Source: Gemmatimonadales bacterium (lineage in GTDB: Bacteria; Gemmatimonadota; Gemmatimonadetes; Gemmatimonadales; GWC2-71-9). Taken from it: a DNA stretch of 64,000 nt. Within the stretch, counting starts at the first letter, position 1; each line of letters begins with the position of its first letter. The notes under the pieces are model-generated. The model searched no databases, was not told where the DNA came from, and was given only the letters and a program-made list of their open reading frames with translations. The DNA lies in the NCBI GenBank assembly GCA_044229445.1, contig JBGASX010000015.1, positions 3,753 through 67,752 on the forward strand, given 5' to 3'. The position numbers and the translations under genes are program-made. Positions 1-64,000 of this stretch are shown here, one piece after another.

Positions 1-1085
1 GCAGCCAGCTGCGCGGCGCGCGCAGCCAGCTCCGCGGGCTCGAAGGTCAGCATCGCGAGGACCGGAATCGTGGCGACCGCCTTGGCCGGATCGCGATAGA
101 GCGCCAGCGTGGCCTCGAGCGCGGCGAGGGTGAACTTGTCGGCCCGGAGCGCCCGCGCGAAGGGGTTGGAGCGGCAGCGGGCGATCGCACTCGTCTTGCC
201 CGCGAGGCAGCCCGCCTGCGGTCCGCCGAGCAGTTTGTCGCCGGAGAAGAGCACGAGGTCGGCACCGGTCGTCACGGCGTCCGGGACACGTGGCTCGGTG
301 GTGAGCCCCCAGCGCGAGAGATCGGCGAGGAGTCCGCTGCCGACATCGTACAGATAGGGAATCCCCGCCCCGGCCGCGAGGGACGCGAGTTCGGCCGGCG
401 GCGGCGTCGCGACGAAGCCGCTCTGCTCGAAGTTGGAGCGATGCACCGTGAGGATAGCCGAGGCCCCGGTCAGGGCGCGCTCGTAATCCGCGCGGTGGGT
501 CCGGTTGGTCGTCCCGACCTCGACCAGCACGCAGCCGCTCTTCTCGAGGATCTCCGGAATCCGGAACGCCCCGCCAATCTCGATCAGTTCGCCCCGCGAG
601 ATCAGCACCCGGCCGCCACCAGCCAGCGCATTCAGCGCCAGCACCAGCGCGCCGGCGGCGTTGTTCACGGCCAGGCCGTCTTCTGCTCCCGTCAGCTCGG
701 CGAGCAGCCCGCGGCAGTGGTCGGCACGGTGGCCCCGGCTGCCGGTCGCGAGATCGAATTCGAGGGTGCTGTAGTCCTCGGCGATGGCCTGGATCGCCTG
801 ACTGGCGACGGGGGCGAGGGGCGCCCGGCCGAGATTGGTGTGGAGGACGACGCCGGTGGCATTGAGGACCGGGCGGAGCGAGCGCGCCGTGTTGCGCTGG
901 AGCCGCTCGGCGATCTCCTGGGCCCAGTCCTCGGGCGGTCCGCTCCGGCGGCGGCGCGCGGCGTCGATCGTCTCCCGGACCGCCGCCACGACGGCATTGC
1001 GCGGGGACGTGCGCATCAGGTCCGCGACCGCCGGCTCATTGAGCAGCCGGTCGACGGAGGGGAGCTGGCGCCGCTTGTCGCTCAC
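1..1085 (-). CDS. selA: L-seryl-tRNA(Sec) selenium transferase SelA (3' end beyond the left window edge)
   Basis: Not in the ORF track because it runs off the edge. Reverse-strand translation from GTG 1085 reads VSDKRRQLPSVDRLLNEPAV...LNATGVVLHTNLGRAPL...DLVLFSGDKLLGGPQAGCLAGK...RALRADKFTLAALEATLALY. This is the SelA family pattern, including the PLP-lysine motif FSGDKLLGGPQAG. GTGA overlap with the stop of the upstream gene (1082-1085). Confidence 0.85.
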   Translation of the reverse strand, partial: MSDKRRQLPSVDRLLNEPAVADLMRTSPRNAVVAAVRETIDAARRRRSGPPEDWAQEIAERLQRNTARSLRPVLNATGVVLHTNLGRAPLAPVASQAIQAIAEDYSTLEFDLATGSRGHRADHCRGLLAELTGAEDGLAVNNAAGALVLALNALAGGGRVLISRGELIEIGGAFRIPEILEKSGCVLVEVGTTNRTHRADYERALTGASAILTVHRSNFEQSGFVATPPPAELASLAAGAGIPYLYDVGSGLLADLSRWGLTTEPRVPDAVTTGADLVLFSGDKLLGGPQAGCLAGKTSAIARCRSNPFARALRADKFTLAALEATLALYRDPAKAVATIPVLAMLTFEPAELAARAAQLA

Positions 1086-2443
1086 GGCTTCCTGGTGGAG
1101 TCCGCGGGCGCGACGTTCCTGGTCGAGTCGGCAGGGGCCGGGGTCTTCGCCGAGTCCGCTGGCGTGGCGAGACTGTCCTTTGGCTCCGTCTTGGCCGGTG
1201 GCTTCGGCTTCGGAATCGCCAGCACCGACTTCGCATCCGCGGTCACACCGGCCGCGCTCCGGATGCCCCGGATCTGCAGATCGAACTTGCTGAGCGGTGC
1301 GAAGGCGCTGTCGACCCGGAGAATCAGCCGGTCGAACAGGACGGGCCGGGTCTTGATGATCGAGTCGGCCTCGGCATCGGTCTTCGCCGGCTCTGCCCCC
1401 TGACGGAGCCCGGGCGGCCGATGGTCGGGCAGCTTCGGCGGCGGCTTCTGCCCCGTGCTGTCCCGCTTCACACCTTCCCGCTTGCTGGTGTCCTCCAGCG
1501 CCTTGAGTGAATCGGCCCGTGCCCGCGCCAGCTTCTGCAGGCTGTCATCGAGGGCCGGGGGCCGGAGCGAGCGGATCGGGACTTCGCTCGAATCCTTCTG
1601 CAGGCGGAAGCTGACCTTCAGGCTGTCGATCGGCTGGGTCGGGTCGAGTGGCTGCGAGAAGGTGATCGTCGCGCTGACGCTGTCGATCGGCGTCACCGTG
1701 GTGATCTTGGGGCCCAGGGTGTCGCGCGGGATCAGCCAGAGCGGGGCGACGCGGGAGGCACCCGACGCCACCCGGGTGGAGTCGTAGCTCTCGCGCCGGT
1801 CGCGACGGAGGTTGTGGTTCTGGTCGAGGACCCCGACTACCGACCAGCTCCCATGGGGCAGGGGACCGATCGCGAACCGCCCGCTGCTGTCGGCGACGGT
1901 ACGATAGGTCAGGCTGTCCGGCAGCAGTGTCAGCTCGATCAGGGCCTGGCGCGCCACCCTTCCACTGACCCAGTCGATCGCGATGCCCTGCAGCGTATCG
2001 GTGGGCATGGCGCCGCCGGTGCTGAAGGTCAGGACCGCCGTGGTGTCCAGCTTGTTGCGCCGGAGATCGGTGATGCCCGGCAACAGCTCGATGCGGTAGG
2101 CGCGGTTCGGCTTCCAGCCCTCTTTCGGCCGGACGGTGATCCGGTCGCGCTTCCAGTGGACCACCGGCACCGCGTTGCTGGGCGACACCAGGAAGAGCTT
2201 CTCCAGGTCGCCGGTGCCAAGACCGTAGTTCGGCGAAGAGCCTTCGGAGACGACCTTGTCGAAGCGAAACTCCACGTCGCGGTTCCAGTCGCCATAGACG
2301 CCGAGCGATTCGGGAACGGTGCCGAGGAGCTTGGGCGGCACCTTGTCTTCTGGTCCGCCCGGAGGGGAGCCCATCCGCGCGCAGGCGAGGATGGCCAGCA
2401 GCGTGAGGCCGACGAACACTTCGCGCGGGCGCACACCCGTCAT
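1082..2443 (-). CDS. lipoprotein with Ig-like beta-rich body and Pro/Ala/Ser-rich tail (function unknown)
   Basis: ORF 1082..2662 trimmed to ATG 2443, because the longer start runs into valS. The N-terminus MTGVRPREVFVGLTLLAILAC carries a lipobox. The C-terminal tail is low complexity with a repeated APADSTR unit. Confidence 0.6.
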   Translation of the reverse strand: MTGVRPREVFVGLTLLAILACARMGSPPGGPEDKVPPKLLGTVPESLGVYGDWNRDVEFRFDKVVSEGSSPNYGLGTGDLEKLFLVSPSNAVPVVHWKRDRITVRPKEGWKPNRAYRIELLPGITDLRRNKLDTTAVLTFSTGGAMPTDTLQGIAIDWVSGRVARQALIELTLLPDSLTYRTVADSSGRFAIGPLPHGSWSVVGVLDQNHNLRRDRRESYDSTRVASGASRVAPLWLIPRDTLGPKITTVTPIDSVSATITFSQPLDPTQPIDSLKVSFRLQKDSSEVPIRSLRPPALDDSLQKLARARADSLKALEDTSKREGVKRDSTGQKPPPKLPDHRPPGLRQGAEPAKTDAEADSIIKTRPVLFDRLILRVDSAFAPLSKFDLQIRGIRSAAGVTADAKSVLAIPKPKPPAKTEPKDSLATPADSAKTPAPADSTRNVAPADSTRKP

Positions 2444-2469
2444 GCCGCGCGGCTCCGACCCGGACGGGC

Positions 2470-5193
2470 TCAGGCGCATCCGAGCTGCCCGCGCTTCGCC
2501 GCGATCGCCGCGGCCTGCTGCTCCATCGCGGCGAGCTTTTCGCGCTCCTTGGCCACGACGTCGGCGGGTGCGCGGCTCACGAACTGGTCGTTGCCGAGCT
2601 TCTTGTGCTGGCTCTCGATGAGTCCCGTCAGGCGGGCGTGCTCCGCGCCCAGGCGCTGGCACTCCTTCTGGAGGTCGACGAGGTCGCCGAGTGCGATATA
2701 GAGCGCTGTCCCGTCCTGGAGGACGGCATTCGCCCCCGGCTCCGCGAGGGGCTCCCCGTAGGTCAGGGTGCCGACCTTCGCGAGTCGGGTGATGGTGCCC
2801 TCCTCGGCGGTGAACGCGCGATGGCGACGGGAAATGCGCAGGTTCACCTGCTTGCCCGGTTCCACGCCGTACTCCGCCCGGATCTGCCGCACCGCGCCGA
2901 CCAGCTCCTGCACGGCCGCGAAGTCCCGCTCGCCGGCGTCATCCTGCGCGAACCGGGCGGGGAGAGGCCAGGGTGCCGCCGTGATCGAGGCGTCGGTCGC
3001 CCGTCCCGGGAACCGCTTCCACAGCGCCTCGGTGATGAACGGCATGATCGGATGCAGCATCTGCAGCGCGACTTCGAAGCAGCGCGTGACCACGGCACGG
3101 GCCACGTCGCCGCCCGGCTCGCTGCCGTAGAGCCGTGGCTTGATCTGCTCGAGATACCAGTCCGCGAGATCGCTCCAGACGAAGTGGTAGATCGTCGAGG
3201 CTGCCTCATTGAGGCGATACTTCTCGTAGCTCGCGGTCGCCTCGCGCACCATGCGGTCGCAGCGCGCGACGATCCAGCGGTCGGCGAGCGAGAGCTCCTC
3301 GCGCCGCAGCGCGTCCGTGTGCCGCCCCGCGAGGGGACGGACCGCGCCGCCGTAGGGGCGCGCCGGGGAATCCGCGCCTGCCTCCGGCAGGTTGGTCAGG
3401 ATGAAGCGTCCCGCGTTCCAGAGCTTGTTCGCGAAGTTGCGGCCCGGCGCGAAGGAAGTCTCGAGGTCGTTCGGGTCGAGGATGACATCGGTGCCGACGG
3501 CCATGCCCGCGATGACGGTGTAGCGCAGCGCGTCGGCGCCGAACTTCTCGACCACCTCGAGCGGATCGATCCCGTTCCCGAGCGACTTCGACATCTTGCG
3601 ATGCTGGGTATCGCGTACCGTGCCGTGCAGGTAGACGGTGTGGAAGGGGATGTCGCCCATGAACTCCACCCCCGCCATCACCATCCGCGCGACCCAGAAG
3701 AAGAGAATCTCGGGGGCGGTCACCAGCACGGAGCCGGGGTAGAAGCGCGCGAGATCCTCGGTGTTCTCAGGCCAGCCGAGGGACGAGAACGGCACCAGCC
3801 AGGAGGAAAACCAGGTGTCGAGCACATCCTCGTCCTGACGGAGCGCCCCGCCGCAGGCGCAGACGCTGAGGTCGGTCCGGCTCACCAGCGTCTTGCCGCA
3901 GTCGTCGCAGTACCAGACGGGGATGCGATGTCCCCACCAGAGCTGCCTCGAGATGCACCAGTCGCGGATGCCCTCCATCCACTGGGCATACTCGTCACCC
4001 CGGCGCTCGGGAATGAAACGGAGCCGGCCATCGGTGTAGGCCTTGAGGGCGGGCTTCGCCAGCGGCGCCATCTTCACGAACCACTGATCCGAGAGGCGCG
4101 GTTCGACCACCGTGTCGCAGCGATAACAGTGGCCCACCGCGTGTCGATGGCTCTCGACGCCAGCGAGGAGTCCCAGCGCCTCGAACTCCGCCACGACCTT
4201 CTTGCGCGCGTCGTAGCGGTCGAGGCCCTGGAAGCGATCGGGCACCGTCTCGGCCATCCGCGCTTCCGGGGTCATGATGTCGATCTGGGCGAGGCCGTGC
4301 CGCTGGCCAATCTCGAAGTCCACCGGATCGTGGGCCGGGGTCACCTTCACCGCGCCGGTGCCGAACTCCTTGTCGATGGCGCTGTCGGCGATGATCGGGA
4401 TTTCCCGGTCCGTCAGCGGGAGTTGCAGCCGCTTGCCGATCAGCGCGGCATACCGCTCGTCATCAGGATGCACCGCCACCGCGGTGTCGCCGAGCATCGT
4501 CTCCGGCCGGGTCGTCGCCACGGTCACGTGACCGCTGCCGTCCGCCAGGGGATAGCGGAGCCGCCAGATCCGCCCGTCGGTCTCTTCCTTTTCCGCCTCT
4601 TCATTGGAAAGCGCAGTCAGGCAGCGGGGGCACCAATTGATGATGTACTTCCCGCGATAGATGAGTCCCTTCTCATGCAGGCGCACGAAGACTTCGCGCA
4701 CGGCCCGGGAGAGGTCGTCGTCGAGGGTGAAGTAGGTGCGCGACCAGTCGGCGCTCGCGCCGATCGCCTTGAGCTGGTCGAGGATCTCGCCCCCGGTCTT
4801 CTCCACGAAGCTCCAGACCCGCCGCACGAATTCCTCACGGCCCAGGTCGAAGCGGGTCATCCCCTCTTTCGCGACCAGCTTTTCCACCACGTTCTGCGTG
4901 GCGATCCCGGCATGGTCGGTGCCGGGCAGCCACAGCACCTGGCGTCCCCGCATGCGCTCGAAGCGGGCGAGCACGTCCTGGACGCTGTTGTTCAGTCCGT
5001 GGCCCATGTGCAGCACCGCCGTCACGTTGGGCGGCGGCATCATGATCACGTACGGGGCCGAGGCATTGCCTTGAGCGGCCGAGGCATGCCTGGGCGTCGC
5101 AGGCTCGAAGCAGCGACGCTCCAGCCAGAACCGGTACAGGTCGGACTCGATGGCAGCAGGATTGTATTGCGGGGGGAGCGTCGTGTCGTTCAT
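2470..5193 (-). CDS. valS: valine--tRNA ligase
   Basis: 907-aa ORF with class I aaRS motifs: PPPNVTAVLHMGHGLNN (HIGH-type) and KMSKSLGN (KMSKS). It is full length and has a C-terminal coiled-coil-like tail. Confidence 0.97.
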   Translation of the reverse strand: MNDTTLPPQYNPAAIESDLYRFWLERRCFEPATPRHASAAQGNASAPYVIMMPPPNVTAVLHMGHGLNNSVQDVLARFERMRGRQVLWLPGTDHAGIATQNVVEKLVAKEGMTRFDLGREEFVRRVWSFVEKTGGEILDQLKAIGASADWSRTYFTLDDDLSRAVREVFVRLHEKGLIYRGKYIINWCPRCLTALSNEEAEKEETDGRIWRLRYPLADGSGHVTVATTRPETMLGDTAVAVHPDDERYAALIGKRLQLPLTDREIPIIADSAIDKEFGTGAVKVTPAHDPVDFEIGQRHGLAQIDIMTPEARMAETVPDRFQGLDRYDARKKVVAEFEALGLLAGVESHRHAVGHCYRCDTVVEPRLSDQWFVKMAPLAKPALKAYTDGRLRFIPERRGDEYAQWMEGIRDWCISRQLWWGHRIPVWYCDDCGKTLVSRTDLSVCACGGALRQDEDVLDTWFSSWLVPFSSLGWPENTEDLARFYPGSVLVTAPEILFFWVARMVMAGVEFMGDIPFHTVYLHGTVRDTQHRKMSKSLGNGIDPLEVVEKFGADALRYTVIAGMAVGTDVILDPNDLETSFAPGRNFANKLWNAGRFILTNLPEAGADSPARPYGGAVRPLAGRHTDALRREELSLADRWIVARCDRMVREATASYEKYRLNEAASTIYHFVWSDLADWYLEQIKPRLYGSEPGGDVARAVVTRCFEVALQMLHPIMPFITEALWKRFPGRATDASITAAPWPLPARFAQDDAGERDFAAVQELVGAVRQIRAEYGVEPGKQVNLRISRRHRAFTAEEGTITRLAKVGTLTYGEPLAEPGANAVLQDGTALYIALGDLVDLQKECQRLGAEHARLTGLIESQHKKLGNDQFVSRAPADVVAKEREKLAAMEQQAAAIAAKRGQLGCA

Positions 5194-5618
5194 GCGGGGA
5201 GGTCGGTCGCGTCGAGGGCGGGCTCGGCGGCATCGTCCTCGCCGTGCACGAGGAGACAGTTCACGAGGGTGTCGATGCCGGCGGTCTGGCTCACCAGGCG
5301 GAAGGCGTGGGTGCGAAGCGCCCGGGTCGGTACCCAGCCGTGGAGTTCCACGATGCCCGGCCCCACGCCGATGGGGGCCAGTTCGAGCCCCTTGAGTCGG
5401 GGGTCATGTTCCAGCGTCAGGCGAGCGGCGCGGGCGGCCTCGGACGGGGTCAGCCGGGCGGCACCGCGGGGCTGCGTGACCCGGCGCAGCGCGCGACCGG
5501 TACGCTCCCGCGACATCGGGCCCAGCCATTCACCGAGCGCAAAACCGGCGGCCACACCAACGACGGTGCCGACGAGGGTCCAGGCGAGGAGTTCGGAAGC
5601 GGAAGGACGGCGCGACAT
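5190..5618 (-). CDS. BON-domain-like membrane protein
   Basis: 142-aa ORF with an N-terminal TM helix (LLAWTLVGTVVGVAAGFALG). A BON-like segment follows (IVELHGWVPTRALRTHAFRLVSQTAGIDTLVNCL). Its stop overlaps the valS start (ATGA at 5190-5193). Confidence 0.6.
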   Translation of the reverse strand: MSRRPSASELLAWTLVGTVVGVAAGFALGEWLGPMSRERTGRALRRVTQPRGAARLTPSEAARAARLTLEHDPRLKGLELAPIGVGPGIVELHGWVPTRALRTHAFRLVSQTAGIDTLVNCLLVHGEDDAAEPALDATDLPA

Positions 5619-5670
5619 GATCGTGGATATGCTCTTACGCTGGTCATCGGCGAGCAGCTAAATTAACACC

Positions 5671-5823
5671 ATGAGTGAAGATAACATGCAGGTGAGTGGT
5701 GTTGCCCTCGGGCGCTGGGCGGTGTTCGCCCTGCTCCTGCTGGTCGGGCTGGTCTGGTATTTCCTGTCCTCGCCCCGGGTTCCGCCCATTATCCGCCCGC
5801 CTGCGGCCCAGGAGACGCCATGA
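5671..5823 (+). CDS. small (50 aa) single-TM protein, translationally coupled to thrS
   Basis: Below the ORF-track size cutoff, so translated by hand: MSEDNMQVSGVALGRWAVFALLLLVGLVWYFLSSPRVPPIIRPPAAQETP*. It has one clear hydrophobic helix and GC-rich third positions in the helix. Its TGA (5821-5823) overlaps the thrS ATG (5820-5822). Confidence 0.4.
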   Translation: MSEDNMQVSGVALGRWAVFALLLLVGLVWYFLSSPRVPPIIRPPAAQETP

Positions 5824-7742
5824 GCATGATCCGGCTTACCCTCCCCGATGGCAGCGTTCGCGAGGTCGACTCAGGCACCACTGCCAGGGAGGTGGCCCAG
5901 TCGATCGGTGCGGGGCTGGCGCGCGCCGCCCTCGCCGCCCGCGTCAACGGACAGATTCGCGACCTCGACCGGCCGATCACCGAGGATGCCGCCTTCGCCA
6001 TCCTCACGGAGAAGGACCCCGACGCGCTCGATGTGCTGCGTCACTCCGCGGCCCACATCCTCGCCACCGCCGTCCGCGAGCTCTTCCCCACGGCGGCGAT
6101 CGGCTTCGGTCCGCCGATCGAGGATGGCTTCTACTACGACTTCGAGGTCGAACGGCCCTTCACGCCGGAAGACCTGGCGACGATCGAAAAGCGGATGGCC
6201 GAGGTGACGGCGAAGGATTACCCCTTCGTCCGCGAGGTCGTGGATCGGGCCGAGGCCAATCAGCGCTTCCGGGACGATCCGCTCAAGCTCGAACGGATCC
6301 GTGACCTCGGCGACGACGAGACCATCACCGTCTACACGGACGGACCGTTCGTCGACCTCTGCCGCGGCCCGCACATCCCCAGCACGTCCCGCCTCAAGCA
6401 TTTCAAGCTGCTGTCGGCGGCCGGCGCCTACTGGCGCGGCGATTCCAACCGCCAGATGCTGCAGCGGATCTATGGGACGGCGTGGTTCAAGAAGGAGGAC
6501 CTCGAGGCATATACCCACCGGCTCGAGGAGGCCCGCAAGCGAGACCACCGGAAGGTGGGCAAGGAACTCGACCTGTTCGTGTTCCACCCCTTCGCCCCGG
6601 GTGCGCCGTTCTGGACCGATCGCGGCACGGCGATCTACAACACCCTCAACGCCTACATGCGCGAACTGCAGCGCGATGGCTACCAGGAGATCAAGACGCC
6701 GCTGCTGTACAACAAGGGCCTGTGGGAGATCTCCGGGCACTGGGGCAAGTATCGCGAGAACATGTTCCTCGTCCACAACAACGAGACGGGCGAGCAGGAC
6801 ATGTCGCTCAAGCCGATGAACTGTCCCAGTCATCATCTGCTCTACGCGACCGGCAAGCATTCCTACCGCGAGTTGCCGATCCGCTACAGCACCTACGACG
6901 TGCTGCACCGCAACGAGGTGAGCGGCGCGCTCGCGGGGCTCACGCGCGTCCGCCAGTTCCAGCAGGACGACTGCCACATCTACCTGATGGAGTCGCAGAT
7001 CGCGGACGAGGTGCGAACCCTCACCCGCTTCATCCTCGACTACTACAAGACCTTCGGGCTCACCGCCACGCTCAAGTTCGCTACCCGCCCGGAGCAGCGG
7101 ATCGGCGACGACGCGATGTGGGATCGGGCGGAAGGGGCGCTTCGCGCCGCGCTCGAGGCGACCGGACTCCCCTACGAACTCAAGCCCGGCGATGGCGCCT
7201 TCTACGGGCCGAAGATCGACTTCGATGTGGCCGACTCGATCGGGCGGACGTGGCAGCTCGGCACCATCCAGCTCGACTACGCCGCGCCGGAGCGGTTCGA
7301 CCTCAAGTACGTCGGCGAGGACAATCACGATCACCGCCCGGTGATCATCCACCGCGCGGTGAACGGCTCCTTCGAGCGGTTCATCGCGATCCTGATCGAG
7401 CATTTCGCCGGGGCCTTCCCGCTCTGGCTCGCGCCGGAGCAGGTGCGGGTGCTGCCGATCTCCGATGTGCAGGAGGCGGCCGCCGCCAAGGTGCACCAGA
7501 TGCTCCGGGACGCCGGTCTCCGCGCCACGCTCGGCGCCGGGAGCCAGACCCTCAATTACCGTATTCGCGAGGGCGAGATGCAGCGGGTGCCGTACATGGC
7601 CGTCGTCGGCCAGCGCGAAGCCGAGAATGGCACCGTAGCGATTCGGGTGCGCGGGGCGGGGAACAAGCAGGAGATCATCCCGGCGAGCGAATTCGTCGCC
7701 CGGCTCACGGAACAGGTGCGCAGCCGGGCGCTGGTGCCATGA
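5820..7742 (+). CDS. thrS: threonine--tRNA ligase
   Basis: 640-aa ORF. N-terminal TGS-like region (MIRLTLPDGSVREVDSGTTAREVAQSIG), a second additional domain, a class II core and an anticodon-binding C-terminus. Typical ThrRS length and layout. Confidence 0.97.
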   Translation: MSMIRLTLPDGSVREVDSGTTAREVAQSIGAGLARAALAARVNGQIRDLDRPITEDAAFAILTEKDPDALDVLRHSAAHILATAVRELFPTAAIGFGPPIEDGFYYDFEVERPFTPEDLATIEKRMAEVTAKDYPFVREVVDRAEANQRFRDDPLKLERIRDLGDDETITVYTDGPFVDLCRGPHIPSTSRLKHFKLLSAAGAYWRGDSNRQMLQRIYGTAWFKKEDLEAYTHRLEEARKRDHRKVGKELDLFVFHPFAPGAPFWTDRGTAIYNTLNAYMRELQRDGYQEIKTPLLYNKGLWEISGHWGKYRENMFLVHNNETGEQDMSLKPMNCPSHHLLYATGKHSYRELPIRYSTYDVLHRNEVSGALAGLTRVRQFQQDDCHIYLMESQIADEVRTLTRFILDYYKTFGLTATLKFATRPEQRIGDDAMWDRAEGALRAALEATGLPYELKPGDGAFYGPKIDFDVADSIGRTWQLGTIQLDYAAPERFDLKYVGEDNHDHRPVIIHRAVNGSFERFIAILIEHFAGAFPLWLAPEQVRVLPISDVQEAAAAKVHQMLRDAGLRATLGAGSQTLNYRIREGEMQRVPYMAVVGQREAENGTVAIRVRGAGNKQEIIPASEFVARLTEQVRSRALVP

Positions 7743-7792
7743 GCGGCTGGTACCCCCGCATGGTCGGCCCACTCAAGGAAAGGCTGTAACCG

Positions 7793-8929
7793 ATGGTGAT
7801 CGTGTGGTGGGCCCTCGGACTCGCCGGCGTCGCGGTCCTGTTCATCGTGTTGCAGAGTATCTACCTCGGGGCCGTCCTCAAATGGGAGGACCAGCAGTCG
7901 GTCGGGCTGGGCTATTACGGCCGCTCGCCCGAGGGCCGGGAGCAGTTCAAGCAGACACTGCGCCTTCACGCCCGGCTGCTCTCGCCGCTCCTCAAGCTCA
8001 ACTCGGCCGGCGCGAAGCTCGACTTCCAGAAGCTCCGCTTCCTTTACAAGGGCGTCGCAGGACCGCACGGGAGCTGCAGCGAGGAGAGCTTCGCCAAGGG
8101 GGCCGCCTATCCGGCCCGCCCGGATGACGTCTTCGTCGTGACCCAGATGAAATGCGGCACCACCTGGATGCAGCAGGTTGTCTACGAGGTGCTGAATCGC
8201 GGCGCGGGGGACCTGGTCGAGACGGGCAAGACGATGTACGCGATCTCCCCCTGGCTTGAGGGACGGAAGAGCGTACCACTCGAGGCGGCGCCCAGCGTCG
8301 GCAGGGAGCGGCCGTCGCGCATCATCAAGACCCACTTCCCCGCACAGCTCTGTCCCCCGGCGCCAGGGGCGCGCTACATCTACGTCGCACGCCACCCGGT
8401 CTCCTGCTTTGCCAGCTGCATCGATTTCATCGTCACCAACGTCGGTGGCATGGCGCCGCCGATCGAGAGCTTCGAGGCCTGGTACTGCTCCCCCGACCTG
8501 ATGTGGTGGGGCACCTGGCCGGAGCACATGAAGGGGTGGTGGGATCGTTCCCGGCGCGACGGCAACGTGCTGTTCCTGTATTTCGAGGACATGAAGCGCG
8601 ATCTGCCGGGGACGGTTCGCCGGGTGGCCGAGTTTCTGGGGGTGGCACCACTCAACCAGCTGGAACTCGAACGGGTGGTGGAGAAGGCGGGCTTTGCGTA
8701 CATGCAGAAGTATCAGGACAACTTCGAAATGCACCCGCCCCACATCCTCCAGACTAACGCCGAACTCTTCGTGAGCGGCACGGCCGACCGCCACAAGGAC
8801 GTGCCTGCCGAGGTGCGTGACCGGCTCTTGGCCTGGGCGGCCCACGAGATGGCGGGGCATTCCTTTCCGCTTGCCCAGATCTACCCCGACGTCGCCGCAG
8901 CCGGCGGCGCCAAACCCGCAGAGGCGTAG
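7793..8929 (+). CDS. membrane-anchored sulfotransferase family protein
   Basis: 378-aa ORF with an N-terminal TM helix (VIVWWALGLAGVAVLFIVL). It has a PAPS 5'-phosphosulfate-binding loop-like motif (TQMKCGTTWMQQV) and a typical sulfotransferase C-terminal block (LFLYFEDMKRDLPGTVRRVAEFLGV). Confidence 0.7.
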   Translation: MVIVWWALGLAGVAVLFIVLQSIYLGAVLKWEDQQSVGLGYYGRSPEGREQFKQTLRLHARLLSPLLKLNSAGAKLDFQKLRFLYKGVAGPHGSCSEESFAKGAAYPARPDDVFVVTQMKCGTTWMQQVVYEVLNRGAGDLVETGKTMYAISPWLEGRKSVPLEAAPSVGRERPSRIIKTHFPAQLCPPAPGARYIYVARHPVSCFASCIDFIVTNVGGMAPPIESFEAWYCSPDLMWWGTWPEHMKGWWDRSRRDGNVLFLYFEDMKRDLPGTVRRVAEFLGVAPLNQLELERVVEKAGFAYMQKYQDNFEMHPPHILQTNAELFVSGTADRHKDVPAEVRDRLLAWAAHEMAGHSFPLAQIYPDVAAAGGAKPAEA

Positions 8930-9050
8930 GCGTTCACCTCGGAGTGGAATGCTGACCGTGCACCGGCGCGCATAGTCATGCAGCATCTACCGTCTGTCGG
9001 CTGCTCCGGTGATACTTCTGCCCTCGGTTTCACCATTTGCTGAGGGCTTC

Positions 9051-10238
9051 GTGAGCGACGCAACCACGCCGGTCATCCTCGCCGCCTGCCGCACCCCGAT
9101 CGGGAAATATCTCGGGGCGCTGGGCGGCTTTTCCGCACCCCAGCTCGGCGCCCTGGCCATTCGCGAAGCGGTGCGCCGTTCAGGCATCGATGCCTCGGCG
9201 GTCGAGGAAGTCATCATGGGTCAGGTCGTGCAGGGCGGCTCGGGCCAGGCCCCGGCGCGCCAGGCCATGATTCATGGTGGTATTCCGCCGGTAGTGCCCG
9301 CCCTGACCATCAACAAGGTGTGCGGCTCCGGTCTCAAGGCCGTCATGCTCGCATCCCAGGCCATCAAGGCCGGAGATGCGCAGTGCATCGTCGCCGGGGG
9401 CCAGGAGTCGATGTCGTCCGCGCCGCACTACCTCTATGGCTATCGGAACGGCATCAAGGCCGGCAATCAGACGCTCGTCGATGGCATGATCCACGACGGG
9501 CTCTGGGACTCCTTCGGCACGAATCACATGGGGGAGTACGCCGAATACACGGCGGAGAAGGCTGGGGTTACCCGCGCCGATCAGGACCAGTTCGCCTTCG
9601 AGAGTCACCGCAAGGCGATCGCGGCGCAGGAGGGGGGCAGGTTTGCCGCCGAGATCGTGGCGGTGGAGGTCCCGGCCAAGGGTGGCACGACCACGGTGTC
9701 CGCCGACGAGTCGCCCCGGAAGGACACCAGCCTCGAATCGCTCGCCAAGCTGAAGCCGGTGTTCAAGAAGGACGGCAGTGTCACGGCCGGCAACGCCCCG
9801 GGACTCAATGACGGCGCGAGCGCGCTCATCGTCGCGTCGCTGGCGTTTGCGAAGGCACACGGCCTCACCCCCCTCGCGAAGGTTACCCACTACGCGACCG
9901 GCGGCGGGGAACCGAAGGATCTCTTCTTCGCGCCGATCTTCGCGGTGCAGAACCTGATGAAGAAGGCCGGGACCTCCATCGGCCATTACGATCTCATCGA
10001 GGCCAATGAGGCCTTCGCCGTGCAGGCCATCGCCGATGGCCGCGCCCTCGGCTGGGATTGGGGCCGGGTGAACGTGAATGGTGGTGCTGTCGCCCTTGGC
10101 CACCCCATTGGCGCGAGCGGTGCCAGGGTGCTCACCACGCTGCTGTATGCCCTCCAGGACCGGCAGAAATCGGCCGGACTCGCAACCCTCTGCCTCGGCG
10201 GCGGGAACGCTGTGGCTCTCTCGGTTGAAAGGATCTGA
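9051..10238 (+). CDS. acetyl-CoA C-acetyltransferase (thiolase II)
   Basis: ORF 9009..10238. I prefer GTG 9051 (VSDATTPVILAACRTPIGK) because GAGGG lies 4-5 nt upstream. Thiolase motifs are present: NKVCGSGLKAV (active-site Cys), GNAPGLNDGASA and NVNGGAVALGHPIGASGAR...CLGGGNAVAL. Confidence 0.9.
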   Translation: MSDATTPVILAACRTPIGKYLGALGGFSAPQLGALAIREAVRRSGIDASAVEEVIMGQVVQGGSGQAPARQAMIHGGIPPVVPALTINKVCGSGLKAVMLASQAIKAGDAQCIVAGGQESMSSAPHYLYGYRNGIKAGNQTLVDGMIHDGLWDSFGTNHMGEYAEYTAEKAGVTRADQDQFAFESHRKAIAAQEGGRFAAEIVAVEVPAKGGTTTVSADESPRKDTSLESLAKLKPVFKKDGSVTAGNAPGLNDGASALIVASLAFAKAHGLTPLAKVTHYATGGGEPKDLFFAPIFAVQNLMKKAGTSIGHYDLIEANEAFAVQAIADGRALGWDWGRVNVNGGAVALGHPIGASGARVLTTLLYALQDRQKSAGLATLCLGGGNAVALSVERI

Positions 10239-10242
10239 GTTC

Positions 10243-10824
10243 ATGACCCGCCCCTCGATTCAAGTCCAGGTTCCGCCGGCGCCGAACGCCAGGCTTCGCG
10301 GGATGCCGCTCCGCTGGCCGCTGACCCTGGTCGGCGCTGCCGCACTGGTCGCGCTCTCCGCCCAAGTGGCCATCCCGGTGCCGTTCTCGCCGGTGCCGAT
10401 GACGCTCCAGGGCCTCGCGGTGATCCTCGTCGGCGGACTCTTCGGCGCGGCGCTTGGTGCCGGGTCGATGGTGCTCTATCTCATGGCGGGTGCGTTCGGG
10501 GCGCCGGTGTTTTCGGCGGGCCACGCCGGACTTCCGTGGCTCTTCGGACCGACGGGCGGCTACCTGCTCGCGTTCCCTTTCGCCGCGGCTGTCGTCGGTC
10601 GGCTCGCCGAGCGAGGCAACTTCTCTCGTTCGCTGTTCGCCGCCTTTCTGGGGATGGCGATCATTCATCTCGGGGGCTGGGCCCAGCTCACCCTGATCTC
10701 CGGCGGCGCCGCGAAGGCCGCGACGCTCGGAGTCATGCCCTTCATCGCGCAGGACCTGCTGAAGGTGGTGCTCGCCGCCGTCGTGCTGTGGCGCGCGCAT
10801 CACGCCCTCCGACTCCGCTCGTGA
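10243..10824 (+). CDS. bioY: biotin transporter BioY
   Basis: ORF 10078..10824 trimmed to ATG 10243, after the thiolase stop. A multi-TM protein with BioY-like blocks: VPMTLQGLAVILVGGLFG, GAPVFSAGHAG and GPTGGYLLAFPFAA. Confidence 0.8.
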   Translation: MTRPSIQVQVPPAPNARLRGMPLRWPLTLVGAAALVALSAQVAIPVPFSPVPMTLQGLAVILVGGLFGAALGAGSMVLYLMAGAFGAPVFSAGHAGLPWLFGPTGGYLLAFPFAAAVVGRLAERGNFSRSLFAAFLGMAIIHLGGWAQLTLISGGAAKAATLGVMPFIAQDLLKVVLAAVVLWRAHHALRLRS

Positions 10825-11687
10825 CGCTCGCCGCCGTGCCTGTGCGCCCGTCGCCAGTGCGCGCGGCGGGCTGGGCGCTGCTCTATCTCGGATCCGGATT
10901 TGTTCTGATGGTGGTGCTGACCATCGTCGGGGCGAAACTCACCGGAGGACTTGAAGCGGGTTCGACCGGCCCGCGGACCCTCGTCATACAGACGGTCAGC
11001 GGCCTCCTGGCCTATGGCGCCCTTACCTGGGCGATCGGCCGCCGCGCGATCGGGTTGAGCTGGGAGGAACTGCGCTGGGTGCCCACCGCCGGAGCGGGGA
11101 AGGGGTTCCTGCTCGGCCTCGTGCTTGGCAGTGTGCCCGCCGCGCTCGCACTGGGGCTTTCGCTGCTGGTGGGAGGCGCGCATTTCATCCCGGACAGCGG
11201 CAGCTCGCAGGACTACCTGGTCCAGGTGACGCGGACCGCGCTGCTGCTGGCGCCCGCGGCGCTGCTCGAGGAAGTGATGTTCCGCGGCGTGGGACAGGTG
11301 GTGCTCGCGCGAGCGGTCGGCCGGGTGCCTGCGCTGCTCTTTCTCTCGGTGCTGTTCGCGATGGCCCACCTGCTCAACCCGAACGGGACCATGCTCGGCA
11401 TGGTGAACATCGCGCTCGCCGGGGTGATGCTCGGCGTCGCGTTCTATGCGCCCGGCGGGATCTGGACCGCCTGGGGCGCCCATCTCGGATGGAACGCCAC
11501 GCTCGCCGCGATGGATGCGCCGGTCAGCGGGCTGCCCTTCCGCATCCCTCTCATCGACTATCAGCCGGGCGGCCCGCAGTGGCTTACCGGCGGCACCTTC
11601 GGCCCCGAAGGCGGCCTGCTGGCGACCGCGATGATCGCGCTCGCCACGGCTGCCGCCTGGCGCTGGAGCGGAAAGGAGCTGTCGTGA
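10821..11687 (+). CDS. CPBP-family intramembrane glutamic endopeptidase (CAAX protease-like)
   Basis: ORF 10536..11687 trimmed to GTG 10821, which forms a GTGA overlap with the bioY stop. Polytopic protein with CPBP motifs EEVMFRG and FAMAHL. Confidence 0.75.
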
Positions 11688-12523
11688 AGGTTGCCGTGAT
11701 CGGCGCGGGCACCATGGGCAACGGCATCGCCCAGGTCTTCGCGACTTCAGGACATCAGGTGACGATGGTCGATGTGTCGGCCGGGGCGCTCGACAAGGGG
11801 CTCGCCGCGATCCGGACCAGTCTCGGGCGCATGGTGAAGAAGGGGACGCTCGGCCAGGAGGCGGCCGACCTGGCCACCAGCCGGATCGCGGTCGCGACCA
11901 CGGTGGATGATGCCCGCGGTGCGGAGCTGGCGATCGAGGCGGCGACGGAGAATCCCGCGCTCAAGTACCAGATCTTCCAGCAGCTCGATCAGGTCTGCGC
12001 ACCGGGCGTGATTCTCGCAAGCAATACCAGCTCCATCTCCATCACGGAGATCGCCGCGAAGACCCGGCGTCCCGAGCTGGTGATCGGCATGCACTTCATG
12101 AACCCGGTCCCGGTGATGCAGCTCGTTGAAGTGATCCGGGGGCAGGCGACCAGCGACGACACGACCCGACGAGTGATGGAACTGTCCACCGCACTCGGGA
12201 AGACGCCGGTCGAGGTCAACGACTATCCCGGTTTCGTCAGCAACCGTGTCCTCATGCCGATGATCAACGAGGCGATCTTCTGCGTGATGGAAGGGGTGGC
12301 GACGCCCGAGGCGATCGATACCGTGATGAAGCTCGGCATGGCGCACCCGATGGGGCCGCTCATGCTCGCGGACCTGATCGGGCTCGACACCTGCCTCGCC
12401 ATCCTCGAAGTGCTGCACCGGGGCCTCGGGGATGACAAGTACCGTGCCTGCCCGCTGCTGCGGCGGATGGTCGCGGCGGGACAGCTCGGGCGGAAGACGG
12501 GGAAGGGCTTCTACAACTACTGA
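11684..12523 (+). CDS. hbd: 3-hydroxybutyryl-CoA dehydrogenase
   Basis: ORF 11489..12523 trimmed to GTG 11684, which forms a GTGA overlap with the upstream stop. It has a Rossmann motif ([18 protein letters not shown]) and 3-hydroxyacyl-CoA dehydrogenase NAD-binding and C-terminal blocks ([23 protein letters not shown]). Confidence 0.85.
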
Positions 12524-12580
12524 GGCACCGGGTTCCGCGTGCCGGCTCTCACGTTCGGACGCGGCGCTCGGAGCAGTACA

Positions 12581-12626
12581 TCGGAACCCGGAAGTCGGAA
12601 TCCACTCGGAACTCGGAACTCGGAAC
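12581..12626. repeat. heptanucleotide tandem repeat (T/C)CGGAA(C/G/T), six copies, abutting the ldh start codon
   Basis: Read directly: TCGGAAC CCGGAAG TCGGAAT ccac TCGGAAC TCGGAAC TCGGAAC tctt ATG. The last three copies are perfect and contiguous (12606-12626). Confidence 0.85.
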
Positions 12627-12630
12627 TCTT

Positions 12631-13686
12631 ATGGATCCGTTCAAGTCGATGGCCACCTACGCCCATGAGCAGCTCGTGCTCTGTCACGAGCCCTCCTGCG
12701 GCTACTTCGGGATCATCGCCATTCACGACACGACGCTCGGTCCCGCCCTGGGCGGCACCCGGTTCTGGAATTACGCCTCGACCGACGAGGCGATCACCGA
12801 CGCCCTCCGCCTGGCGCGCGGGATGAGCTACAAGTCGGCGGTGGCCGGGCTCAATCTCGGCGGCGGCAAGTCGGTGATCGTGGGTGACAACAAGCGGACG
12901 GACCGCGAGGCGGTCTTCCGTGCCCACGGCCGGTTCGTCGAGTCCCTCAAGGGACGCTACATCACTGCCGAGGACGTCGGGACGTCGCCCGGCGACATGG
13001 AATACGTGCGGATGGAGACCGAGAGCGTCGCCGGGCTGCACGGCCGCTCCGGGGATCCGTCGCCGGTGACCGCCTACGGTGTCTACTGCGGCATGAAGGC
13101 CACCGCGAAGACGCGCTGGGGTTCGGACAGCCTCGCCGGCAAGAAGATCCTCGTCCAGGGCTGCGGCCACGTCGCCTTCTCCCTCTGCGAGTACCTGCAC
13201 GCCGAAGGGGCGAAGCTCGTGGTCACCGACATCGACCAGGAGAAGGTGGCGCAGGTGGTGAAGGCGACCGGCGCGGAGACCGTGGCGCCGGACAAGATCT
13301 ACGACATTCCGGCGGATATCTATTCGCCCAATGCGCTCGGGGCGACGGTGAACGACGATACCCTCAAGCGCCTCAAGGTCGAGATCATCGCCGGCGGGGC
13401 GAACAATCAGCTCGCCGAGGAGCGGCACGGGGTCGAGCTCGAGAAGCGGGGCATGCTGTACGCCCCCGATTACGTCATCAACGGCGGCGGCGTGATCAAC
13501 GTCTATGGTGAGCTGATGGGCTGGGATCACGATCGCGCCAAGCGCAAGGCGGCGCAGATCTACGATACCCTGCTCAGCATCTATGCGACGGCAAAGTCAC
13601 AGAACATCCCGAGCTACCAGGCCGCCGACCACGTCGCCGAGGCACGGATTCGCGGTGTCGGGACCATCGCGGGAATCCGGGTATGA
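12631..13686 (+). CDS. ldh: Leu/Val/Phe-type amino-acid dehydrogenase (leucine dehydrogenase-like)
   Basis: 351-aa ORF in the Glu/Leu/Phe/Val dehydrogenase family: IIAIHDTTLGPALGGTRFWNY, catalytic-Lys block LNLGGGKSVI and NAD-binding block VQGCGHVAFSL. Confidence 0.8.
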   Translation: MDPFKSMATYAHEQLVLCHEPSCGYFGIIAIHDTTLGPALGGTRFWNYASTDEAITDALRLARGMSYKSAVAGLNLGGGKSVIVGDNKRTDREAVFRAHGRFVESLKGRYITAEDVGTSPGDMEYVRMETESVAGLHGRSGDPSPVTAYGVYCGMKATAKTRWGSDSLAGKKILVQGCGHVAFSLCEYLHAEGAKLVVTDIDQEKVAQVVKATGAETVAPDKIYDIPADIYSPNALGATVNDDTLKRLKVEIIAGGANNQLAEERHGVELEKRGMLYAPDYVINGGGVINVYGELMGWDHDRAKRKAAQIYDTLLSIYATAKSQNIPSYQAADHVAEARIRGVGTIAGIRV

Positions 13687-13725
13687 CCCCCTGCATTTTT
13701 ATTCGTCCGCTGGCTATACTCACAA

Positions 13726-14160
13726 ATGCCTGAAGTCATCCCGATCGGCGCCGATCACGCCGGCTTCGCGCTCAAGGAGCGGCTCAAGCAGGAACTGCGT
13801 TCCCTGGGATTCGAACCGCTTGATCTCGGAACCCATTCGGCCGATTCCACGGACTATCCGGACTACGCCCATCCCGTTGCGGGACAGGTGGAACGGGGCG
13901 AGGTCCGGCGCGGGGTCCTGTTGTGCGGGACCGGTCTCGGCATGGCCTACGCCGCCAATCGCCACCACGGGGTGCGTGCGGCGGTCGCCTGGACGCCGGA
14001 AGTCGCCCGGCTCGCGCGGGCCCACAACGATGCCAACATCCTCGTCCTGCCGGCCCGGTTCGTTTCGGAGCAGGAGGGACTGGAGATTCTGCGGGCGTGG
14101 CTGAGTGAGCCCTTCGAGGGCGGCCGCCACCAGCGCCGGGTCGACAAGATTGAACCCTGA
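13726..14160 (+). CDS. rpiB: ribose-5-phosphate isomerase B
   Basis: 144-aa ORF with RpiB/LacAB family blocks: [31 protein letters not shown] and [12 protein letters not shown]. Confidence 0.9.
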
Positions 14161-14171
14161 AGGGAGATCGC

Positions 14172-15431
14172 ATGTCGTACGACCACAACGCCTCGCTCCG
14201 CCAGGCGGACCCGACCATCGCCGGCCTCATCGACGCCGAGCTGCACCGTCAGCAGAACGGGCTCGAGCTCATCGCGAGTGAGAACTTCGCCAGTCGCGCC
14301 GTGATCGACGCGATGGGAACGCCGCTCACCAACAAGTACGCCGAGGGCTACCCGGGCAAGCGCTATTACGGCGGGTGCGAGGTCGTCGACAAGGTGGAAC
14401 AGCTCGCGATCGACCGCGCGAAGCAGCTGTTCGGCTCCGACCACGCGAACGTCCAGCCGCATTCCGGCGCCCAGGCGAATTTCGCGGCGTTCATGGCGAT
14501 CGCGAAGCCGGGCGAGACGATCATGGGCCTCGCGCTGCCGCACGGCGGCCATCTCTCGCACGGCGCCGCGGTAAATCACAGTGGCGCCGTCTGGCGCGCG
14601 GTGCAGTACGGCGTGAATCCCTCCACCGGCCGGATCGACATGGACCAGGTGCGGGACCAGGCGCTGCGCGAGCGGCCCAAGATCCTGATTGCCGGCGGCA
14701 GCGCCTACGCGCGCACCATCGACTTCGCCGCCTTCCGCTCGATCGCGGATGAAGTTGGCGGCTATCTCCTCGTCGACATGGCGCACTTCGCCGGCCTCGT
14801 CGCGGGCGGCGTGCATCCCTCGCCCGTGCCGCACGCGCAGGTCGTCACCAGCACGACCCACAAGACGCTCCGCGGCCCGCGTGCGGGTATCATCCTCTGT
14901 ATCCAGGACCTGGCCGCTGCGGTCAACAAGTCGGTCTTCCCCGGCACGCAGGGTGGTCCGCTCGAGCATGTCATCGCCGCCAAGGCCGTCGCCTTCGGTG
15001 AGGCGCTCCAGCCCGAGTTCAAGCACTACGCCAGGCGGGTGGTCGAGAACGCGAAGACGCTCGCCGATGCCATGATCGAACGCGGCTTCGCGATCGTCTC
15101 CGGCGGCACGGATACCCACCTGATGCTGGTGGACCTCCGCCCCAAGAACCTGACCGGCAAGGAAGCGGAAGCGCTGCTCGGCAAGGCGGAGATCACCGTC
15201 AACAAGAACACCATCCCGGACGACCCGCAGTCGCCCTTCGTGACCAGCGGCATCCGTCTGGGGACGCCGGCCATGACGACTCGCGGGATGGGGAAGGCGG
15301 AGTTCAAGCGGATTGCCCAGCTCATCGACGAGGTGCTCACCCGGCGCGATGAAGAGACCATCACGCGCGTGAAGCAGGAAGTGCTTGACCTCTGCCGTGC
15401 CTTCCCGCTGTACCGTCCGCGGCACGCTTGA
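14172..15431 (+). CDS. glyA: serine hydroxymethyltransferase
   Basis: 419-aa ORF containing [14 protein letters not shown], the PLP-lysine block [14 protein letters not shown] and [13 protein letters not shown]. Confidence 0.97.
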
Positions 15432-15489
15432 CCCCCCGGCGTCCGGGTCCTAGCTTCGCTCGCTATGACCCGGACCCCCCTGTCGCCTC

Positions 15490-15891
15490 ATGAATGAACT
15501 CCAGTTCACCGCCGATGTCCTGACGCGCCTGCGCGCCGATGGATATCGCTACGATGAGCGCGCGTACCTGTTCGTGCTCGCGGCGATCGAGTTTCTCCAG
15601 TCTCGGCTCGAGGCGCGTCGCCATGTGACCGGCGCCGAACTCGCGTGGGCCTGTCGCGACTTCGCGGTGCGGCAGTTCGGTCTGCTCGCGCCCGAGGTGC
15701 TGGGCTTCTGGGGGATCCGCAAGACCGAGGACTACGGCAGCATCGTCTACATCCTCGTTCGCGCGGGTCTCCTCTCCACGCAGCCGACCGATCGCGAGGA
15801 GGACTTCGCGGCGGTGTACGAATTCCACGAGGCCTTCAGCGAGCCGTATCCCTGGGACGGCGTCGCGGAGCTGGTGGCGGTGAGTCGTTAG
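15490..15891 (+). CDS. conserved hypothetical protein
   Basis: 133-aa ORF with good GC3 bias and no overlap with a stronger ORF. From memory it resembles a small conserved family seen in Planctomycetes/Verrucomicrobia-type genomes (Minf_1886-like). This is not verified. Confidence 0.55.
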   Translation: MNELQFTADVLTRLRADGYRYDERAYLFVLAAIEFLQSRLEARRHVTGAELAWACRDFAVRQFGLLAPEVLGFWGIRKTEDYGSIVYILVRAGLLSTQPTDREEDFAAVYEFHEAFSEPYPWDGVAELVAVSR

Positions 15892-15927
15892 GCATCCGTC
15901 TTCGGGCCACCGAAGACCGAAGGACCC

Positions 15928-17481
15928 ATGACCCTTCCCGTGCTCTCCCCCGAACAATCCAGCGAGTGGGACCGCCGCGCCGACGCGGCGGGCATCGCGC
16001 TCGCGACCCTGATGGAGACCGCGGGCCGCGCCGCCACGGCGGTGATCGCAGCCCGGTTCCCCGACCGGCTGGCCGGCGGCGTGCTGGTGGCGGTGGGTCC
16101 CGGCAACAACGGCGGCGACGGCTGGGTCGTGGCCCGGGCGCTTCACCGGTTCGAGGTGCCGGTCTTCGTGACCGCGGTGCCGGGTGATCCGTCGCCCCTC
16201 AATCGCCAGATGGCGGCACTCGCCCGGAGCGAAGGTGTCCGCGCCGTCGAGCCGGACGGTCCCTGGCCCACCGTGACACTGGCCGTCGATGCCCTGCTCG
16301 GCACGGGCGCGCGCGGGGCGCTTCGGGCCCCGATCCAGGCCCTCGTCGACCGGCTCAACGATCTGGCGCTGCCCATCGTCTCGATCGATGGCCCGACCGG
16401 TGTCGACCTGCGGACCGGCGTCACCCACGGCGTCTCGGTGCAGGCGAGCGTTTCCATCACTTTCGGCGGGCTGCGCCGCGGCCATCTGATCGCCCGCGAC
16501 GAATGCGGCACGGTCGTCGTGGCCGATATCGGTCACCCGGCGCCGGATCCGGGCTGGCCCGCACTCCTCACCGATCCCGAGGCGGCTGATGCGCAGGGTC
16601 GGTTCGGCGCACGCGAGCACAAGGGCACGCGCGGACGCATCGTCGTGGTCGGCGGCGACGAGGGCATGAGCGGCGCGCTCCGGCTGGCGGCCCGCGCCGC
16701 CTTCGGGGCAGGGGCCGGACTCGTCCACGCGGTCGCCCCTCGAACGACGATCGACCTGCTCGCGGCCGCAGAACCCGATCTCCAGACGCTGCGGCACGAC
16801 TTCACACTGCCGCTGAGTCGCGAGCTCGTCGCGCTGCTCGGTCGGGCCGATGCCGTCGTCATCGGCCCGGGATTGGGGCGCGCGGCAGGGCGCGAGGCGT
16901 TCGTGCTCGAGGCGGCACGGCATGCCCGGGCGCTGGTGCTCGATGCCGACGCACTCTTCGGGCTCGGAGGCAGCCGGCAGGCACTCCGTGCCCTCGCTGC
17001 GGATCGTTCGGTGGTTCTCACGCCGCATCAGGGCGAGTTCCGGCGCCTCTTCCCGGAGCACGCGGAGAGCCTCGAACTCGATCCCTGGGCTGCGGCCTCA
17101 GCGGCCGCGGCCCTCGTCGGCTCGGCGGTACTGCTCAAGGGCGTCCCCACCGTCGTCGCCGGTCATGACGGTTCGATGATCACGGTGGCCGCCGGCAACC
17201 CGGGACTCGCCACGGGTGGCAGCGGCGACATCCTGAGCGGCCTGGTCGCCGCATCGCTGGTGCAGATTGCCCCTACGACGCTCGCCGCCGCGGTCGCAGC
17301 GCAAGCCCTTGGACGTGCCGCCGACCTCGCGGCTCGGCGCTTCACTGCACGGGGCATGCGCCCCATGGATGTCCTTGCCGCGCTGCCCGATCTGTGGCGC
17401 GCATGGGAGACCGTGAGGCAGGTGAGGCCGGCCCCGCGACCGCCGGTCCTGCTCGAGCTGGAGGCGCCGCAGCGGTGGTGA
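15928..17481 (+). CDS. nnr: bifunctional NAD(P)H-hydrate epimerase / ADP-dependent dehydratase
   Basis: 517-aa ORF. The N-terminal half is YjeF-N-like (GPGNNGGDGWVVAR) and the C-terminal half is a carbohydrate-kinase-like dehydratase (GTRGRIVVVGG...GGSGDILSG). Confidence 0.9.
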   Translation: MTLPVLSPEQSSEWDRRADAAGIALATLMETAGRAATAVIAARFPDRLAGGVLVAVGPGNNGGDGWVVARALHRFEVPVFVTAVPGDPSPLNRQMAALARSEGVRAVEPDGPWPTVTLAVDALLGTGARGALRAPIQALVDRLNDLALPIVSIDGPTGVDLRTGVTHGVSVQASVSITFGGLRRGHLIARDECGTVVVADIGHPAPDPGWPALLTDPEAADAQGRFGAREHKGTRGRIVVVGGDEGMSGALRLAARAAFGAGAGLVHAVAPRTTIDLLAAAEPDLQTLRHDFTLPLSRELVALLGRADAVVIGPGLGRAAGREAFVLEAARHARALVLDADALFGLGGSRQALRALAADRSVVLTPHQGEFRRLFPEHAESLELDPWAAASAAAALVGSAVLLKGVPTVVAGHDGSMITVAAGNPGLATGGSGDILSGLVAASLVQIAPTTLAAAVAAQALGRAADLAARRFTARGMRPMDVLAALPDLWRAWETVRQVRPAPRPPVLLELEAPQRW

Positions 17482-19048
17482 GATCGGCGTGGACCACGGT
17501 CCTGCTGGCCGGGCTGCTCGCCGTGCCGGCGCAGGCGCAGACCCGCGACTGGACGCCGGAGGAGCGGGCCATCGTCGGTGACTTCACGCGGATCACCGCA
17601 ATCGCCACAAGCACCGATCGGGTCTACGTGGTGACCCCGAATGCGGTCATCGCCTGGGACCCGCTCGCCCGCCGGTTCTCGGGGCCCTGGCAACCGCGCG
17701 ATCCATCCTCGCTCAACGATGTCTTCCTCGCCTTCGCCGATCCCCTGGATGGTGGCCTCTGGCTGGTGCGCCGGGGCGGATGGCTCCGACTCGATCCTGG
17801 AATCCAGCTCTGGGAACAGGGGACCGTGCCGGGCGGCGTAGTGGATGCGGCCTTCGATCAGGATGCACCGGGGGCGGGGTTGTTCCTCCGGGTCGGATCC
17901 GGATGGTTCACCGCCTCTCGCGGTGGCGTCGCGTTTCCAGGCAGCGCCCCCAGGCGACCGCTGCGCGCCGCGACGCTGGATGAGGCCATCCGAAGCAACC
18001 CGGCGATTCAGGCGAACAGCGCCTCCCTGCTCACCAGCAGCCGGCTCCGGAGCGTGCGTTACACCGCCGTGGCCCGCGCGCAGGGATTCACCGGCATCGG
18101 CTGGTATCTCGGTACCAGCGGCGCGGGCGCGCTCTTTCTCGCCGATGGGTCCGGGATCGCGGACCGGCTTTACTACGGTCTGCCCAGCGAGGTGGTGGCT
18201 GCGGTGTTTGCAGGGACGGGCGGGGTGTGGGCGGTCACCGAGCGCACCCAGACCGCCGATCCGGGCCTGACCTTTGTCGCCACGAATCTCAGCGAATTCC
18301 GCTCCCTGCAGGGACCGCGGGCGACCGGGCTGCCCTTCATCCAGGCGCGCCGGGTCGTCGGCCTCGAATCCGATCTCTGGCTGGCGACCGACGGCGGCGT
18401 CATCAGGCTGTCGACGCGGACGGAAGATGCCGACCGCTATGACGAAGGACGGGGACTGCCTGACTCACGCGTCCTTTCGCTCGCCCAGCGCCGCGGACGG
18501 ATCGTGGCCGGCACCGCGCACGGTCTTGCGACTTACGCCGATTCGACCGGGTTCCGCCGGCTGGCACCGAGTTTCTCGGACGCGGCCTACGCCGTGGCGC
18601 TCTCGGGCGACACCACCTGGGTCGGCACTCGCATTGGACTGTTCGCCGCGCTCCCCGGTGAACCCGACCTGCTGCAGCCCGACGCCCTGCGCGAGAGCAT
18701 CAGTCTGCAGGCGCCGGTCGTCGCACTGACGTGGCGGGCCGATACCCTCGTGGCGCTGCTCGAGGATCGGCTGCTCTGGCGCAACCCGGGTACCGGTCGG
18801 TTCACACTCGGACCGCTGCTTGGCAACACCCTCGGGCGGCTTCACACCGTGCTCAACGGTCCTCGCGGCCTCTACATCGCCGGTGATCGCGGTGTGGGGC
18901 TGGCGGGGATTACGACTCCCCTCCGCCGCCCGCTGACCGCTCCAGGAGACCTGCCTGGTCAGGTGACGGACATCGCGGTGGATGACACCTATCTGTGGGT
19001 TGCCACGCTGCGCGGCCTGGTTCGGCTGCAGCTGGATGCCATCGGACA

Positions 19049-19052
<4 letters not shown>
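17478..19052 (+). CDS. secreted beta-propeller-like repeat protein (function unknown)
   Basis: ORF 17394..19052 trimmed to GTG 17478, which forms a GTGA overlap with the nnr stop. Signal peptide VRSAWTTVLLAGLLAVPAQAQ. Recurrent W-x-x-T-x-x-G-L/V units (LWLATDGGVIRL, TWVGTRIGLF, LWVATLRGLVRL) resemble the propeller repeats of two-component regulators. Confidence 0.55.
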
Positions 19053-21685
<2,633 letters not shown>

Positions 21686-21728
21686 GACTCGCTGTCCGTT
21701 GCCTCCCTCGAATGCAGGAGGTCCCCTC

Positions 21729-22760
21729 ATGCGGCAACGCCCCTCGCTCCCCTCTCGTACCTCGCTGCTCTGCGCTCTCGCAACTTTCGCCGGGTGTCAG
21801 CCCGCAAAATCCCCCAAGCCTCCAGAAAGCCCAACCCAGCCGCAGGTCGCGGCGCCCACCGCATCCGCGGCCGATATCTCCCACGGCGAAGCTGCCATCG
21901 GGACCGCGGGAGTCCCAGCACCCATCTCGGCCGAGGCACCATCGCCGGCGCCCGGGCATCTGAAAGCGCTGCGTCTCGAAATACAGCACGCTCCCATCAC
22001 TATTGATGAGGGAGTGACCTACGATGCGTGGACCTTTGCCGGCGGCGTGCCAGGTCCCGTGCTTCGGGCGACCGTTGGCGACACCGTCGATTTCACGCTC
22101 GTGAACAAGGCCCCGATGCCGCACAGCATGGACTTCCATGCCGCCGAGATTGCGCCGAGCCGCTACTACGTGAACGTGAATCCGGGCGACTCGATGCACT
22201 ATCGATTCGTTCCGCGGGTGCCCGGGGTCTTCATGTACCACTGCGGGACCGCACCCGTGGCGGCGCACATTGCCAACGGGATGTACGGTGCGTTCATCGT
22301 CGACCCGGTGGTTCCGCGGGCGAAAGCCCGCGAGTTCGTGCTCGTGCAGAGCGAGTTCTACCTGTCGCCGGAGGACAGCGGCCACCACGCCCGAAGCCTC
22401 GACTGGCCCAAGGTCCTGGACCAGGCCCCGGACTACGTGGTGTTCAACGGGCGTTCGGCCCAGTATGCGAAGCACCCGATCCCGGTGGCGGTCGGCGAAC
22501 CGCTGCGGATCTACGTCGTCAATGCGGGGCCGAACCGGGTCTCGTCGTTCCATGTGGTCGGCGGAATTTTCGAGCGGGTGTATCTCGATGCGTCGACCAG
22601 CACACCGCTCGCCGGCGTGCAGACCGTCATGGTCCCCGTGGGTGGTGGCGCCATCTTCGAAACCCGACTCCGGGAAGCGGGGACCTATCCCTTTGTGACG
22701 CATGCATTCGCGGACGCAACGAAGGGCGCGATCGGCATGTTCGAGGCGGGGAAACCTTGA
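21729..22760 (+). CDS. nirK: copper-containing nitrite reductase (NirK/AniA-type) lipoprotein
   Basis: ORF 21699..22760 trimmed to ATG 21729. Lipobox LLCALATFAGC. Two cupredoxin domains. The type-1/type-2 Cu ligand pattern is intact: HSMDFH, YHCGTAPVAAHIANGM, FHVVGG and FVTHAF. Confidence 0.65.
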   Translation: MRQRPSLPSRTSLLCALATFAGCQPAKSPKPPESPTQPQVAAPTASAADISHGEAAIGTAGVPAPISAEAPSPAPGHLKALRLEIQHAPITIDEGVTYDAWTFAGGVPGPVLRATVGDTVDFTLVNKAPMPHSMDFHAAEIAPSRYYVNVNPGDSMHYRFVPRVPGVFMYHCGTAPVAAHIANGMYGAFIVDPVVPRAKAREFVLVQSEFYLSPEDSGHHARSLDWPKVLDQAPDYVVFNGRSAQYAKHPIPVAVGEPLRIYVVNAGPNRVSSFHVVGGIFERVYLDASTSTPLAGVQTVMVPVGGGAIFETRLREAGTYPFVTHAFADATKGAIGMFEAGKP

Positions 22761-22797
22761 CGCAGGGTAGGGCGCTTCGCTAGGATTTGCGCCCCAA

Positions 22798-22871
22798 GGC
22801 TGGGTAGCTCAGGTGGTTAGAGCACGGCACTCATAATGCCGGGGTCGGCGGTTCGAATCCGCCCCCAGCTA
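22798..22871 (+). tRNA. tRNA-Met (CAT), elongator type
   Basis: Cloverleaf folded by hand: acceptor GGCTGGG/CCCAGCT (G1-U72 wobble), D arm GCTC-AGGTGGTTA-GAGC, anticodon arm CGGCA-CTCATAA-TGCCG, variable loop GGGTC, T arm GGCGG-TTCGAAT-CCGCC, discriminator A. The sequence closely parallels the E. coli elongator tRNA-Met as I recall it. CCA is not encoded. Confidence 0.95.
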
Positions 22872-22963
22872 TTCCTCTGCAGCGTCCGGGCGGTCGGCTC
22901 CCAGTCGTGGTTGCCCTGTCAACAACGTTCATCACTCAGTGCCGCATCAGGGTGCGAGACCTC

Positions 22964-22989
22964 GGCCCGGGCCACCGCCCGGGCCTTGT
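22964..22989 (+). terminator. GC-rich hairpin downstream of tRNA-Met (possible terminator)
   Basis: GGCCCGGGC-cacc-GCCCGGGCC forms a 9-bp perfect stem followed by TTGT. The T-tract is weak. Confidence 0.4.
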
Positions 22990-23024
22990 CATATCCGGGA
23001 CGGCGATGGACATAAGTCCACCAG

Positions 23025-23957
23025 TTGGCGCAGACACCGCGCCGCGCCTCGCGCCACCTGGCGCTGGTGACCGGCCACTTCAGCAACGACGTCGCTCGCG
23101 CGACCTTCGGCGACACGGAAGCCCTGCACGTCGTGACCACCTGGCCCACGGAGCTGGGGATCCCGTACGACGTGACCGGTACGGCGGGGAACGGTCTTCA
23201 CGGTCTCGACCTGCATCAGATTGACCCGAACCCGTACACGATCTTCATCTTCGTGTGCGGCCCGTGGGTGAATTCCAACAACTGGCATCTCGAACGGTGC
23301 AGGCACGCCTTCAAGATCGGGGTGAATTTGTCCCTCGAGGCCGGCGCCACCCACAGCTTCGACCCGCTGCTGCCGAGGGATCTACCGGGGGAGAGCAACT
23401 CCGACATCGTCTTCGCCGCGCCGCTGGCCAGCGAACCGCTGGCTGGGCTGATCCTGGCCCATGAGCAGTCGGAGTATGGCCCGCGTCAGCGGCATACCCG
23501 CGCGCGGGGAGTGTTCGACGACTTCCTGCGACGGGACCACGTCGTGGCGGTGCCGCTCGATCCCCTGCACATGTACAACATTGCGGGCCTCGAGCGGGCC
23601 GAACAGTTCGACAATATCGTCCGCCAGCCGGATGTCGTACTCACGACGCGCCTGCACGGGATGGTCTTTGCCCTGAAGAATGGCATTCCCGTCGTCGCCG
23701 TCGACGCGATGGCCGGCTGGGCGAAGGTCACGAAGCAGGCCGCCGCCCTCGGCTGGCCGCTGGTCTTCGATGGCGCCACGGTGACCGAGGCAGAGATTCA
23801 GGAGGCCGTGGCGCGCTGCCTGAATGGGGAGTTGCAACCCTGCATAGCGCAGTTGCAGGAGCGGGCGCGACAGAGTGTCCAGCGCATGCATGCCCGCTTC
23901 CACGAGACACTCGCCGCCACACCCATTCCCCCCGTTGGGCCCTCTCTTCCACGCTGA
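23025..23957 (+). CDS. polysaccharide pyruvyl transferase family protein (putative)
   Basis: 310-aa ORF (TTG start in the track; true start uncertain). The C-terminal block PDVVLTTRLHGMVFALKNGIPVVAVD resembles the conserved RLH...G.P core of pyruvyl transferases. Confidence 0.6.
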   Translation: MAQTPRRASRHLALVTGHFSNDVARATFGDTEALHVVTTWPTELGIPYDVTGTAGNGLHGLDLHQIDPNPYTIFIFVCGPWVNSNNWHLERCRHAFKIGVNLSLEAGATHSFDPLLPRDLPGESNSDIVFAAPLASEPLAGLILAHEQSEYGPRQRHTRARGVFDDFLRRDHVVAVPLDPLHMYNIAGLERAEQFDNIVRQPDVVLTTRLHGMVFALKNGIPVVAVDAMAGWAKVTKQAAALGWPLVFDGATVTEAEIQEAVARCLNGELQPCIAQLQERARQSVQRMHARFHETLAATPIPPVGPSLPR

Positions 23958-24238
23958 CGGTGCTGGCCCAGCCATTGGGGAGCACCGGGGCTCGCGAGTC
24001 TCCGAGGGCTGCCCGGGGCCGCCACGGGGAACCACCTCGCTGATTGGCCCCGGTGCGGGCCGTCTCTCGTGCGATGCTCGAGCGCGGTCTGGGCCACGCC
24101 TTGGCGATTGGCCGACTTCTCCCCAGATTGGAGATACCCTCACCCCGCACGCTGGTCCTCGCGGGATCGCCCCTCCTGGATACGAGTCGGCCTGACTTGG
24201 CGCCGCCCTGAGCGGAAAGGTCCGGAAGGCGAACGCGC

Positions 24239-25045
24239 ATGATACTGTTGATCGGTGTGCTGCTGTCATCCGGGCCCGTCGCGGGTCCCGGACCCCGACC
24301 TCGGGTTCCCGCCGAATTTGCGGGGCACCCAAGGCTCGCCGACGCGGCGCGGGTGCTGGCGCAATCCGAAACCGGCCGAGCGGTGATGGCACGCTATCTC
24401 GCGACGGACTACGTCCTCGTCGTGGGGCGGAGTTCGCTGCGGGCCTCCAACACCCGCAGCATCCTCGCCCGTCTCTCGGGGCACCCGCCGGACTTCCTGA
24501 CCGATCATCTCGCGCGCCAGGTCATCCTGTTCAACGACACCCTGCCGGCGGCCACCGTAGCGGTCGGGCTGACCCACGAGATCATCCACGTCCTCGGTGG
24601 CGCCCGTCCCGGCACCCGTGCGCTCGGTGAGGAGGAACTCCGCGCCTGGAACGTCGCGCTCGATTTCTACCTCCGACTCCCCGACAGCCTTCGGGCTGTC
24701 GCGGCACCGAAGTACGGCGCGTATGCTCGCTGGCGGCAGCAGCGGCCCGAGGAGTTCGCCCTCACGATGCGCTGTCAGTATCCCGATACCCCTGGCTGCC
24801 CGGACCCAGGAGTACGCCCGGGCGGCCGGGTCCTCGGGGCACAGGGATCAGAGCCCGCCTCAGCAGCCGGAGCCCTGGATGCGTGCGGGCGCCGGGAATC
24901 GGTGGGCCCTGGGCCCCGGCCAGGGACCCCCGATCACGCCTGGATGCCTTGGGGGGATTGGTCCGACTTTTCGGCACCGGGATTGGCGAACCGATTCCCC
25001 CCGTTTACCCCCTGTCTCCGGGGGAAACCCATCCGAGCCACTTGA
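24239..25045 (+). CDS. hypothetical protein with HExxH motif (possible Zn-metallopeptidase)
   Basis: 268-aa ORF with a hydrophobic N-terminus (MILLIGVLLSS), an HEIIH motif (GLTHEIIHVLGG) and good GC3 bias up to about 24790. The C-terminal third is low complexity, so the true stop or extent is uncertain. Confidence 0.4.
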   Translation: MILLIGVLLSSGPVAGPGPRPRVPAEFAGHPRLADAARVLAQSETGRAVMARYLATDYVLVVGRSSLRASNTRSILARLSGHPPDFLTDHLARQVILFNDTLPAATVAVGLTHEIIHVLGGARPGTRALGEEELRAWNVALDFYLRLPDSLRAVAAPKYGAYARWRQQRPEEFALTMRCQYPDTPGCPDPGVRPGGRVLGAQGSEPASAAGALDACGRRESVGPGPRPGTPDHAWMPWGDWSDFSAPGLANRFPPFTPCLRGKPIRAT

Positions 25046-25230
25046 GGCCGCAACGACGGGCCCTCCGGCTCGTCAGGCGACTGGACACTCTCCCGACCGG
25101 GCTCATCCGGCGGCGGCCCAGGGGCCGTGGGACGCCGGGAGCGCGCGACCGTGATCCGGCCTGCCGTGGTGGTGGACATTGTCCCTTCCCAGCGTATCTT
25201 TTGAAATCCGACAATGCCCATCCCGGTGCA

Positions 25231-25647
25231 ATGACCGCTCCAGCGCCCACCCCGCAGCAGATCGAGCTTGCCCGCGCAAGCTATGAGCGCTGCCTGCGTC
25301 ACGACGATTTCTTCCGCTCGTTCTACGAGCGGTTTCTTGCCAGCGATCCCGCGATCGCCCCGCAGTTCGCCAACACCCGCTTCGAGCGGCAGCACAAGCT
25401 GCTGCAGCACGGACTCGGGCTGCTGCTCAGCTACGCGGGTCGGCCGAATCCGCACCTGCTGGAGCGGATCGCCGAGCGGCATGGCCCGTCGGACATGAAT
25501 GTGCCGTCGAACCAGTACGTCATGTTCCTCGACAGCCTGCTGCATGCGGTGCGGCTCCACGACCCGGAATGCACCCCGGAAACCGAAGAGGCCTGGCGGA
25601 TGGCCCTGCTGCCCGGCGTCGAGTACCTGGAGCACTTCGGGCGATGA
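25231..25647 (+). CDS. single-domain globin family protein
   Basis: ORF 24883..25647 trimmed to ATG 25231. 138 aa with globin-fold landmarks: PQF (CD-region Phe), RQHKLLQHGL (distal region) and IAERHGPSDMNV (proximal His). Confidence 0.7.
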   Translation: MTAPAPTPQQIELARASYERCLRHDDFFRSFYERFLASDPAIAPQFANTRFERQHKLLQHGLGLLLSYAGRPNPHLLERIAERHGPSDMNVPSNQYVMFLDSLLHAVRLHDPECTPETEEAWRMALLPGVEYLEHFGR

Positions 25648-27890
25648 GCGGCACCACGGGAGCGGTCTGCGAGAAGTGCGGCACGGCGGTCGGCCGCGGA
25701 GCCCGGTTCTGCGCCTCGTGCGGAACGGAGGTCTCCAACCCGATCAACGTGACCGGCGAAAGCACGGTCATGGTCTCCAACACGGCGGTGATCAAGGACC
25801 GGTTCCTGGAGACGCTTCGGGATATCACGCTCGGGGAATACGAGATCCTGCTGGAGATCGGCAGCGGCGGGATGGCGTCGGTCTATCTCGCCCACGACAT
25901 CCAGCTCGACCGCAAGGTCGCCATCAAGGCGATGCATCCCCAGCTGCTCCAGGGCGACGGGATGGTGGAGCGGTTCCGGCTCGAGGCCCGGACGGTCGCG
26001 AATCTGAGCCATCCGAACATCGTGCCGATCTACGCGGTCAAGCAGGAGCAGGACCTGCTGCTCTTCGTGATGAAGTTCATCGAAGGCCAGCCGCTCGACG
26101 CGATCATCAAGGGCCAGGCGCCGCTCCCGCCGCTCATGGTGAGCCAGATCCTGAGCCGGGTCGCCGACGCGCTCGGCTACGCCCACCGGCACGGGGTCAT
26201 CCATCGCGACATCAAGCCCGCCAACATCATGGTGGACATCGAGGGCGTTACCGCGTACCAGATGGTCACGGGCAGCCTCCCGTTCGAGGGAGGCAGCGCC
26301 ATGAACATCATGTTCAAGCACGCGCACGAGCCGCCCGCACCGCTCCTCGAGCGGGTCCCCGGCTGTCCGCCGGAACTGGCGGCTGTGATCGAGCGGATGC
26401 TGGCCAAGAAGCCCGAGGATCGCTTTGCCCGGATGGAAGACGTCGTGCGTGCGCTCAACGCGCCGATCATGGATCACGACGATCCGGTCCGCTCGCAGCT
26501 GATCCAGTTTGCGATGCAGGGCGAGAACCGCCGCCTGCTCAAGCGGGTCAGCACCCCTCGGAGCCCGGTGCCGTCCGTCGTCGCGACCTCGGGACCGAAC
26601 CCGAAGACCCGCAGAGCTGCCGCTGCGGCGAAGGTCTCGGCCACCATGGCCGCGGCACCGACGGCGGTGACCGCCGCGCCGGCGCCGCGCCGCAACCCGC
26701 TGCTGATTGCCGGTGCGGTGGTCGCGGTGGCGGCACTCGGCGCGCTGGGCGTGTGGCAACCCTGGAAGAGCCGGGTCCCGGCGACGCCCTCAGCGGTGCA
26801 GGGGCCCGCGGCGGCGACGCCGGAGCCTGCACCCGTCACTCCGGTCACGCACGACTCGGGAGCGACACCAGCCGGCGTGAGGGCCGAATCCACGCTGGCC
26901 GTGGTGGACTCCGCCCCCGCGGCCCCGGTGCCGGCACCCACTGAGCCTCCCAAGGCATCGGTGCAGAAGCCGCAGCCCCCGAAACCACAGCGCCCCGCTG
27001 GCAGAACCGACGTTCCTCCGCCCGGCGCCACTGCCTCGACCTCCCGGCTTGCCCCGCTGCAGTCGGTGCAGGTGAGCGGGCCGAACAGCCTCGCGGTCGG
27101 CGAGAGCGTGACGCTGGACGCTGATGCAATCGATGCCGCCGGACACAGCGTGCCTGGCAGGCAGATCGCATGGAGATCGAGTGCGCCGGACGTCGCGACG
27201 GTGAGTGCCGGCGGTCAGGTCGTCGGACGCCAGCCAGGTCGCGCAATCATCAGCGCGGCCGTGGAACAGGTCAGCGGTTCGATGGCCGTGACGGTGCAGG
27301 CTCCCGCGACCGCCCTCGCCATCACGCCTGGCGATCTCACCCTCGAACTGGGCAAGACCGGCACGCTGTCCGCCAACCTGCTTGGAGGAAGCGGACGCCC
27401 GGCGGATAAGGTGCAATGGAGCTCGGGCGCGCCACAGGTCGCGAGCGTGAGTCCGGATGGCACGGTGACCGCCCGGGCGGTTGGCACCGCGACCATCACG
27501 GCGGTTTCCGCGGGCCGGCAAGCGACGGCATCCGTGACCGTGACGGCGCCTGCCGGTCCCAGTGAGGCGGATCTTCGCACCCAGGCCGAGGCCACGATTC
27601 AGGCCTATGCCCGCGCGATCGAGACGCGCGATGTCGGACGGGTCCGTCAGGTCTTTCCGAGCATGCCGTCCGTGCGGGAGCAGCAGCTCAGGCAGGCGCT
27701 GCCCAACATGAAGAACCTGCAGGTTCGTCTCGCGGTCACCGACCTCCAGATCACCGGCGACGTGGCGACCGCTGTGGTGTCGGGCAAGTGGCAGTTCCAG
27801 GCGAGCGGCCAGCGAAATGAACTGCCCGCGGACAATGTCTATCAGCTCGCTCGCCGCGGTTCCGGCTGGGTGATCACCGAAATCCGTTGA
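25644..27890 (+). CDS. membrane Ser/Thr protein kinase-like protein (zinc ribbon, kinase-like domain lacking DFG..APE, TM, 2x Big_2, NTF2-like)
   Basis: ORF 25569..27890 trimmed to ATG 25644, which forms an ATGA overlap with the globin stop. Elements in order: CEKCGTAVGRGARFCASCG zinc ribbon; GSGGMASVY, VAIK and HRDIKPANIMVD kinase motifs; TM helix LLIAGAVVAVAALGALGVW; two Big_2-like repeats (VQVSGPNSLAVGESVTLDA..., LAITPGDLTLELGKTGTLSA...); a SnoaL/NTF2-like C-terminus. Confidence 0.8.
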   Translation: MSGTTGAVCEKCGTAVGRGARFCASCGTEVSNPINVTGESTVMVSNTAVIKDRFLETLRDITLGEYEILLEIGSGGMASVYLAHDIQLDRKVAIKAMHPQLLQGDGMVERFRLEARTVANLSHPNIVPIYAVKQEQDLLLFVMKFIEGQPLDAIIKGQAPLPPLMVSQILSRVADALGYAHRHGVIHRDIKPANIMVDIEGVTAYQMVTGSLPFEGGSAMNIMFKHAHEPPAPLLERVPGCPPELAAVIERMLAKKPEDRFARMEDVVRALNAPIMDHDDPVRSQLIQFAMQGENRRLLKRVSTPRSPVPSVVATSGPNPKTRRAAAAAKVSATMAAAPTAVTAAPAPRRNPLLIAGAVVAVAALGALGVWQPWKSRVPATPSAVQGPAAATPEPAPVTPVTHDSGATPAGVRAESTLAVVDSAPAAPVPAPTEPPKASVQKPQPPKPQRPAGRTDVPPPGATASTSRLAPLQSVQVSGPNSLAVGESVTLDADAIDAAGHSVPGRQIAWRSSAPDVATVSAGGQVVGRQPGRAIISAAVEQVSGSMAVTVQAPATALAITPGDLTLELGKTGTLSANLLGGSGRPADKVQWSSGAPQVASVSPDGTVTARAVGTATITAVSAGRQATASVTVTAPAGPSEADLRTQAEATIQAYARAIETRDVGRVRQVFPSMPSVREQQLRQALPNMKNLQVRLAVTDLQITGDVATAVVSGKWQFQASGQRNELPADNVYQLARRGSGWVITEIR

Positions 27891-29248
27891 GGTTGCAGAT
27901 GATGGGTGCCCGCCGCGTCGCCGGATTGCTCGCCGCCTCCGTGCTGCTGCTGCTTGCCTGCCGTGAGGTCCTGAGCGATCTGCCCGATCTCCGGGTCCGT
28001 TCCGTCACCGTGTCACCCGATAGCTCCGACCTGGTCATCGGGGCGACAGGGTCGCTGAACGATTTCCCGCTGGATCCCTCCGGCGCCTTTCGCCCCGGAC
28101 GGCCGGTGACCTGGGTCAGCGCCGATCCTTCCATCGCGACGGTGGATGACACCGGTGGCCTCGTGGGAGTCTCCGCGGGCACGGTGACGGTCACGGCGAC
28201 GGTGGATGGGGTGCAGGGCTCGGCCCGGGTCCGCGTTGGGCCGAGACCCGCGATCGGCTTGGCGGGGACCACCGCGACATTCAATTCACAGGCCGGACAG
28301 GCCAGCCCCGCGCCCCAGACCGTGGCGATCACCAACACCGGAGGGCTCTCACTCACCGGGATCGCCTTCGGCACCGTCCAGTACAGCGGCGGTCAGCAGA
28401 ACTGGCTGCTTCCCTCCCTCAGCGGTACGATCGCCCCGGCGACGCTCACTCTGACACCGATCACGACGGGGATCTTCACGGCCGGCACCTACACCGCGAC
28501 CCTGCCCATCACCTCCGCCATCGCGGGAAACAGTCCGCAGACGATCACCGTCACCCTGAACGTCGCGCCCGGACCGCCGGCGGCGCGGGTGCTCACGATC
28601 ACTGCCGGAAACAACCAGACGGCGGCCGCCGGCTCGGCCGTCGCGATCGCGCCGACGGTGCAGGTCAGCGACACCTTCGGCAATCCGGTGTCCGGTCTCT
28701 CGGTGACCTTCACTGCGCTGAGTGGCGGCGGGAGCGTGACGGGTGGGACGGTGCTGACCGATGCCACGGGGCATGCCACCGTCGGGTCATGGACGCTTGA
28801 AGCGAATGGTACCGTACCGGCCAACGGCCTCTATCCCAATCAGCTCCTGGTCACGACTCAGGCCGCGTCATCGGTCGCGCTGCAGGGCAACGCCTACTTC
28901 AGCTACACCACGCACGTGCATCACATGTGGGCCGCGCCTGCCGCAGGCGGCTGCACCTTCTGCCATACGGCGAGCAATGGTCTCGGGGGGCTCAGTCTCG
29001 GAGGGGCCGCAACGCCGACTTACAACCTGCTGTTCAATGTCCCGACGACCTGTCAGTCCGGGCAGCTCGTCGAAGTGGCGCCCGGCGGCGGGGCGACCGC
29101 GGAGGCCGCGAGTCTGCTGATCCAGAAGCTGGACCACACGGCGCCGGCGGCATGTCCGGGCGGGATGCCGAGCGGGACCACCTTCATCCCCGCCGCGATG
29201 CGTGACACCATTCGGGCCTGGATTCGGGCCGGCGCACCGCTCAACTGA
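27887..29248 (+). CDS. lipoprotein with Big_2/Ig-like repeats and a C-terminal CxxCH (putative haem c) module
   Basis: 453-aa ORF. The start is either TTG 27887 (TTGA overlap with the kinase stop) or ATG 27899. Lipobox LLLLAC. Big_2-like segment VTVSPDSSDLVIGATGSL...GTVTVTATV. C-terminal AAGGCTFCHTASNGLGGLSLGG resembles the planctomycete-type cytochrome-c domain. Confidence 0.65.
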   Translation: MRLQMMGARRVAGLLAASVLLLLACREVLSDLPDLRVRSVTVSPDSSDLVIGATGSLNDFPLDPSGAFRPGRPVTWVSADPSIATVDDTGGLVGVSAGTVTVTATVDGVQGSARVRVGPRPAIGLAGTTATFNSQAGQASPAPQTVAITNTGGLSLTGIAFGTVQYSGGQQNWLLPSLSGTIAPATLTLTPITTGIFTAGTYTATLPITSAIAGNSPQTITVTLNVAPGPPAARVLTITAGNNQTAAAGSAVAIAPTVQVSDTFGNPVSGLSVTFTALSGGGSVTGGTVLTDATGHATVGSWTLEANGTVPANGLYPNQLLVTTQAASSVALQGNAYFSYTTHVHHMWAAPAAGGCTFCHTASNGLGGLSLGGAATPTYNLLFNVPTTCQSGQLVEVAPGGGATAEAASLLIQKLDHTAPAACPGGMPSGTTFIPAAMRDTIRAWIRAGAPLN

Positions 29249-29264
29249 GTTGTTCCGCGAAGAT

Positions 29265-29286
29265 CCGCCACCCGATCGGGTGGCGG
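29265..29286. terminator. perfect 22-nt palindrome between convergent genes (possible bidirectional terminator)
   Basis: CCGCCACCCGATCGGGTGGCGG forms a 9-bp stem with a GATC loop. It lies between the stops at 29248 (+) and 29294 (-). There are no flanking T-tracts. Confidence 0.4.
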
Positions 29287-29293
29287 CCTGCCA

Positions 29294-30562
29294 CTAGAAC
29301 GAGCCTTCCAGCCCCGCCGTCCAGATCCAGTCCGGCTGCATTCCCGTCTTCCGCATCGGGGCCATCGCGTTCAGGACCATGATGGCGCCGCCGCGGACCC
29401 GGAACTTCATGCCCAGCGAGAGATTCATCAGTTCGTCACGGCGATTGGCCACGTTCGTGGACGGCACGCGCCGTGAAATCGGCACCTGGTAGACCAGGTC
29501 GCCGGGAAGAGTCTGCTTGCGCGCGCCCACCTGCCAGGAGGTGATCAGTTCGGCCCCCATGGTTGCCCACGATGCCATCAGCTGGTCGAAGCCGATCGTG
29601 GCGAGGAAGGCGTCATTCACCTGGTTGTCGCTCCGCGCCAGATAGCCGACGTTGAGGTGGGGGGCAAAGTCCCCGAACTGGGCCGACGCGATGCCGGAGG
29701 CGCGCACCGAGGTGAAGCCGGAGCCCAGCAGGTTCTTCTCGTTGCCCGTGGGAAAGCGGACCTCGCTGAGGATGGCGGCTCCGAACTTCTTGCCCTGGCC
29801 GAGATTGACCTTCACACGGCCGACCACGTCGCCGATCCCCGAGGCGGAACCAGAGACGCGGGTCGTTGCCCGCATGATCGGGTTGGCCGGGTCACCCCCG
29901 AAATTGTGCACCGTCGAGTTGCCGAACGGGAGGATCTGCGCGGTGCCCGTGCCATCGAGTGTCGTCCGGACGAACGGCACCGCCACGCCCACATCGATGA
30001 AGTCGAGCATCCCCCAGGTGGCGTTGAGGTAGGTGCTCGTGATGTTCATGTCCATGCGGAGGCGGACGGCGATGAGGTCGTTCTCGAAGTCCGGAATGCC
30101 GTAGAGCGAGTCGCCCACATTCTCGTGGCCGAAGTTGAACTCGATGTTGTCGAGCGGGCTTCCGTTCAGTGAGGTGAAGGCGATCTGGGAGACGTAGGCG
30201 CCGAGAAAGAACCGTCCCCGACCGAGCGTCTGCGCCCGCTCACCGAAGATCGGTCCGGGCGAGGTGGAGGACTGCACCGGCAGGCCGCCGATGATGGCGA
30301 AGGTCGTGCCGCTCGAAGTGGCGCTGATCGGCGTCGAAGCGACCGACCGGCCAACCGAGCTTTCCACGAAGCCGATGACCGTCGAAGAGCCCGCCTGGAC
30401 CGCGGGAATGAAATGGTCGCCGTGGCCGCTTCCCACCGAGAGACAGAGAGGCTTGCCGCAGTCGCCAAACGTGAACAGTCCATTGATCTGACTGCTGAGC
30501 GTCTGGGCCTCGGCCGGGACGGCGAGGCAGGCAAGGAGAGCGGCGGTGACCAGCGATCGCAT
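29294..30562 (-). CDS. outer-membrane beta-barrel protein (putative)
   Basis: 422-aa ORF with a signal peptide (MRSLVTAALLACLAVPAEAQ), alternating hydrophobic beta-strand pattern and a C-terminal aromatic residue (...TAGLEGSF). GGAG lies 6 nt before the ATG. Confidence 0.6.
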   Translation of the reverse strand: MRSLVTAALLACLAVPAEAQTLSSQINGLFTFGDCGKPLCLSVGSGHGDHFIPAVQAGSSTVIGFVESSVGRSVASTPISATSSGTTFAIIGGLPVQSSTSPGPIFGERAQTLGRGRFFLGAYVSQIAFTSLNGSPLDNIEFNFGHENVGDSLYGIPDFENDLIAVRLRMDMNITSTYLNATWGMLDFIDVGVAVPFVRTTLDGTGTAQILPFGNSTVHNFGGDPANPIMRATTRVSGSASGIGDVVGRVKVNLGQGKKFGAAILSEVRFPTGNEKNLLGSGFTSVRASGIASAQFGDFAPHLNVGYLARSDNQVNDAFLATIGFDQLMASWATMGAELITSWQVGARKQTLPGDLVYQVPISRRVPSTNVANRRDELMNLSLGMKFRVRGGAIMVLNAMAPMRKTGMQPDWIWTAGLEGSF

Positions 30563-30700
30563 CTGAGACTCCGGGGGGAGGAATTAACGCAGCCAACTTA
30601 CAGTCCGCCTGTGGATGACCGCAATGTCCCGGCAGTCCCGGCTTCCTCCCCCCTTCCGGTCGTCCTCCAGTTCAGGCCCCTCGGCGTGCCCGGCGGTGCC

Positions 30701-32908
30701 TCACCGTCGCACCACCTCGACCCGCAACTCCGTCCAGCCGTCCGCCTGGTAGTACTCGACCCTGAGCCGGTGCGGTCCCGGTGCGATCGGGGCTTCATCC
30801 ACGGCGGACTCATGCGAGGTCCAGTGGTCGATGGCCAGGGAATCGTCGACCCAGACCCTGATCCCATCGTCGCTGATGGCCCTGAGCGTCATATCCGCTT
30901 CGGGCAGGACGACCTCCGCCCGCGCCTGAAGCGCCCAGCGCTCCTGCGGTATTCCCTGGAGCGTCGGCCGGTACCACTCGAGGTCGAGCCGCGGGAGCTT
31001 CATATGCCTCTCGGGCTCTCCCTGGAGCAGCCCGGAGAAAGCCACGGTACGGGTGCGGGGATCGGTACTGTCGCTCCACGCGAAGAGGCGAGCATCCCAG
31101 TCGATCCGCGGCTCGAACCACTCGTACCTGAATCGATAGGGCGTCCCGGCCGGTCGCGCGATCCCCGACGGCGACTGCGTGGCGGCGCCGCGATACTCGA
31201 GGTCGAGGGACCAGTGCTCGCGCGAGGCTGATGCGGGGGACACGGTGAGGGTGTCCCCGACTCGCCCTGACGACGCGGAGAGTGCCGCGATCCCCTGGCG
31301 GTCCGCCACCCGCCATCGCCCGGGAGGCCCCAGCACGGCGAGCCGGAGCGGCTCGGCGTGACTGCTGTCGACTGGCCAGAGCCGCGGCGACCTCCAGTCG
31401 TACGGGCCCCACTCGTCCACGACGATGGCGGAACGGTTCCGCTGCGCCGTGGGCGTGGAGGGGAGGGGACGTGGCTGCCTGACGGACACGGGCAGCTTCG
31501 CGAGTTCGAGCGGCGGCGGGACGGGCATCGAAGTGCAGCCGAAGCCGTTCGAGACGAAGTTGGCAATCCCTTGCGCGTCCGCGCTCGTCGAGTCACCCAG
31601 CACCATCAGAGAGTCGACGCCTGAGGCCCGGTTGTCAGCGAGGAGCAGACCGGCCGTGTTCCGTGCGCGCAACAGGACCCGGTGTCCGGCGAACTGGTTC
31701 TCCCGGATCTGGTAATCCCGGCTCCGCGTATCGCGGTGCTTCGGATACCCCCAGTCGGAGGGCTCGATCGGGTCGCCCCAAAGGCGGATCGCCGTGGAGT
31801 CGCCGGAGAACCGGTTCCCGACAATCAGGTTGTCCTGGCCATGTTCAATCGCGATGCCGATCCGGTTCCCGCCGAAGCAGTTCCCGATGATCCCGCTCTC
31901 GTAACTGTAACCGCCCCACAGCCCGTGATCGCTCCCCGTCACCCGGTTGGCGACAAACTGGTTCCGGCTGAACGTGGCCTCCATCGCATTGGTCGGCGCG
32001 AAGCTGAAATCGTTGCCGAGGAAGAGATTGTCGTTGGCTCCGCCGGTGCCGGAATCCATGGTCGTCTGACCCGCCCACAGGAAGAGCCCATCGCCTCCGT
32101 GGGTCACGGAATTCCAGGCGACGATGTTGCGGGAACTCTGTTCGAACAGCAGCAGGCCGGCCGAATCCTGCCCGCGGCGATAGAAGCGATGACTGTAGCC
32201 GCGCACGTTGTAGTCGAGTCGGTTGTGCAGGATGAGGTTGTCACTTGACCGGTAGAGGCCGACGCCGAGACCCGAGTTGAAGGAGAAGCTGTTGTCCTCC
32301 AGCCGCAGGCTGTCGGAATTGGTGAGCATCAGCCCGTTCATCCCCTGTTCCGCCACCACGCCGCGGATCGTGCCGCCGCGCACGCCGGACAGGTAGATCG
32401 CCGCGCCATACCGCAGCCACTCCTCCTGTTCGTTGTGGTGGAACGAAAGCCAGTCCACGAGGCTCTCATGCTCGATCAGACTGAAGAGCCGGGGCTTCCA
32501 GTTCCGGCTCAGGTCGCCGCCGTCAATCGTCAGGCGCCGCGTCCCGCGCGCCAGAATGCCGACTTTGTACCCGTGCACGGTGGGGCGGATCAGGCTGACG
32601 TCTTCGCCCCCGTCCACGAGAATCGCGAGGCCCGTGGCGCGGTCCGGTGCCAGCCCTGGCTCCGTGCCCTGCATGGCCGCCGCGGAAAAATCGACCGTGA
32701 TCCCGTGGCCACGGATCGTGATGCAGGCCGAGTCCGGGGCACCGGAAGGGTTGATGGCGCGGGGCCCAGGGACGATCCGGGCCGAGCGGGTGATGACCAG
32801 ACCGCAGCGGATCGGGATGCCAGGATCGTTCGCCAGTCGGATGGCCCGGTCGCTCGCGGGCAGCGCGAGGAGGGCGAGGAGCGAGGCCTTCCGCAGGTGC
32901 AGGAGCAT
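30701..32908 (-). CDS. secreted right-handed beta-helix protein with C-terminal PA14-like domain
   Basis: ORF 30701..33277 trimmed to ATG 32908, because the longer form would overlap hemN. Signal peptide MLLHLRKASLLALLALPA. Repeated N/D-x-h-h-x-N units typical of parallel beta-helix proteins (LTNSDSLRLEDNSFSFNSGLGVGLYRSSDNLILHNRLDYN...). C-terminal PA14-like block LRAISDDGIRVWVDDSLAIDHW...HRLRVEYYQADGW. Confidence 0.7.
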   Translation of the reverse strand: MLLHLRKASLLALLALPASDRAIRLANDPGIPIRCGLVITRSARIVPGPRAINPSGAPDSACITIRGHGITVDFSAAAMQGTEPGLAPDRATGLAILVDGGEDVSLIRPTVHGYKVGILARGTRRLTIDGGDLSRNWKPRLFSLIEHESLVDWLSFHHNEQEEWLRYGAAIYLSGVRGGTIRGVVAEQGMNGLMLTNSDSLRLEDNSFSFNSGLGVGLYRSSDNLILHNRLDYNVRGYSHRFYRRGQDSAGLLLFEQSSRNIVAWNSVTHGGDGLFLWAGQTTMDSGTGGANDNLFLGNDFSFAPTNAMEATFSRNQFVANRVTGSDHGLWGGYSYESGIIGNCFGGNRIGIAIEHGQDNLIVGNRFSGDSTAIRLWGDPIEPSDWGYPKHRDTRSRDYQIRENQFAGHRVLLRARNTAGLLLADNRASGVDSLMVLGDSTSADAQGIANFVSNGFGCTSMPVPPPLELAKLPVSVRQPRPLPSTPTAQRNRSAIVVDEWGPYDWRSPRLWPVDSSHAEPLRLAVLGPPGRWRVADRQGIAALSASSGRVGDTLTVSPASASREHWSLDLEYRGAATQSPSGIARPAGTPYRFRYEWFEPRIDWDARLFAWSDSTDPRTRTVAFSGLLQGEPERHMKLPRLDLEWYRPTLQGIPQERWALQARAEVVLPEADMTLRAISDDGIRVWVDDSLAIDHWTSHESAVDEAPIAPGPHRLRVEYYQADGWTELRVEVVRR

Positions 32909-32983
32909 GATCGCCGTGGCGCTCGAGGAGGGGCTGGAAGTGTGCCGCGTCGGCGGCAGCTCGGCAACTGCCCGTAATGCCAA

Positions 32984-33012
32984 CGCGCCCCGAAGCGTAG
33001 TGCTCCGGGGCG
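32984..33012 (-). terminator. hairpin downstream of hemN (possible terminator and left boundary of the photosynthesis cluster)
   Basis: GCGCCCCG-13 nt-CGGGGCGC forms an 8-bp GC stem about 28 nt past the hemN stop on the minus strand. There is no strong U-tract. Confidence 0.35.
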
Positions 33013-33039
33013 CGTGAGGAGACGCTTCAGCGGTCGCGA

Positions 33040-34419
33040 TCAGACCGTGCGGGAGAAGACCGCCCGGGCCGTTGCCCGATCCAGGTGGGCGTCCAGCTCC
33101 ATGCAGAGGTTCCGCAGGAAGTAGCGCCCAATTGCGGTGACCGCGATCCGTTCCGGCTCCAGGTCCACCAGACCGGCTTCCGCGTGCTGCTGGAAGCGAT
33201 CCAGTTCGGAGCCGAGGAGCGACCCGGCCGTCTCGCCCCCTTCGAGCGGCAGGCCGTATGGCAGCTCGAGGTTGCACATCAGGTGCGTGATGATTGTCCG
33301 CCGGCGGCGATCGTCGAGGCTGAGGTGATGCCCCTTGACCACCGGAAGGCGGCCGGCATCCACCGCCCGGGAATAGTCACCCAGCTTGGGATCGAGCTGC
33401 ACGAACCGGCCCGCCAGGTCACCGATCCCGCTCATGCCAAGCGCGAGCATGTGGTCGGCGGGGCGCAGCGTGTAGCCCATGAAATTGCGGTGCAGCCGGC
33501 GCTCGTCGGCCGCGATCGCCAGTTCGTCGTTCGGCCGGGCGAAGTGATCGAGCCCGACCCACTGGTAGCCCGCCTCGCCCAGGTCGTTCACCGCCGCCTC
33601 GAATAGCCGGAACTTGATGTCCCGACCGGGCAGCTCGGCCTGATTGATCTGTTTCTGGTTCGGCTTGACCGACGGGACATGCGCATACCCGAACACCGCG
33701 AGGCGGTCGGGATTGAGCGCTGCCACCCGTTCGAGGGTTCCTCGGAAGCCGCTGACGGACTGCCGCGGCAGCCCGTAGATCAGATCGAGATTGAGGCTTT
33801 CGAAGCCCTCGGCCCGGATCTCATCGACCACGGTCTCGACCAGCTGGAATGGCTGCATCCGCCCGATCGCCGCCTGCACGGCGGGGTCGAGATCCTGTAC
33901 CCCCAGGCTGATCCGGTTGAAGCCGAGCGCCCGCAGATCCGCGATCTGTCCCGGCTGCACGAGGCGCGGGTCGAGCTCGATGGAGCGCTCCGCCGTCTCG
34001 GAGATCCGGAATTCCTTGGTCAGGCGATTCACCAGCCGGTGCCGCTGGGCCTGGTCCAGGAAATTCGGGGTTCCGCCTCCCCAGTGCAGCTGGACCACTT
34101 CGCGCCCGGGGCCAAGGATGGCGAGCACCATGTCGAGCTCGCGCTCCAGCCGGTCCAGGTAGTTGTCCACGACCGACCGCTGCCGGGTGACCACGGCGTT
34201 GCAGCCGCAATAGTGGCACCGCTCCGCGCAGAAGGGCAGGTGGACGTAGAGCGACAGCGTGTCCGAGGTGCGCGCCCAGACTTCCGCGAGCGCGGCCCGG
34301 TACTCCACTTCGCCGAAGCTCTGGGTCCAGGCCGGTACGGTGGGGTAGCTGGTGTACCGCGGTCCGGGCCGGTCGTAGCGCGCGACGAACTCCCTGGGGA
34401 TCGGGCTGGTTGACCGCAT
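33040..34419 (-). CDS. hemN: oxygen-independent coproporphyrinogen III oxidase (radical SAM)
   Basis: 459-aa ORF containing RYTSYPTVP, LYVHLPFCAERCHYCGCN (CxxxCxxC cluster) and the HemN C-terminal domain. Its start overlaps the bchE stop by 1 nt (TGATG). Confidence 0.93.
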   Translation of the reverse strand: MRSTSPIPREFVARYDRPGPRYTSYPTVPAWTQSFGEVEYRAALAEVWARTSDTLSLYVHLPFCAERCHYCGCNAVVTRQRSVVDNYLDRLERELDMVLAILGPGREVVQLHWGGGTPNFLDQAQRHRLVNRLTKEFRISETAERSIELDPRLVQPGQIADLRALGFNRISLGVQDLDPAVQAAIGRMQPFQLVETVVDEIRAEGFESLNLDLIYGLPRQSVSGFRGTLERVAALNPDRLAVFGYAHVPSVKPNQKQINQAELPGRDIKFRLFEAAVNDLGEAGYQWVGLDHFARPNDELAIAADERRLHRNFMGYTLRPADHMLALGMSGIGDLAGRFVQLDPKLGDYSRAVDAGRLPVVKGHHLSLDDRRRRTIITHLMCNLELPYGLPLEGGETAGSLLGSELDRFQQHAEAGLVDLEPERIAVTAIGRYFLRNLCMELDAHLDRATARAVFSRTV

Positions 34420-36044
34420 CAGATCTTCGCGACCGGTGTGGGTCGCGCCTCCGGAGCGGGCTTCGCCTCGCAGCCGCCGGTATTGTTCGGCGCCTTGCGG
34501 GCCTTGCGGGTCATGGCGCCACCGAAGTTGGTGTCCGGCGCGAGGTCGGGCCGTTCGGCCTTGATCTGCACCAGTTCCTGCTTGGTGAACACCTTCGACT
34601 CGTCGAAGCGCAGGTTGACCTCGCCCGTCATCTTCACCCGGCCCAGGTCATAGAAGCGCTTGGTCGCCGTCATTTTCGCGAACGCCTTCAGGCAGCCGAA
34701 CATGTACTTCCGCTTGAACTTGTCCTTGATGAACGGGTACTTGAGGAACGTCTTCCGCATGTAGAAGCGGCCGTAGCAGCGCAGGACCTGCTTCAGCACG
34801 TCCTCCCGGTCCATCGCATCGGGCTTCATGATCGGGGTGGTGAAGTTGTAACGCGAGAAGTCGCGCACTTCCACCTTGTCCCCCAGCTCCTCGAAGAGGT
34901 CGGAGAACGGCCACGGCGTATACATGTTCCAGTTGGCCATGTCCGGATCCCAGTCCTTGCAGAGCTGGTAGGTCTCCTCGATCGACTCCGGCGTCTCGTT
35001 CTCGAGCCCCATGATGAACTGGGCCTCGGCCAGCATCCCGTTCTTCTGCAGCAGCTTGATCGCCTTCTTGTTCTGCTCGATCGTGGTCTCCTTGTGGAAC
35101 CGGTCGAGGCCCATCTGGCTCGCCGCTTCGGTCCCCAGCGAGACGTGGAACAGCCCGGCCTTCCGGTAGAAGGGCAGCATGCTCTCGTCGCGCAGGATGT
35201 CGGTCACGCGAGTGTTGATGCCCCACGGCACGTCGATCTTCCGATCGATGAGCGTCTGGCAGAGCTGCACGAACTTCTTCTTGTTGATCGTGGGCTCCTC
35301 GTCCGCGAGGATGTAGAAGCCGACCTTGTGGACCTGGGTGAGGTATTCGATCTCGTCCACGAACTTGTTCGGGTCCCGGACCCGGTAGTCGCGCCAGAAC
35401 TTCCACTGCGAACAGAAGCTGCAGGTAAAGGGGCAGCCGCGGGCGAAGCTCGGCACCGCCACCCGGGTGTTCATCGGGATGTAGATGTAGGTCGGCCAGT
35501 GCAGGATGTCCCAGTTGGGCTTGATCGCATCCAGGTCCTGGATCGGCGGTTCCGCCGGCGTCGCGACGCACTTGCCGTCCTCGATGAACGCGACGCCCCG
35601 GATCGAGTGCCGGACCCGCTCATCGACCCCCTCGTCAATCGCCTTCCACAGATTCTGGGCGATGACCTCTCCTTCGCCGCGGATGACGTAGTCGATCCAC
35701 GGGGCCTCGTGCAGCACCTGGGCATACATGAACGTGCCGTGGATGCCGCCCAGGATCGTCTTGATCTTCGGATTGACCTTCTTGGCGAGCTTGAGCGTGT
35801 TCTCCGCGCTGTAGATCACCGGGGTCTTCGCGCTGGTCGCCACGACATCGGGCTTGAGATCACGGATCTTCTGCTCCAGCACCTCGGGAGTGAGGTCATT
35901 CGCCATCGCGTCGATGAAATGGACGTCCGGCATCCCCGCCTGCTTCAGGGCACCCGCGATGTAGGCCACCCACGGTGCAGGCCAGTTGCCGGCAATCTCA
36001 GCTCCGCCAGCGTGATAGTTGGACAGAATGAGCAGTGTCCGCAT
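34419..36044 (-). CDS. bchE: anaerobic Mg-protoporphyrin IX monomethyl ester oxidative cyclase (B12-binding radical SAM)
   Basis: 541-aa ORF with an N-terminal B12-binding-like domain (MRTLLILSNYHAGGAE...DVVATSA) and the radical-SAM cluster motif FARGCPFTCSFCSQW. The length is typical of BchE. Confidence 0.93.
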   Translation of the reverse strand: MRTLLILSNYHAGGAEIAGNWPAPWVAYIAGALKQAGMPDVHFIDAMANDLTPEVLEQKIRDLKPDVVATSAKTPVIYSAENTLKLAKKVNPKIKTILGGIHGTFMYAQVLHEAPWIDYVIRGEGEVIAQNLWKAIDEGVDERVRHSIRGVAFIEDGKCVATPAEPPIQDLDAIKPNWDILHWPTYIYIPMNTRVAVPSFARGCPFTCSFCSQWKFWRDYRVRDPNKFVDEIEYLTQVHKVGFYILADEEPTINKKKFVQLCQTLIDRKIDVPWGINTRVTDILRDESMLPFYRKAGLFHVSLGTEAASQMGLDRFHKETTIEQNKKAIKLLQKNGMLAEAQFIMGLENETPESIEETYQLCKDWDPDMANWNMYTPWPFSDLFEELGDKVEVRDFSRYNFTTPIMKPDAMDREDVLKQVLRCYGRFYMRKTFLKYPFIKDKFKRKYMFGCLKAFAKMTATKRFYDLGRVKMTGEVNLRFDESKVFTKQELVQIKAERPDLAPDTNFGGAMTRKARKAPNNTGGCEAKPAPEARPTPVAKI

Positions 36045-36072
36045 GGGATGATCCGAGGGTGTACGGTGGAGG

Positions 36073-36090
36073 TGTATGGCGTGGTTTACA
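36073..36090. promoter_or_regulatory. TGT-N12-ACA palindrome (PpsR/CrtJ-type operator) upstream of bchE
   Basis: TGTATGGCGTGGTTTACA read directly. It lies 29 nt upstream of the bchE ATG (36044, minus strand), in the bchJ-bchE spacer. Confidence 0.5.
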
Positions 36091-36162
36091 GTCGGGAAGC
36101 TAGGCAGGGCTCTTGGAAGGTTCGATGAAGGCAGGATGAACAGGGGTACGCGGCGTACGGGA

Positions 36163-36768
36163 TTAGAACCTCACGCTGAAACGGCAGCAGCGCCCACCGG
36201 CTGCCTCACACTCGACCTCCTGGACCGCCGTCGCTGGATGGATGAGTTGCCGAAGCAGGCGCTCGAAGGTGGCCCGATAGAACGTGCAAGTCGCGGACTT
36301 GACCGAGAGCCCCCGGCACATCGGGCAGCCGGTGATACTGTAGGCCGTGCTCGGGCCGAACTCGACGCCGAAGATCCCGCTCCCCGCGAAGGTCCATGCG
36401 TGGGCGCGGATCGCCTGGCTGAGGATCCGGAAGGCGAGCCGTGCCGGGAGCCAGGGCAGGAGAAACTGGGCCGCGCGAGGGATGCGGTGCGCCAGCAGGT
36501 ACTCGGCGGTGAGGACGCCGGCCCGGTCAAGGACTTCCTGACCGGCTTGCGGGCCGAGCCCCTCGAGCACGCTGTGGGCGAGCCGGTTGAAGTCCGACTC
36601 GGGGACCATCGCCTGCGGCAAGGCGCTCGTGAGATCGGCGTGTCCCCAGCTGCGGAGCGCACTATCGCCGCCCACGGGGCCGAGGCGCTCGCGAAGCGCC
36701 GCAACCGTCTGGATGATGGAGTTGGGGCCGATCCGATCGTTCGGGGTGTCGGCCATAGTGCGGCTCAC
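36163..36768 (-). CDS. bchJ: bacteriochlorophyll 4-vinyl reductase family protein (V4R domain)
   Basis: 201-aa ORF containing RIGPNSIIQTVAALRERLG and the C-terminal V4R Cys pattern (ITGCPMCRG...CTFY...ECEAAGGRCCRF). The start is either GTG 36768 or ATG 36756. Confidence 0.85.
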   Translation of the reverse strand: MSRTMADTPNDRIGPNSIIQTVAALRERLGPVGGDSALRSWGHADLTSALPQAMVPESDFNRLAHSVLEGLGPQAGQEVLDRAGVLTAEYLLAHRIPRAAQFLLPWLPARLAFRILSQAIRAHAWTFAGSGIFGVEFGPSTAYSITGCPMCRGLSVKSATCTFYRATFERLLRQLIHPATAVQEVECEAAGGRCCRFSVRF

Positions 36769-36784
36769 GGCAGGCCTACACGGT

Positions 36785-37339
36785 TCAGTGGCGGAGCAGT
36801 CCGCGTGCGGCGTCCCTCAGGTGGCCGAAGCGCTCGGCGAGCAGCAGCCGGAGCCAGATGGTGTAGCGGTTGGGGCGCTGTCTCAGTTCGCTCCGGACCA
36901 GACCCAGCAGGGAGTATCGCCAATCGGCGACCTCGGCCGGATCGGGCCTGGGCGCATCGGAGTAACTTCCGACGAAGATCGAGTCGTGTTCGTACTCGTG
37001 AAGTGTCGGTCCGACCCGGGCACGATAGCGGAATTCGAACGCGGGGAAGAGCGGGCAGCGGAAGCCCATTTCCTCCTGCAGGCGCCGCTCCGCGGCGGCG
37101 CGGGTCTCTTCGTCGGGCCGGGGATGACCGCAGCAGGTATTTGACCAGCGCCCGGCGGAGTGATACTTCCCCAGTGCGCGTCGCTGCAGGAGGAGGGCGC
37201 CCCGGTGGTCGAAGACGAACACGGAGAAGGCGCGATGCAGGCGCCCCTCTTCATGCGCGCGCAGCTTCTCCGCGCGACCGATCACGCGGTTGTCGCCGTC
37301 GATCAGGACGACTTCCTCGTGCGGCGCCACCAGGGTCAC
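36785..37339 (-). CDS. idi: isopentenyl-diphosphate delta-isomerase, type 1 (Nudix)
   Basis: 184-aa ORF (GTG start) containing HRAFSVFVFD, WSNTCCGHPRPDE and the Nudix-like block AAERRLQEEMGF. Confidence 0.9.
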   Translation of the reverse strand: MTLVAPHEEVVLIDGDNRVIGRAEKLRAHEEGRLHRAFSVFVFDHRGALLLQRRALGKYHSAGRWSNTCCGHPRPDEETRAAAERRLQEEMGFRCPLFPAFEFRYRARVGPTLHEYEHDSIFVGSYSDAPRPDPAEVADWRYSLLGLVRSELRQRPNRYTIWLRLLLAERFGHLRDAARGLLRH

Positions 37340-37548
37340 TTGGCGATGATCTCCAGATCTTCCGGGGCGAGCACCACGTCCCCATGACCGGGGACGTCGA
37401 CGGTGATGCGATCCTGCAGGCGGTCGGCTGGCTTCCGCTTGATCCGGCTCACCTCAACGATGAGCCCGGTCTTGCCCTTAACCCTCGGCACGCCAGAGCT
37501 TACGATTCGCGCTTCGGTGCCGGGAATACACTGGTCGATATGGGCCAT
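37336..37548 (-). CDS. small (70 aa) hypothetical protein, first gene of the idi-bchJ-bchE-hemN strand
   Basis: ORF 37336..37581 trimmed to ATG 37548, with GAGG 6 nt upstream. Sequence: [70 protein letters not shown]. Its stop overlaps the idi GTG (GTGA). I do not recognise the family. Confidence 0.5.
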
Positions 37549-37626
37549 CTTTCGCCTCGGTAAACAGGGATTATGGTGCAAATAGGCCCGCTTGCGCGTG
37601 CGTCAAATATAGTGTACCATGGCTAG

Positions 37627-37644
37627 TGTCAAGTCAACATGACA
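37627..37644. promoter_or_regulatory. TGT-N12-ACA palindrome (PpsR/CrtJ-type operator) in the divergent small-ORF/idi and hemB promoter region
   Basis: TGTCAAGTCAACATGACA read directly. It sits in the only AT-richer stretch of the 37549-37658 spacer, 15 nt upstream of the preferred hemB ATG (37659). Confidence 0.55.
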
Positions 37645-37658
37645 CTCAAGGTTTCCCG

Positions 37659-38687
37659 ATGACTTCCTTTGCTCCGGCCCCCGCCAACGCCTCCGGCCAG
37701 GAAGCTCCCTTGGAGCGTCCGCGCCGTCGTCGTCGCACCGCCGCGCTTCGGGCCCTGGTCCGCGAGACCAGGCTCGTGCCCTCGCAGTTGATCGCCCCTT
37801 TCTTTGTATGTCACGGCAGCGAGGTGCGCCGTCCCATCGGCTCGATGCCGGGGGTTGCCCAGCTCTCGGTCGACGGCATGCTGCAGCGCGAGGTCGAGGA
37901 CGCCGTGTCCGCCGGGGTCCGGTCGGTCATTCTCTTCGGCATTCCGGCGGAGAAAGATCCCATCGGGTCCGAGAACTTCGATCCGGAAGGCATCGTGCCC
38001 CGGGCGCTCCGTTTTCTTCGGCAGCGCTACCCCGACCTCTGCCTGATCAGCGACATGTGCTGTTGCGAGTACACCAGCCACGGTCACTGCGGCGTGCTTC
38101 GCGGCGAGGAGGTCGACAACGACGCGACCCTCGAGATTCTCGGGCGTGCCTCTCAGGTGCACGCCGATGCCGGCGCGGACATCATCGCGCCCAGCGGCAT
38201 GATGGACGGCATGGTCGCCGCGATTCGCGCCGCCCTCGACGGATCGGGGCACAGCGACCGGGCCATTCTGAGCTATGCGGTCAAGTATGCGAGCGGATTC
38301 TACGGCCCCTTCCGTGAGGCGGCCGGGAGCACGCCGGCATTCGGTGACCGCCGCCAGTACCAGATGGATCCCGCCAACAAGCGCGAAGCGCTGCTCGAAG
38401 CCCGTCTCGACGAGGCCGAAGGTGCCGACATGCTGATGGTGAAGCCGGCGCTCGCCTATCTGGATGTGCTCGCCGAAGTGCGCCGCAACAGCGATCTGCC
38501 GCTCGTGGCATACAACGTGAGCGGCGAGTACGCCATGGTGAAGGCGGCCGCGGAGCGGGGCTGGATCGATGAGCGACGGGTCGTCATGGAGTCGCTGATC
38601 GGCATGCGCCGCGCCGGCGCCGACGGGATCATCACCTATCATGCCGCGGTCGCGGCACGCTGGCTGGCCGAGGAGGCTGGTGCATGA
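37659..38687 (+). CDS. hemB: porphobilinogen synthase (5-aminolevulinate dehydratase)
   Basis: ORF 37626..38687 trimmed to ATG 37659, because the longer start would read through the operator palindrome. ALAD blocks present: [30 protein letters not shown] and [12 protein letters not shown]. Confidence 0.95.
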
Positions 38688-40036
38688 CCGATTTGCACGC
38701 CCCGCCCGCGTCGGAATCGGCGGCGATCCCTCGTTCTGAGGCTTTGTTTCGCGCAGCCTCTCGGCTGCTCCCCGGCGGCGTGAACAGTCCGGTGCGTGCC
38801 TTCCGCGGTGTGGGAGGCACGCCGCGGTTTATCGCCCGCGGGAGCGGCGCGTACATGGAGGATGTCGACGGGCACCGCTACCTCGACCTGGTGCTCTCGT
38901 GGGGGCCGCTGATTCTGGGACACGCCGCCCCTGACGTCGTGCGCGCGATCACGGAGGCCGCACAGCGCGGCACCAGCTACGGCGCACCCTGCGAGCTGGA
39001 AGTCGAACTCGCCCAGCGCGTGGTGGCGACCTATCCCGCCATGGACATGGTCCGATTCGTCAACTCGGGCACGGAGGCGACGATGAGCGCGCTCCGCCTC
39101 GCCCGCGCGGCAACCGGCCGCTCGGCCATCGTCAAGTTCGACGGGTGCTATCACGGGCATGCGGACCCGCTCCTTGCGGCGGCCGGCTCCGGGGTCGCGA
39201 CGCTGGGGCTGCCGGATTCCCCGGGCGTGACGGCGGCGACCGTCGCCGACACGCTGGTGCTGCCGTACAATGACCTCGACGCGGTCGCGCAGTTGTTCCG
39301 GACGCGCGGTGATGCGATCGCCGCCATCATTGTCGAGCCGGTCGCCGGCAACATGGGGGTCGTGCCGCCGCTGCCGGGCTTCCTGGCCGGACTCCGCGAG
39401 ATCACCACGCGTCACGGCGCGATCCTGATTTTCGACGAAGTCATGACCGGCTGGCGGGTCCATCCTCGCGGGGCGCAGACGCTCTACGGCGTCGATCCCG
39501 ATCTGACCTGCATTGGAAAGGTCGTCGGTGGGGGACTGCCCGCGGCGGCCTACGGTGGCCGGGCGGCGCTCATGCAGCAGGTTGCGCCGGCGGGGCCGGT
39601 CTATCAGGCGGGCACGCTGTCCGGCAATCCGCTGGCGATGGCCGCAGGGATCGCGACGCTCGACGCGCTGGCCGTTCCCGGGACCTGGGAGCGGGCCGAG
39701 CGCTGGGCCGAACGCGCAACCAGCGAACTGGCCCGCCTCGCGAAGGACGCCGGACTGCCGCTGGTGATCAATCGGGTGGGCACGATGTTCACGCCGTTCT
39801 TCACCGACAGGGCCGTGACGGACTACGCCACCGCTCGCCAGGCAGACCGGGAGTCGTACAAGGTGTTCTTCCACGCCATGCTCGCGGGTGGCGTGTATCT
39901 GGCGCCCTCGGCCTTCGAGGCCGCATTCACCTCGGTCGTGCACGATGACGCCGCATTGACGCTCTGGACGGCGGCATGCGCATCCGGCCTCCGGCAGGTC
40001 CGGGAGTCGAGGAACTCATGGCAAACATCGCAGTAG
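38684..40036 (+). CDS. hemL: glutamate-1-semialdehyde 2,1-aminomutase
   Basis: 450-aa ORF with an ATGA overlap on the hemB stop. Contains [19 protein letters not shown] and the PLP-Lys region [11 protein letters not shown]. Confidence 0.95.
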
Positions 40037-41418
40037 TCGGCGGCGGCGCGGCCGGACTGACGGCCGCGCTCGGCGTACGGCGCCACGAACACCACGTCAC
40101 CCTGTTCGAGGCGGGTGACCGGGTCGGCGGCGTGATCAAGACGGTGCAGCAGGACGGCTTCCTGGCCGATCTCGGCCCGAACTCCATGCTCGCCCCGCCG
40201 CCGGCCGTCCGCTCGCTGCTGCGCGATCTCGGCGTGAGCCAGTTCCAGCTCAACTCGAGTCCGGCCGCGCGCCGCCGCTACGTGATCCGGGGCGGTCGCC
40301 CGCTGGCGATGCCGGCCTCTGGGCTGGCATTCCTCACGACGTCGCTACTGTCCTTCCGGTCGAAGCTCCGGCTGCTTGCCGAGCCGTTCAACAAGTCCCG
40401 GCCAACCAGTGCGGAAGAGAGTCTTGCCGGTCTGGTCCGGCGCCGGCTCGGGCAGGACCTGGTGGACTACGCGCTCAATCCGCTCGTCGCTGGCGTGTAC
40501 GCCGGGGACCCCGAGCAGCTCTCCTCGATTCACTCGATGCCGATCCTCGGCTCCCTCGAGGCTCGCTATGGCTCGCTGCTCGGCGGCGCCATCCGGATGA
40601 TGCGGGAGCGCCGCAGCGATCGGAAGGAACCCGAGGGCAAGCTGTTCTCCTTCCAGGAAGGCATGGAGACGCTTCCCAAGTCGCTCGCGAGCCGACTGGC
40701 CCCGGACATCAGACTGCGTACCAAGGTCACCAAGCTCACCCCGATCGAGGGCTCGTGGCTGCTGACCCTCGAAGGTCCCGAGGGCTCGGTGCGCCAGCTC
40801 TTCGACGCCGTGATCTGTGCGTCGCCCGCGCATGCCCTCGCCACCATGGAGTTCGAGGGTCGCGAACTCGAGGCGTGGCGGAGCCTCGAGCAGGTGCGGT
40901 ACACGCCGGTGGCGGTGGTGGTGAGCGGGTACCGTCGCGAAGACGTGGCCCACCCCCTCGACGGCTTCGGCGCGCTGGTGCCCGAGGTCGAGAAGCGCCA
41001 GACGCTCGGGACCCTCTTCTCCTCGACGCTGTTCCCGGGCCGGGCCCCCGACGGTCACGTGACTTTCACGACCTTCGTCGGTGGCGCACGGCAGCCCGAA
41101 CTCGCGCTGGCAGGAGAGGATACCATCACCGCCGCGGTCGAGCGCGACCTTCGCGATCTCCTCGGCGTGCGGGGCACTCCGGTCTTCCGGGTCGTGCAGG
41201 TCTGGCCGCGCGCGATCCCCCAGTACAACATCGGCTATTCGACCTACAAGGCAGCGATGGACCGGATCGAGGACGCGAACCCCGGCCTGTTCCTCGCTGG
41301 CAGCTATCGCAACGGCGTCTCGGTCGGTGACGTCATGACCTCCGGGGCGCTCGCGGCGCAGGCCGCGCATTCGCTGCTCGGGCCGGCGGGCGCCGTCGGC
41401 GTGGAGTTGCCCGCGTGA
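40018..41418 (+). CDS. hemY: protoporphyrinogen oxidase, FAD-dependent (HemY/PPOX type)
   Basis: ORF 39976..41418 trimmed to ATG 40018. Contains the FAD dinucleotide motif [14 protein letters not shown], then [13 protein letters not shown] and the C-terminal block [20 protein letters not shown]. It overlaps the hemL 3' end by 19 nt. Confidence 0.85.
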
Positions 41419-42428
41419 AGCTCGCCATTCCTTCTGAGCCGGCGCGCTCCGCGCCGCGCGAGCCCGCCGTCGTGCCGGCAGTCACCCAGTCGGAGTCCTC
41501 GGCACGGATCGAGGCCCTGCTGGTCGGCCGAGAACTGCTGGCGCGGAAGGCCCGCTCCTTCAATCTCGCGACGTCCTGGCTGCCGGCCGATCTGCGCGAT
41601 GACATCGCGATTCTGTACGCCTTCTGCCGGCTGGCGGACGATCTGGCCGACGAGTCGGCGACGCGCACCGAGGCCGATGCCGCGCTGACGCGCCTCGAGG
41701 CGGAACTGCTGGGCGATCGGCCGCAACGTGCCGTCATCATCGCGCTGCGCGGCCTTGCACGCCGGCATGGCTTTCCTCTGTCGCACGCCCACGCGCTGCT
41801 GGACGGTGTGCGGACCGACCTCGACCTGGTGCGAATCGAGGACGATGTCCAGCTGCTGGACTACTCCTATCTGGTGGCTTCCACGGTCGGGTTGATGCTG
41901 AGCCGCATCCTCGGCGTGCGCGACACCGAGGCAGAACCGCACGCGATCGATCTCGGCCTCGCCATGCAGCTGACGAACATCGTCCGTGACATCCGGGAGG
42001 ATGCGGAGCGCGGCCGGGTCTACCTCCCGCGCACCAGGCTCGCGGCGCACGGGATCACGCCGGAGCAGGTGATCGCCGGCACGGCCCCGCGTGCGGCGTT
42101 ACGTCAGGTCTGTCTCGAGGTCCTCGGGCTGGCGGATCGCTACTACGCGAGCGCGGAGCAGGGCTTCCGGTTCATTCCGCTCCGGGCGCGTTTCGGCGTC
42201 GCGGTGGCGGCCCGAGTCTATGCCTCCATCGGCTGGCGCATCCGGCGGACGGGGCACCACCCGCTCGACGGCCGCATGGTCGTCCCCTCCGCGGAAAAGC
42301 TCGGACGCATTGGTCAGGCGGTCGCGGTCTCGCTCCGGTGGTCGCTCGGCCCGCAGGGTCCGGCGCGGCATGACCGCACGCTGCACCTGGCCCTCCGCGC
42401 CGATGATGGAACTGGCCGTCGCCCGTGA
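41415..42428 (+). CDS. crtB: phytoene synthase
   Basis: 337-aa ORF with a GTG start and a GTGA overlap on the hemY stop. Squalene/phytoene synthase Asp-rich motifs are present (YAFCRLADDLADE and NIVRDIREDAERGRVYLP). Confidence 0.9.
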   Translation: MKLAIPSEPARSAPREPAVVPAVTQSESSARIEALLVGRELLARKARSFNLATSWLPADLRDDIAILYAFCRLADDLADESATRTEADAALTRLEAELLGDRPQRAVIIALRGLARRHGFPLSHAHALLDGVRTDLDLVRIEDDVQLLDYSYLVASTVGLMLSRILGVRDTEAEPHAIDLGLAMQLTNIVRDIREDAERGRVYLPRTRLAAHGITPEQVIAGTAPRAALRQVCLEVLGLADRYYASAEQGFRFIPLRARFGVAVAARVYASIGWRIRRTGHHPLDGRMVVPSAEKLGRIGQAVAVSLRWSLGPQGPARHDRTLHLALRADDGTGRRP

Positions 42429-43368
42429 GCCGGTGACCGCGCCGCCGCGCGAGGCCACGCGCTGTCTCTGCTGCGGGGCGGCCGACGCGGATCCGGAGGT
42501 GGAGAGCAGGGTGCAGATGGGGGACGGCGCAGAGCACTTCACCTTCGTGCGCTGCACCGGATGCGGACTCGTGTTCCTCAATCCACGAGTCCCGGAGACC
42601 GAGATCGGGCGGTATTACGAGGACTACCTCCCGCATCGTGGACCGGAGGCCTGGGGGCGCTGGGCCCATCTGGTGCAGACGGCGGAGGCGCGAACCGACC
42701 GGGCACGGGTCCGCACAGTTCAGGGACTCGGACCGCTCTCGTCAGCCCACGCGGTCCTCGATGTTGGCTGCGGCCGCCCGAGCTTCCTCCGACTGCTCAA
42801 CGACCAGACCGGTGTCCGCGCTGTCGGTACCGATTTCGATGCGAGCGGCTGGACCCGCGAGCCGGGAGCATGGGAAGGGCTGTCGCTCCACGCGGGCGTG
42901 CTCGAGTCGCTGCCACTCGAGGGTCCCTTCGACCGGATCACCCTATGGCATGTGCTGGAGCACCTCTATCGGCCGGTCGAGACGCTCCGTCATCTGCGAA
43001 GCCTGACGCGGCCGGGCACGCTGATGGTGATCGAGGTGCCGGACCACAGCGGACTCACCCGGCGGCTCCAGGGGGACTGCTGGGCGGGGTATCACACGCC
43101 GCGGCATACGGCGGCGTATGCTCCCGCGACGCTCCGTCGCGTGCTGGAAGCGTCGGGATGGCAAGTTGTGAGGCAGTACCAGTGGGGCACACTGGATCCG
43201 TACGTCCTCTGGTGGCTGGGGCAGCAGGAGCGCCACGGTCGCGGGTTCAGGGGCTCGATGGAATCGCGGTTCGTGCCGTTCGTGCTGGGCAAGATTGCGA
43301 CTCTGCCGGTCACCCTGCTGCAGCGCTGGGTACCGTTGGGATTCCAGACCGCCATTGCGGTCGCTTGA
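42403..43368 (+). CDS. class I SAM-dependent methyltransferase with N-terminal CxxC...CxxC zinc-ribbon
   Basis: ORF 42091..43368 trimmed to ATG 42403 or 42406, overlapping the crtB 3' end by about 26 nt. Contains CLCCG...CTGCG, SAM motif I (VLDVGCGRPSFL) and ITLWHVLEHLYRP. Confidence 0.7.
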   Translation: MMELAVAREPVTAPPREATRCLCCGAADADPEVESRVQMGDGAEHFTFVRCTGCGLVFLNPRVPETEIGRYYEDYLPHRGPEAWGRWAHLVQTAEARTDRARVRTVQGLGPLSSAHAVLDVGCGRPSFLRLLNDQTGVRAVGTDFDASGWTREPGAWEGLSLHAGVLESLPLEGPFDRITLWHVLEHLYRPVETLRHLRSLTRPGTLMVIEVPDHSGLTRRLQGDCWAGYHTPRHTAAYAPATLRRVLEASGWQVVRQYQWGTLDPYVLWWLGQQERHGRGFRGSMESRFVPFVLGKIATLPVTLLQRWVPLGFQTAIAVA

Positions 43369-43384
43369 GGTCTGAGAGGACGCC

Positions 43385-44413
43385 GTGGGACACCAGTTTC
43401 CGTTTTCGGCGATCGTCGGTCAGGATGACATGAAGCTGGCGCTGCTCATCGCTGCGGTGGATCCCAGCGTGGGCGGCGTGATGGTCTTCGGGGACCGCGG
43501 GACCGGGAAGTCCACGGCGGTGCGCGCCATGCCGGGCGTCCTGCCCCCGATGACCACGGTCACGGGGTGCCGCTACGGCTGCGACCCGGCCGCCAACGGC
43601 GCCCGCTGCGATGAGTGCCATGCCCGCGAGCAGGCCGGAGAGCGGCTTCGCCCGAAGAAGGTCCCAGCCCCGGTCGTCGACCTGCCGCTGGGGGCGACGG
43701 AGGATCGCCTCGTCGGCGCGCTCGACCTCGAGCGGGCCCTCGCCGTGGGGGAGAAGCACTTCGAGCCCGGACTGCTTGCCAAGGCGCATCGCGGCTTCCT
43801 CTATATCGATGAGGTCAACCTCCTCGAGGATCACCTCGTCGACCTCCTCCTCGACGTCGCCGCCAGCGGCGTAAATGTTGTCGAGCGCGAGGGGCTGAGC
43901 ATCCGCCACCCCGCGCGCTTCGTCCTGGTGGGGAGCGGGAACCCCGAGGAAGGCGACCTCCGGCCGCAGCTGCTCGACCGGTTCGGGCTGTCGGTCGAGG
44001 TGAAGACGCCGACGGATCTGGAGCAGCGCATGGAGGTCATCCGGCGTCGCGACGCCTTCGACCGGGACCCCGAGGCCTTCGTGGCGAGCTGGGCGGAGGC
44101 GGACCACAAGGTGCTCAAGCGACTGGAGCGGGCGAGGCGGCTGTTGCCCAAGGTGGTCATCCCGGAGAGTACGCTGCAGCTCGTGACCCGGCTGTGCATG
44201 CAACTCGGTACGGATGGCCTCCGCGGCGAGCTCACGCTGATGCGCGCTGCGCGCGGAGTGGCTGCGCTGGATGGTGCGCATGCGGTCACGGCCGCTCACT
44301 TGCGCCGGGTCGCGCCGCTGTCGCTCCGGCATCGACTGCGCCGAAACCCGCTCGATGACACCTCCGCCACGGCCCGGGTGGAGCGGGTGGTCGCCGAGGT
44401 GCTGCCCGCGTGA
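43385..44413 (+). CDS. bchI: magnesium chelatase ATPase subunit I
   Basis: 342-aa ORF (GTG start, GAGAGGA upstream) containing FPFSAIVGQDDMKLALL, the Walker A motif GDRGTGKST and YIDEVNLLEDHLVD. Confidence 0.95.
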   Translation: MGHQFPFSAIVGQDDMKLALLIAAVDPSVGGVMVFGDRGTGKSTAVRAMPGVLPPMTTVTGCRYGCDPAANGARCDECHAREQAGERLRPKKVPAPVVDLPLGATEDRLVGALDLERALAVGEKHFEPGLLAKAHRGFLYIDEVNLLEDHLVDLLLDVAASGVNVVEREGLSIRHPARFVLVGSGNPEEGDLRPQLLDRFGLSVEVKTPTDLEQRMEVIRRRDAFDRDPEAFVASWAEADHKVLKRLERARRLLPKVVIPESTLQLVTRLCMQLGTDGLRGELTLMRAARGVAALDGAHAVTAAHLRRVAPLSLRHRLRRNPLDDTSATARVERVVAEVLPA

Positions 44414-46125
44414 AGGCGAGTCAGGCGCTCGCGCTCCTGGCAGTGGATCCCGTCGGGCTTGGCGGGGCCGTCCTGCACGGCGCCTCCGGCCCGCGACGGG
44501 AGGCGCTGCTGAGGGAGTTCGATGCGCTGATCCCGGCCAGCTGGCCGCGCCGCCGGATTCCGGTCGGCATCGCGGCCGACCGACTGCATGGCGGACTCGA
44601 TCTCGCCGGGACGCTGGCGGCCGGGCGCCCGGTCTTCGAGGCGGGACTGCTGTCGGCGGCCCGGGGCGGGGTAATCACCCTCCCCATGGCCGAGCGGGCC
44701 TCCGCTACCATCGTGACCGGCCTGCTCGGGCTGCTGGATGGCGAGGGCGGCCGCGGCGGTGCCGCGCTGCTCGCGCTCGACGAGAGCCTGCCCGATGAGG
44801 CATCGACGCCCTCCGCGCTTCGGGAGCGGGTGGCCTTCTGGCTCGAGGTCGACGCGCCGGACCCCGAGCATCAGGCGGATGCTGCCGACCTCGGTACCGC
44901 GCCCCCATCGTGGCGGAGCGAGCACGGAGAGGCGATGGAAGCCGCACGCGCCCGGCTCGGGTCCGTGACGGTGCCCGAGCAAGCGGTGCGGGCCCTGTGT
45001 GAGGCGGCGCTCGCGCTGGGGACCGGGTCCACCCGCGGAGAGCAGTTTGCACTCCGGGCGGCTCGGGCCGCAGCGGCGCTGGACGGCCGCAACGCGGTCT
45101 CTGACGACGACCTCGCGCTCGCCGCCGCGCTGGTGCTCGGCCCGCGCGCCACGCGGGTGCCGGCGCCGCCTGAGGCTCCGCCGCCTCCAGAGCCGCCGCC
45201 GCCGGATGACTCCACCGAGCAGGCGGAACAGTCGGAGCCGCAACAGCAGCAGCTGCCCGACCGGATCCTGGCGGCGGTCGCCGCCGTGCTGCCCCCGGAG
45301 TTGCTCGCGGGGCTGACGCAGCAGGGTAGCGGTCAGGCGAGCGGGAAGGGGGCGCCCGCCGCGAAGACCCTGACGCACGGGCACCGGGTCGGCGCGCGTC
45401 CCGGGGATCCACGGCAGGGTGCGCGCCTTGATATCGTCGAGACGCTGCGCGCCGCCGCCCCATGGCAGCGCATCCGGAGCCGGCGGGCGGGACGACTCGC
45501 AGTGCGGAAGGATGACTTTCGCATCCAGAGGCTCCTGCATCGGACCGGGTCGACGGTCATCATCGCCGTCGACGCGTCGGGCTCGTCGGCGCTGCAGCGA
45601 CTGGGGGAGGCGAAGGGGGCGGTCGAACTGCTGCTTGCGGAGAGCTACGTGCGACGGGATCGGGTGGCGCTGATCAGCTTCCGGGGAACCAAGGCCGAAC
45701 TGATCCTGCCGCCCACCCGGTCACTGGCCCGCGCCAGGCGCACCCTCGCCGGTCTGCCAGGGGGCGGTGGAACGCCGCTCGCTGCCGCGTTCGCTGAAGG
45801 AGAGCGGCTCGCCCGGCAGGTGGCGCGCGAGCGGGACGGGGGGACGACGCTCTTCGTGGTGCTCACCGATGCCCGGGCGAACGTCGGCCTGGATGGCACG
45901 GGAGGGCGGCCCAAGGCGGAGGCCGATGCGGAACAGGCGGCGAAGTCGCTTCGGCTTGCGGGCGTTCCCAGTGTCTTCATCGACACCTCACCGCGGCCGT
46001 CGCCGTTTGCCGCCCAGCTCGCGCGCACCATGGGCGCCACCTACGTGGCGCTCCCGGTGGTGGATGCCCACAAGGTGTGCGCGGCGGTCCGGGGAGTGAC
46101 GGCAGCCATGGAGCGAAGCGCATGA
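44410..46125 (+). CDS. bchD: magnesium chelatase subunit D
   Basis: 571-aa ORF with a GTGA overlap on the bchI stop. It has an AAA-like N-half, an acidic/Pro linker (PPEAPPPPEPPPPDDSTEQAEQSEPQQQQ) and a C-terminal vWA domain with MIDAS motif (VDASGSS). Confidence 0.93.
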   Translation: MKASQALALLAVDPVGLGGAVLHGASGPRREALLREFDALIPASWPRRRIPVGIAADRLHGGLDLAGTLAAGRPVFEAGLLSAARGGVITLPMAERASATIVTGLLGLLDGEGGRGGAALLALDESLPDEASTPSALRERVAFWLEVDAPDPEHQADAADLGTAPPSWRSEHGEAMEAARARLGSVTVPEQAVRALCEAALALGTGSTRGEQFALRAARAAAALDGRNAVSDDDLALAAALVLGPRATRVPAPPEAPPPPEPPPPDDSTEQAEQSEPQQQQLPDRILAAVAAVLPPELLAGLTQQGSGQASGKGAPAAKTLTHGHRVGARPGDPRQGARLDIVETLRAAAPWQRIRSRRAGRLAVRKDDFRIQRLLHRTGSTVIIAVDASGSSALQRLGEAKGAVELLLAESYVRRDRVALISFRGTKAELILPPTRSLARARRTLAGLPGGGGTPLAAAFAEGERLARQVARERDGGTTLFVVLTDARANVGLDGTGGRPKAEADAEQAAKSLRLAGVPSVFIDTSPRPSPFAAQLARTMGATYVALPVVDAHKVCAAVRGVTAAMERSA

Positions 46126-46913
46126 CCGACGAAGCTCTCACCCCGCCGCGCTGGTCCAGCGTGGCGCAGGCCGCGACGCTGGTCGTCATGTTCTGGTGGC
46201 TCGCCACCGGTCTCCTCTTAGGTCTTCCGCGCACGCCCCAGGGACTCGAGGCGGCCGCACTGGTGGCGTCGCTGATCGGCGGTTCGGGGATGGCGCTGGC
46301 GATCCTGCTGCGCCATGACGATTCGCCCGCCGCGGCATGGTGGGGCTTTCTGGCCGGCGGAACCCTGTGGGGTTGGGTGCAGGCGGCGTTGTATGGCGGC
46401 TGGCTGGTGGGGCCGGGCGCTCCGCTCCGGATGACGATGCCCCCGAGCCGGCTGGCGGAGGCGTTCGAGGCGCTGCGCTCGACCGCATGGAGCGATCTCG
46501 CCTCTCTGGGCGTCGTGGTGGTGACGGCGTGTCTCGCGGTTGGCGCGAAGAACCGGATGCCGTTCTGGACGGTGCTGCTGTTCTGGAGCGCGCACCAGGT
46601 CGCACGGCTGAACGTCTTCTTCGGGGTCGCGAACCCGGGGGCCAACCTGCTGCCGGAGCACCTCGCGTTCCTCAAGCAGTTCATCGGTCCCGCGAGCAAC
46701 AGTCCGCTGCTTCCCGTCAGCGTGCTGCTCTGGCTGGGCATCGCGGTCCTGCTGGCCCGCTGGGGCTGGCGGGCGGGAACCCTGTTTCACCGCCGGGCAG
46801 GGTTGGTGCTCGGCGTGCTGGCAGCGCTCGCGGCGCTGGAGCACATCTTCCTGGGATTGCCATCAAGTCTGCCGCTCTGGAATTCGTTCCTGTCGGGTAG
46901 AGCGGGGGGATAA
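46122..46913 (+). CDS. puhE: polytopic membrane protein, PuhE-like (putative photosynthetic complex assembly protein 2 / DUF3623)
   Basis: ORF 46077..46913 trimmed to ATG 46122, which forms an ATGA overlap with the bchD stop. It has about 7 TM helices. The block LLFWSAHQVARLNVFFGVANPG matches my memory of the DUF3623/PuhE signature. Confidence 0.6.
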   Translation: MTDEALTPPRWSSVAQAATLVVMFWWLATGLLLGLPRTPQGLEAAALVASLIGGSGMALAILLRHDDSPAAAWWGFLAGGTLWGWVQAALYGGWLVGPGAPLRMTMPPSRLAEAFEALRSTAWSDLASLGVVVVTACLAVGAKNRMPFWTVLLFWSAHQVARLNVFFGVANPGANLLPEHLAFLKQFIGPASNSPLLPVSVLLWLGIAVLLARWGWRAGTLFHRRAGLVLGVLAALAALEHIFLGLPSSLPLWNSFLSGRAGG

Positions 46914-46972
46914 CCCGAGTCAGCTCAGGGTGATGCGAGCGCGTAGATGCGCGTGCCTTATGGCTTTCTTAG

Positions 46973-47016
46973 TGTAAGCTTCACTTGACAGAAATTAACG
47001 TACGTCACAGTTTACA
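46973..47016. promoter_or_regulatory. bchC promoter region: tandem PpsR/CrtJ-type palindromes 8 bp apart, the first overlapping a TTGACA -35 hexamer
   Basis: TGTAAGCTTCACTTGACA (46973-46990) is a perfect TGT-N12-ACA palindrome and contains TTGACA at 46985-46990. After 8 bp comes CGTACGTCACAGTTTACA (46999-47016), which has one mismatch (CGT-N12-ACA). The sites lie in the AT-richest spacer of the cluster, about 55 nt upstream of the bchC TTG start. Confidence 0.6.
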
Positions 47017-47070
47017 GTCGTTCAGTTCGACCCCATCGGCCATGGCAGTTCCCTGGCGCCGAGGAGCCCA

Positions 47071-48015
47071 TTGCAGACAACCGCCGTCGTCATCGAAGAA
47101 CCGGAGCGTCTTGCGCTCCGCCGTTTGGAGTTGATCGAACCGGGCGAAGCAGATGTTGTGGTGTCGGTGCAATGGAGCGGGATCAGCACTGGTACGGAGC
47201 GCCTGCTGTACACGGGGCGCATGCCGCCATTCCCCGGGTTGGGGTATCCCCTCGTCCCGGGGTACGAAGCTGTCGGCCGAGTGATCGAAGCGAATCCCCA
47301 ATCGGGTCGGCAGGTGGGCGAGCGGGTGTTCATCGCCGGAGCGCGCTGCTTCGAGGGTGTGCACAGCCTGTTCGGATCGACGGCGGGCACGCTGGTGGTT
47401 CCCGGCGCTCGAGCACTCCCGATCGCGAATGCCATTGGTCCCGACGGAGTGCTGCTCGCACTGGCGGCGACGGCGCTGCATGCAGGGTGGGGTGCTGGCG
47501 GTGTTGCGCCGGATCTGATCGTGGGACATGGCGCATTCGGGAGGCTGCTCGCGCGGCTGGCGGTGGCGCTCGGGGGCAGCGCTCCACCGACAGTGTGGGA
47601 AGTGAATCCGGCGCGGCGGGGTGGCGCGGTCGGCTACTCGGTCATCGATCCCTCAGAGGACCGAAGGCGGGATTACCGGTCGATCTACGATGCCAGCGGC
47701 GAGGGGCGATTGCTGGACGAACTGATCGGCCGCCTGGCTCCTCGAGGAGAAATCGTGCTGGCGGGATTCTACCACCAGCCGCTGACGTTCGACTTTGTGC
47801 CGGCCTTCCTGCGCGAGACCCGTATCCGCGTGGCGGCCGAGTGGAAGCCCGACGATCTGCAGCGGGTGGTCGGGCTGGCGAATAGCGGGGCGCTCCGTCT
47901 GGACGGCATCATCACCCATCGAGTTCCGGCCGGCGATGCTCTGCGTGCGTACCCCGAAGCGTTTTCTGATCCGAACTGTGTCAAGATGATCCTCGACTGG
48001 CGGGAGGCCGCGTGA
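47071..48015 (+). CDS. bchC: 3-hydroxyethyl bacteriochlorophyllide a dehydrogenase
   Basis: 314-aa ORF with a TTG start and GAGGAG 4 nt upstream. It belongs to the MDR/zinc-ADH-like family: GISTGTERLLYTGRMPPFPGLGYPLVPGYEAVGRV. Confidence 0.9.
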   Translation: MQTTAVVIEEPERLALRRLELIEPGEADVVVSVQWSGISTGTERLLYTGRMPPFPGLGYPLVPGYEAVGRVIEANPQSGRQVGERVFIAGARCFEGVHSLFGSTAGTLVVPGARALPIANAIGPDGVLLALAATALHAGWGAGGVAPDLIVGHGAFGRLLARLAVALGGSAPPTVWEVNPARRGGAVGYSVIDPSEDRRRDYRSIYDASGEGRLLDELIGRLAPRGEIVLAGFYHQPLTFDFVPAFLRETRIRVAAEWKPDDLQRVVGLANSGALRLDGIITHRVPAGDALRAYPEAFSDPNCVKMILDWREAA

Positions 48016-49025
48016 CCGCTCCAGCAGGCAATACACAGGGCCCGATTCAACTGATGCACAACAACCTTCGTGCCGAGGCTGCCGAGGACGCCCAGACGGT
48101 GGTTCCGACCCCGGTGACCAAGGAGACGCAGATCATCGCGATCTACGGCAAGGGCGGGATCGGCAAGAGCTTCACGCTGGCGAACCTGTCGTACATGATG
48201 GCGCAGCAGGGGAAGAAGGTCCTGCTCATCGGCTGCGATCCCAAAAGCGATACGACGAGTCTCCTGTTCGGCGGCAAGGCCTGCCCCACCATCATCGAAG
48301 TCTCCTCGAAGAAGAAGCTCGCCGGTGAGCAGGTCTCCATCGGAGATGTCTGCTTCAAGCGTGACGGGGTCTTCGCCATGGAACTCGGGGGCCCGGAGGT
48401 TGGCCGGGGATGCGGCGGCCGCGGGATCATCCACGGGTTCGAGACGCTGGAGAAGCTCGGCTTCCACGAGTGGGGCTTCGATTTCGTGCTGCTGGACTTC
48501 CTGGGCGACGTGGTCTGCGGTGGCTTCGGCCTCCCGATCGCCCGCGACATGTGCCAGAAGGTCATCGTCGTCGCTTCGAACGACCTGCAGTCGCTCTACG
48601 TCGCCAACAATGTCTGCTCCGCGGTGGAGTACTTCCGCAAGCTGGGCGGCAACGTCGGCGTGGCCGGCGTCGTGATCAACAAGGACGACGGCACTGGCGA
48701 GGCGGCGGCCTTTGCGGAGGCCGCCGGCATCCCGATCCTCGCCGCGATCCCGGCCAACGAGGACATCCGGCGCAAGAGTGCGAACTACGAGATCGTCGGC
48801 CTGCCCGGTGGGGAATGGGCGCCGCTCTTCGAGGAGCTCGCGACCAACGTCGCGGAGGCTCCTCCGGTCCGTCCCAAGCCGCTGACCCAGGACACGCTGC
48901 TCGGCCTCTTCAGCGGCGAGACGGTCGGTCGGAACGTCGTGCTCCAGCCCGCGACGATGGAAGACATGTGCGGCAAGTCCGAGATCCAGCGCGAATCCCT
49001 TGAAGTCGTCTACGACACGGTGTGA
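48012..49025 (+). CDS. bchX: chlorophyllide a reductase iron protein subunit X
   Basis: 337-aa ORF with a GTGA overlap on the bchC stop. NifH-like motifs are present: IIAIYGKGGIGKSFT, CDPKSDTT and the cluster Cys residues in GCGGRG / DVVCGGFG. Confidence 0.95.
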   Translation: MTAPAGNTQGPIQLMHNNLRAEAAEDAQTVVPTPVTKETQIIAIYGKGGIGKSFTLANLSYMMAQQGKKVLLIGCDPKSDTTSLLFGGKACPTIIEVSSKKKLAGEQVSIGDVCFKRDGVFAMELGGPEVGRGCGGRGIIHGFETLEKLGFHEWGFDFVLLDFLGDVVCGGFGLPIARDMCQKVIVVASNDLQSLYVANNVCSAVEYFRKLGGNVGVAGVVINKDDGTGEAAAFAEAAGIPILAAIPANEDIRRKSANYEIVGLPGGEWAPLFEELATNVAEAPPVRPKPLTQDTLLGLFSGETVGRNVVLQPATMEDMCGKSEIQRESLEVVYDTV

Positions 49026-49029
49026 CCGC

Positions 49030-50628
49030 GTGAACGACGAGATCGATCTGGTTGCCCGCGAGGTGCTGTACGACGGGAGCGAAGCGGCTCCCGTGACCGA
49101 GCTCGCCCCCGAGGGCGGGGTCGTGCGGGAGCTTCCGGTGGTGACGCCGAAACCGGATCTCGGCTGTCATGCGGGCAAGGAGACGATGCTTGCCGCCGCG
49201 AAGGCCGCCGGCAAGAGCGAGATCCTCGACCGCTACGCGGCGGACTATCCGAAGGGACCGCACGACCAGCCGCAGTCGATGTGCCCCGCCTTTGGCTCGC
49301 TCCGGGTGGGCCTCCGGATGCGGCGGACGGCCACGATTCTCTCCGGTTCGGCCTGCTGCGTCTACGGCCTGACCTTCACCAGCCATTTCTACGGAGCCCG
49401 CCGCACGGTCGGGTACGTGCCGTTCAACTCCGAGACCCTGGTGACGGGCAAGCTCTTCGAGGACATCCGTGAGGCGGTCTACAATACGGCGGATCCGGCG
49501 CTCTACGATGCGATCGTGATCACCAATCTGTGCGTCCCGACCGCGTCAGGCGTACCGCTCCAGCTGCTGCCGAAGGAGATCAACGGCGTCCGCATCATCG
49601 GCATCGATGTCCCCGGATTCGGGGTGCCGACCCACGCCGAGGCCAAGGACGTGCTTGCCGGGGCGATGCTGCGCTATGCCCGTCTCGAGGCGGAGCATGG
49701 TCCGGTGCAGGCTCCCCGCGGTGGCGTCAGCGAGAAGCCGACCGTCACGCTGATCGGCGAGATGTTCCCGGCCGATCCGGTCGGCATCGGCATGATGCTC
49801 GAGCCGATGGGACTCGCCGCGGGACCGGTGGTGCCGACGCGCGAGTGGCGCGACCTCTACGCGGCGCTCGACTGCGCGGTCGTCGGCGCGATCCACCCGT
49901 TCTATACCGCATCGATCCGGGAATTCGAGGCGGCGGGCCGCAAGATCGTCGGCTCCGGGCCGGTGGGTGTCGATGGCACCGCGGCCTGGCTGCAGAGCAT
50001 CGGTGAGGCCTCTGGAACTGGTCAGCACGCCATCGACGCGGCGAAGAACCGCTTCCTGCCGGCCATCCAGGCCGGGCTGGCGAAGCACCCAATCGAGGGC
50101 CGCATCACGATCTCTGGCTACGAGGGCTCCGAGCTGCTGGTCGCCCGGCTGCTGGTCGAGAGCGGCGCCGATGTGCGCTACGTCGGCTCGGCCTGCCCGA
50201 AGACGCCCTGGAGTGCGGCGGACCGGGAGTGGCTCGAGGCCAAGGGGGTGCGGGTGCAGTACCGCGCCTCCCTCGAGCAGGATCTCGACGCGATGGAGGA
50301 GTTCCAGCCTGAGCTCGCGATCGGCACCACGCCGGTGGTGCAGGCCGCGAAAGAGAAGGCGATTCCCGCGCTCTACTTCACCAACCTCATCTCCGCGCGG
50401 CCGCTGTTCGGGCCCGCCGGCGCCGGATCACTCGCGCAGGTCGTCAACGGCGCGATGAAGAACGCCGACCGGTTCAACGAGATGCGGGCCTTCTTCGCGG
50501 GGGTCGGCACCGGATACACCGCGGGGGTGTGGTCCGACACCCCCGAGGATCGGCCCGAGTTCCGGGAGCACTATCGTCGGCACCTGGTGAAGAAGGCGAA
50601 GCAGAAGAAGGCGGAGGAAATGATCTGA
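49030..50628 (+). CDS. bchY: chlorophyllide a reductase subunit Y
   Basis: ORF 49000..50628. The start is either GTG 49030 or TTG 49000. Contains [56 protein letters not shown]. Confidence 0.93.
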
Positions 50629-52073
50629 TGCTGGTCCTCGACCACGATCGCGCCGGCGGCTACTGGGGTGCCGTCTACGTCTTCACCGCGGTGAAGGGGC
50701 TGCAGGTCGTCATCGACGGGCCGGTCGGTTGCGAGAACCTCCCTGTGACCTCGGTCCTGCATTACACCGACGGCCTGCCGCCCCACGAGCTGCCGATCGT
50801 CGTCACCGGCCTGGGCGAAGAGGAGCTGGGCCAGCGCGGGACCGAAGACAGCATGAAGCGGGCGCACCGCACGCTGGACCCGGAGCTGCCGTCGGTGGTC
50901 GTGACGGGAAGCATCGCGGAGATGATCGGCGGCGGCGTGACGCCCGAAGGCACCAACATCCAGCGCTTCCTGCCGCGGACGATCGACGAGGACCAGTGGC
51001 AGGCGGCCAACCGCGCGATGTTCTGGCTGTGGACCGAGTACGGGCTCAAGAAAGGGGTCCGTCCCGATCCGAAGCCGCGCGAGCCGGGCGCGCGTCCGCG
51101 GGTCAACATCATCGGCCCGGCGTACGGCGTGTTCAACATGCCGTCCGACCTCGCCGAGATGCGCCGCCTGGTCGAGGGGATCGGCGCCGAGGTCAATCTG
51201 GTCTTCCCCCTCGGCAGTCACCTCGCGGATGTCCCCCGGCTGGTGGATGCCGACGTGAATGTGGTCATGTACCGCGAGTTCGGCCGGATGCTGTGTGAGG
51301 CGCTCGACCGCCCCTACCTGCAGGCGCCGATCGGACTCCACTCGACCACCAGCTTCCTGCGCAAGCTGGGCGAGCTGCTGGGGCTGGACCCGGAGCCGTT
51401 CATCGAGCGGGAGAAGCACACCACGATCAAGCCCCTCTGGGATCTCTGGCGGAGCGTGACGCAGGACTTCTTCGCGACGGCCAGCTTCGGCATCGTCGCG
51501 AACGAGACGTATGCGCGCGGGGTGCGGCACTTCCTGGAAGACGAGCTGGGGCTGCCCTGCACGATGGCGGTGGCGCGGAAGCCCGGTGCCAAGACCGACA
51601 ACGCAGCGGTCCGTCAGGCGATCCGGGAGAAGACGCCGCTGATTCTCTTCGGCAGCTACAACGAGCGGATGTACCTGGCGGAGCTCGGACCACGGGCAAT
51701 GTACATCCCGGCGTCGTTCCCGGGCGCGATTATCCGGCGCCACACGGGGACGCCGTTCATGGGCTACTCGGGCGCGACCTACCTGGTGCAGGAGGTCTGC
51801 AACGCGCTCTTCGACGCGCTGTTTCACATCCTGCCGCTGGGCACGGACATGGACCGGGTCGAAGCGACCCCCGCCCGTCAGATCGCCAGTCTCCCCTGGA
51901 CCGACGATGCCAAGCGGTTGCTGGACGAGATGGTCGAGCAGCAGCCGGTGCTGGTCCGCATCTCGGCCGCGAAGCGGCTCCGGGACCGGGCCGAGCGGGA
52001 TGCGCGGGCGCGGGGCGACACCTGTGTGACGGCCGCCCACGTGGAAGGCGGGCTGGTCAACAGCGCCGGCTAG
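50628..52073 (+). CDS. bchZ: chlorophyllide a reductase subunit Z
   Basis: ORF 50529..52073 trimmed to ATG 50628, which overlaps the bchY stop by 1 nt (TGATG). N-terminus [40 protein letters not shown]. Confidence 0.93.
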
Positions 52074-52960
52074 CCGAGACCGTCCGCCGCGGCCCGGTCG
52101 AGAATGACGGTGGCGACGGCCGCGGGAAGCTCCTCGTGGAGCAGATGGCCGCCAGTGAGCGACTGAAGCGTGCAGCGGGGCATGCGGCGCGCGATGGTAC
52201 GGAGGAGTCGGCGCGGAATCCAGGCGTCGTCCGTGCCGGTGACGAGGAGGACGGGGCAGGGGACCCGTGGAAGGTCCCGCTCCAGGTCGGTCAGCGACCA
52301 CTCGGTCATCATGGTCAGCACATCGTGGTTGTGCTGCACCGAGCGGAAGAAGGTCCGGTAGAACTCGCGCTGCTCGGCGCTGAGGGCCGAGCCGGTAGAG
52401 CGGAGCAGCGAGTCGACAATCGCGGGGCGTGCCGCCAGTGAGGCGGCGGTCCGGGCGACGAAGGCCGAGGTGGCGAGGCGGTGTACGAACGGCGCGAAGA
52501 GCAGCCGGTACGCGGCCGGAGGGGGCACCAGGGCGGGGTTGAGCCCGATCAGCAGTCGTGGCGCGATGGCCCCATCAATCGCCATCCGGAGCGCGACAGC
52601 GGCCCCGGCCGAGTGGCCGACGACGAGGGTGGGTGATGCATCGAGGGTGGTCAGCAGGCGACCGAGCGCCGCGGCCATCCCGGGGAGGGTGAGGAGTTCG
52701 GCGCGCGGGGCCGGGGTGAAGCCATGCCCAGGGAGGTCCGGCGCGATGACGCGGAACCGGGTGGCGAGCCGGGGCAGCAGGCCGGCCCACGAGTGGGTGG
52801 CGCTGCCGGTTCCATGCAGCAGGAGGAGGTCGGGCCCGCGGCCGGCACGCTGCACATGCCACCGCAGACCGTCACAGTCGACGAAGCGGCTCGACTCACG
52901 ATTCGGCCAGAGCGGGCGCAGGTCAGCCCAAGCTGGAGCAGATGCAGGAGTAGGTGTCAT
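52070..52960 (-). CDS. bchO: alpha/beta hydrolase, BchO-like (Mg-chelatase accessory protein)
   Basis: ORF 52070..53038 trimmed to ATG 52960. Contains [51 protein letters not shown] and the nucleophile elbow GHSAGA. It is convergent with bchZ, and the two stop codons share CTAG (52070-52073). Confidence 0.8.
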
Positions 52961-53049
52961 GTCTCTTCGAGGCCGTTGCCTGCAAGGGCCCGGCCACCCC
53001 GGCCGCGGGGGAGTCCGCGGTGATTCTTCACTACCCACAGGGGGTTCGT

Positions 53050-53187
53050 ATGTCGGACAACAATGGCGGGATGACGGACGACGAGGCCAGAGCGTTCCAC
53101 GGGACCTTCGTCGCCATGACGGCGGTGTTCATTCTGACCGCGGCCGTCGCGCATTTCTTGGCCTGGAGCTGGCGCCCCTGGCTCTGA
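53050..53187 (+). CDS. pufB: light-harvesting complex beta polypeptide
   Basis: ORF 52954..53187 trimmed to ATG 53050. 45 aa: MSDNNGGMTDDEARAFHGTFVAMTAVFILTAAVAHFLAWSWRPWL. It has the canonical beta pattern (E-x-x-x-FH, A-x-x-AH-x-L-x-W-x-WRPW). Confidence 0.9.
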   Translation: MSDNNGGMTDDEARAFHGTFVAMTAVFILTAAVAHFLAWSWRPWL

Positions 53188-53224
53188 GCCCAGTCCTCAC
53201 TACTCACTGACTTGAGAGGGAAAA

Positions 53225-53389
53225 ATGTATCGCATGTGGAAAGGGCTGGACGCCAGATTTGTCCTCAGCGTCTCCGGCGCCGCTGTTTCGCTGATCGCCG
53301 TGTACATCCACATCTGGGCGTTCAGCATCACCGGTTGGCCGAAGACGGCGCGCGTGAAGTACAACCCGCCTGCCGCCATCGCGCCGTAA
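53225..53389 (+). CDS. second light-harvesting alpha-type polypeptide (pufA paralog)
   Basis: Below the ORF-track cutoff, so translated by hand: MYRMWKGLDARFVLSVSGAAVSLIAVYIHIWAFSITGWPKTARVKYNPPAAIAP*. GAGAGGG lies 5 nt upstream. It aligns with the downstream pufA product (M-RxW-GLD-R-VL...AV-IH), including the putative BChl-ligating His. Confidence 0.7.
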   Translation: MYRMWKGLDARFVLSVSGAAVSLIAVYIHIWAFSITGWPKTARVKYNPPAAIAP

Positions 53390-53488
53390 CCTGGTACGCA
53401 GAGGGGACCATGGGACCGGGTACCGCCGGTCTGTGCCGGGCACCCGGCCCATGACTCCTCGATCACACCTCTGAATCGAGGCTTGAGT

Positions 53489-53704
53489 ATGCACCGCATT
53501 TGGCTAGGACTTGACCCGCGCAAGGTGCTGGTTGCCACGGCGGGCGGGCTGGGGCTGCTGGCAGTGGTGATTCACCTCATCCTGCTCAGCTCCGTGCGTT
53601 ACGCGTGGATCGAGAACGGCACCTTGCCGTCCGAGAAGGCCCCAGTGGCCGCCTCCTCGCCCGCTGCCGCGGCCGAGATGGCACCGCTGCCGCCGAACCG
53701 GTAG
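53489..53704 (+). CDS. pufA: light-harvesting LH1 alpha polypeptide
   Basis: ORF 53483..53704 trimmed to ATG 53489. Sequence MHRIWLGLDPRKVLVATAGGLGLLAVVIHLILLSSVRYAWIENG..., the canonical alpha pattern, followed by an Ala/Pro-rich C-terminal tail. Confidence 0.9.
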   Translation: MHRIWLGLDPRKVLVATAGGLGLLAVVIHLILLSSVRYAWIENGTLPSEKAPVAASSPAAAAEMAPLPPNR

Positions 53705-53725
53705 TAGTACGAACTGGGGTCAGGT

Positions 53726-53760
53726 GGCGGCGGTGCGGGCCGAGAGGCCCCGCCGCTGCC
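53726..53760 (+). other. imperfect GC-rich stem-loop in the pufA-pufL spacer
   Basis: GGCGGCGGTGCGGGCC-gaga-GGCCCCGCCGCTGCC. The inner 5 bp pair perfectly; the outer stem needs bulges. Confidence 0.35.
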
Positions 53761-53831
53761 CCCGCCCAACCGGGTCCGTCAGGGCCCCCACGCATTCGCG
53801 AAATAAACGCCACTTCCGGAGAACGTGACCG

Positions 53832-54656
53832 ATGGCGATGCTCTCATTCGAACGCAAGTACCGAGTCCGCGGCGGGACTCTGATCGGCGGCGACCTGTTC
53901 GACTTCTGGGTCGGGCCGTTCTACGTCGGATTCTTCGGCCTGTCCGCCATCTTCTTCATCGCTCTCGGGGTGATGCTCATTCTCTGGGGTGCGGCCATCG
54001 GGCCGACCTGGAATGTCTGGCGCATCAACATCGCGCCGCCCGACCTGAGCTATGGTCTCAACATGGCGCCCCTTGCCCAAGGGGGGCTCTGGCAGCTCAT
54101 CACCATGTGTGCGGTCGGGGCGTTCGTGTCCTGGGCGCTCCGGCAAGCCGAGATCGCCCGGAAACTGGGAATGGGCCTGCACATCTCGTGGGCCTTCTCC
54201 GCCGCCGTCTTCGCCTACGTCAGCCTCGTGGTCATTCGACCGCTGCTGCTGGGGGCGTGGGGACACGGGTTCCCGTACGGCATCTTCAGTCACCTGGACT
54301 GGGTGTCGAACACGGGCTACCAGTACCTGCACTTTCATTACAACCCGCTGCACATGATCGCGATCACCTTCTTCTTCACCAACTGCCTCGCGCTCGCGAT
54401 GCACGGGTCGCTGATTCTGTCAGTGACCAATCCGAAGAAGGGGCAGCCGGTCAAGACCAGCGAACACGAAAACGTCTTCTTCCGCGACTTCCTCGGCTAC
54501 TCGATCGGCGCGATCGGCATCCATCGCCTGGGAACGTTCCTCGCGATGAGTGCGGCGATCTTCAGCGCACTCTGCATCCTGGTCTCCGGTCCGCTCTGGA
54601 CCCGGGGCTGGCCGGAGTGGTGGTCCTGGTGGCTAAACCTCCCGATCTGGAAGTGA
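53832..54656 (+). CDS. pufL: photosynthetic reaction centre subunit L
   Basis: 274-aa ORF containing [58 protein letters not shown] and AMHGSLILS. Confidence 0.97.
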
Positions 54657-54668
54657 GGTACCCGAGCC

Positions 54669-56084
54669 ATGCTTGAATACCAGAACATCTTCACTCGGGT
54701 ACAGGTCCGTGCCGCGCCGGATCTGGGCCTGCCCATCTCGACCAAATCGGGCAGCCGCCTCATCAAGCCGTTCTTCAGCAAGTGGATCGGCAAGATCGGC
54801 GACGCGCAGATCGGCCCGATCTACCTGGGAACGACCGGCCTCCTGTCACTGCTGTTCGGCTTCATGGCGATCGAGATCATTGGTCTCAATTTCCTGAAGC
54901 AGGTGAACTGGAGCCCCGTCGAGTTCCTGCGCCGCCTGCCGTGGCTCACGCTCGAGCCGCCGGCGCCGGTGTACGGGCTGCACATCCCGCCGCTCGCCAA
55001 GGGTGGCTGGTATCTCATCGCGGGTGGCCTGCTCACCTTCTCGATCATCCTCTGGTGGGTCCGCACCTACCGCCGGGCGCGCGCGCTCGGCCTGGGGACG
55101 CACCTCGCCTGGGCGTTCGCGTCGGCGATCTTCCTCTACCTGAGCTTCTTCTTCCAGCCGCTGCTCGTCGGCAGCTGGAGCGAGATGGTGCCGTTCGGCA
55201 TCTTCGCCCATCTCGACTGGACCTCGGCGTTCTCGATCCGGTACGGGAACCTCTACTACAACCCGTTCCACGCCCTGTCGATCGCCTTTCTGTACGGCTC
55301 CGCCGTGCTCTTCGCCATGCACGGCGCCACGATCCTCGCGGTGAGCCGCGTCGGTGGTGAACGGGAAATCGAGCAGATCACCGACCGCGGGACCGCGGCG
55401 GAACGGGCCGCGCTCTTCTGGCGCTGGACGATGGGCTGGAACGCCACGATGGAGTCGATCCATCGCTGGGCCTGGTGGTTCGCCGTGCTGACCACCTTCA
55501 CCGGTGGCATCGGCATCCTGCTGACCGGCACGGTGGTCGACAACTGGTACCTGTGGGGTCAGAAGCACGGACTGGTCGCCGATTATCCGGCGCAGAACCC
55601 GAACCTGACGCCCGCCGATCTCGAGAAGCTCCGGGGCCGCTATTCGGGAACCCAGCCGGACAGCTTCCCGAGCTACCAGCCGGTGGCGCCGGTGGTGGTA
55701 CCCGTGGTGACCTCGACGGAGATCATCTCCGCGATCGGCAAGACCGGGCGCATCGCGACCGAGGCGATCCTGTTCGAGGTGGGGAGCAACGCGATCCTGC
55801 CGGAGTCGAAGCCGCAGCTGGCCGAAATCGGCCGCGCGCTGTCCGACCAGCCGAAGCTCGCGCTGGTCATCGAAGGCCACACCGACAGCATGGGGGTCGC
55901 CGACAGCAACCAGGTGCTCTCCGAGCGGCGCGCTAACGCGGTCCGGGACTACCTGGTGACGAACTTCAAGGTGGCGCCGGCCCGGCTGACCGCCGTCGGC
56001 TACGGGTCCTCTCGCCCCATCGCGGCGAATGACACTCCTGAAGGACGCGCGCACAACCGGCGTGTCGAACTGGTGAAGCCATGA
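54669..56084 (+). CDS. pufM: photosynthetic reaction centre subunit M fused in frame to a C-terminal OmpA-like peptidoglycan-binding domain
   Basis: 471-aa uninterrupted ORF. Residues 1 to about 303 form a full M subunit ([13 protein letters not shown]...[24 protein letters not shown]...[10 protein letters not shown]...[17 protein letters not shown]). Residues about 304-366 are a Pro-rich linker. Residues about 367-471 read [22 protein letters not shown]...[31 protein letters not shown]...[26 protein letters not shown], which is OmpA_C-like. Confidence 0.95.
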
Positions 56085-57298
56085 CCAACGCATCTGGAAG
56101 GTTGGTACCCAGCTGGATCGCCCGCGGAGGCGCACTCGTCCTCGCGGTTGCCATCCTGACGCTCGGCGCGACGGGCTGCGAGATCGGCCGCAAATATTCG
56201 ACCCAGCGTGCCTACCGCGGCACCGGCATGGAGAACATCTATGACCGGACGGTCCTCGACGCGAAGGCCACCGCGGTCGCGGCGAAGATCCCGGCAACCC
56301 TCCCGGCGGCGCCGCCGCCAAGCGCGGGCCCGCTGCCGTGGCGGAATGTGCAGGTGCTCAACGACATCGGTGCGGCGGAATTCACCCGGACCATGCTGGC
56401 GATGAGCACCTGGGTGGCGGGCACGGGCAACTGTGCCTATTGCCACAACATCGCGGCGCCGTGGGACGATACCCTGCCGAACGGCAAGCCGATCTATACC
56501 AAGATCGTCGCGCGCCGGATGCTCCAGATGGTCAGGAACATCAATGGCAATTACGCCGGACACGTCGCCAATACCGGCGTGACCTGCTACACCTGCCATC
56601 TCGGCAAGCCGATCCCGAACGGAGTGTGGTTCTATACCGAACCGAATCAGCTCGAGCGCTATTTCCTCGATCGCGACGGCGTCCGGGTACAGTCACACGA
56701 AGTGCTGGCCAGCACCGCCAGCCTGACGAACCGCTCGTCGGCGAAGCAGGCGGAGTGGACGTACGCGCTGATGATCAAGCTGTCGTCGAGTCTCGGCGTG
56801 AGCTGCAACCACTGCCACAACAGCCGCGCCTTCTGGTCCTGGGAGCAGGCGCCGCCGCAGCGCGTGGTGGCCCTCCTCGCGGCCAACATGGTGCGCGATC
56901 TGAACCAGCATTACCTGGCGCCCCTGCAGCCCGTGTTCCCGGCGGTCCGGCTCGGCAAGATGGGTGATGCGCCGAAGCTCCAGTGCCTGACCTGCCACAA
57001 CGGGGCGTACAAGCCGCTGTACGCCTACCCGATGGTGAAGGACTATCCCGCGCTCTGGGGTCGTCCGGACTGGAATGGCACGCCGTTCCCGCGGATCCCG
57101 ACGGCCGAGGAAGAGGCCGCCGCGATCGCCCGGGCCAAGGCGGACAGCATCGCCGCGGCCAAGGCCGCGACGCAGCCGGCCGCACCTGCGGCTGCTCCCG
57201 CCGCCGCGCCGGCGCCCGCCGCCGGGGATAAGGCGAGCGGTGCCATGGGTGGGCAGGGTCCTGCGGGGAAGGACACCACTGCGAAGAAGAAGCCCTAG
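56081..57298 (+). CDS. pufC: reaction-centre tetrahaem cytochrome c subunit (lipoprotein)
   Basis: 405-aa ORF with an ATGA overlap on the pufM stop. Lipobox LTLGATGC. Four CxxCH motifs (CAYCH, CYTCH, CNHCH, CLTCH). Ala/Pro-rich C-terminal tail ending in KKKP. Confidence 0.93.
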
Positions 57299-57332
57299 CG
57301 CCGTCAGATACCGTCTGACCGCAGTGCGAGAT

Positions 57333-57362
57333 GCCCCGCGGCGGTTTCGTCGCGGGGCGTTT
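57333..57362 (+). terminator. hairpin after pufC (possible intrinsic terminator)
   Basis: GCCCCGCG-gcggtttcgt-CGCGGGGC forms an 8-bp GC stem followed by GTTT, 35 nt after the pufC stop. Confidence 0.45.
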
Positions 57363-57448
57363 CACGGGAACACCGGCCATCGGCCACAGGTATAACCAGC
57401 GGTTCGCGGTCCGCGCTGAAGCGGGCCGCACCGCCCGCCAGAAATGAG

Positions 57449-58099
57449 GTGGTGACCGTGACTGTACGTCGACTGCCAGTCTACATCCTCGCGGACGTCT
57501 CCGGCTCCATGCAGGGCACGCCGATCGAATCGGTGAAGTCAGGCATCAGCCAGCTCCACCGCGACCTGATGAGCGATCCCCAGGCCATCGAGAGCGCGTA
57601 CCTCTCGATCGTGACCTTTGCGAACACCGCAGAGCAGGTGGTGCCGCTGACGGAGGTGTCGCTCTTCAATCCCCCGAACCTGGTGGCGAGCGGTAACACC
57701 AATTTCGGCGACGCCCTCCGGCTGCTGCTCGAGTGCTTCGAGCACGAGATCGTACGGACGACCCCGGAACAGAAGGGGGACTGGAAGCCCCTCGTGTTCA
57801 TCCTGAGCGACGGGGCTCCGACCGACACCGCCTGGCCCGATTACGCCCAGCAGCTCCGCAATCGCCGGCCGGCCAACATCATCGCGGTGGCCTGTGGCGA
57901 CCAGGCGGATGTGAACTGCCTCAAGCAGGTGACGGAAGTCGTCATCCAGATGAAGGATCTGTCGCCCGATTCCTTCCGCGCCTTCTTCAAGTTCGTTTCG
58001 GCCTCGGTGCGCCAGACCAGCGCCAAGGTTGGCGCCCTCGCCGAGGGCGGTGCGATCACCCTGCCGCCGCCTCCGCCCGGCATCACGATCGTACCCTGA
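57449..58099 (+). CDS. TerY-type von Willebrand factor A domain protein
   Basis: 216-aa ORF. The start could be GTG 57449, 57452 or 57458 (GAGG at 57447-57450). Contains RRLPVYILADVSGSMQGTPIESV (MIDAS DxSGS), GNTNFGDAL, KGDWKPLVFILSDGAPTD and a C-terminal LPPPPPGITIVP. This matches the TerY-like vWA family as I know it. Confidence 0.85.
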   Translation: MVTVTVRRLPVYILADVSGSMQGTPIESVKSGISQLHRDLMSDPQAIESAYLSIVTFANTAEQVVPLTEVSLFNPPNLVASGNTNFGDALRLLLECFEHEIVRTTPEQKGDWKPLVFILSDGAPTDTAWPDYAQQLRNRRPANIIAVACGDQADVNCLKQVTEVVIQMKDLSPDSFRAFFKFVSASVRQTSAKVGALAEGGAITLPPPPPGITIVP

Positions 58100-58101
58100 A
58101 G

Positions 58102-59100
58102 GTGGATGCGAAGACCGTGCGACCGGAGCCAGCCACGTCCGAGGTGGAGCCGGGAGCGCTGCCCGCCGCGCCCGCCTGGCTCGATCGTGCGCCGGAGGGC
58201 CCCTGGTGTCCCCCGGAGCTCCGGGAGGCGCTTCCGTGGGCCGCTGCGGCGGATTACGCCGATCTCCGCACCGCGTTGCATCCGTGGCGCGCCGGGTGGA
58301 CCCTTGTCGGGGCCAGCCGGCGCGGTCGGCTGCATGCCCACCGCGGCGAATTCCGTGAAGATGCGTTCGGCATCGAGACGGGCGAGCAGTTCTTCCTTCT
58401 CGTGGCCGCGGACGGCGCGGGGTCGTGCCGCCTCAGCCGGATCGGCTCCGAGTGCGCCTGCCGGGCGGTCGTCCGGCGCCTCGGTGCCGTGCTGGCCGAT
58501 GTGGTGCCTCCTGCCATGGATTCTCCCGCTCTGCACCAGTGGCTTGCTGCGCTGCTCGCGCCCGCACTCTCGGCCGCGATCCAGGATGTGGCGGAACTGG
58601 CTCGTGCTTCCGGGATCGACCCCAGGGAGTTCCGTACCACGCTGCTCACCGCAGTCTGGTTCGCGTCCCCCGCCGGGGAGCTGCTCGCGGTTTCCCAGGT
58701 TGGCGATGGCTTCATCGCGGCTCGCCGGAGTGACGGGCGGGTGGAGCGGCTCGGCGCTGGTGACGTGAGCGAGTTCTCGGGAGAGGTCAGCTGCTTCGTA
58801 CCGGATGACGGGGCCTCGACCCGCGCGCAGGCGATCGCCGTGACCGACGGTGCCGATGTCACGGCCATCCTGCTCGGGACCGACGGGGTCGAGGATCCGT
58901 TTTATCCCATCGAGCGCCACGGTGCACTGCTCTACAGCCAGCTCGTCGGTGGCGTCTCCGAGCCCGCGCAACACTTCCAGCGCCAGGAATCCCAGGGGCC
59001 CGTCTTCGCGCCGGATGGGGACCAGCAGCTCGCCCGCTGGCTCGGCTTTGAGCGCCGGGGCGAGAACGACGATCGCACACTCGTGGCGGCCTGGCGGTGA
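58102..59100 (+). CDS. PP2C-family (PP2C_2-type) protein phosphatase
   Basis: ORF 57733..59100 trimmed to GTG 58102, 2 nt after the vWA stop (alternative GTG 58117). Contains RRGRLHAHRGEFREDAF, LLVAADGAGSC, VGDGFIAA and LLGTDGVEDPF. Confidence 0.75.
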   Translation: MDAKTVRPEPATSEVEPGALPAAPAWLDRAPEGPWCPPELREALPWAAAADYADLRTALHPWRAGWTLVGASRRGRLHAHRGEFREDAFGIETGEQFFLLVAADGAGSCRLSRIGSECACRAVVRRLGAVLADVVPPAMDSPALHQWLAALLAPALSAAIQDVAELARASGIDPREFRTTLLTAVWFASPAGELLAVSQVGDGFIAARRSDGRVERLGAGDVSEFSGEVSCFVPDDGASTRAQAIAVTDGADVTAILLGTDGVEDPFYPIERHGALLYSQLVGGVSEPAQHFQRQESQGPVFAPDGDQQLARWLGFERRGENDDRTLVAAWR

Positions 59101-59109
59101 GGTGAGCTC

Positions 59110-60540
59110 ATGCGATATCTCACCGCACGATTGACCGACGGGCAGACCGTGCAGTTCGAGGACCAGCCGATCAACTCCGGCGCGGAGAAGGTCGTGTTCT
59201 TCTCGCGCGATCGACGGCAGGTCGTGGGCTTCTTCTTCGGGCAGATGCGGGATCGGCTGGAACGGGTCGACCGGCTCAACAAGATCCTCACGAAGTACAA
59301 CCCCACGACGGACCGCCATGGCGGGTACTGGGCCCCGTACTTCTGCTGGCCCACCGGCATCATCGACGGCGACCGGGGCATCCCTCCCGAATTCCTCCGC
59401 GCCTACGGCCTGGTGTCACCGGCGCTCGGGGTGATCGCGCCGGTGTACCGTCCCTCGTTCTTCTTCCACGACCGGTTCGGGCACCGGCAGGAGAAGGAGG
59501 TGAAGTGGTTCACGGGGCGGAAGGCAAGCGCGCTGGTCCCGGAGCATGAGCGCGGCAACTTTCTCACCCGGCTGCAGATCTGCACCCGGCTTGCCCGCGC
59601 GGTGCGGCGGATGCATTTCGCCGGCCTGGCGCATGCCGATCTCTCGAACAAGAATGTGCTGATCGACCCGAAGAGCGGCGACGTCTGCGTCATCGACATC
59701 GACTCGCTCGTCGTTCCCGGGGTCGCGCCGCCGACGGTCCTCGGGACGCCAGGCTACATCGCGCCGGAGGTGCTCGGGCGCGGGGCGCAACCGTCGATCG
59801 CCACGGACAAGCATGCGCTCGCCGTCCTCATCTACCAGATCCTGCTCAATCGCCATCCGTTGCAGGGGAAGAAGGTGCACAGCACCCGGTCGGCCGAGGA
59901 GGATGAGCGGCTTTCCATGGGGAGCAAGGCTCTCTTCGTCGAGCATCCGACGGACCGCAGCAATCCCCCGGTGCTGCCGATCCGGGTTCCGATGTCGCGC
60001 CTCGGGCCGCACCTCGAACCACTCTTTCTCAAGACGTTCGTGCATGGGCTCCACACGCCCTCCCGGCGCGCCGATGCCGCGGAGTGGGAGATGGCGCTCT
60101 ATCGCACCCTGAACCTGCTGCACCCGACGCCCTCCGGCCGGGACTGGTTCGTCCTTGGTCCGGAGATGCCGAGGCAGTGCCCGACGACGGGAGAGCGAGT
60201 CCATCACCCGGTGCCGGTCGCGCGGTACTTCCGCGATCTGGATGGGCGGCTCGCCGACGAGCAGCAGTCGCTCGTCATCTTCCACAATCTCGTGCTGCAC
60301 GACTGGCACACCCGTCCCGGCGTCATCCCCGGGGAACATGCCGACCGCACGCCGCGCGGCTACTTCTCGCTCCATCAGGGGCGATGGTGGCTCGTGAACC
60401 TGCAGGAGGAGCCGATCGAGGTCCTCGGCGGCTCGGCCATCGCGCGCAACGCCGCGGTGGAGCTGAGCGCCGGCCTCGACCTGCGGATGCCAGGCACCGA
60501 GCAGCGGCGCGTGCTCCGCATCGGATTCCACCGGCCCTGA
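59110..60540 (+). CDS. atypical Ser/Thr protein kinase (TerY-triad type) with uncharacterised C-terminal domain
   Basis: 476-aa ORF with catalytic-loop-like LAHADLSNKNVLID, DID in place of DFG (VCVIDIDSLVV), GTPGYIAPEVL and DKHALAVLIYQILLNRHPL. The C-terminal 150 aa or so are not recognised. Confidence 0.75.
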   Translation: MRYLTARLTDGQTVQFEDQPINSGAEKVVFFSRDRRQVVGFFFGQMRDRLERVDRLNKILTKYNPTTDRHGGYWAPYFCWPTGIIDGDRGIPPEFLRAYGLVSPALGVIAPVYRPSFFFHDRFGHRQEKEVKWFTGRKASALVPEHERGNFLTRLQICTRLARAVRRMHFAGLAHADLSNKNVLIDPKSGDVCVIDIDSLVVPGVAPPTVLGTPGYIAPEVLGRGAQPSIATDKHALAVLIYQILLNRHPLQGKKVHSTRSAEEDERLSMGSKALFVEHPTDRSNPPVLPIRVPMSRLGPHLEPLFLKTFVHGLHTPSRRADAAEWEMALYRTLNLLHPTPSGRDWFVLGPEMPRQCPTTGERVHHPVPVARYFRDLDGRLADEQQSLVIFHNLVLHDWHTRPGVIPGEHADRTPRGYFSLHQGRWWLVNLQEEPIEVLGGSAIARNAAVELSAGLDLRMPGTEQRRVLRIGFHRP

Positions 60541-60541
60541 C

Positions 60542-61624
60542 ATGGCGACCGATCCCCGGCTCTCCGTCGCGCTCGGGCTCCGCCGGCTGGTCAGCCAGGG
60601 GGAATGGCCGACGGAGCACCTGGTCGCGTTCCAGAACCTGCTGCTCGATGAATGCGGCGGTGACACCCGGCCGCTGGTCATGCTGCTGATGCGAGCGGTG
60701 GAGCAGGGCATTGCGGAGGATATCGCGAGCCTCGAGCCTGCCGCGTGGGAGGAGCGGCGCCCGCAGTTCATCACCCGCATGACGGCGAATGCCTTCGTGC
60801 AGGGGGAAATGGCACGCTGGGCCGTGCATGCGTGGGCTTACGCGTTCGGCCTCATCGCCGCGCCGTGGGTGGCGGACCCTCCGGAACCGGTGCTGCCGCC
60901 GGCGGCGGATCCGGCCCTCGCGTCAGGCACGACGCAGCGCTGGAGTCCGCCATCGTCGAACTGGGCCGGGGGGACCGCCACGCGGTACGCTCCGCAGGCC
61001 CCGCGCCGCCGTTTCGGGCTCTATCTGGCGCCGACGTGGGTGCCGTCGGCCACGCCCCTCAGCCCCCAGGATCGCCGCCGCGACTGGATCGTGTTCGGTA
61101 TCGTCGTCGTAACCCTGGTCGCGCTCGCGGTTCCCGCGATGATCGTGGCGCGTCAGCGCGCGCCGCAGATGGCGATCGACGCGGCCGCGCTCACCGCCCA
61201 GATCCGCGCCAGCCAGCCGAAACCGCCGAAGCCGACCCCGATCAACGGGGAGTACTCCGGCGTCTACCGGGTGGAGCGGACGCTCGAGACGGTGACCGGT
61301 GACCCGTCGTGCATCGACGGCTCCGCTGCCGTCCACTGGCCGGTCCCCACGATCGAAACGATCGCCTACGACTCGACCAGCCGCACCTTTCAGTTCCTCT
61401 CCCGGCCGGAGGTGCGCGGGCGAGTGTCGCCGGAGGGGAACATGGAAGCGGGGCCGGTCTACGGGCGGAAGGACGGTACCGACTATGCCTTCTGGATGGC
61501 GGGACGATTCACCCCGGACGGCTTCGAGGCGCGGGCGCAGACCACCACTCGTACGGTGATCTCGTGGGTGACGGTGGAACGGTGCCGACTCACGGGTCGT
61601 CTCAGCGCGCACCGGGTGAAATAG
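60542..61624 (+). CDS. single-pass membrane protein, paralog 1 (unknown N-domain / TM / beta-rich C-domain)
   Basis: 360-aa ORF that starts 1 nt after the kinase stop. N-domain: LVAFQNLLLDECGGDTRPLVMLLMRAVEQGIAEDI...WAVHAWAYAFGLI. TM helix: WIVFGIVVVTLVALAVPAMIV. Confidence 0.6.
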   Translation: MATDPRLSVALGLRRLVSQGEWPTEHLVAFQNLLLDECGGDTRPLVMLLMRAVEQGIAEDIASLEPAAWEERRPQFITRMTANAFVQGEMARWAVHAWAYAFGLIAAPWVADPPEPVLPPAADPALASGTTQRWSPPSSNWAGGTATRYAPQAPRRRFGLYLAPTWVPSATPLSPQDRRRDWIVFGIVVVTLVALAVPAMIVARQRAPQMAIDAAALTAQIRASQPKPPKPTPINGEYSGVYRVERTLETVTGDPSCIDGSAAVHWPVPTIETIAYDSTSRTFQFLSRPEVRGRVSPEGNMEAGPVYGRKDGTDYAFWMAGRFTPDGFEARAQTTTRTVISWVTVERCRLTGRLSAHRVK

Positions 61625-61628
61625 CGCG

Positions 61629-63131
61629 ATGAGCGTCGCGCTGATGCCGAAGGTGCGCGTCGCGTTGCGCGCGCTGGTCCAGGATCCGGCGTCCTGGCCC
61701 GTCGCCAGTCAGCTGGTGCTGCGGAATCTGCTGCTCGATGCATGCGGTGGTGATGCCCGGCCCCTGATCGCGCTGCTGGTGCGTGCCGCCGAATTCGGCA
61801 TCCCCGACCGGCTGCTGGAGGCGGGCCGTGGCCCCGGCGCGTGGGAGCGAGTTCGAGGCGGTCTCACGGTGACGCTCGTCGCCGATGGCTTTCTGCAGCA
61901 GGAGTGGGCCGTCTGGGCGGTGGAGACCTGGGCCTATGGTCTGGGTGTCATCGAGCAGGAGCAGCTGCAGGTGGGCGTCGAGGTGCCGAGGCCCGCGCCC
62001 GTTCCGGTCGAACCCGGCCGCGTCGCTCCTACAAAGCGGTCGGCGCCACGACCCTCACCCGGCACGGCCGCTTCGTCACCCCCGGCCGCACGCCGAACAT
62101 GGGCGCAGTCCGCGGCGTCCCGGCCGGGCGCCCCGCTTCCGCCGATTCCCCCATTCGCGATCTCCCGACGCGGCAAGGTACTGATGCTGGTAGGGACGCT
62201 GGCGCTCGCGGTGCCGGTGCTCTCCATCGGCCGGATGCTGCGGGAGCGGCGGGCGGCGCCGTCGGATCCCCCACCGGCGGCTGCGGCGGACTCCGCCACA
62301 ACGACTCAACCGGCACTCACGCACAGTGAGGCGGCAAGCGGGACGCTGCCACGAGCGGGTATCCCCTCCCTGACCATGGGGGCACTGCCTGCGCCGAAGT
62401 CGCCCGAAGAGGTCCGGCGCGTGGTGCCACCGACGCGCGCCGGGGTCGGCGTCGATCCGACCAAGTACCCGCCGGCCTATACCACCTACACCGCGGCACC
62501 GCTCGACCGGATCCTGCTGCGCGGTGGACGCGAGCTCACGGGGCGGGTCGAAGTCGTCCGCGCGTCCACCGTCCAGTTCCGCGATGGAGAGTCCGGGTTG
62601 CGCTACGAGTTTCCGAAACCGGACATCGTCGAGATCACGACGGAGTTCGGCACCAAGGTCCGCTTCGAGCCGGATGGCACGCCGAGCAACCAGCGCGGAA
62701 CGGATCGGGGCTTCCTTCCTGGTGCGCTGACCGGGGTCTTCGACGTGCGCTACGGGACACCGACGGTGCAGGGCAGCAGGGAGTGCAAGGGGCTCTGGGC
62801 GAGCGTGCCGGGCGCGGATCGTGTCCGGGTCGAGCACCGGGCAGGTGCCGATACCGTCACGATGACCTTTGTCGGGGGAGGAAAGTTCACGGCCGTGGTG
62901 GACAACGCCGGCCGCTTCGCGACGAGCGTGGTGATCGTGCCGGACCAGGCCTACACCAGCTCGGCCATCACCACGCGACTCGACGGCCGCTTCCGGCCGA
63001 AGGGCTTTGATGCGGTCGTGCACATTCTTGCGTATCGGCGGTCGGCGTCGGGCGGCGAGAACGACGTCGCCTGCCGCTCCGACATTCCCGCCACCGGTGA
63101 ATCGACGCCCTCCGGGGCCGGCACCCGCTAG
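61629..63131 (+). CDS. single-pass membrane protein, paralog 2 (same N-domain / TM / larger beta-rich C-region)
   Basis: 500-aa ORF. N-domain: LVLRNLLLDACGGDARPLIALLVRAAEFGIPDRL...WAVETWAYGLGVI. TM helix: VLMLVGTLALAVPVLSI. The C-terminal GRFRPKGFDAVVHILAYRR parallels GRFTPDGFEARAQTTTRT in paralog 1. Confidence 0.6.
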   Translation: MSVALMPKVRVALRALVQDPASWPVASQLVLRNLLLDACGGDARPLIALLVRAAEFGIPDRLLEAGRGPGAWERVRGGLTVTLVADGFLQQEWAVWAVETWAYGLGVIEQEQLQVGVEVPRPAPVPVEPGRVAPTKRSAPRPSPGTAASSPPAARRTWAQSAASRPGAPLPPIPPFAISRRGKVLMLVGTLALAVPVLSIGRMLRERRAAPSDPPPAAAADSATTTQPALTHSEAASGTLPRAGIPSLTMGALPAPKSPEEVRRVVPPTRAGVGVDPTKYPPAYTTYTAAPLDRILLRGGRELTGRVEVVRASTVQFRDGESGLRYEFPKPDIVEITTEFGTKVRFEPDGTPSNQRGTDRGFLPGALTGVFDVRYGTPTVQGSRECKGLWASVPGADRVRVEHRAGADTVTMTFVGGGKFTAVVDNAGRFATSVVIVPDQAYTSSAITTRLDGRFRPKGFDAVVHILAYRRSASGGENDVACRSDIPATGESTPSGAGTR

Positions 63132-63616
63132 GGAGCCGCCTTCTCCTCCGCGAAGAGCTGCTCGAACGACGCCACCTGGGTCGGGCCGAACGAATTCACG
63201 GCGATGTGCATGCCCGTGGTCGGATCGTCGAGTGTGATCTTGCCATTCTGCCAGCGCGTCAGGGCGAACGGTGTCTCGGGCGCGACCTTGGCAATGCTCC
63301 GCTTGTAGGCGATCCCGCGCAGTGCGCCAAACAGGAAGCCGTTCCCGTCCTGCGTCAGGTGCACGATGTCCCGCCCGGTGTTGACGTCGAGCACCGTGAG
63401 GCTGCCATCCTGCTCGGTCGTGAAGCGGATCGCGCGCTCCACCATCGGGACAGAGACCGCCTCGTTCGAGGCGCCGACCCCATAGACTCGGGCACTCACC
63501 GCGATGGTATAGGCAAGCACCGCAAGGATCGCGGCGCCGATCAGTGGCAGCCTTGGCACCTTGATCGTGGAATCGGGGGAGGTCCCCGGTTCCGGCTCGA
63601 CGAAGATCTCGGTCAC
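63128..63616 (-). CDS. puhC: photosynthetic complex assembly protein PuhC
   Basis: 162-aa ORF with one TM helix (LIGAAILAVLAYTIAV), followed by VERAIRFTTEQDGSLTVLDVNTGRDIV...NGFLFGALRGIAYKRS, which is PuhC-like. Its stop shares CTAG with the convergent paralog-2 stop (63128-63131). Confidence 0.8.
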   Translation of the reverse strand: MTEIFVEPEPGTSPDSTIKVPRLPLIGAAILAVLAYTIAVSARVYGVGASNEAVSVPMVERAIRFTTEQDGSLTVLDVNTGRDIVHLTQDGNGFLFGALRGIAYKRSIAKVAPETPFALTRWQNGKITLDDPTTGMHIAVNSFGPTQVASFEQLFAEEKAAP

Positions 63617-64000
63617 GATGTCGCCGCCTTGTGTGCCGTGGACAGGGAACCATTCACGCGAATCGCCGGTGCCGACGGCGCGGCCGGCGCACTCGTGATC
63701 GGACCCGCCGTGGCGGCCGCCTCCCGGACGATCCGCGCGACTTCGGCGGTGTCGGTCAGCCCCCGCAGCATCGGCTCGGGCCAGCGCAGGTGCCAGGGCC
63801 GCACATGCGGCCAGAGGTGGATGAACCCCAGGCGGTCCGGCGGCTGGATCGCGAAGGAGATCTGCCCCGTGCCGTCCCCGAATTCACGGGCCGACGCCGC
63901 ATTCACCAGGTGGAACGGAATGTTGATCGTGGTCGGCAGGACCACGCCGACTCGCATCACCACCCGGCGATCGGTGATGGCGTAGATCGTGGCCCGTGCC
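63613..64000 (-). CDS. puhB: photosynthetic complex assembly protein PuhB (5' part beyond the right window edge)
   Basis: The reverse-strand frame is open to the window edge: ...ARATIYAITDRRVVMRVGVVLPTTINIPFHLVNAA.... This is the PH-like core typical of PuhB. Its stop overlaps the puhC start by 4 nt. Confidence 0.75.
   Translation of the reverse strand, partial: ARATIYAITDRRVVMRVGVVLPTTINIPFHLVNAASAREFGDGTGQISFAIQPPDRLGFIHLWPHVRPWHLRWPEPMLRGLTDTAEVARIVREAAATAGPITSAPAAPSAPAIRVNGSLSTAHKAATS

Follow-up and report, generated by a model that had tools for sequence, protein, structure and literature searches.

The pufM gene in the window, by which we mean the whole 64,000-nucleotide stretch of Gemmatimonadales DNA that was analysed, encodes a reaction-centre (RC) M subunit and an OmpA-family domain in a single polypeptide. 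Its open reading frame (54669..56084, + strand) runs without interruption for 471 amino acids, and, of the best 120 homologous clusters, 48 have the same two-domain architecture. Few membrane proteins have been studied as thoroughly as reaction centres, which are usually seen as diffusing freely or as packed only by protein–protein and lipid contacts. If the reading that we develop below is right, the photosynthetic apparatus would be physically coupled to the sacculus by an anchor built into the M subunit. Such a coupling would affect the mobility of the complex, quinone and cytochrome traffic, membrane–periplasm spacing, and placement of the complex in growth and division.

The reading frame and the puf locus

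The first 303 residues (54669..55577, + strand) form a complete M subunit, as the first-pass annotation had stated. Photo_RC (PF00124) matches residues 51–302 in Pfam with 334.7 bits (E 4.3e-100), and the NCBIfam pufM model TIGR01115 covers residues 1–302 (profile positions 1–303 of 305) at 509.4 bits against a cut-off of 364. The identity to Gemmatimonas RC-M (7o0u, 9h19) is ~79%. The cofactor ligands H181, H201, H218, E233 and H265 are all present, and they are invariant or almost so among 47 homologues. We take their counterparts in Rba. sphaeroides to be M182, M202, M219, M234 and M266, which comprise the histidines of the accessory and special-pair bacteriochlorophylls and the His/His/Glu ligands of the non-haem iron; the one-residue offset agrees with the alignment to 1aig_M. 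The gene also lies in the expected pufB-A-L-M-C order, with pufL on its 5′ side, pufC on its 3′ side, and bch and crt genes upstream. By its full-length match, its ligands and its operon context, the protein is thus assigned to the PufM family.

All genes of the operon are on the + strand. The LH beta gene pufB (53050..53187) was taken from the list of open reading frames, and its likely start is an internal ATG (MSDNNGG...). Its identity is assigned from position and from the motif AHFLAWSWRPWL, since the syntenic small gene in the L081 cluster has no Pfam call. It is followed by pufA1 (53225..53389), an open reading frame for an LH1 alpha polypeptide with a 54-residue syntenic counterpart in L081, and by pufA2 (53483..53704), which encodes a second alpha polypeptide of the Gemmatimonadota double-ring type and whose syntenic 71-residue gene in L081 is PF00556 (LHC). 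The second alpha gene is treated as a Gemmatimonadota trait (PMC12817894). The L subunit of 274 residues is encoded by pufL (53832..54656; Pfam Photo_RC at residues 30–273, E 2.3e-97), and the tetrahaem RC cytochrome, with the lipobox LGATGC, by pufC (56081..57298; Pfam CytoC_RC, E 2e-92). The photosynthesis cluster of the window is syntenic with L081, which additionally has puhA, puhC, lhaA and acsF, and the assembly GCA_044229695.1 has a syntenic PGC with the same pufM fusion architecture. At the 3′ end of pufM, the stop codon TGA (56082–56084) overlaps the pufC start codon ATG (56081–56083) as ATGA, read from '...gtgaagccATGAccaac'. This overlap had been noticed before; the downstream frame is indeed the RC cytochrome, and through the ATGA pufC is predicted to be translationally coupled to pufM.

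We consider it extremely improbable that the fusion is an artefact, or that a missed stop or frameshift has merged separate pufM and OmpA genes. The frame is uninterrupted in the window, and the same in-frame architecture recurs in the 48 clusters, which come from four data sources (NCBI, JGI, ENA and Logan assemblies) and in part from contigs as long as 1.9 and 3.5 Mb. The GC3 is continuous along pufM, at 0.91 in the core, 0.86 in the linker and 0.90 in the OmpA part. Within pufM there is no promoter- or terminator-like site, and the extension contains no ATG ahead of M408. With the ATGA coupling kept at its end, the extension is as first described, not a separately initiated gene.

The linker and the OmpA-like domain

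The C-terminus of the M subunit is periplasmic in type-II reaction centres. Based on this topology, and on the homologous linker of 7o0u, which is periplasmic and glycosylated, the OmpA-like domain should be periplasmic as well. The full-length AlphaFold model is poor in the RC core (pLDDT ~40–70, TM 0.26 to real M chains) and was therefore not used to decide where the domain lies with respect to the membrane; all that was taken from it is the confidence of the domain and the disorder of the linker.

Residues 304–336 (55578..55676, + strand), from ADYPAQN... to PDSFPSY, form a conserved periplasmic linker block by alignment to 7o0u_M and 9h19_M, and this block is common to the unfused, solved Gemmatimonas M subunits. 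In the alignment of fused homologues Y306, P307, L321, G323, Y325, G327, P330 and P334 are invariant, and the residue of G. phototrophica RC-M that aligns with S332 is Ser331, which is O-glycosylated. In the G. phototrophica structure the linker lies on the periplasmic face, carries the O-glycan at Ser331, and touches RC-S, RC-C and the LH1 C-termini (PMC8849296). In the PDB, M chains are modelled up to about residue 335–336, and the full Gemmatimonas proteins have 367–392 residues. In the window protein the block is followed by a short variable tether (residues 337–347; 55677..55709, + strand) with low pLDDT in the full-length model. The tether length differs by clade, being 8–11 residues in the window clade and 18–28 or 33–35 residues in others, and neither the tether nor the rest of the extension has a hydrophobic run of TM-helix length. 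The region had been described at first as a stop-free, Pro-rich linker of about 60 residues. It is stop-free, but its length is about 44 residues (304–347), and residues 304–336 are a conserved block rather than generic Pro-rich sequence. Since only 8–11 residues follow the ordered PDSFPSY in the window clade, the domain must sit near the surface that the RC and PufC expose to the periplasm, and its reach to the murein layer with such a tether is uncertain.

The OmpA-like domain itself spans residues 348–471 (55710..56081, + strand) and is predicted by Pfam, AlphaFold and Foldseek to consist of an N-terminal helix followed by a beta-alpha-beta-alpha-beta-beta arrangement. The Pfam profile OmpA (PF00691) is matched over its full length (positions 1–98 of 98) at residues 368–464, with 84.4 bits against a cut-off of 27.2 (E 7.6e-24). 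Photo_RC and OmpA matches thus occur in one polypeptide, as the first-pass annotation had foreseen. The AlphaFold model of the domain has a pLDDT of 90.7 and a pTM of 0.85, and in Foldseek it superimposes on solved peptidoglycan-binding domains with TM values of 0.78–0.85 and rmsd values of 0.9–1.7 Å. By structure, the values are 0.85 (TMt) and 0.9 Å for 5wtp, 0.79 and 1.6 Å for 5u1h, 0.81 and 1.7 Å for 3td5, and 1.7 Å for 3td3. The matched structures include the OmpA-like domain of A. baumannii with DAP and with a PG pentapeptide (3td4, 3td5).

In the alignment with A. baumannii OmpA (3td3_A), D406 (55884..55886, + strand), the Asp of GHTD, corresponds to the DAP-binding Asp271, and R421 (55929..55931, + strand), the second Arg of SERRA, corresponds to the DAP-binding Arg286. 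The two are separated by 15 residues in both proteins. Asp271 and Arg286 have a role in diaminopimelate binding in A. baumannii OmpA (PMC12108004). D406 and R421 are invariant in 47 fused PufM proteins and in 70 OmpA-family relatives. Further residues (N414, L417, S418 and N463–V466) are also invariant in the 47 fused proteins, whose OmpA domains have a mean identity of only ~51%. By profile, predicted fold and conserved Asp/Arg pair the domain is an OmpA-like domain of PF00691 with its core intact, and the putative D406/R421 pocket would bind peptidoglycan; such a pocket needs meso-DAP in the murein.

Two weaker similarities were discarded. A DUF748 match that overlaps the start of the OmpA domain is below threshold (29.9 versus 50 bits), and the designed PPR proteins returned by the PDB search are spurious, since one short similarity to the PPR consensus is multiplied by their repeats.

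Distribution, loss and parallel fusions

The fusion is shared by at least 48 clusters, and every one of these that bears an organism name is from Gemmatimonadota. In the genome contig scan, the fused species representatives among the matches listed are L001 and L002; these matches are mostly proteobacterial pufM and are not a basis for counting fused against unfused species. In the full-protein representative search, fused and unfused PufM fall in the same protein clusters, since their core identity exceeds 50%, and the other matches are fragments or unrelated multi-domain OmpA proteins. The fusion is not confined to the window, and it is probably a widespread and ancestral trait of Gemmatimonadota PufM. 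Separately, apparent pufL–pufM fusions in L054 and L058 were rejected; they are long stop-free frames whose upstream part is pufL read out of frame.

The OmpA domain is under purifying selection that is clearly weaker than that on the core. Its dN/dS is 0.40 at a dS of 0.51 (Z ~3.4 against neutrality), versus 0.11 for the PufM core, and the value for pufC is 0.19. The distances in the OmpA domain and in the core are correlated, with a Mantel r of 0.77 that is reached by none of 2000 permutations. The fused state occurs in all four major Gemmatimonadota PufM clades, including the most divergent one (bootstrap 100). The Fitch root state is fused, and the rooting of the Gemmatimonadota clade in the NJ tree is weakly supported (bootstrap 30–37). 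Parsimony gives about 11–15 state changes on the tree, and its count does not discriminate between gain-only (14 events) and loss-only (15 events) histories. Therefore, the direction is argued from the co-divergence, from deletion and decay intermediates, and from the implausibility of repeated identical gains. In P0027 the OmpA domain has decayed, and P0038 shows a clean deletion, in which exactly residues 368–503 of its sister P0024 are missing. The fusion thus looks ancestral because the domain has diverged together with the core, is present in all major clades, and has been lost by decay in one case and by deletion in the other.

The closest solved homologues are the RC-M subunits of Gemmatimonas phototrophica and G. 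groenlandica (7o0u–7o0x, 9h19, 9h22), which align with residues 1–354 of the query (E ~1e-181). The PGC layout and the pair of pufA genes are as in the window, and the linker block with the glycosylated Ser is shared as far as PDSFPSY; the difference is that a low-complexity tail of 30–55 residues takes the place of the OmpA domain. The clade distribution, the co-divergence and the loss intermediates suggest that the Gemmatimonas RC-M tail is the remnant of a lost OmpA domain, which may explain why the tail is disordered in the Gemmatimonas cryo-EM structures. All of the cultured or solved species are without the domain, so it is dispensable, and the natural loss variants P0027, P0038 and Gemmatimonas could be used as controls.

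Outside reaction centres, the nearest sequence relatives of the domain are lipoproteins of the YiaD family and related OmpA lipoproteins of ~200–220 residues, with 50–55% identity. YiaD (NF053611) is also the best NCBIfam match, at 113.7 bits. Membership of the window protein in the YiaD family was rejected, as this score is below the cut-off of 175 and covers only the OmpA part (profile positions 102–204). Unlike the YiaD lipoproteins, the window protein has neither a lipobox nor a glycine zipper, and its domain is appended to PufM. A YiaD-like OmpA lipoprotein family is, by sequence similarity, the likely donor of the module.

The same kind of module is found on two other photosystem subunits. 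PufC–OmpA fusions are present in MAGs of Myxococcota, Polyangiaceae, Hyphomonadaceae and Sphingomonas, and make up about 37 of the best 120 PufC clusters. As in the window PufM, the module is C-terminal in a type-II RC subunit that is periplasmic and encoded in the same operon, and it has the same Asp...Arg spacing; however, the carrier is a tetrahaem cytochrome, and some of these fusions have Ca-binding, TSP3-like Asp-rich linkers. The PufC domain is 32–42% identical to the window domain, compared with 50–55% for the free lipoproteins, which implies an independent acquisition. In Gloeobacter violaceus PsaB (PDB 7f4v, chain aB), residues 751–863 match the window domain with an E of 2e-11. This OmpA-like C-terminal extension was described by Inoue et al. 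(2004, FEBS Lett 578:275, as cited in PMC11565984). It was confirmed by mass spectrometry of purified PSI, was proposed to be a peptidoglycan anchor, is unseen in the cryo-EM map, and is restricted to the genus Gloeobacter (G. violaceus and G. morelensis) (PMC11565984). As in the window PufM, a core photosystem subunit with a periplasm-facing C-terminus is continued in frame by a linker and an OmpA-like domain. PsaB is, however, an unrelated subunit of a type-I reaction centre, whereas the PufM fusion belongs to type II and spans a large Gemmatimonadota radiation. Since the carriers differ, the PsaB match is weak and the free OmpA lipoproteins are far closer, the two fusions are an analogy rather than a homology.

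Regarding novelty, the idea of an OmpA fusion to a photosystem subunit has a precedent in Gloeobacter PsaB. The first remark that such a PufM fusion was not known to be described holds, and no description of a PufM–OmpA or PufC–OmpA fusion was found in the literature searched.

Proposed anchoring and its alternatives

We think it reasonably likely that the window protein is a five-helix M subunit joined by a linker to an OmpA-like domain that pins RC–dLH to the sacculus by peptidoglycan binding, with one early origin, vertical inheritance and repeated loss. Residues 1–303 would form a normal five-helix RC M subunit. The first 33 linker residues would lie against the complex on its periplasmic side, in the manner of Gemmatimonas RC-M, with the flexible tether next. 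The folded domain (residues ~348–471) would most likely bind the peptide stems of peptidoglycan non-covalently via the Asp406/Arg421 pocket. OmpA, OprF, Pal, MotB and TagL bind peptide stems non-covalently by such a pocket. The sacculus would then hold each RC–dLH of the cytoplasmic membrane in place; the complex would be less free to move laterally, or this large assembly and its periplasmic cytochrome would be stabilised, or both. Gemmatimonas is not known to have intracytoplasmic membranes. The fusion would have formed once, early in Gemmatimonadota PufM, from the domain of a YiaD-like OmpA lipoprotein; later it would have been inherited vertically under purifying selection, and decay or in-frame deletion would have removed it repeatedly, among others in the cultured Gemmatimonas. 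We infer the periplasmic location from RC topology, and infer likewise the peptidoglycan binding and the physiological effect of tethering.

The proposed arrangement follows the same logic as the MotB/PomB/MotS stators and the T6SS proteins TssL/TagL, in which a transmembrane complex carries a periplasmic linker and an immobilising OmpA-like domain, and the fold of the window domain matches TagL, MotB and MotS in Foldseek. In contrast to the stators, the window PufM has no plug or linker helix governing an ion channel. The anchored machine would be a photosystem with one anchor per complex rather than a dimer. Membership in the stator or T6SS families, which calls for a profile match at family level and for the N-terminal TM, plug or DotU portion typical of each, was rejected, as the NCBIfam scores are about 58–80 bits against cut-offs of 140–520 (80 versus 140 for the TssL long form; 58–69 versus 253–301 for MotB, MotD and MotS).

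Alternatively, the domain could be a structural photosystem subunit that is docked on PufC, RC-L/M or the LH1 C-termini and stabilises the RC–LH1 interface, with no binding to peptidoglycan. The tether of 8–11 residues in the window clade keeps the domain beside the complex, some OmpA-like domains such as YfiB (a Foldseek match) act in protein–protein signalling, and the domain-less Gemmatimonas relies on extra periplasmic extrinsic proteins, for example RC-S, for stabilisation (PMC8849296). Nevertheless, we regard such a role as unlikely. The invariant residues are those of the DAP pocket (D406, R421 and the NRRVE block), as in free-standing peptidoglycan binders, and no conserved surface specific to the fusion stands out. 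Moreover, the fourfold range of tether length between clades is hard to fit to a single docking site, and the module has been joined independently to PufC and PsaB, whose surfaces are unlike.

The many losses, the lack of the domain in all cultured phototrophic Gemmatimonadota and the relaxed constraint relative to the core would also fit a nearly neutral passenger, that is, an old accidental fusion without a function today that is gradually disappearing. This is quite unlikely in our judgement, because the dN/dS of 0.40 is significantly below 1, the binding pocket is intact, and 19 positions of the domain do not vary between clades with RC cores that have diverged to 75% identity. Where constraint is truly lifted, visible decay (P0027) or deletion (P0038) is the outcome, and the convergent PufC and PsaB fusions argue for a benefit. 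A delivery or assembly device, in which the OmpA part is cleaved after insertion or needed only transiently and the mature M subunit is Gemmatimonas-like, appears very unlikely to us. Periplasmic proteolytic maturation of RC components does occur in Gemmatimonadota, since processing shortens G. phototrophica RC-S by 60% (PMC8849296), and the solved M chains are ordered only to ~336 in proteins of 367–392 residues. The variable tether, however, shows no conserved cleavage motif, and if a separate OmpA protein were needed, a gene of its own that includes a signal peptide would be the simpler solution. In addition, the Gloeobacter extension was detected by mass spectrometry in purified PSI (PMC11565984).

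The anchoring model for PufM can be extended to the other carriers, more tentatively. Tethering of photosystems to the sacculus may be recurrent and convergent, with at least three origins: on PufM in the ancestor of the phototrophic Gemmatimonadota, on PufC in a puf lineage of the Myxococcota/Sphingomonadales/Hyphomonadaceae type, and on PsaB in Gloeobacter. The ancestral RC–dLH would then have been wall-anchored, and the RC-M tail would be a vestige, perhaps functionally replaced by extrinsic subunits of the RC-S type. The idea of a PsaB anchor dates back 20 years, and the module is now found in many lineages and on three subunits. As pufM is a standard marker gene, the plain annotation 'subunit M' conceals, in a large share of environmental Gemmatimonadota, a 170-residue extension with a putative function of its own.

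Architecture of the fused M subunit

The pufM gene of the window (54669..56084, + strand) is a single uninterrupted ORF of 471 aa, and its product joins two complete domains in one in-frame polypeptide, as the first-pass annotation had proposed. Pfam places Photo_RC at aa 51-302 (E 4e-100) and an OmpA-family domain at aa 368-464, which fills the whole profile (positions 1-98 of 98) and scores 84 bits, the gathering score being 27 bits. In NCBIfam, aa 1-302 are recognized as pufM (TIGR01115; 509 bits, cut-off 364), and the C-terminal part is matched best by the YiaD, PA1041, YfiB, OprF/LptF, TssL and MotB group of OmpA-like domains, every one of these matches lying below its own family cut-off. 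All five cofactor ligands of the M subunit are present (H181, H201, H218, E233 and H265). The predicted ATGA overlap of the extended gene with pufC is found at 56081-56084, and Pfam identifies the following ORF as the tetrahaem reaction-centre (RC) cytochrome, pufC. No promoter-like or terminator-like sites were found within pufM, GC3 is uniform along the gene (0.91 in the core, 0.86 in the linker and 0.90 in the OmpA part), and the extension contains no hydrophobic run able to re-cross the membrane. Almost all Gemmatimonadota PufM among the best 120 homologous protein clusters (P0001-P0120), fused or unfused, end in P or GGxxP. In the window (56070-56084), the terminal proline codon belongs to CCATGA, where the pufM stop overlaps the pufC start. 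The conservation of this terminus is therefore probably due to translational coupling and to the ribosome-binding site of pufC, not to protein function.

The sub-parts of the extension differ in size from the first estimate. A linker and an OmpA-like C-terminal domain are both present; however, the linker measures ~44 aa instead of ~60 aa, and the structural domain spans ~aa 348-471 instead of ~105 aa. The first part of the linker, aa 304-336 (beginning ADYPAQN), is common to the window PufM and the unfused Gemmatimonas M subunits, with eight positions invariant in 47 fused proteins. Its most conserved motif, PDSFPSY (55656-55676, aa 330-336), is retained in both fused and unfused Gemmatimonadota PufM. 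The M chains modelled in the Gemmatimonas entries contain 335-336 residues, whereas the whole proteins contain 367 and 392 aa; thus, the ordered part stops at this motif. In the alignment, Ser332 of the motif corresponds to Ser331 of G. phototrophica RC-M, a residue for which the cryo-EM map shows an O-linked glycan (PMC8849296). Between PDSFPSY and the OmpA helix, the window's clade has a tether of 8-11 aa and two other clades have one of 18-28 aa; in the most divergent clade it measures 33-35 aa and its sequence is itself conserved.

The window has a GC content of 68% and carries housekeeping genes (ValRS, ThrRS, SHMT and enolase) followed by the photosynthesis gene cluster, with a bchE-like radical-SAM gene, crtI/crtB-type genes, bchI/bchD, NifH-like and nitrogenase-like bch genes, and pufB, two pufA genes, pufL, pufM and pufC. 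The closest solved M subunits are those of G. groenlandica (9h19) and G. phototrophica (7o0u), both with E ~1e-181. The two pufA genes after pufB (53225-53389 and 53483-53704) differ from each other, as in the Gemmatimonas species that build a double light-harvesting ring. A syntenic relative, GCA_044229695.1 (L081), has the same fused pufM and a split puhA, encoding 66-aa and 180-aa PRCH products, which is typical of phototrophic Gemmatimonadota (PMC8849296, PMC12817894). From the two pufA genes and the split puhA, the fused-PufM organisms probably also make a complex of the RC-dLH type. Directly after pufC, the window encodes a vWA-domain protein, a PP2C-type phosphatase and a Ser/Thr protein kinase (57449-60540), and the same signalling trio lies between pufC and puhC/puhA in the relative (L081:12700-15764), so that it is embedded in the photosynthesis gene cluster of both genomes.

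Fold, putative ligand pocket and selection of the OmpA-like domain

The extension is modelled by AlphaFold with pLDDT values of 83-98 in the full-length protein, and the domain alone, with a 70-sequence alignment, reaches a pLDDT of 90.7 and a pTM of 0.85. Foldseek matches the model to peptidoglycan-binding domains of solved structure, namely to Capnocytophaga OmpA-C (0.9 Å, TM 0.85), OprF-C (1.6 Å) and the A. baumannii OmpA-like domain in complex with diaminopimelate and with a peptidoglycan pentapeptide (3td4 and 3td5, ~1.7 Å), and further to TagL, YfiB, Pal and MotB. In the alignment to 3td3, the Asp of GHTD corresponds to Asp271 of A. baumannii OmpA and the Arg of LSxxRA to Arg286, the two diaminopimelate-binding residues (PMC12108004). 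The aligned pair in the window PufM is D406 and R421, 15 residues apart, and both are invariant in the 47 fused proteins, which bears out the earlier reading of an intact peptidoglycan-contacting core. Also invariant are F369, S380, T405, G409, N414, L417, S418, R426, L429, G444, G446, N454, R460 and N463-V466, in domains with a mean identity of only ~51%. The segment at aa 342-364 (55692-55760) resembles a designed pentatricopeptide repeat consensus and gives inflated multi-repeat PDB matches (5orq, 5orm and 4pjq); we judged this likeness coincidental. In the OmpA-like domain, the segment makes up the N-terminal helix and the first strand.

Between the window and its L081 orthologue (85% identical), dS is 0.51 and hence unsaturated. 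The dN/dS value rises from 0.11 in the core through 0.31 in the linker to 0.40 in the OmpA part, compared with 0.09 for pufL and 0.19 for pufC, and pN is lower than pS in the OmpA part (Z ~3.4). The domain is therefore under purifying selection, weaker than that on the catalytic core. It looks functional, and peptidoglycan binding is predicted.

Proposed murein anchoring and its alternatives

We consider it reasonably probable that M inserts normally with its C-terminus in the periplasm, that aa 304-336, like their Gemmatimonas counterparts, pack against the complex on its periplasmic face, and that a short flexible tether holds the OmpA-like domain, which would bind murein stem peptides through the D406/R421 pocket and so pin one RC-dLH complex to the sacculus. 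By analogy, the fusion would work like MotB/PomB and TssL/TagL, which immobilize inner-membrane machines. The photosystems of aerobic anoxygenic phototrophs and Gloeobacter reside in the cytoplasmic membrane instead of internal membranes, which places the wall within their reach and may explain why such fusions occur in exactly these groups. The main uncertainty concerns geometry: a flexible tether of only 8-11 residues, as in the window's clade, must keep the domain near the RC/PufC surface, so that the domain's reach to the wall depends on the membrane–murein spacing. A domain held at this surface might have a purely structural role within the complex, which we regard as unlikely in view of the conserved D406/R421 pair. 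Still less likely is a nearly neutral vestige, for which the relaxed dN/dS of the OmpA part would speak and its purifying selection would not, and post-translational removal of the domain has the lowest probability of the three. Murein anchoring remains our preferred reading, and the identity of the protein as an M subunit with a peptidoglycan-type OmpA-like domain is supported, the binding itself being a prediction.

A precedent exists in a type-I centre. A PDB search with the extension matched the C-terminus of PsaB (residues 751-863, entry 7f4v); G. violaceus PsaB has a unique, outer-membrane-protein-like C-terminal extension of 155 aa that is not visible in the cryo-EM structure (PMC11565984). 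As summarized there, mass spectrometry confirmed that the extension is translated, and a role as a peptidoglycan anchor of PSI was hypothesized (Inoue et al. 2004, via PMC11565984). The concept of an OmpA-like wall anchor built into a photosystem core subunit is thus already known for a type-I centre, and the PufM fusion is its type-II counterpart. The suggestion that the fusion was undescribed therefore holds for type-II centres but not for the concept: no pufM–OmpA, pufC–OmpA or other peptidoglycan-binding fusion was found described for them in the literature searched, and the Gemmatimonas structure, Gemmatimonadota ecogenomics and Myxococcota gene-cluster papers do not mention it.

Distribution and origin of the fusions

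The PufM fusion is phylogenetically widespread. PF00124 and PF00691 occur together in one protein of 465-613 aa in 48 of the best 120 homologous clusters from a collection of 5.8 billion proteins, and, among the matches listed, in at least two GTDB species representatives (L001 and L002); the closest named proteins belong to 'Gemmatimonadales bacterium' MAGs. An assembly artefact or private frameshift is effectively excluded, since the same architecture recurs in NCBI, JGI, ENA and Logan assemblies, in some cases on contigs of 1.9 and 3.5 Mb. Databases annotate these proteins merely as 'photosynthetic reaction center subunit M'. In P0024 and P0030 (609-613 aa), P0017 and P0020, an extra Ala/Pro/Gly-rich tail of 25-130 aa follows the OmpA domain, which is thus internal, and the tail supplies the pufC-overlapping end.

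An NJ tree was built on the RC core (aa 40-303) with 134 sequences, outgroups from Proteobacteria and Myxococcota, and 100 bootstraps. In it, a clade of 504-aa fused proteins forms a lineage with 100% support, basal in the Gemmatimonadota, and the remaining 42 fused and 37 unfused sequences are interleaved. Fitch parsimony reconstructs the root as 'fused' and requires 11 changes; bootstrap support at the deepest nodes is weak (30-37), so the direction of change rests on more than the tree. Distances of the OmpA domain and the RC core are correlated (Mantel r 0.77; 0 of 2000 permutations as high). P0027, nested in the window's clade, has a decayed domain that still reaches 57 bits with an HMM built from the fused domains; in it, GHTD has become FATD, an Ala/Pro insertion is present and NRRVE is lost. 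P0038 and its fused sister P0024 can be aligned over residues 1-367 and 504-608; what P0038 lacks is exactly 368-503, the OmpA module. Because of this co-divergence, decay and deletion, there was probably one old fusion, ancestral in phototrophic Gemmatimonadota, followed by repeated loss, and the low-complexity tails found on M subunits of the Gemmatimonas type are best read as remnants. Outside RC proteins, the domain is most closely related to YiaD-like OmpA lipoproteins with a glycine zipper (~200-220 aa, 50-55% identity); together with the agreeing NCBIfam ranking, this points to that family as the putative donor. Two MAGs, one of Gemmatimonadales (L017) and one of Longimicrobiaceae (L019), have Pro-rich PufM tails of 120-130 aa with no recognizable domain. 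The PufM of 'Gemmatimonadales bacterium HK-STAS-GEMM-1' (L021, JACKDA010000003.1) groups with Rhodovulum sp. PH10 (L037), outside the Gemmatimonadota clade, which might reflect either a binning error or an independent horizontal acquisition.

In at least four loci among the matches listed in the genome scan, PufM has normal length but the OmpA-like domain lies at the C-terminus of PufC: Myxococcota (L010:4747-6318), Hyphomonadaceae (L011:4702-6321), Sphingomonas (L012:~5074-6429) and Polyangiaceae (L018:2896-4383). By Pfam, each contains CytoC_RC and a full-length OmpA domain, and the Asp...Arg pair is present with unchanged spacing. The architecture occurs in ~37 of the best 120 PufC clusters of the large protein collection and in no solved RC-LH1 in the PDB. 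Among the matches listed, these domains share 32-42% identity with that of the window, less than the free-standing lipoproteins do, and they are carried by a different subunit; the PufC fusions thus represent at least one independent acquisition. In the Polyangiaceae locus, the 414-aa PufM (L018:1655-2899) has a ~110-aa acidic C-terminal tail rich in Ala, Glu and Pro, alongside the OmpA domain on PufC.

Follow-up and report, generated by a model that had tools for sequence, protein, structure and literature searches.

The textbook example of the transfer of an entire photosynthesis gene cluster (PGC) between phyla comes from phototrophic Gemmatimonadota. It raises the question of how a new host controls such a cluster, whose transcription is hardly regulated in Gemmatimonas phototrophica. 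Published accounts of Gemmatimonas already mention 'hypothetical genes' between puf and puh (PMC7844134, PMC8547001, PMC9426454), and the puf-puh junction has been described as a variable region with differing numbers of unrelated genes (PMC9426454); the literature records genes that split the PGC without identifying them. What such an insert encodes, and whether it has anything to do with the photosystem, is the question raised by the 64,000 nucleotides of a Gemmatimonadales bacterium considered here (contig JBGASX010000015.1; the window), in which a cassette of five genes occupies this junction.

In the ORF listing of the 64-kb window the five genes are co-directional on the + strand, with gaps of 2, 9, 1 and 4 nt, and run from pufC to a convergent puhC just as a preliminary description had placed them. 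Upstream are pufL, pufM and pufC, all on the + strand. The last of these (56081..57298; PF02276, E 2e-92; NF040706, E 3.6e-95) encodes the reaction-centre cytochrome, closes the crtF-bchCXYZ-pufBALMC superoperon and forms the upstream boundary of the cassette. Downstream, the stop codons of the fifth cassette gene and of puhC (63128..63616, - strand; TIGR03054, E 9.8e-38) overlap by 4 nt. Beyond puhC lies puhB (63613..64000, - strand), an ORF cut by the window end. Both its place and its sequence agree with the gene that precedes puhC in three other loci (L081, L099 and L101) and with the PuhB ('PH domain') of G. phototrophica. The spacer between pufC and the first cassette gene (57299..57448, + strand) is highly structured on RNA folding, at -82.4 kcal/mol (z -5.8), with none of 200 shuffles as stable. 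It contains three hairpins; the main one, which had been noticed earlier, is a GC stem of 16-17 bp (about 57327-57363), after which comes only GUUUCA. The spacer is probably a 3′ stabiliser or a partial terminator of the puf transcript, and a consensus scan of it found no sigma-70-like promoter. Codon bias is like that of the rest of the cluster, as had also been claimed (GC3 of 0.82-0.89 for the cassette genes and 0.81-0.92 for the neighbouring photosynthesis genes), and the codon usage is native. Neither an integrase gene nor repeats nor further defence genes border the cassette.

The first gene (57449..58099, + strand) encodes a soluble TerY-type vWA protein (PF00092, E 1.4e-10; PF13519) whose MIDAS residues are complete: DVSGS at residues 16-20, SGNTNF and LSDG. 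Translation probably begins at the GTG at 57458; this start yields a product of 213 aa, like most orthologues, and has GAGG 8 nt upstream. The protein is 45-48% identical, over 88% of its length, to VWA proteins encoded beside TerD on ter plasmids, and its PGC-linked orthologues share 79-84% identity, a level of conservation equal to that of PufL. Profile search of the cassette gave no TerY_C domain, which the plasmid control does give. Starting 2 nt past the vWA gene is that for a PP2C_2 Ser/Thr phosphatase of short form (58102..59100, + strand; PF13672, E 2.5e-34), with the metal-binding and catalytic Asp motifs ED, DGAGS, GDG, TDG and NDD present. Its identity to the 545-aa PP2C of plasmid pEC-IMP is 29% (E 6e-23) and is with the C-terminal 273 residues of the latter; the N-terminal extension of about 270 aa of the canonical ter-locus enzyme is missing.

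The third gene (59110..60540, + strand; Pkinase, E 2.2e-14) specifies a kinase with a catalytic domain (residues 1-336, 59110..60117) and a C-terminal all-beta domain (residues 337-476, 60118..60540 with the stop codon included). The HADLSNKN catalytic loop (59632-59655) and the DID motif (59695-59703) reported before are there, as is APE (59761-59769), and K27, H175, D177, N182, D196 and A218-P219-E220 are invariant among 23 orthologues. With the Asp and Asn of HxDxxxxN, the Asp equivalent to that of DFG, APE and the N-lobe Lys all present, the protein has a predicted Hanks-type active site. Its AlphaFold2 model is a complete kinase fold (pLDDT 80.5), and Foldseek with the whole model returns kinases exclusively, with GSK3, PknB and Aurora at E about 1e-7. 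The C-terminal 140 residues are modeled with pLDDT above 90 and have no Pfam or PDB sequence match; an OB fold was sought, and profiles matched nothing there while the whole-model structural search gave kinases only. The zinc ribbon ahead of this beta domain is degenerate, with only Cys357 kept and no invariant Cys in the segment among the 23 orthologues, where in pairwise alignment a ter-plasmid kinase keeps CxxxxC...CPYC. Judged from their residues, the three soluble proteins are homologues of the TerY-P triad with active sites intact.

The preliminary description had made that triad assignment, and it holds by direct homology, apparent at the sequence level over full length, to archetypal ter-locus genes (45% identity for the vWA protein and 39% for the kinase). 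Across more than 2,300 plasmids the identity is 45-48% for the vWA protein and 37-40%, over 98% of its length, for the kinase; the pairwise match to the kinase of the IncHI2 plasmid pEC-IMP (NC_012555) is at 39% identity with E 2e-107 and includes the C-terminal beta domain. The order on pEC-IMP is VWA, TerD, VWA, TerY-C VWA, PP2C, kinase. Shared with it are a MIDAS vWA protein of about 212 aa with 45% identity, a phosphatase of PP2C_2 type, a kinase with the same Pfam footprint (Pkinase C-lobe plus Kdo) and the order vWA, PP2C, kinase, so that a TerY-like MIDAS vWA gene has an adjacent PP2C gene and an adjacent gene for a ter-type Ser/Thr kinase. In contrast to pEC-IMP the cassette has one vWA gene rather than three and no TerY-C, its PP2C lacks the N-terminal region, the ribbon cysteines of its kinase are lost, and there are no TerD/TerZABCDE, PRTase or ATP-grasp genes nearby; several TerY paralogues with TerY-C and Ter linkage mark the family elsewhere, and here a single vWA gene has puf and puh as neighbors. 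In Dysgonomonas homologues, HAD and PRTase genes come next. What the cassette has in addition is two dedicated single-pass membrane partners after the kinase, and it is a pared-down TerY-P copy with added membrane partners that carry an uncharacterised cytoplasmic helical domain.

Membrane partner 1 (60542..61624, + strand; 360 aa), for which profile searches gave no Pfam match, has a cytoplasmic N-domain (residues 1-106, 60542-60859), a Pro/Ala/Arg-rich linker, a hydrophobic transmembrane span at residues 183-201 (61088-61144) and then a periplasmic domain with two Cys (257 and 348). Partner 2 (61629..63131, + strand; 500 aa) is modeled by AlphaFold2, with pLDDT of 62 overall and 70-87 within domains, as a six-helix-bundle N-domain (residues 1-108), a disordered linker, a transmembrane span again at residues 183-201 (62175-62231), and then a small predicted beta-barrel (residues 293-346) and a larger one (residues 367-492) in which Cys386 and Cys482 are invariant in the orthologue alignment. 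Comparison of this model with PDB folds gave no significant match (best E 4e-3). That the two are tandem paralogs with one span each, as first described, is borne out by a common N-terminal domain of 105 aa with 44% identity (E 2e-22). They are single-pass membrane proteins with a common cytoplasmic six-helix N-domain and differing disulfide-containing extracytoplasmic beta-domains. With 254 of 1.84 billion cluster representatives the N-domain family is a small one. In other bacteria Sel1, Lcl_C or FGE-sulfatase domains are joined to the module of N-domain plus transmembrane span, and at least one array of such proteins, four to five of them at locus L165, comes after a further vWA-PP2C-kinase triad. 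This architecture and gene neighborhood suggest that the partners are receptor or adaptor subunits. Hanks-type kinases and PP2C phosphatases also pair as PknB and PstP, where PknB joins sensor and kinase in one polypeptide. The analogy would lie in a sensing domain, periplasmic or extracellular, to which reversible Ser/Thr phosphorylation is coupled, but the cassette kinase, unlike PknB, is a soluble protein, and sensing would fall to separate proteins that have a cytoplasmic domain of their own.

The cassette is not peculiar to the window. It lies between pufC and convergent puhC, in the order pufLMC-cassette-puhC, in 21 species genomes of the Gemmatimonadaceae (L002-L017, L019, L021, L033, L036 and L037), G. 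phototrophica included. G. phototrophica AP64 (GEMMAAP_RS06550-RS06570) and Gemmatimonas groenlandica TET16 have the same five genes in the same order and position. The NCBI labels for the AP64 genes are VWA, PP2C, Ser/Thr kinase and two hypothetical proteins, the membrane partners being of 445 and 604 aa in these cultured strains versus 360 and 500 aa in the window. The window lineage branches deeper than these two species, whose insert is treated in published work as unknown genes. Its kinase is 59-73% identical to those of the PGC-linked species genomes, a comparison that does not extend to the G. phototrophica kinase. When metagenomic loci were selected by PufC alone, 16 Gemmatimonadota-type loci had the cassette and about 10 did not. 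The conserved synteny in relatives about which the preliminary description had asked is found in the 21 genomes and breaks down at about 40% of Gemmatimonadota-type loci. The cassette is missing, too, at the PufC locus in 46 of 46 proteobacterial-type cases (L113, L115, L116 and L118-L160; L114 and L117 are of Gemmatimonadota type). In L081, L099-L101 and L110 pufC abuts puhC, and the cassette is also absent from the PufC locus of L088/L089, L104-L109 and L112, with other cargo after pufC in L088 and L104-L109. In L081, the sister of the window lineage, pufC and puhC are 188 bp apart. By the PufLMC tree, cassette-less clusters are sisters of cassette-bearing ones (bootstraps of 100 for the window with L081 and 99 for L088/L089 with L090). 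A core PGC gene is present wherever the cluster is, and this cassette is not; its absence from relatives' clusters marks it as dispensable for the photosystem, although genomes with such clusters may have a copy at another place. Where a hydrolase gene has relocated, in L004, L098 and L102, cassette synteny stayed exact. Copies outside the PGC, with no photosynthesis genes within 10 kb, occur in Gemmatimonadaceae in a different but conserved neighborhood (seven species; L022-L027 and L030). In the neighbor-joining tree, cassette kinases group with other Gemmatimonadaceae kinases (bootstrap 100) and with none from proteobacteria, and the PGC-linked clade is sister to the non-PGC clade, which has a bootstrap of 100 itself. 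Monophyly of the PGC-linked kinases has a bootstrap of only 71% in that tree, which counts against the reading favored below.

Expression in G. phototrophica is informative (PMC11406998 Table S1). The five genes RS06550-RS06570 rise in each of the four contrasts of light with dark (log2 fold changes of +0.30 to +0.91), an induction of less than 2-fold, with mean log2 CPM of 7.8-8.5 compared with 9.6 for puf. At 2 h of light puf, puh and bch are down while the cassette is up, pufLMC having log2 fold changes of -0.5 to -1.2. The cassette genes are regulated as a unit, unlike the flanking puf, puh and bch genes, and co-regulation with puf and puh, about which the preliminary description had asked, is not what the published RNA-seq shows.

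Of the two interpretations first offered, an insertion splitting puf and puh has fared better than a switch acting on photosystem assembly, which has little support, though a photosystem-specific role is possible. The reading that is somewhat favored on balance is of an accessory operon that arose in the Gemmatimonadaceae and serves transmembrane Ser/Thr phospho-signalling, its location reflecting one ancient insertion and repeated loss. Insertion is preferred because the kinases cluster with those of Gemmatimonadaceae and because the cassette is absent from many clusters of the Gemmatimonadota type and all those sampled of the proteobacterial type. The cassette would have entered once, long ago, at a permissive operon boundary, and then been co-inherited with the cluster and repeatedly lost, with no obligatory photosystem role. 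The periplasmic domains of the partners may sense a ligand or the state of the envelope, the soluble kinase may dock on or phosphorylate their N-domains and perhaps also their Pro/Ser/Thr/Arg-rich linkers, and the PP2C would reset the phosphorylation state. The MIDAS vWA protein might read that state, or itself be switched, via metal-dependent binding.

That the cassette is instead a photosystem-specific switch, the host's post-translational regulator of its horizontally acquired photosystem, is rather unlikely. Light, or the redox state of the periplasm, would be the cue on which it phosphorylates proteins of the reaction centre, of the antenna or of assembly (PuhB, PuhC, LhaA). The pufC-puhC position kept in 21 species genomes and 16 metagenomic loci is in keeping with such a role, as are the conservation of the vWA protein to the level of PufL and the co-divergence of cassette and puf, for which the two trees concur in their deep branches and in pairs such as L003/L007. 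Minimal transcriptional control of the photosynthesis genes in G. phototrophica leaves room for control after translation (PMC11406998), and all five cassette genes are light-induced there. Against it stand the lack of the cassette in about 40% of Gemmatimonadota-type clusters, sister L081 with its abutting pufC and puhC among them, and in every proteobacterial-type cluster sampled, as well as the paralogous cassettes in Gemmatimonadaceae loci away from photosynthesis genes; the induction, moreover, is less than 2-fold and at 2 h coincides with a fall of puf, puh and bch. Persistence beside pufC across deep divergence, together with light induction, does fit a photosystem-related function and in that respect sits uneasily with an accessory operon.

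The triad was first tied to metal-stress loci (Anantharaman 2012, as described in PMC11090510). The preliminary statement that its role had never been established experimentally is outdated, as Gao et al. 2020, by the accounts in PMC7699616 and PMC11090510, validated a TerY-P system as anti-phage defence, with T7-like phages as its targets. A defence system of this type, lodged at the operon junction by chance, is improbable here even though the cassette triad is homologous to TerY-P and its patchy presence and repeated loss are typical of defence genes. The demonstrated role of these relatives is a point against the accessory-operon reading. Compared by description (PMC11090510), the system of Gao et al. 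and the CoCoNuT type II and III-A modules share the composition of vWA, PP2C and Ser/Thr kinase with the cassette, but in their kinases the zinc ribbon is intact or an OB fold is present, and they are found in defence contexts, unlike a cassette with a degenerate ribbon, a C-terminal domain that matches no known one, a photosynthesis-cluster setting and receptor-like membrane partners. With its ribbon degenerate and no OB fold identified by profile or whole-model search, the cassette appears to lack parts directed at nucleic acid, and receptor-like proteins with periplasmic domains are there instead. Long vertical co-inheritance at a single locus, flanks clear of integrase, repeats and defence genes, and the stable neighborhood of the non-PGC copies in seven species also speak against defence. 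PADLOC gave no match for vWA and PP2C and generic models only for the kinase; the canonical ter triad scores likewise, so the library does not discriminate. A neutral passenger at a junction that tolerates insertions, with a job unrelated to photosynthesis or phage, for instance the signalling of metal or envelope stress that has been proposed for Ter systems, would agree with the published variability of the junction (PMC9426454), the other cargo after pufC, the related cassettes outside photosynthesis clusters and the early link to metal-stress loci as given in PMC11090510, but is very doubtful as neutrality alone leaves unexplained light induction and exact synteny amid cluster rearrangement. 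It overlaps largely with the accessory-operon reading, from which it differs only in denying a functional tie to phototrophy.

A 'hypothetical' PGC insert can now be named, as a predicted catalytically intact TerY-P-type phospho-signalling operon with receptor-like partners. In cultured strains its contact with the photosystem, the role of TerY-P beyond plasmid ter loci and defence islands, and what the N-domain binds are testable. Should it be unrelated to photosynthesis, the convergent puf/puh junction would still be a long-lived landing site for foreign cargo. It is quite unlikely, yet worth keeping in mind, that a TerY-P-derived switch with two periplasm-facing receptors was domesticated by Gemmatimonadota as a post-translational controller of the photosystem. 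If so, it would supply the regulation missing at the transcriptional level from the transferred cluster, and would be the first physiological, non-defence function for the TerY-P family, with a new cytoplasmic receptor-coupling domain.

Between pufC and the convergent puhC gene of the window lie five co-directional, nearly gap-free genes on the forward strand (57449-63131), just as a preliminary description made from sequence had it. In the ORF listing, the vWA gene (57449-58099; Pfam VWA, E 1.4e-10), the PP2C gene (58102-59100; PP2C_2, E 2.5e-34) and the kinase gene (59110-60540; Pkinase, E 2.2e-14), whose domain calls are all upheld by Pfam, are followed by those for membrane partner 1 (60542-61624) and membrane partner 2 (61629-63131), to neither of which Pfam assigns a domain. 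The intergenic gaps are, in order, 2, 9, 1 and 4 nt. Translation of the vWA gene probably starts at a GTG at 57458 rather than at 57449, which gives a 213-aa product, the length of most orthologues, and places GAGG upstream. On the 5′ side of the cassette are pufL, pufM and pufC, and on its 3′ side, on the opposite strand, puhC (TIGR03054, E 1e-37) and puhB. Membrane partner 2 and puhC share 4 nt at their stop codons (63128-63131), so no spacer or terminator separates the two convergent transcription units; in the cultured phototrophic relative G. phototrophica the corresponding gap is instead 85 bp. The 150-nt pufC-vWA spacer is more stably folded than shuffled sequences (z -5.8) and includes the hairpin already described there, while the GC and GC3 of the cassette are like those of its neighborhood, in keeping with the codon bias reported before. 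A scan of the region with the sigma-70 consensus, which is not informative for this phylum, yielded no promoter.

The three soluble products appear catalytically intact. The MIDAS of the vWA protein is complete (DVSGS, T, D), the PP2C retains every metal-binding aspartate motif, and kinase residues K27, H175, D177, N182, D196 and APE do not vary across 23 orthologues. An AlphaFold2 model of the kinase (pLDDT 80.5) has the full kinase fold, with Foldseek matches to GSK3, PknB and Aurora at E ~1e-7, and includes a confidently modelled all-beta C-terminal domain (aa 337-476) that has no match in profile searches of Pfam and PDB. Exact-sequence look-up of the window kinase returned no record.

The preliminary description had likened these three genes to the TerY-P triad of tellurite-resistance (ter) loci, and direct homology now substantiates this. 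In tblastn searches more than 2,300 enterobacterial plasmids have matches to the vWA protein (45-48% identity) and to the kinase (37-40% over 98% of its length). Those on the IncHI2 plasmid pEC-IMP fall in the classical tellurite-resistance locus, where the order is terZABCD; ATP-grasp, PRTase, terW; VWA, TerD, VWA, TerY-C VWA, PP2C, kinase. The pairwise alignment of the window and pEC-IMP kinases (E 2e-107) runs through the C-terminal domain. A Ter-associated context is seen also in Dysgonomonas, where HAD and PRTase genes follow the homologous kinase. In contrast to the plasmid triad, the cassette has a single vWA gene, lacks TerY-C and encodes a PP2C without an N-terminal region of ~270 aa. 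A zinc ribbon is carried by TerY-P kinases, and an OB fold by the stand-alone defense version of Gao et al. 2020, according to one account (PMC11090510); the cysteines of the enterobacterial zinc-ribbon motif CxxxxC...CPYC are replaced in the window kinase, where only Cys357 is left. Judged by sequence, the core of the cassette is a reduced copy of the TerY-P triad.

The two membrane partners have in common an N-terminal domain of 105 aa (44% identity, E 2e-22), and each has a single hydrophobic span, at aa 183-201 in both, and exactly three cysteines, one in a CGGD motif of the N-terminal domain and two in the C-terminal part. The absence of a signal peptide, together with the conserved cysteine pair, makes it likely that the N-terminus is inside and the C-terminus periplasmic. 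In the model of membrane partner 2 an N-terminal six-helix bundle is followed by a disordered Pro/Ala/Arg-rich linker, the transmembrane helix, a small beta-barrel and a larger one in which its two invariant cysteines sit. Foldseek comparison of this model with solved structures gave no significant match. The best matches, to avidin-, FABP- and lipocalin-like barrels, Hfq-like barrels and PsbO (E 4e-3 to 0.1, poor TM-scores), are too weak to name the fold, and those to PsbO reflect generic barrel similarity. A relation of the partners to RC-S and RC-U, additional reaction-centre subunits in G. phototrophica, can be set aside: a PDB sequence search at E<=1 found no match, and the sizes disagree. 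A profile of membrane partner 2 finds only 254 cluster representatives in 1.84 billion proteins, and in some of these the same N-terminal domain and transmembrane module are fused to Sel1 repeats or Lcl_C. In Verrucomicrobiota a gene for a GYF/FGE-sulfatase protein follows the orthologous kinase gene. The partners are a recurring add-on built like a receptor family: the cytoplasmic coupling domain stays constant and the domains that face outward vary. On an unrelated contig (L165:436-11299, 61% GC) a vWA-PP2C-kinase triad precedes four to five proteins with this N-terminal domain, whose extracytoplasmic parts are Sel1 repeats (13), Lcl_C or FGE-sulfatase domains. The database protein P0249 (841 aa), a candidate ‘Rosetta stone’ fusion of kinase and N-terminal domain, is spurious. 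It results from the many frameshifts in L164 (ENA contig_49563), a long-read metagenome assembly in which pufL, pufC, vWA, PP2C and kinase are each broken into several frames.

A kinase-profile scan of one genome per species returned 80 loci. In 21 Gemmatimonadaceae species pufLMC are followed by vWA, PP2C, kinase, one or two partners and convergent puhC. Seven other Gemmatimonadaceae have the cassette with a single partner gene in a different conserved neighborhood, with DUF4349 and a PAS hybrid histidine kinase upstream, a cupredoxin downstream and no photosynthesis genes within 10 kb. In other phyla the triad includes multiple vWA paralogues, and its PP2C is long. In the kinase tree the Gemmatimonadaceae form a clade (bootstrap 100) that splits into non-PGC (100) and photosynthesis gene cluster (PGC)-linked (71) branches, with Verrucomicrobiota next. 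From the scan and the tree it follows that the cassette is of host-lineage origin and did not belong to the proteobacterial donor cluster.

The reverse test, with metagenomic loci chosen by PufC alone, found the cassette immediately after pufC in 16 Gemmatimonadota-type loci and in none of the proteobacterial type. Its conservation among related phototrophs is partial: pufC and puhC adjoin without it in five loci (L081, sister of the window lineage, and L099, L100, L101 and L110; gaps 188-329 bp where measured), and in about eight (L088/L089, L104-L109, L112) pufC is followed by other genes. In the PufL+M+C tree cassette-less loci are sister to cassette-bearing ones (window with L081, bootstrap 100; L088/L089 with L090, 99), which, with the host-lineage kinase clade, favors the earlier alternative that the cassette is an insertion splitting puf and puh. 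On the simplest account, the cassette entered the convergent operon junction once, then diverged together with the puf genes and was lost several times. The cargo after pufC in L088 (5196-9203), L104 and L108 is different, for instance a 1,335-aa protein, or ArsR-like regulator, MBL-fold/rhodanese and TauE-like genes, and is consistent with a variable landing site at the junction. In a Gemmatimonadota MAG (L005:9343-11413) vWA abuts kinase with no room for PP2C, and downstream are ABC permease genes without partner genes or puhC; this copy may be decaying at the cluster edge.

Neighboring genes of the window have features of their own. In PufM (54669-56084, forward strand) the reaction-centre M subunit is extended at its C-terminus by an OmpA-like peptidoglycan-binding domain (PF00691, E 7.6e-24, aa 368-464). 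PufM of L003, L004, L098 and L102 matches over its full length, OmpA-like part included, and that of L081 largely so; most other Gemmatimonadota PufM end at about 75% of the length of the window protein. This domain would face the periplasm and might anchor the reaction centre to the cell wall; no account of such a fusion turned up in the searchable literature. PufC has an Ala/Pro-rich low-complexity tail (aa ~340-405; 57100-57298) outside the PufC family models. An alpha/beta-hydrolase gene (52070-53038, reverse strand) lies between bchZ and pufBA, on the strand opposite to them, a position kept by G. phototrophica (RS06605) and by most Gemmatimonadota loci; three loci, L004, L098 and L102, have the gene relocated to between pufC and the vWA gene.

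That the cluster is split has been called a distinct trait, found in 3/9 group-2 MAGs but in no wastewater PGCs (PMC8547001), and the stretch between puh and pufBALMC has been described as variable (PMC9426454). Nowhere in the searchable literature are the cassette genes named as a TerY-P triad or the membrane proteins analysed, and a calcium-response transcriptome paper does not mention the cassette. In G. phototrophica the orthologues RS06550-RS06570 lie between puhC (RS06545) and pufC (RS06575), and expression was compared in light versus dark at 2 h and 8 h under 10% and 21% O2 (PMC11406998 Table S1). All five genes have log2FC of +0.30 to +0.91 in light, mostly at FDR <0.02, with mean log2 CPM of 7.8-8.5; pufLMC have log2FC of -0.5 to -1.2 at 2 h, with mean log2 CPM of about 9.6, and other puh and bch genes are likewise down at 2 h (same table). 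From these values, the cassette is expressed and responds as a single unit, with its own regulation and mild, less than two-fold, light induction. Co-regulation with puf and puh, which the preliminary description had named as a check, is not borne out in G. phototrophica.

The best-supported reading, which we hold at somewhat better than even confidence, is that the cassette is an accessory transmembrane Ser/Thr signalling operon. Going beyond domain identity, topology, synteny and expression, we infer that the periplasm-facing partners would sense something, and that their cytoplasmic N-terminal domains and linkers would couple to the soluble kinase. The PP2C would reverse the phosphorylation, and the MIDAS vWA protein would be the switched or reading component. 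A switch specific to the photosystem would fit the location in the cluster, the co-divergence with puf and the light induction, but is unlikely given the repeated losses, the non-PGC paralogues and the regulation discordant with puf, puh and bch.

Anti-phage defense has a precedent in the TerY-P family. The preliminary statement that no role of the triad had been shown experimentally is out of date, because the system of Gao et al. 2020 is active against T7-like phages, according to PMC7699616. PADLOC gives no TerY match for the cassette, but it misses the canonical triad of ter plasmids and that of a cyanobacterium as well, so this negative carries no weight. Patchy presence is also what a defense function would lead one to expect, yet stable vertical inheritance, a setting outside any defense island and the receptor-like partners make it quite improbable here. 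That the cassette is a neutral passenger serving in some stress response unrelated to either is very doubtful.

The insert that splits the PGC was known before and is now identified as a TerY-P-type variant. An unexplained part of a much-studied gene cluster thereby becomes a signalling system that is testable in cultured strains, and an uncharacterized receptor-coupling domain is delimited.
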